From the NCBI GenBank assembly GCA_040752695.1, contig JBFMGO010000124.1, positions 1 through 16,736 of the forward strand: a stretch of 16,736 bases of DNA, given 5' to 3'. The DNA comes from a bacterium (GTDB lineage Bacteria; SZUA-182; DTGQ01). The first letter of the stretch is position 1, and each line of letters starts with the position of its first letter. The translations under genes were made by a program, and so were the position numbers. A model generated the notes under the pieces. It did not search any database. It was not told the DNA's origin and saw only the letters and a list, made by a program, of their open reading frames with translations. Below are positions 1 to 16,736 of this stretch, piece by piece.

Positions 1-2
1 AA

Positions 3-608
3 GACTTGAAAATGGAAAAGAACGATGCCGTGGAATTGGCCTTTAAACACAATTTTTCCCAGAAAGCCTTTACCAGGATTTCCCTTTATCACTATACGAT
101 TAATGACTATATCAAGAGGTATTCATTTACCGATCCCAATACTGGCGCGAATAGGAGGGGCTGTTATAACATAGACAACGTACAACTGACAGGGGCATCG
201 GTTGACGGAGCTACTGAAATCATGAGCCAACTGACGTTACGGGGGAACATCAGCTATCAGAAGAGCAAAAAAGAAGGTGACATAATGGATAAGACAGAAC
301 TGAGTGATGAGCTCGACTACCTGCCTGAGTGGAAGAGTGCGGTGGGATTTGATTTGAAACTTCCCTATCAAGGAGCGGTATTCAGTACAAGTATAAGGTA
401 CGTAGGTGAGCAGAAGACCACATCATCAAATAAAATCGTAGAACTTGATTCCTATACCACTACAGACATAGAGCTGAAGATCCCCGTAACAGAGCGGGGT
501 GAGATCAGCATCTATGCGGAAAATCTCTTTGATGAACACTATGAAGAGCGTTTTGGTTATCCGATGCCGGGAAGAATTATCGGGGCAGCAGTAAAGATAG
601 GCTTTTAA
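3..608 (+). CDS. TonB-dependent outer-membrane receptor, C-terminal part (5'-truncated by the window edge)
   Basis: The frame is open from the window start. It shows alternating beta-strand patterns and a typical TBDR C-terminus (YAENLFDEHYEERFGYPMPGRIIGAAVKIGF) ending in Phe. Confidence 0.9.
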   Translation, partial: DLKMEKNDAVELAFKHNFSQKAFTRISLYHYTINDYIKRYSFTDPNTGANRRGCYNIDNVQLTGASVDGATEIMSQLTLRGNISYQKSKKEGDIMDKTELSDELDYLPEWKSAVGFDLKLPYQGAVFSTSIRYVGEQKTTSSNKIVELDSYTTTDIELKIPVTERGEISIYAENLFDEHYEERFGYPMPGRIIGAAVKIGF

Positions 609-629
609 TTTTGAGGAAAGGAGATTGAC

Positions 630-1538
630 GTGAACAACATGAACAATATGAACAACGGATTAGCCTGGAAATTGAGAGGTATGGCGATAGTACTGTTGGT
701 TTTCGCGGCAGTATTGTCCGGAAAGGTCCTGGATGCAGGCGCGAAAGAAGCACCGAGGACGCAGATGTATCTGGTGAGCGTCGGAAGTGGGGACCCGGAT
801 AATATCACCCTGCGGGCGGTCAATGTAATCAAGGACTCGGATATCATTTTTTGTAACCAGGGTATGAGGGATAAATTCCCCATCCTCCTGCAAGGTAAGG
901 AAATCCATGATCCGGGATTCGGCATTTTTGGCATTTACGGAAAAACCCCGGAAGAAGCAAAAAAGAATAAGCGGTTCAATTATGAAGAAAAGATCAGGGA
1001 GTTTAATGAAATCGACTCCATTATCCGCAAGGCCGTTAAGGACGGTAAAATCGTATCAGTGCTGGACAGCGGAGATCCCACCATCTATGGACCGAATATG
1101 TGGTACATGGAGGCCTTTGAAGACCTGAATCCGGAAGTTGTGCCTGGGCTCAGTTGTTTCAATGCAGCTAATGCCGCCTTGAAAAAAGGAGTGACTACAG
1201 GGAAGAAAACGCATTCGGTTATTCTCACGGCTTCTTTCGGCAATGAAGATTACAGTGGCACCGACAGCATAGAGAAACTCGCAGTCAACCAGGCCAGCAT
1301 GGTATTTTTTACCATGTTCCTCGATTTGGAGGAAGTAGTGAAACAGCTCAGGGTGTATTACCCTCCCGACACACCGATAGCCATCGTGCTTTATGCAGGC
1401 TACAGGGAAAAAGAAGAAATCGTTCAGGGCACACTTGACACCATTCTGGAGAAAACAAAAGGAGGAAAACTTCCTCATGAACACTTGATATATGTCGGCG
1501 ATTTTCTGACTAACCGGTACAAGACTGCTGGTAAATGA
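630..1538 (+). CDS. Tetrapyrrole (precorrin/cobalt-precorrin) methyltransferase family protein, CobM/CbiF-like, with a predicted N-terminal Sec signal peptide
   Basis: TP_methylase motifs YLVSVGSGDPDNITLRA, LDSGDPTIYG, VVPGLSCFNAANAAL, YPPDTPIAIV and GTLDTI. AGGAG RBS precedes the GTG at 630. N-terminus KLRG-MAIVLLVFAAVLSG...DAGA|KE looks like a signal peptide. Confidence 0.85.
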   Translation: MNNMNNMNNGLAWKLRGMAIVLLVFAAVLSGKVLDAGAKEAPRTQMYLVSVGSGDPDNITLRAVNVIKDSDIIFCNQGMRDKFPILLQGKEIHDPGFGIFGIYGKTPEEAKKNKRFNYEEKIREFNEIDSIIRKAVKDGKIVSVLDSGDPTIYGPNMWYMEAFEDLNPEVVPGLSCFNAANAALKKGVTTGKKTHSVILTASFGNEDYSGTDSIEKLAVNQASMVFFTMFLDLEEVVKQLRVYYPPDTPIAIVLYAGYREKEEIVQGTLDTILEKTKGGKLPHEHLIYVGDFLTNRYKTAGK

Positions 1539-1570
1539 GCATCAGAAGCAAAAAACAAAAGGAGGTAACA

Positions 1571-2341
1571 ATGAAGAATAAGACCTGGATAAGCCTTTTG
1601 GCAACCGTATTTATACTTGGCATGGTATCAGTGGCACAGGGTCACATGCTCTGGCTGAATGCCAGTAATTACTCTCCCAAGGTAGGAGAGGATGTGATGA
1701 TAGAAATAGGCTTTGGGCACAAATACCCCCATACTGAGACGGTTAAGGAAGACAGAATTGAGCGCATCTTTATACGCGACTCCAAAGGTCAGGAATTGCC
1801 GCTTGAAAAAGTTGCTCCTGAGAAATACCGGTTTTCGCCGAAGACCGAAGGACAATACGAGGCAATTGTAAAGTTCAAACAGGGCTTTGTCTCAAATACT
1901 ACCGACGGCCGCAAAATGGGGAATAAAAAAACATTGCCTAATGTCGTTTCCTGCTTCCAATTCAGAATGGATGCCAAGGCGCTGATTAAAGTCGGCTCAA
2001 AAAAGGTGAGCGGCCCTTCTCAGCCAGGCGATTTGCCACTCGAAATCATTTTGCCTGAGAATATCAATAAGCTCAAAGTTGGTGATGAATTGCTATTGAA
2101 AGTGATGTATCTGGGTAAGCCGATTGGCGGAGCTAAGGTCAGTGCTACTGATGAAAACACTGCTTTGCAGCAGGAAGGCAAGTGGGTGCATGAACTGGAA
2201 AGCGATGCACAAGGAGTTGTGCGTATGAAATTGACTTCAAAAGGGTCATGGCTTATTACCGCTACCTATGAGGTGCCGTTTCCTGATCAATCTGAATGCG
2301 ATAAATCCACCTTCCGTATGACCTTAACCCTTAAGCCTTGA
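1571..2341 (+). CDS. DUF4198-family periplasmic protein (Ni/Co uptake-associated)
   Basis: GGAGG RBS at 1561-1565 before ATG 1571. Signal peptide ends AQG|HMLWL. Motifs IGFGHKYP, LPLEIIL, VMYLGKPIGGAKV and SDAQGVV..GSWLI match this family. Confidence 0.8.
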   Translation: MKNKTWISLLATVFILGMVSVAQGHMLWLNASNYSPKVGEDVMIEIGFGHKYPHTETVKEDRIERIFIRDSKGQELPLEKVAPEKYRFSPKTEGQYEAIVKFKQGFVSNTTDGRKMGNKKTLPNVVSCFQFRMDAKALIKVGSKKVSGPSQPGDLPLEIILPENINKLKVGDELLLKVMYLGKPIGGAKVSATDENTALQQEGKWVHELESDAQGVVRMKLTSKGSWLITATYEVPFPDQSECDKSTFRMTLTLKP

Positions 2342-2388
2342 ACGTGGAAGATTCGGGAAAGGATATTTGAATGACGGTATAAAAATAC

Positions 2389-2497
2389 TCGCTCATATAC
2401 AGCAGCCACCACACCCATTCTTTGTCATTCCCGCCTTCGCTCAGAATGACGGAATTTGATGCCATTTAAGGTGTGCTGTCTTAATAAATATGAGCGA
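2389..2497. repeat. Nested inverted-repeat element (REP/MITE-like or structured RNA)
   Basis: TCGCTCATAT (2389-2398) pairs with ATATGAGCGA (2488-2497), ACAGCA (2399-2404) with TGCTGT (2474-2479), and GTCATTC (2424-2430) with GAATGAC (2444-2450). Confidence 0.55.
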
Positions 2498-2529
2498 AGA
2501 TACTTATGGTAATTTATGGTAATGTTGAG

Positions 2530-2557
2530 CCCCCACCTCTGGTGGGGGAACTTTTTT
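2530..2557 (+). terminator. Probable intrinsic terminator after the DUF4198 gene
   Basis: Perfect 8-bp stem CCCCCACC-tct-GGTGGGGG followed by AAC and TTTTTT. Confidence 0.6.
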
Positions 2558-2704
2558 CTGTTATCGGATTTCTGTTATCAGATTTTTACTATGCAGAGTA
2601 TGCGAAAAAAATGATGCTGAAAAGTACAAGGCTGTTACTGCCTGTTTGAAAACAGAAAAAAATAGAGATGAAAACTGACTCGGACGGATGAAAAGTGAGT
2701 CGAA

Positions 2705-4150
2705 ATGGAGGTAATGAAGAAAATGCGTGAAGTTAAGGGAGAAATAAGTCAATGTCACCATCCTCATTTGGAAAGACAGCTTAGTTTATTTTCTGCATTT
2801 ATTCTGGTAGTGGCCAATATGATCGGCACCGGCATTTATACAACATCGGGATTTATTATGCAGGAGTTGGGCAACACGGCCGCTTTGTTCCTCTGTTGGC
2901 TCTTTGGGGGTATTTTTGCCCTGTGCGGTGCCCTGTGTTATGGAGAATTGGGAGCGATGTTTCCCCATTCAGGGGGAGAATATGTGTTTCTGCGGGAAGG
3001 CTTTGGCAAAGGGATGGCCTTTCTCTCCGGGTGGATATCTTTAGTGGTTGGATTTTCCGCCCCTATCGCTGCCTCGTCTGTGGCTTTTGCTACCTATTTT
3101 TTAAAAGTTTTTCCATTCGTCATTGATAAAAAGGTGGTCATTCCTATCCTGGGGAGTAATGTACTCACTTTATCTCCGATTACCCTTTTGGCAGTAACTA
3201 TTATTGTCCTCTTTTCCCTGGTTCATTATTACGGTCTGTTTTTTGGCAGCAGGGTACAAAATGGACTGACCATATTTAAAATCACCTTTATTGTCCTTTT
3301 CGTCGTTGCCGGTTTTTGGTTCGGTAAAGGTACTATGGAACACCTTCTTCCTGCTCAGTTGGATTTAGGGGCCCTATTTTCAGATAAGTTTGCCGTCTCT
3401 TTAATATTTATTTCCTTTGCGTACAGCGGCTGGAATGCGGCGGTTTATCTTGGCGGTGAAATTAAAAATCCTTCACGCAACATTCCTCTGTCCCTCTTTA
3501 GCGGAACATTTTTAGTAATATGTTTATATCTTGTTTTAAATGCCGTTTTTATCTATGCCCTGCCGCCAGCCAGCATGAGCGGGGTGCTGGAGGTGGGAGA
3601 TGCGGCAGCGTCCGCCTTGTTCGGTAACAATATCAGTCAATACCTCGCTGTGGCAATTGCTATTGGGATTCTTTCGGCCGTGAGCGCCATGATTGTAACA
3701 GGCCCGAGGGTTTATTACGCTATGGCCAAAGACGGTGTTTTTTTCAAGCGGTTTGGGGAGGTCGACAAAGTGCATAAAACTCCGGCTCACTCCCTTTTCC
3801 TTCAGGCATTTATTGCGGCTGTCATGGTTCTTACCTCATCCTTTGATGCTCTTCTTATCTATATTGGATTTACCCTTTCCCTGTTTGCCATGATGTCCGT
3901 AGTGGGCCTCATGGTCCTGAGGATAAAGCATCCTTCAATCAAAAGAGAATACAAAACATTCGGATATCCCATCACTCCGGTTTTTTTTATCCTGGGTAAT
4001 CTATGGATCATCTATTACTCGATAAGAAGCAGATTCATCGTTTCTCTTTATGGATTAGGGACTATTGGACTGGGCTATCTGGTTTATCGGTATTTTAGAA
4101 GTGAGGGGGAGAAAAAGGCATTGCCATTGGATGTATTGAGTATAGATTAG
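2705..4150 (+). CDS. APC-superfamily amino acid permease (start could be 2705, 2714 or 2723)
   Basis: About 12 hydrophobic segments. Motifs NMIGTGIY, GALCYGELGAMFPHSGGEYVFL, FAYSGWN, GGEIKNPSRNIP and GPRVYYAMAKDG. Confidence 0.93.
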   Translation: MEVMKKMREVKGEISQCHHPHLERQLSLFSAFILVVANMIGTGIYTTSGFIMQELGNTAALFLCWLFGGIFALCGALCYGELGAMFPHSGGEYVFLREGFGKGMAFLSGWISLVVGFSAPIAASSVAFATYFLKVFPFVIDKKVVIPILGSNVLTLSPITLLAVTIIVLFSLVHYYGLFFGSRVQNGLTIFKITFIVLFVVAGFWFGKGTMEHLLPAQLDLGALFSDKFAVSLIFISFAYSGWNAAVYLGGEIKNPSRNIPLSLFSGTFLVICLYLVLNAVFIYALPPASMSGVLEVGDAAASALFGNNISQYLAVAIAIGILSAVSAMIVTGPRVYYAMAKDGVFFKRFGEVDKVHKTPAHSLFLQAFIAAVMVLTSSFDALLIYIGFTLSLFAMMSVVGLMVLRIKHPSIKREYKTFGYPITPVFFILGNLWIIYYSIRSRFIVSLYGLGTIGLGYLVYRYFRSEGEKKALPLDVLSID

Positions 4151-4245
4151 GATTATAACGAGAAAGCCGGATTAAGTAAGTGAAAATCATGATCTTTCCA
4201 CCTGCTTATATGCCTTTCTATGAAGGCGAAAAAAGGAGATCTTCC

Positions 4246-4716
4246 GTGAAAAGAATATATGTCATTTTATTTTTATCAAGCGCACTTTTCCTTTTGGGAG
4301 CAAGAGATAATCATGTGTTCTCTCATGGTATTCAGTATACGATAGATAAAGCGGAAACTATGATCGTTAGGGTGGAATACGACGATGGCGAGCCGGCAAG
4401 TTATTCAGAAGTAAAAATCTTTTCTCCGGACGATCCGAAGGTTGAATATCAAAAAGGCCGAACGGATAAAAAAGGACAGTTTTCCTTCCTGCCTGATAAA
4501 GGAGGAGAGTGGAAGGTTGTTATAACAGATGGCATGGGGCACGCTATCGCAGCCGAGGTATTACCGGATAATAAGGCAGGCACCGGCCTGGCGGCGGTGC
4601 AATCCTCTGGGCTAACGAGATGGCAGAAGGCAGCTATAGCCCTTAGTGTGGTCTGGGGATTTATTGGCTGGGCTTTTTTCCTTAAGGCGAGGAATATGAG
4701 AAGGACAAATCCATGA
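4246..4716 (+). CDS. NikL/CbiL-like accessory protein of Ni/Co uptake (exported domain plus C-terminal membrane anchor)
   Basis: AAGGAG RBS before GTG 4246. Signal peptide ends VFS|HGIQ. Motifs YDDGEPASYSEVKIFSP, GRTDKKGQFSFLPD and GEWKVVITDGMGH, followed by a C-terminal TM helix. Confidence 0.7.
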   Translation: MKRIYVILFLSSALFLLGARDNHVFSHGIQYTIDKAETMIVRVEYDDGEPASYSEVKIFSPDDPKVEYQKGRTDKKGQFSFLPDKGGEWKVVITDGMGHAIAAEVLPDNKAGTGLAAVQSSGLTRWQKAAIALSVVWGFIGWAFFLKARNMRRTNP

Positions 4717-4877
4717 CGACCGATCGCAAAAAAGACCAGAGGATGCAAGCCTCATGAAACCAGTATCTACTTTACTCCCGGCATTGGCGGCACTGTGCGG
4801 CCTGATGCTGATGATCCTTAATTCCAGATAATAAACGTAGGGAAGGCGGGAAATTGCCTGCCACAGAAGGCGGAATA

Positions 4878-5151
4878 ATGCTTCTTCCTGAAGTAAGGGG
4901 GTTGACCATATGCGCCGATTCCCGTAAACTTATTGATTCAATCAGCCTCACGTTCTTTGAGGGAGAAACCCTTGCACTTGTCAGCGCAAGCGGAATCCTG
5001 ACACATAACCCCGGCCAGAAAGACCAGTGACTGGATAGCGGTCATGCAGGCCGGGAAAATAGTCGAAGAAGGCCCATCCAGCCGGATATTGACCCGTTCC
5101 TCGCACCGGTACACGAGGCAGCTTATCGAGGCCGCTTCGGCAGTGAGCTGA
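4878..5151 (+). pseudogene. Internally deleted, frameshifted ABC transporter ATP-binding gene (NikD/NikE, DppD/F-like)
   Basis: From ATG 4878 it reads MLLPEVRGLTICADSRKLIDSISLTFFEGETLALVSASG (ABC N-terminus up to a broken Walker A), fused directly to ILTHN (H-loop). After a frameshift near 5010 it continues PARKTSDWIAVMQAGKIVEEGPSSRILTRSSHRYTRQLIEAASAVS* (oligopeptide/Ni ABC ATPase C-terminus, stop 5149-5151). Confidence 0.8.
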
Positions 5152-5189
5152 AAAACCGGTGACGGCGGTGAGCTGAGAAACCGGTGACG
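5143..5189 (+). repeat. Direct repeat, 2 x 22 bp with a 25-bp period, covering the pseudogene stop codon
   Basis: GTGAGCTGAAAAACCGGTGACG (5143-5164) and GTGAGCTGAGAAACCGGTGACG (5168-5189), one mismatch. Confidence 0.85.
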
Positions 5190-5213
5190 AGTTGTGAAAA
5201 TGGAGTTGAGGGA

Positions 5214-5330
5214 AGAAGCTGCTGGAAGAAGTTGTTGTGAGGAGGTGTCATAAGGAATTGTCATGAGGAGTTTTCATGAGGAATTGCCATAAGGAATTGC
5301 CATAAGAAGTTTTCCTGAGAAATTGCCATA
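5214..5330 (+). repeat. Degenerate 13-bp tandem array (~9 units, consensus near AGGAATTGCCATA)
   Basis: Units start at 5214, 5227, 5240, 5253, 5266, 5279, 5292, 5305 and 5318. The units at 5279 and 5292 are identical. The array runs straight into the RBS of the FmdE-family gene. Confidence 0.85.
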
Positions 5331-5347
5331 AGGAGAAAGGAGAAGAT

Positions 5348-6112
5348 GTGAACATGGAGAGGATCGATCTGTCAGGTATCCCGGAAACGATGCAAAATCC
5401 GCGTTTGTCCATTCAGAAAATGATTCAGAATCAGGATATGAGGGGGTTGCTTGAAAAGGCCGCTGAATTACATGGCCATTTGTGCAGCTTTGTAACCATG
5501 GGTATCATGGCCGGCAGTCTGGCTGTTCGGAAATTGGCAGAGGCATCGGCGAATGACGGCATGGAAAGGATCACCTGTATCATCGAGTGCAATAACTGTT
5601 TTTCTGATGGCGTCCAGATCAGTACTGGCTGCACCTTCGGGAACAATGCCCTGATCTTCCGCGATCTGGGGAAAAACGCATTCACATTGATCAGGCGGGA
5701 AGGCAGGGCTTTTCGGGTTTCTGTGCGGCCTGAGGCCAGGGAGATCGTAGATGCCGTGCAGGAGAAAATATACCCTGGCTCAGAAGCACTGTTCGATAAG
5801 GTGGTCACCAGGAGGAGCGGAACCCTTGAAGAAGGCGAACTGTTGAAAAAACTGTTTCTGAAAGGCTCCTACGACCTTTTGACCGTACCGCCGGAGGCTC
5901 TTTTTTCCGTTCAGGAGTGCCGGTCGGAATCCGAACAGTATGCGCCGATTTTTAAAAGCTACACCTGCGCTCTGTGCGGAGAGAAGATTATGGAAACCCG
6001 GGCCAGGATCAGGGATGATAAAATTGTCTGCATACCATGCAGCCGGGACAGCTATTTCCAGCTTGACGGATCAGGCATCAGCCAGAAGAGGGGAGATCAG
6101 CAATGCCGATGA
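5348..6112 (+). CDS. FmdE-family protein (formylmethanofuran dehydrogenase subunit E domain) with C-terminal Zn finger
   Basis: Motifs AAELHGHLC and IIECNNCFSDGVQISTGCTFGNNAL, plus C-terminal CALCGE...CIPC. AGGAG RBS upstream. Confidence 0.88.
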   Translation: MNMERIDLSGIPETMQNPRLSIQKMIQNQDMRGLLEKAAELHGHLCSFVTMGIMAGSLAVRKLAEASANDGMERITCIIECNNCFSDGVQISTGCTFGNNALIFRDLGKNAFTLIRREGRAFRVSVRPEAREIVDAVQEKIYPGSEALFDKVVTRRSGTLEEGELLKKLFLKGSYDLLTVPPEALFSVQECRSESEQYAPIFKSYTCALCGEKIMETRARIRDDKIVCIPCSRDSYFQLDGSGISQKRGDQQCR

Positions 6113-7149
6113 CGGAAAAAGCCCGCAAGGGCAAGGACAACTGTCTGCACCAGGAGCAGGACAGTCGCCCGGGTCAGCGGGAAGATGGTGACTGCCTGCT
6201 GCTGGATCAGGATTTCTGGATACGGCATTGGGAGCGGGTTGAAAAGCTGTCCCAGAAAGGCTTGAGTAAAGAGTTTGTCAAACCGCAGCGGTGGGACAAG
6301 CTCTCGAAAGATTTCAGCCAGAGGTGGAAGCCGACTAAAGAAGATCCGATGAGAGATGAAATGATCTCATTGCTGAAAGAGCGGAATATCCTCAGGGAAG
6401 GGATGAAGATTCTGGATCTGGGGTGCGGAACCGGCAGGTTTGCCATTCCTTTTGCTCAGGCAGGCGCACTGGTGACTGCCGTGGATGTGTCCGAAGGTAT
6501 GCTTCGCTACCTGGAGGAGGAAACCCCCAAAGATGTGGCCTCCCGGATCACTCCCGTCAAACTTGACTGGCACGGCGCGGACATTGATCGACTGGGATTT
6601 CGCTCTGCCTTTGACCTTTCCTTCGGTCACATGACTCCTGCCATCACAGGGCCGGAAACCTTCCTGAAGTTTCTGTCTACCTCAAGACAGTGGTGCGTCA
6701 TGGCGACCTGGTCCGGGCAACGAAGACAAAACACGGCAGAAGGAGTGTGGCGGCACCTTACCGGTACAGCGTACGACCAGAATGCAGGGGATATCACCAT
6801 CCCCTTTAACCTGCTGTATTGTATGGGATATCATCCATCTATCGAGTTCCGGTATCACCGGCATGAAAGCCTGGTCGATCCTGAGGCTGAGGCGGATCAG
6901 CTCTTCGATCTGTTTCACGGATACGTGCAAGGAGACGAAAGGCACGTCAGACAAAGGATCCTTTCCTTTTTGCAGGGCATGGCCCGGGAAGAAGGAAAGA
7001 CGAGCCGGGAAGAAGGGCAGGGGAGCCAGGAGAAAGAGCAAGGGGCACAGGAGGGAATGAACGGAAGACACGGCATGATAAACAAAGTACTTACCGGGTG
7101 CATAGGCCGGATGGTCTGGAATGTTGATCGGGCGTGTTCGGACGTATAA
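6103..7149 (+). CDS. Class I SAM-dependent methyltransferase
   Basis: Motif I ILDLGCGTGRFA, VTAVDVSEGML and FDLSFGHMTPAI. Overlaps the end of the FmdE gene, consistent with translational coupling. Confidence 0.88.
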   Translation: MPMTEKARKGKDNCLHQEQDSRPGQREDGDCLLLDQDFWIRHWERVEKLSQKGLSKEFVKPQRWDKLSKDFSQRWKPTKEDPMRDEMISLLKERNILREGMKILDLGCGTGRFAIPFAQAGALVTAVDVSEGMLRYLEEETPKDVASRITPVKLDWHGADIDRLGFRSAFDLSFGHMTPAITGPETFLKFLSTSRQWCVMATWSGQRRQNTAEGVWRHLTGTAYDQNAGDITIPFNLLYCMGYHPSIEFRYHRHESLVDPEAEADQLFDLFHGYVQGDERHVRQRILSFLQGMAREEGKTSREEGQGSQEKEQGAQEGMNGRHGMINKVLTGCIGRMVWNVDRACSDV

Positions 7150-7214
7150 GGAATATCAGACAGCCACCATAACTGCCTGCCTATAGGAAATAAGATAGCT
7201 ATCAGATCATAAGA

Positions 7215-7299
7215 CCGCTGCTCAAGACACAGTAAGGGCACGTGAGAAAACACCATCTCATACTCCTTACTGTGTCTTTACTGTGTCTTTGGAGCGCGG
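7215..7299. terminator. Long hairpin between convergent genes (candidate bidirectional terminator or miniature IR element)
   Basis: AAGACACAGTAAGG (7224-7237) is the perfect reverse complement of CCTTACTGTGTCTT (7265-7278). There is an inner TGAGA/TCTCA pair and an outer CCGC-GCTC/GAGC-GCGG pair. TACTGTGTCTT is duplicated at 7268 and 7279. Confidence 0.55.
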
Positions 7300-7307
7300 T
7301 AACAATT

Positions 7308-9062
7308 TTAAGTTTGGTTTACCCGGTCTTTCAACCTCTTCACTGCTTCCTGGCGAATCCATATAATAACTTCATCATTTTGAGCAATATCTGCCAGAGC
7401 AGCTTTATCTCCCAGCCTTCTCATTGCTTCCTGGCGAATCCACACAGGAATTTCATCGTTCTTAACAATATCTGCCAGAGCAGCTTTATCTTCCAGCCTC
7501 TTCACTGCTTCTCTGAGGATATCTACATTTTTATCGTTTTTGACGATATCTGCCAGAACAGCTTGATCTTCCAGCTTTTTCACCGCTTCCTGGCGGAGCC
7601 GTATAATAACTTCATCATTTTGAGCAATATCTACAAGAGCAGCCTGATCTTTCAATTTTTCCATTGCTTCTTTGCGAATCCATATAGGAACTTCGTTATC
7701 TTTAACAACATCTGCCAGAGCAGCTTGATCTTCCAGCCCTTTTACTGCCTCTCTGAGAATATCTATATTCTTATCGTTCTTGAGAATATCTGCCAGAGCA
7801 GTCTGGTCTTTCAACTTTTTCACCGCTTCCTGGCGAACAGACAAGTCTTTGTCGTTTCTGGCAATATCTGCCAGAGCAGCTTGATCTTCCAACCTTTTTA
7901 CCGCTTCACGGCGAATGGATGCATCCCGGTCATTTTGAGCGCTGTCCGCCAGGGCAGCCTGATCTTTCAGTTTCTCCACCGCTTCCAGGCGAACGGATGA
8001 ACTCACATCGTTTCTGGCAATATCTGCCAGAGCGGCCTGGTCTTCCAGCTTCTTCACTGCCTCCAGGCGAATTCTTTTATCCCTGCAATTCTTGGCAATG
8101 TCTGCCAAGACAGGTTGATCATGTATCCGGCACAGTATCAAGCCCGTTACCTTTTCGTATTCATAAACGTCCGGGTCATCTTCATCATCTTTTGCAATGC
8201 CTGCCAGGACAGCCCGTAAAATGGCCTGATTCGTTATACGGCCTATTACTGCTTTACGAACATATGAACTCATATCGTTTATGGCGATGTCTGCCAGAGT
8301 AGTTTGATCTTCCAGCTTTTCCGCTGCCTCCTGGCGAACGAATACATCTTCGTCGCTTCTGGCGATATCTGCCAGAACAGCTTGATCCTTCAATTTCTTC
8401 ACTGCTTCTTTGCGAACATATGGGCTCGTATCGTTTCTGGCAATATCTGCCAGAGCAGCCTGGTCTTCCAGCTTTTTTACTGCCTCCTGGCGAATTCTTC
8501 TATCCCTTGCATCCCTGGCAATCTCTGCCAAAACAGCATCGCTTTTTGCACCATCCAGCAAAATAGCCTGATCTTTGATGCAGGCCATCGCTGTTCTTCG
8601 AACATATGAACTCACATCGCTTACAGCAATACCTGCTAAAATAGTCTGATCTTTCAACCTCTTCACTGCTTCCTGGCGAATTCTCTCATCCCTGGCATTT
8701 TGGGCAATATCCACAAAAGCAGTCTGATCCTCCAGCTTCTTCACCGCTTCCTGGCAGATGTTAAAAACGGCTTCATCCTTCATGAGAGTTTCTTCTATAA
8801 GAATTTTCACAAGTAAATCTTGGTTTCTCAACCTCTCAGCCGCCGTAAACCTGACGAGGCAACTCCTATCGCTCTTTGCAATCTCAGCAAGCAAGTTCTG
8901 GTCTTCCAGCTTCTTAACAGCAGACTTTCGAACGTCTTCCTCAGGATCATTCCTGGCAATCCATGCAAGTTTTTTCTGGTTATCCAGTCCATCTATGCTG
9001 CAAAGACGAATTTTCTGATCAGAATGCTTCCAACTGGGGCAAAACAAGGTTAATAGACCCAT
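7308..9062 (-). CDS. HEAT-like (alpha-solenoid) tandem-repeat protein, ~20 repeats of 26-27 aa
   Basis: Repeat consensus is approximately DQAALADIARNDxxxxVRQEAVKKL(E/K). Likely start is ATG 9062 (AAAGG upstream, MGLLTLFCPSWKHSD). No signal peptide or catalytic domain is visible. Confidence 0.85.
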   Translation of the reverse strand: MGLLTLFCPSWKHSDQKIRLCSIDGLDNQKKLAWIARNDPEEDVRKSAVKKLEDQNLLAEIAKSDRSCLVRFTAAERLRNQDLLVKILIEETLMKDEAVFNICQEAVKKLEDQTAFVDIAQNARDERIRQEAVKRLKDQTILAGIAVSDVSSYVRRTAMACIKDQAILLDGAKSDAVLAEIARDARDRRIRQEAVKKLEDQAALADIARNDTSPYVRKEAVKKLKDQAVLADIARSDEDVFVRQEAAEKLEDQTTLADIAINDMSSYVRKAVIGRITNQAILRAVLAGIAKDDEDDPDVYEYEKVTGLILCRIHDQPVLADIAKNCRDKRIRLEAVKKLEDQAALADIARNDVSSSVRLEAVEKLKDQAALADSAQNDRDASIRREAVKRLEDQAALADIARNDKDLSVRQEAVKKLKDQTALADILKNDKNIDILREAVKGLEDQAALADVVKDNEVPIWIRKEAMEKLKDQAALVDIAQNDEVIIRLRQEAVKKLEDQAVLADIVKNDKNVDILREAVKRLEDKAALADIVKNDEIPVWIRQEAMRRLGDKAALADIAQNDEVIIWIRQEAVKRLKDRVNQT

Positions 9063-9209
9063 GGTAAAGCCTTTCATTTTTTTGATTAATGATATTTTTT
9101 GCCATATAAGCATATATAAGCACATGTATAGTTTATATACACATGTACAGATTATATACACTTGCTATTTCACATGATGAATTGAAGATTCTTATAGGAT
9201 GGGAGTATC

Positions 9210-9623
9210 TCAGGACCTTATTATAGTAGTCCTCAAGATCTGAAGGGCTTGAAAAGGCAGACAATCTCCTCTTGAAGAAGAAACATTTTCTTGATGATCA
9301 GTCAATAGATTAGCCCATTTCACAGAAGGTAAATGCAAAGTTATGAGATGCTTGTATGGATTAACATATTTACTGAGAATAGTAAAGGCAAGAAACAAGT
9401 GGTATTCCTGAGGAGAGGGGATCTGGTTTGTATTCTTATTTACGATTGTTTTCGTAATCTGCAGTTTATGCTTTTGGCCTAATTCCTCTGCAAACTCCAA
9501 AAGGGAACAGATATCAGAGCGGTGACGATGTACATATCCGATCGAGCTTATCGAACTGAGCCGACAAAGTATGCAGATCAAGAGCAGACTTCCAAAAAAG
9601 AATAGAAATTTTAACTTGTCCAT
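9210..9623 (-). CDS. Hypothetical protein with an N-terminal hydrophobic segment
   Basis: 137-aa ORF in AT-rich DNA, co-oriented upstream of the repeat gene, starting MDKLKFLFFFGSLLLICIL. No clear RBS. Confidence 0.35.
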   Translation of the reverse strand: MDKLKFLFFFGSLLLICILCRLSSISSIGYVHRHRSDICSLLEFAEELGQKHKLQITKTIVNKNTNQIPSPQEYHLFLAFTILSKYVNPYKHLITLHLPSVKWANLLTDHQENVSSSRGDCLPFQALQILRTTIIRS

Positions 9624-10009
9624 AAGTTACGATGCCTACATTTTTCAGCTCTTCAACAGGTAAGAGTATATATATCCGTCATAGGAGCGAGATGCAATAT
9701 CCATTCCTGTTCGAAAAAATTTTCTCTTGTTATGCGGTTTATGAATAACTTCCTTTGTAAATCCAGCCTCACTCCTGCTTACTGATTAAGCTAACAAGGT
9801 TTACATTCGAGGAACTATGTTGACACTTCATTTCCTTTTGGCTGGTAATAAGGTTTGCTATTATCAGCCACATGTATGCAGGCAGCCATAGTTTACCCTT
9901 AACCAGTAATATCGTAATCACACAACGCTGTGGAAGACCTGAGTATGATTGAGAATAATAAAGGAAATAAAGCCAAATTGAGGAAGTTGATGGAATAAAC
10001 CGTTTTCTC

Positions 10010-10025
10010 TGGCATATAAGTTGCA
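10010..10025 (+). promoter_or_regulatory. Putative sigma54 (RpoN) -24/-12 promoter
   Basis: TGGCAT-ATAAG-TTGCA matches the TGGCAC-N5-TTGCW consensus with exact spacing and points toward the cohesin-dockerin gene. Confidence 0.6.
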
Positions 10026-10226
10026 AATTATGGCATATTATATATTACTATTAATATCTCATAAAGATAGAAACCCGGTTTGAAGGTTGATCGAGTGATC
10101 GGGGACGCCTTTTCATGCCATGTCTTCGCTCATGGGAGATTACCTAATCAGAGGGAGAAGCAGCGAGAAGCAGGTAGAGCGATATGTGCCCTTGATTGAG
10201 AATTCTCATCCAATTCATTCCTCCCT

Positions 10227-10263
10227 GATAGTCATAGATAGTCAATGATAGTCATTGATAGTC
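10227..10263 (+). repeat. Four GATAGTC heptamers with a 10-bp period
   Basis: GATAGTC occurs at 10227, 10237, 10247 and 10257. Confidence 0.85.
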
Positions 10264-10474
10264 TAATAATCTCTTGATAAACAAGAGGTTATTAGTTCCA
10301 GAGCTGTTCGAAATACCAGGCTGGGTCCAGTGGTATCCCGGTCGTATGAGGCTTTTGGGACAGGCCCTTTAAGGCTACACACCAAACCGCAACGAGTACC
10401 CTGTGCCGTACAAAGAAAAATCCTTTAAAAACCTTACCACCGGAAGGTGGGGTAACTATGGCTGCCAGGGTGCT
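10263..10474 (+). other. Structured 5' leader (candidate cis-regulatory RNA, family not identified)
   Basis: 14-bp hairpin at 10263-10295. TACCA..CTGG/CCAG..TGGTA hairpin at 10314-10335. AGTACCCTG-t-GCCGTA (10395-10410) pairs with TATGGC..CAGGGTGCT (10457-10474), enclosing CCACC-GGAA-GGTGG. The structure ends just before the RBS. Confidence 0.4.
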
Positions 10475-10492
10475 GAGAAAGGAGAAACGAGT

Positions 10493-11641
10493 ATGAAAAA
10501 AGTATTTTTAGCAGTGTTCAGTGTGGTTTTTGTATGTGCCGTAATGTTTTCATCTTTACCGTCTCCCGTATACTCTCAGGTATCTCTTCCATCAGTAAGT
10601 ATTTCCCCCGTACTAACGCTGATCCAGCCAGTATACCTTTTATGTATCGAGCAGGACTCCGGAGCACTGGATATTGAAGGAGCCAGGGGAAGGATAGGAC
10701 AAGAGGTTAAAATTCCGGTAAGAATTCAAAATGCTCCGAACGGAGTTGCCGCCCTCGGTTTTGAAGTTGCCTATAACACGGCTGTCCTGAAATATACGGG
10801 CTTTGAGCGGGGAAATCTCGTTACATCTTTTAACATGTTTGATGTCAACATCGATTCTCCCGGCAAACTGAAAGTAGGTGGATTCACTATTGGCAGCGGC
10901 GTTTCAAAAGGTGCAAGCGGCTATCTGGTCTGGTTGAAATTTACGGTCGTTGGCGGTCAGGAGAAAATCTGTTATTCCCTGACCCTGAGTAATCTGACTG
11001 ACGAGATTGCCAATTTCCCTCAAACCGGAGGATGTTTCTGTATCCAAAGCTGCAATGGGGACCTGAACGAAGATGCAGCGATTACGCCGATGGATGCTTT
11101 AATCGCTTTTAAGTGCTATCTTGGATCGGGTGATTGTCCTGATTGTACAGATGTCAATGAAGATGGCAAAGTTACTCCGGCTGATGCTCTTTGCCTGTTT
11201 CAAAAGTATCTCGGCAAGCCTTCCTGTCTGGATGAACCTGCCCAACCTGTAACGGTGCTCTCCCCGGCGCGGGGGATGACCTCGTCCCAGGAATTTTCGA
11301 TTGACAACCAGAATCACATCGTGATTAAGGTTACTTTTAGTGATCCGGTGCAGACGGCAACCGTTGTTGTGAGAAAAACCCTGATCCTGGATGCCGAAAA
11401 GGACCACAATGCAGCAGGAACCATCAGTTGGTCTTCTGATCGAAAAGAGTTGACCTTTCGGACAACGAACACTGTCTCTAATCTGCTGCAATTTAATCCC
11501 GACGGTTTTTTCTCGCTCCAGCTTATAGGTACAGATACTGGTAATGGCGCAATCAAAGATGACAACGGGAATCCGCTCGATGGAGATGAGAATGGTACGT
11601 ATGGCGGGAACTATACAACCGGCTTTTGCTTAATTGGCTAA
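10493..11641 (+). CDS. Secreted cohesin-domain + dockerin-domain + Ig-like (Big_5/SbsA-type) protein
   Basis: AAAGGAG RBS before ATG 10493 and signal peptide MKKVFLAVFSVVFVCAVMF. Cohesin-like GQEVKIPVRIQNAPNGVAALGFEVAYNTAVLKY...LVWLKFTV. Duplicated dockerin Ca-binding motifs GDLNEDAAITPMDAL and DVNEDGKVTPADAL. C-terminal IKVTFSDPV...WSSDRKELTF...IKDDNGNPLDG. Confidence 0.8.
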   Translation: MKKVFLAVFSVVFVCAVMFSSLPSPVYSQVSLPSVSISPVLTLIQPVYLLCIEQDSGALDIEGARGRIGQEVKIPVRIQNAPNGVAALGFEVAYNTAVLKYTGFERGNLVTSFNMFDVNIDSPGKLKVGGFTIGSGVSKGASGYLVWLKFTVVGGQEKICYSLTLSNLTDEIANFPQTGGCFCIQSCNGDLNEDAAITPMDALIAFKCYLGSGDCPDCTDVNEDGKVTPADALCLFQKYLGKPSCLDEPAQPVTVLSPARGMTSSQEFSIDNQNHIVIKVTFSDPVQTATVVVRKTLILDAEKDHNAAGTISWSSDRKELTFRTTNTVSNLLQFNPDGFFSLQLIGTDTGNGAIKDDNGNPLDGDENGTYGGNYTTGFCLIG

Positions 11642-11689
11642 GGTGTTTGAGACTCGGATACAAAAGGCGGTGAAGAGCAAGGAATAGTC

Positions 11690-11733
11690 AGGGAAGACCC
11701 GCTCGGTGATGCTGGCGGGCCTTCCCTTTTTTT
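11690..11733 (+). terminator. Intrinsic terminator of the cohesin-dockerin gene
   Basis: AGGGAAGaCCCGC...GCGGGcCTTCCCT stem followed by a T-tract. Confidence 0.8.
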
Positions 11734-11775
11734 GAAATTCTCCCTCATCAAGAACACAACAATTATCAGGGATAC

Positions 11776-12336
11776 CTACAACAGAAGGTCAGTAGCAGTC
11801 AATAATGAGTTGAGAGTAGGAGTAACAATTACAGGTGGAGAGGCTAACGAAGAATAAACGGCCAGGTATTCCCAGTTGGCTGCGGGAACCTGCTGTACAA
11901 GCCACCAGACCGGCGTAGGTGGGAGGCTGGCGTAGGTGGACGGCAGGGTAATGGTTATGGGCAGGTTGGTGATCATATTCGTTAAAATGCTCGGCGGCCA
12001 GAAATCGACACCTGCAAAAGGATCGTAGTAGGCCATGCCCTCAGGAGTGTTATACAGCAGCCAGGGATACCCCAGCGAAGGATGCCAGGTTAATCCAGGC
12101 TGAACCGGCAGAATGGTCGAAGGCGTGAGGCTCGATACCAGGGGGGTTGCAAGACCGGTCGCGGGATCGACGGGTGAAAGCACCTGTGACCAGAGGGGCC
12201 ACAGCGTGTTATACGGGGGTAAGGCCGCCCAATTCGGGGCTATTTGTGCTCCAACCGCTGAGCAAAAAAGAAGCCCCGCGAACATAACCATTGACAATGA
12301 ATAAACGCAATGCTTGAAACTTTTTTTTGTTGACAT
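11776..12336 (-). CDS. Secreted Pro/Trp/Leu-rich hypothetical protein
   Basis: GGAGG RBS and a signal peptide ending SAVGA|Q. The mature part (LPPYNTLWPLWSQVLSP...) has very few charged residues. Confidence 0.75.
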   Translation of the reverse strand: MSTKKSFKHCVYSLSMVMFAGLLFCSAVGAQIAPNWAALPPYNTLWPLWSQVLSPVDPATGLATPLVSSLTPSTILPVQPGLTWHPSLGYPWLLYNTPEGMAYYDPFAGVDFWPPSILTNMITNLPITITLPSTYASLPPTPVWWLVQQVPAANWEYLAVYSSLASPPVIVTPTLNSLLTATDLLL

Positions 12337-12816
12337 GTTTTCCTCCTTGCTAACCCTACGTTGTCTCTCTTACCTATCCTAAAGTTGTTAAAATTACCCC
12401 AGCTTACATAAAATTTTATTACTTATACCAATAAATAAACTTACTGTTTAAACATCTTGCGCCACTTATTTTGACCATTAAGGAAATAAGATGGATGGGT
12501 TATTCTTGATCGGGATTACTTCCGAATGTGCCTGCTAATATACACAGAATACAAGTATAAGCCTTCACCTCTTAGACGATAAAACTGAGCAGTGCCTTAC
12601 GCAATTTTTTAGACCAGATATCGATATTGAAATAATGAACAGTCCAGAGGGAAAAAGCAAGAGAGTCTTATCAGAGCAGGCTAAAAAGCAGGATGGTAAA
12701 AGCCTGCCCATCTTCCTCCCTGATAAGGAACTCCCTCTCTACTTTTTTAGGTATCACGAATTGTCTGTATATCCGTCCGCTTACCGGTTATCTGCCGTAA
12801 ACGGCACTGAGCGGCC

Positions 12817-12978
12817 TTAACAGGTATATCTTTTTTTATCGAAAAAGATCCGAAGGGTCCTTTTCTCATGAGGGATTTTTTCCACGTGCAAAAGATGGCG
12901 AGTAGAAAGATCGATGATTTTTAGGCGCTTGCTTTTTAAACTTATTTTTTCTATAAAATTTCCCAACATGTAACGCAT
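12817..12978 (-). CDS. Candidate small basic protein (53 aa)
   Basis: Strong AGGAGG RBS 5 nt before ATG 12978. K/R-rich sequence MRYMLGNFIEKISLKSKRLKII...FFDKKRYTC. Confidence 0.4.
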   Translation of the reverse strand: MRYMLGNFIEKISLKSKRLKIIDLSTRHLLHVEKIPHEKRTLRIFFDKKRYTC

Positions 12979-13059
12979 GGATCCCTCCTGCTCACTCAAA
13001 AATTAGCTGTGTACCTCCTCGGTGTGATAAGTGCCGTATAGGTATTCGGCTTAATTCTG

Positions 13060-13111
13060 AAAAAAGTCTTACCGCCCATAATACCCTCGTAAATAGGGGG
13101 CCTTGCGGTAA
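13060..13111 (-). terminator. Possible terminator or attenuator hairpin on the minus strand
   Basis: TTACCGC (13069-13075) pairs with GCGGTAA (13105-13111), with an inner CCCT/AGGG pair. On the minus strand it is followed by GAC and TTTTTT. Confidence 0.4.
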
Positions 13112-13238
13112 ACGTTCCAGTTATCAACACAGAGAACTGATTCAATAGTCAACAGGAATTCACTGCTCGCACATTCTTTCTGACAGACAATGATCTTTTA
13201 CGGCCTTAAGCTTGAAAATAAAAGAAAAAGAGTAAGGA

Positions 13239-13517
13239 TCAAGCTCCAAACCATTTTTGGATATTCTCAATGATCTGATGAGCCTGCTTCTGGTTCGTAA
13301 TATTGAATTTACTCTGTTGCCGATAGACATCTCCGGACTTCTTATACCGTCGGATAGAAATCTTGGGCTCACTCATCTGGCCGGTCCGGGTATCGAGCTC
13401 CTGGTAGAGGAACATGATCGTGGTCCAAGCACCCTTTGAGAGCAGAGCCTTATCCAGCTCTTTTACTTTTACGATCCCATCCTCTTCGTACTGTATGGTC
13501 AGTTCCTCAGGTGTCAC
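13239..13517 (-). CDS. Small hypothetical protein (possibly a PC4/YdbC-like nucleic-acid-binding fold)
   Basis: AAGGAGG RBS before GTG 13517. Globular beta-rich pattern (ELDKALLSKGAWTTIMFLYQE, KISIRRYKK, SKFNI) plus a C-terminal helix. The fold suggestion is inference. Confidence 0.75.
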   Translation of the reverse strand: MTPEELTIQYEEDGIVKVKELDKALLSKGAWTTIMFLYQELDTRTGQMSEPKISIRRYKKSGDVYRQQSKFNITNQKQAHQIIENIQKWFGA

Positions 13518-13562
13518 AGGGGATTCCTCCTTCCGTTAAAAGAGTGAATGGTCAACTCAAGG

Positions 13563-14867
13563 TCAGCATGAGTGAACATAAAGCACAATGTTCTCTCTGA
13601 GTCTGTCAAAGGTAGAGTGAAAAACATCAGGATCTTTTTCCAACAGAGTTATTCGAAAGCCAGGCAAATCACTGCAAAAAGAAGAAAGCGGAACAACACA
13701 GATTCCGGTTGAAGCCAGCAAAAAGTATACAAAGCGTTTATCAAGGGGCACATTTCGCACCATGCCATCCACAAACTCTTTAATCATCGGGTCGTGAATC
13801 GGGAGCCGTTGGTCAGATTTCAATACACCCTTCCGAAATACAATGCTCATGTAAAAAGCCCCGTTTGTTCTATTGACGATAATGAGGTCTTTGAGTGGGG
13901 ACAGGATCTCGTAGGCAAGATTGGAGGCCCGCTCATAAAATGCATTTTTATCCATCAGGTATTTCTGGTAATTGGGATGCTGCATGATCTTGGGAATAGC
14001 TTTTTGAGGCAGGGTCGTAGAGCATACCTCCACCATTTTGGCGTTGACGATACTTTCAACATATCGATCGAAGCATGAATCCTTGCCCGCGTTATAAATC
14101 TCAATCCAGCCGCAGCGGGCTCCGGGCCAGGGGATTTCTTTGGAGATTCCCTTCAGGGAAATGGCACAGACATCGTCAACCACCAGGGAAAGGGGAACGT
14201 TTACTTTATTGTTATAGACGATGTTCTGGTAAATCTCGTCACAGATTATAAAAAGGTCATATTTTTTAGCCAGACCGATAATTTCCTCCAGGATTTCCCT
14301 GGGGTAAACCGCACCCGTGGGGTTATCCGGATTGATAATCAAAATGCCGGAAATCGTATTATTATATTTAACCTTATTCCGTAAATCGTCTATGTCTGGA
14401 TACCAGTTGTTTTCCGGATCAAGCTTATACGTAAGCGGCGCTAATCCGGCATGAGATGCCTCGGCCGAAGAATGGGTTGAGTATGCCGGCGAAGGGCCGA
14501 TAACGCGGGCCTCACGTCTCAAGAGGCTGTAAATCTTGGTGATGGCGTCTCCGGTACCATTGAAGAAGAGGATATTCTCTTCGGAAATCCGGGCTCCGCC
14601 CCGCCTGTTATTTAATTCCGCAATATAGCTCCTGCTGTCGTCGAGGCCCTTGGTAGGGCAGTAGGCATAAGAGGAATCATCCTGGACCATATTGTGAACA
14701 ATAGCCTTGATCCAATCAGGGAGGATTTCTCCTTTGGCTACCGGATCGCCGATATTTTCCCAGATGACCTTTACTCCCAGGTTCTCTAATTTTTGGGCCA
14801 GAGGCACGATGCCGCGTATTTCGTAAGTTAATTCTCCGGCACCGATATGAACTATGTTATTACGCAT
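13563..14867 (-). CDS. PLP-dependent aminotransferase class I/II (AlaA/aspartate aminotransferase-like)
   Basis: Motifs ENIGDP, INPDNPTGAVY, ICDEIY, GISKEIPWPGARCGW (PLP lysine) and GAFY. Start ATG 14867 follows AAGGGG. Confidence 0.92.
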   Translation of the reverse strand: MRNNIVHIGAGELTYEIRGIVPLAQKLENLGVKVIWENIGDPVAKGEILPDWIKAIVHNMVQDDSSYAYCPTKGLDDSRSYIAELNNRRGGARISEENILFFNGTGDAITKIYSLLRREARVIGPSPAYSTHSSAEASHAGLAPLTYKLDPENNWYPDIDDLRNKVKYNNTISGILIINPDNPTGAVYPREILEEIIGLAKKYDLFIICDEIYQNIVYNNKVNVPLSLVVDDVCAISLKGISKEIPWPGARCGWIEIYNAGKDSCFDRYVESIVNAKMVEVCSTTLPQKAIPKIMQHPNYQKYLMDKNAFYERASNLAYEILSPLKDLIIVNRTNGAFYMSIVFRKGVLKSDQRLPIHDPMIKEFVDGMVRNVPLDKRFVYFLLASTGICVVPLSSFCSDLPGFRITLLEKDPDVFHSTFDRLRENIVLYVHSC

Positions 14868-15021
14868 CTTAAAATATTCCCCCTTGCGTTTGGGCGTTAT
14901 TTCATAAGATAACATAAAGCAGGGACTACAATCAAGTAAAATGAAAAGAAAGACTTGGGCATGTTCTGCCTCCCTCAGCAGAGCATAATTATCGATCCAT
15001 TACCTGTCAAAATTGAAACTG

Positions 15022-15056
15022 TCAGGGTAAAGATGCTTCAGGGTAAAGATGCTTCA
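15022..15056. repeat. Exact 16-bp tandem duplication of the lysS 3' end including the stop codon
   Basis: TCAGGGTAAAGATGCT at 15022-15037 and 15038-15053, followed by TCA. Confidence 0.85.
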
Positions 15057-16609
15057 CGAAGTCGATCCCGGACAAATTCCACACCAGCGGTTTTGACGAA
15101 CCAGCCGGCCCGGGGGCCATTCTCTTTGTCTATAAGAGCTGTATAAAAGGCCTGAAACACCTCCTTGATGGAAAGCTCTTTCTCTTCCTTGGCTGCCTCG
15201 TAGAAGGATCTGTGAATCTCTTCGGCAGATATGTCGATTTCCTGCGTGCCTTTCAAGAGATCGGACAAAAGGCGAGAGAGTTTCCCCAATGCGTTGCGCT
15301 GGGCTTGAGAGAGAGATTGAACCGATTGGGGGAGGGTTTCGGCTACGTTGAAGCGGTAGTCTTTAGGTGCGAAGTGCTCCAGCCAATTGAGTGCGTACTG
15401 GCAACGCTCCTCAAGTTCCCCGGCTGACGAATCGGGGATATGATATCCGCCCCGCTGTAAAATGGCCTTGACTTTCGAGGGGTCACCGCCGGCAATCTGG
15501 ACAATGTTGATCAGGTGATTGAAGGGGACCCCTATCGGGACAAAGTCACTGGCCCGTGAAAGCTCCAGTGCCCGTGGATCACGGTACTTGGCGCTTTCAT
15601 TGTCAACTTCATCGAAGACACTCAGCAACTGGTTTACCGGATCGAAATTGATCCTTTGCTTTGGCATGGCTTTAATAATAAGGTATCGCAGGACATCTGC
15701 GGGAACCACTTTAAGCACATCCTCGATAGCCACGACATTCCCCTTGCTGGAGGACATATCGCCCATACCTTCCAGCCGGATCCACTCATAAACAATGGGA
15801 AAGGGAGGGGTTCTGCCGAATACTTTCTGGCTGATCTCCTGCCCCGTATCATAAGAGCCGCCCTTGCTGCCGTGGTCCTTGCCCATTGGTTCGATATCCA
15901 CCTTGAGAAAACACCACCGGCTGGGCCAATCGACCCGCCAGGTCAATTTCCCATGTCCCTGAACGGGCATGTTTCCCTGATTGAGGCATTGCCGGCAGGT
16001 ATAGCGCACCAGCCCTTTCCCGCTGTCCCAGCCGGTAACCGCGGTCTGGGCCATGGAGCCGCACTTTTCACAGATGGGAACAAACGGCGACCAGGATGCA
16101 TCGGTCTCTTTGCCGGTCAGCCGAAAGAGGATATCACTGATTGTGTCCCTGGCCTCAAGTGCCTTGATAATGACTTCATTATAGGCTCCGCTCTTATAGA
16201 GCTCACTGGCGCGCAAAACCGTTACGCTGATTTTTAACTGATCTAAAGAGGCCAGGAAAGGCGCCAGAAAGTGCTCGGCATAACTGGCGTGATGATCGCA
16301 GGGGCAGGGGATCTCGCTCAGCGGGTGACCGATGAAATGCTGATATTTCTGGGGGTTCAGAAAAGGGTAGACCTTACGCAGAGGATCATAGTCGTCAGCG
16401 ATGTAGAGCAACTCGGCCCTCTTTCCCCTCTCCTGTAAAATGCGGTAGATAACGTCTGCGGTTGCCACTTCACGCAGGTTTCCAATGTGGATGCTGCCCG
16501 ACGGAGTGATCCCGGTGACAATCCGGTAAACATGATCTTCCGGCATGGGCCGATTGAGGATCTGATCTGCAATCTGGTCCCCCCAATGTTGACTTTTTCT
16601 CTCCGCCAT
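15038..16609 (-). CDS. lysS: Lysine--tRNA ligase, class I (LysRS1)
   Basis: HIGH-like TGITPSGSIHIGN, ADDYDPLRKV, GKLTWRVDWPSRW, EPMGKDH, KMSKS-like DMSSSKG and C-terminal GPRAGWF. Confidence 0.96.
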   Translation of the reverse strand: MAERKSQHWGDQIADQILNRPMPEDHVYRIVTGITPSGSIHIGNLREVATADVIYRILQERGKRAELLYIADDYDPLRKVYPFLNPQKYQHFIGHPLSEIPCPCDHHASYAEHFLAPFLASLDQLKISVTVLRASELYKSGAYNEVIIKALEARDTISDILFRLTGKETDASWSPFVPICEKCGSMAQTAVTGWDSGKGLVRYTCRQCLNQGNMPVQGHGKLTWRVDWPSRWCFLKVDIEPMGKDHGSKGGSYDTGQEISQKVFGRTPPFPIVYEWIRLEGMGDMSSSKGNVVAIEDVLKVVPADVLRYLIIKAMPKQRINFDPVNQLLSVFDEVDNESAKYRDPRALELSRASDFVPIGVPFNHLINIVQIAGGDPSKVKAILQRGGYHIPDSSAGELEERCQYALNWLEHFAPKDYRFNVAETLPQSVQSLSQAQRNALGKLSRLLSDLLKGTQEIDISAEEIHRSFYEAAKEEKELSIKEVFQAFYTALIDKENGPRAGWFVKTAGVEFVRDRLREASLP

Positions 16610-16736
16610 GAAAATACTCCTCTATCTGTTGACCTGAACTTCAGTGTGCCTGCTCAAGATTATTTCGAAGAATACCCATTGTATCATTTCTCCTCAGTAT
16701 TTTCCATTGTTTTCATATATTGATTTTACTCAAAGA

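Follow-up and report, generated by a model that had tools for sequence, protein, structure and literature searches.

The window, by which we mean the whole stretch of 16,736 nucleotides analysed here, opens with the end of a gene for a TonB-dependent receptor, and the gene under study begins 21 nt past the stop of that barrel ORF (Table 1). This gene (positions 630-1538, forward strand) starts with GTG and encodes 302 amino acids. It is followed by a gene for a DUF4198 protein, which we take to be NikK-like, and, two genes downstream of 630-1538, by a gene for a LAT-type permease. An earlier, sequence-only reading had proposed that 630-1538 encodes an exported relative of the precorrin methyltransferases that binds, relays or remodels a tetrapyrrole or metal complex imported by the receptor. 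The permease was absent from that reading, and it offers a candidate route for SAM into the periplasm. Among the NCBIfam models, the receptor fragment matches the CU-motif TonB receptor best, below the cut-off.

Table 1. Features of the window, together with the leader-bearing class I methyltransferases of other loci (positions refer to the window unless a locus is named).
Feature	Position	Strand	Basis or remark
3' end of TonB-dependent receptor gene (C-terminal part of the barrel; one Cys, in RRGCYNID)	3..608	+	PF00593, E 1.6e-15
Ribosome-binding site AAGGAG	618..623	+	6 nt before GTG; from sequence
Predicted Sec signal peptide, residues 1-38 (K14/R16, hydrophobic M18-G31, A-G-A before K)	630..743	+	from sequence; homologues keep the pattern
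Mature class III (CbiF-fold) methylase domain, 264 aa	744..1538	+	PF00590; AF2 pLDDT 94.2; Foldseek and VIA matches to CobM
Glycine motif S50-V-G-S-G-D55 (CobM Pro10 position is S53)	777..794	+	sequence
Family-specific insertion, about H93-F125, replacing the CbiF YAGSLV/SA loop region	906..1004	+	alignments
V144-L-D-S-G-D-P-T-I-Y-G-P-N-M-W-Y159	1059..1106	+	retains SAM motif GDPxxY; V-x-D and W-Y stand in place of CbiF R-x-H and E-Q
P172-G-L-S-C176 SAM motif (CobM Ser112 position is C176)	1143..1157	+	alignment
DUF4198 protein, signal peptide, His at predicted mature N-terminus	1571..2341	+	PF10670, E 1e-30; alignment
LAT/BasC-like APC permease, candidate SAM/SAH exchanger	2705..4150	+	PF13520; BasC 6f2g, E 1.6e-45
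NikL-like membrane-anchored protein	4180..4716	+	NF058648 NikL family, E 2e-10, below cut-off
FmdE-family protein, C4 zinc finger	5348..6112	+	profile search; FmdE domains recur in related loci
Leaderless class I methyltransferase	6103..7149	+	some related loci also have such genes next to FmdE
Leader-bearing aKMT-like class I methyltransferase	L151:8374-9150	-	beside permease or in same genome; also L178, L180, L181
Leader-bearing aKMT-like class I methyltransferase	L152:6034-6867	+	beside permease or in same genome

Further along the window, 7308-9161 (reverse strand) encodes a 617-aa protein of about 29-residue HEAT-like repeats (weak PF13646), 10403-11641 (forward strand) a protein with a leader and with cohesin and dockerin domains, here in a diderm, and 15038-16609 (reverse strand) a class I lysyl-tRNA synthetase (PF01921). 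A cohesin-bearing surface protein is also encoded downstream of the cassette described below in locus L001. A search of sequencing runs with positions 600-2400 of the window listed none.

Leader, fold and family of the 630-1538 protein

The protein begins with K14-L-R16, a hydrophobic stretch from M18 to G31 and A36-G-A38 directly before K39, and this leader is its sole segment with a 19-residue hydropathy above 1.5. We followed the leader through the best 120 homologues (65-100% identity), using hydropathy and pattern heuristics, which are a different basis from SignalP. The hydrophobic stretch (mean at least 2.0) is kept in 117 of the 120, an (A/V/S/G)-x-A site in 100 and a net basic n-region in 102, where the failures are mostly gene calls starting inside the leader. 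All three features, with either AxA or a lipobox accepted, are present in 87/120. The leader is 39-41 residues long in 87/120, and its sequence is variable. Lipobox variants such as IPGC were found by regular expression in 3/120, and further ones can be made out by eye among distant matches. The twin-arginine motif of Tat substrates occurs in none of the 120 homologues, and none was flagged in 149 distant matches. Since the hydrophobic stretch, the AxA site and the basic n-region recur in the close homologues, the leader pattern is, judged by sequence, not a product of chance. The protein is likely exported via Sec and cleaved after A38.

The basic-hydrophobic-AxA leader had been described in the sequence-only reading, and we read it in the same way. 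The case named there as contrary, that of leaderless homologues starting near MYLVSVG, was not borne out by these homologues: Met stands at the position of the internal M46 in only 3/120 homologues, so that a start at this site is not conserved. We therefore consider it very improbable that 630-1538 encodes an ordinary or membrane-tethered cytoplasmic precorrin methyltransferase with a leader that results from a wrong start call or stays uncleaved as an anchor. A GAGG upstream of M46, the existence of leaderless relatives and the name precorrin-4 methylase, which databases give to many homologues, speak for such an enzyme. However, the leader is kept together with its AxA site or lipobox, with a basic n-region the domain is predicted to face outward, and the family comparisons below place the protein outside CbiF. 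Among 50 selected proteins from distant relatives, the domain is fused behind leader-bearing DUF4198 (P0136, P0142 and P0162), molybdopterin-oxidoreductase-like or rhodanese domains, or is duplicated.

The PF00590 match covers residues 46-272 (E 5e-38; 131.6 bits against a gathering score of 27.8). CobM is the best Foldseek match of the modelled mature protein (TMq 0.73-0.74), and a VIA comparison with CobM structure 3ndc gave Z 22.4 and an rmsd of 2.7 over 230 residues, within the range of the CobM/CbiF structures overall (Z 21.7-22.4, rmsd 2.5-2.8). A search for a solved structure found no member of the family, and all clusters that an ESM Atlas search returned were uncharacterised PF00590 ones. 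Conservation in 113 family rows, from which leaderless rows were left out and which include some fragments, is highest in the columns of the SAM motifs: G148 (97%), D149 (95%), P150 (90%), Y/F153 (97%), P172 (93%), G173 (96%), S175 (88%) and A256 (88%). The glycine motif does read SVGSGD, as had been pointed out. However, it is hardly a sign of lost SAM binding, as the other SAM motifs are the best conserved, G52 is kept in 96% and Pro at position 53 in 53% of the wider family. In the comparison of the pocket with CbiF that had been proposed, fold and SAM motifs were kept, but of the five SAH contacts of CobM given in the available text of PMC6478909 only Asp83 and Ala193 are identical, while Pro10, Ser112 and Leu165 are changed to S53, C176 and T228.

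The opposite side of the pocket is different. The CbiF positions YAGSLV, R-x-H, E-Q, ELTxP..Q and TRxxGRTP, conserved at 84-100% in 19 CbiF rows, are replaced across the family, which has D/E at 146 in 72% and W at 158 in 75%. By spacing from the Asp of GDP, NirE residues R100, K102, R111, E114 and E115 map to V144, D146, P155, W158 and Y159, so that the NirE network is replaced as well. According to the part of the NirE study available to us, these five are substrate-binding or network residues, and K102A reduces SAM binding (PMC4731766). By sequence comparison, the cofactor side of the pocket is kept and the tetrapyrrole side rebuilt. The loss of the Arg/His/Glu network around the tetrapyrrole site in the family weakens the idea of a tetrapyrrole ligand, whereas SAM binding and methyl transfer by the protein are predicted from the kept motifs. 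The insertion at H93-F125 varies between paralogues, some of which carry a Cys pair in it: at least two Cys occur in 16/94 leader-bearing rows, one of them a parsing artefact, against 3/48 other rows, and the 630-1538 protein is not among them. The predicted complex of a methylase dimer and the DUF4198 protein with SAM scored 0.00.

Several comparisons separate the protein from biosynthetic CbiF. It scores 120 bits against TIGR01465, below the cut-off of 259.65, and reaches the cut-off of no NCBIfam model, whereas the genome's own CbiF on contig C81 scores 323.8 bits and lies in a cbi cluster among cbiD, cbiE/T, cbiL and cbiG-like genes (named from reading the ORFs). The window itself has no second PF00590 gene, in line with the earlier remark that it holds no other corrin-biosynthesis genes. 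In a FastTree of 152 rows, which leaves out 7 short units and 26 fragments, 124 rows including 630-1538 stand apart from 21 CbiF-like rows with support 81, and two small leaderless groups (11 rows) nest inside the family. In a 51-row IQ-TREE, a branch at 98/97 sets the 12 CbiF rows off on one side, and 630-1538 falls in a separate group at 100/99. The whole leader-bearing set forms one side of a branch with a support of only 81 (FastTree) and 71/18 (IQ-TREE). Given its score below the family cut-off, its place outside the CbiF clade and the presence of a true CbiF at another site in the genome, the protein is by sequence not CbiF, as the earlier reading had held against an ordinary biosynthetic role. 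A plasmid search for family members found only a true CobM.

CbiF/CobM (1cbf, 3ndc, 4e16; TIGR01465) are nevertheless the nearest named group in the tree and share the class III two-domain fold, GxG, GDPxxY, PGxS and the Ala of the adenine loop. In contrast to them, 630-1538 has a signal peptide, an insertion of about 20-30 residues and replaced tetrapyrrole-site residues at 24-30% identity, and its family is encoded in uptake cassettes instead of cbi operons. The borosin enzymes OphMA and SonM, RsmI and Dph5 are precedents for reuse of the class III fold on other acceptors. They match the protein weakly in profile comparisons, and RsmI and OphMA match its model at Z 16-17. However, they are cytoplasmic and, at 12-16% identity, further away than CbiF, and because of this distance membership in the borosin type was rejected.

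The permease and the other partners of the methylase

We collected loci from 24 GTDB genomes (mostly Desulfobacterota), 80 metagenome contigs, relatives and a phylum sample; one cluster includes Thiomicrospira sp. XS5. The 103 loci with a methylase match, many of them incomplete, some duplicated and two with ordinary cbi genes, contain a TonB receptor in 72, the permease in 49, DUF4198 in 35 and NikL in 21 cases. After removal of hand-listed duplicates and of loci with less than 2.5 kb flank, 40 leader-bearing loci were left, with a receptor in 35, a permease in 29 and DUF4198 in 24, whereas the leaderless loci, only 5 in number, have none of the three on the same strand (0/5 each). The leader is thus found in receptor-adjacent copies, and the earlier placement of the protein with its receptor in an uptake locus fits these counts. 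Loci whose GC content spans 27-56% show the order receptor-methylase-permease, and the stop codon of one gene often overlaps the start codon of the next. No permease lies within 5 kb in 11/40 leader-bearing loci.

Among 201 genomes of one phylum, the permease (>420 bits) is present in 13/17 genomes with the methylase and in 10/184 without it, counts whose independence is overstated because the genomes are related, so that we attach no weight to a p-value for them. Eleven of the 13 permeases lie within about 1.3 kb of the methylase, and 4/17 methylase genomes have no permease above 420 bits. Of the ten genomes with only the permease, one has a methylase copy that narrowly misses the threshold and another has a fragment of it. 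All 5 methylase carriers among 31 relatives also hold the permease. It is the most constant inner-membrane partner of the methylase. Up to four paralogous methylase genes occur per cluster; Desulfonema magnum has four (five domains) in one cluster and a single permease match about 19 kb away. The permeases have a mean distance of 0.44 against 0.76 for the receptors, and in 30 triples, where receptor distances are near saturation, methylase distances follow the permease over the receptor (partial 0.35 against 0.11). A strict one-to-one pairing with receptors was seen only for the PCPU receptor subtype.

BasC is the best PDB match of the permease (Table 1). K192 and Y275 correspond to Lys154 and Tyr236 of BasC, and the family keeps the TM1 G-x-G and the TM6 F-A-Y-x-G-W. 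It is tightly conserved, with a mean column identity of 60% over 20 rows, and the permease at 2705-4150 is 55% identical to that of a locus of 32% GC. According to the available text of PMC6472337, LATs are obligatory exchangers that bind alpha-amino and carboxyl groups. The cassette permease shares the BasC/SLC7 motifs described there but forms a separate family linked to leader-bearing methyltransferases. It has been reported, in the text available, that SAM is carried by fungal amino-acid permeases, Sam3/Gap4 (PMC5177730); these are eukaryotic and import SAM from outside, and the likeness is one of function, outside sequence comparison.

A second, unrelated methyltransferase appears with the same permease. 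Of 11 permeases above 650 bits, 5 come from genomes with the CbiF-fold methylase, 1 from a genome with an adjacent fragment and 4 from genomes with an aKMT-like class I methyltransferase instead. The latter enzyme bears a leader in those 4 genomes, has a GxGxG motif and no receptor beside its gene, and stands beside the permease in two syntenic cases; in G224 and G163 the two genes are tail-to-tail. Its close orthologues occur in 5/201 genomes, four of which are the top permease-only genomes, and three further ones that we checked keep the leader. In G194, the aKMT-like enzyme is present with no permease match. The aKMT-linked permeases nest within the methylase-linked clade at three places. 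No such methyltransferase partner was found for the permease in G116 (695 bits) or in G058, G247, G059, G045 and G040 (430-500 bits).

Since the two unrelated methyltransferase folds have SAM in common, we prefer SAM supply over ligand import as the role of the permease and predict from sequence that it is a SAM-out/SAH-in exchanger, with the reservation that co-occurrence cannot separate SAM export from import. The mitochondrial SAM/SAH carrier supplies SAM to a second compartment by exchange.

As separate observations, the leaderless family members of L068, L072, L079, L080, L098, L108 and L113 lie beside MFS, BCCT or ornithine-cyclodeaminase genes, and a methyl acceptor should be easiest to find with these enzymes. 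The methylase of G012 (L012:7950-8859) and the permease of G028 (L056:16083-17481) are each split into two frames, through either an assembly error or decay.

Metal contexts and possible roles of the cassette

The cassette loci point to different metals. DUF4198, NikL, CbiM-type and CooC-like genes give Ni/Co-type contexts, and PBP_like_2 binding proteins, presumably of the tungstate/molybdate type, give W/Mo-type contexts in some cassettes. Fe-type contexts are marked by ChaN, an Fe2+ transport protein, imelysin and FecCD; TupA-type and FecCD metal transporters share some of the loci. The adjacent receptors are diverse, with several Cys/Sec types (FCYXU and PCPU) and many Cys-free ones, and fall far below the cut-off of the BtuB profile.

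For the 630-1538 operon, Ni or Co is the likely metal. When the receptor of a relative from the same genus is compared with the source genome, it matches two places, C71:1472-3 (73%) and C124:6-605 (67%), which puts the 5' part of the receptor gene at the end of contig C71. The operon likely continues there with a second receptor and DUF4198-like and NikL-like genes, behind a hairpin element that is also found before a CbiM-family gene in G171, and it is this arrangement that makes Ni or Co likely. The element reads AAAGCCATGAAGG, then 20-40 nt with a variable inner hairpin, then CTTCATGGCTTTTT, forming a 14-bp stem followed by a T run. Copies lie at C71:5081-5145 (L190) and near 13088 of C73 (L191) in the source genome (G000), in L052 (three), L055, L056 (two), L188 and L189, and a half copy at L001:2047. 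They precede TonB-receptor operons, an exbBD-tonB operon and the CbiM-family gene. Compensatory changes were absent in 6 copies, no Rfam match was found in the loci scanned, and the strict pattern occurs in 2/201 genomes of another phylum. From its position and shape, the element is a candidate attenuator or operator for Ni/Co uptake. NikR boxes, searched with the consensus from the available part of PMC545781, gave 4 two-mismatch matches in 456 kb of loci, off leader positions where checked, and none in a genome scan.

In the text available, the same work puts nikK and nikL forward as genes for periplasmic components of nickel uptake (PMC545781). The NikKL-MQO/CbiMNQO loci share DUF4198, NikL-like and CbiM-type genes with the cassettes but, as described in that text, are without an exported methylase or APC permease, whereas many cassettes are without Ni/Co genes or have Cys-free receptors. 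The Cys/Sec TonB receptors of NCBIfam (FCYXU, CU, PCPU, PUIUD) often share cassette loci.

SAM is made and kept in the cytoplasm, and SAM-dependent methylation is treated as cytoplasmic. We know of no periplasmic SAM pool. Sec substrates cross the membrane unfolded, so that SAM could not be co-exported with the protein. The explanation that we put first, tentatively and at somewhat less than an even chance, is a periplasmic SAM-dependent methylase that acts on receptor-imported metal cargo and is fed by a SAM/SAH exchanger. The TonB receptor would import a metal complex into the periplasm, to which Sec would export the CbiF-fold protein, its leader being cut after A38. The LAT-type permease would bring SAM out in exchange for SAH, and the methylase would transfer the methyl group to the organic ligand of the complex, e.g. 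a thiol or amine chelator. Methylation of the ligand would then release the metal to DUF4198/NikL and a CbiM-type transporter. Because the metals in the cassette contexts vary, the chelating ligand of the imported complex would be the most likely methyl acceptor. A modification of the receptor Cys/Sec by the methylase was rejected as a general role: many adjacent receptors are Cys-free, and the subtype of 630-1538 pairs with several receptor types.

Alternatively, the protein may be a non-catalytic periplasmic binding protein whose SAM pocket holds an alpha-amino-acid ligand, either SAM/SAH or a metal-chelator complex from the receptor, and passes it to an importing permease, so that uptake would run from receptor to binding protein to permease with no ABC ATPase involved. 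We regard this as rather unlikely. It explains why the gene order mirrors that of receptor, binding protein and permease and why SAM pocket and LAT site both recognise an alpha-amino acid; the catalytic-site residues of CbiF/NirE are lost, and a periplasmic methyl donor becomes unnecessary. However, one permease would have to serve as many as five divergent domains alongside receptors that differ greatly, and the same permease family occurs with the unrelated class I methyltransferase, which has no receptor beside it. Moreover, metal-specific transporters (CbiM-type, TupA-type, FecCD) lie in the same loci, and the leaderless members keep the same motifs, which suits an enzyme.

The sequence-only reading had considered a tetrapyrrole as the ligand. 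In this form, with the exported protein binding, relaying or remodelling an imported corrinoid precursor, siroheme, F430 or haem for cofactor or metal salvage, we find it improbable. CobM/CbiF are the nearest fold, the insertion in the 630-1538 subtype is Lys/Arg-rich, a ChaN haem-binding gene lies in L059, and CbiK and FecCD genes lie beside the permease in L153. The periplasmic CbiK of Desulfovibrio is a precedent. In L011 and L021 the operon is preceded by a cobalamin riboswitch, but these are only 2/23 GTDB loci scanned; one was found in 0/30 metagenome loci and in none of the same-genus loci, and a search upstream of 6 extended loci gave none in front of the cassette. The single RF00174 match in the source genome is on C81 by the cbi cluster, not before the 630-1538 operon. 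In addition to the lost CbiF-invariant residues, the occurrence of cassettes in tungstate/molybdate-type loci and of receptors that are not BtuB argue against a tetrapyrrole, which also leaves the amino-acid permease unexplained. What stands from that reading is a protein that is likely exported, is not CbiF and belongs to a metal-uptake locus; the tetrapyrrole as its ligand is weakened.

In the literature searched (including the available parts of PMC7242693 and PMC7755780, with subscription papers and supplements outside the scope), we found neither an exported homologue of the tetrapyrrole methylases nor the cassette described; the available text of PMC7755780 covers the ordinary cbi cluster only. 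From the sequences, this branch of the CbiF fold is real, widespread and likely exported, lies in a cassette of receptor, methylase and putative exchanger, and is undescribed in that literature. If periplasmic methylation is correct, the whole system would be new, while a binding protein would make it a novel form of TonB-linked uptake. The fold is a known one in either case. More generally, diderms may have a periplasmic methylation compartment in which exported methyltransferases of several unrelated folds draw their SAM from a dedicated SAM/SAH exchanger of the LAT family and the CbiF-derived branch strips Ni, Co, W or Fe from TonB-imported complexes via ligand methylation, a proposal that we think possible but doubtful. 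If true, a bacterial SAM exporter would be named, and the uptake of trace metals by anaerobes with a need for Ni, Co and W under sulfidic conditions would gain a chemical step. The cassette makes periplasmic methylation testable with two purified proteins. By the family comparisons above, many database 'precorrin-4 methylase' genes are not cobalamin enzymes, which affects calls of the B12 pathway from genomes.

Some further features of the cassettes should be mentioned. Receptors beside methylases are split at an in-frame TGA in C-x-x-U or P-C-P-U in L002, L003, L005, L013, L014 and L024, and further ones in L056, L101, L111, L144 and L166; in L018 and L019 this place is taken by Cys. These receptors are consistent, by sequence, with predicted selenoprotein receptor families. 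Such receptors are listed as predicted selenoproteins in PMC12013277 and PMC13188914, whose available text has no mention of these methylases. A 450-aa leader-bearing protein follows the FCYXU-type receptor (L002:1262-2623, L010:5286-6611, L011:6603-7946, L022:6597-7955, L112); it has no Pfam match, and its ESM Atlas leads, below 0.9, point toward XusB/DUF5074-like proteins. A membrane protein of 1050-1120 aa with spermidine-synthase and TPR domains recurs in cassettes (L009:9600-12890, L076, L107, L143), and its spermidine-synthase domain is another SAM-related pocket. Leader-bearing fusions of a nucleoside hydrolase (IU_nuc_hydro) with FmdE also occur in the cassette (L003:8969-10465, L012:9013-10300, L056:10362-11840) and may serve to clear SAH, or products of it, from the periplasm.
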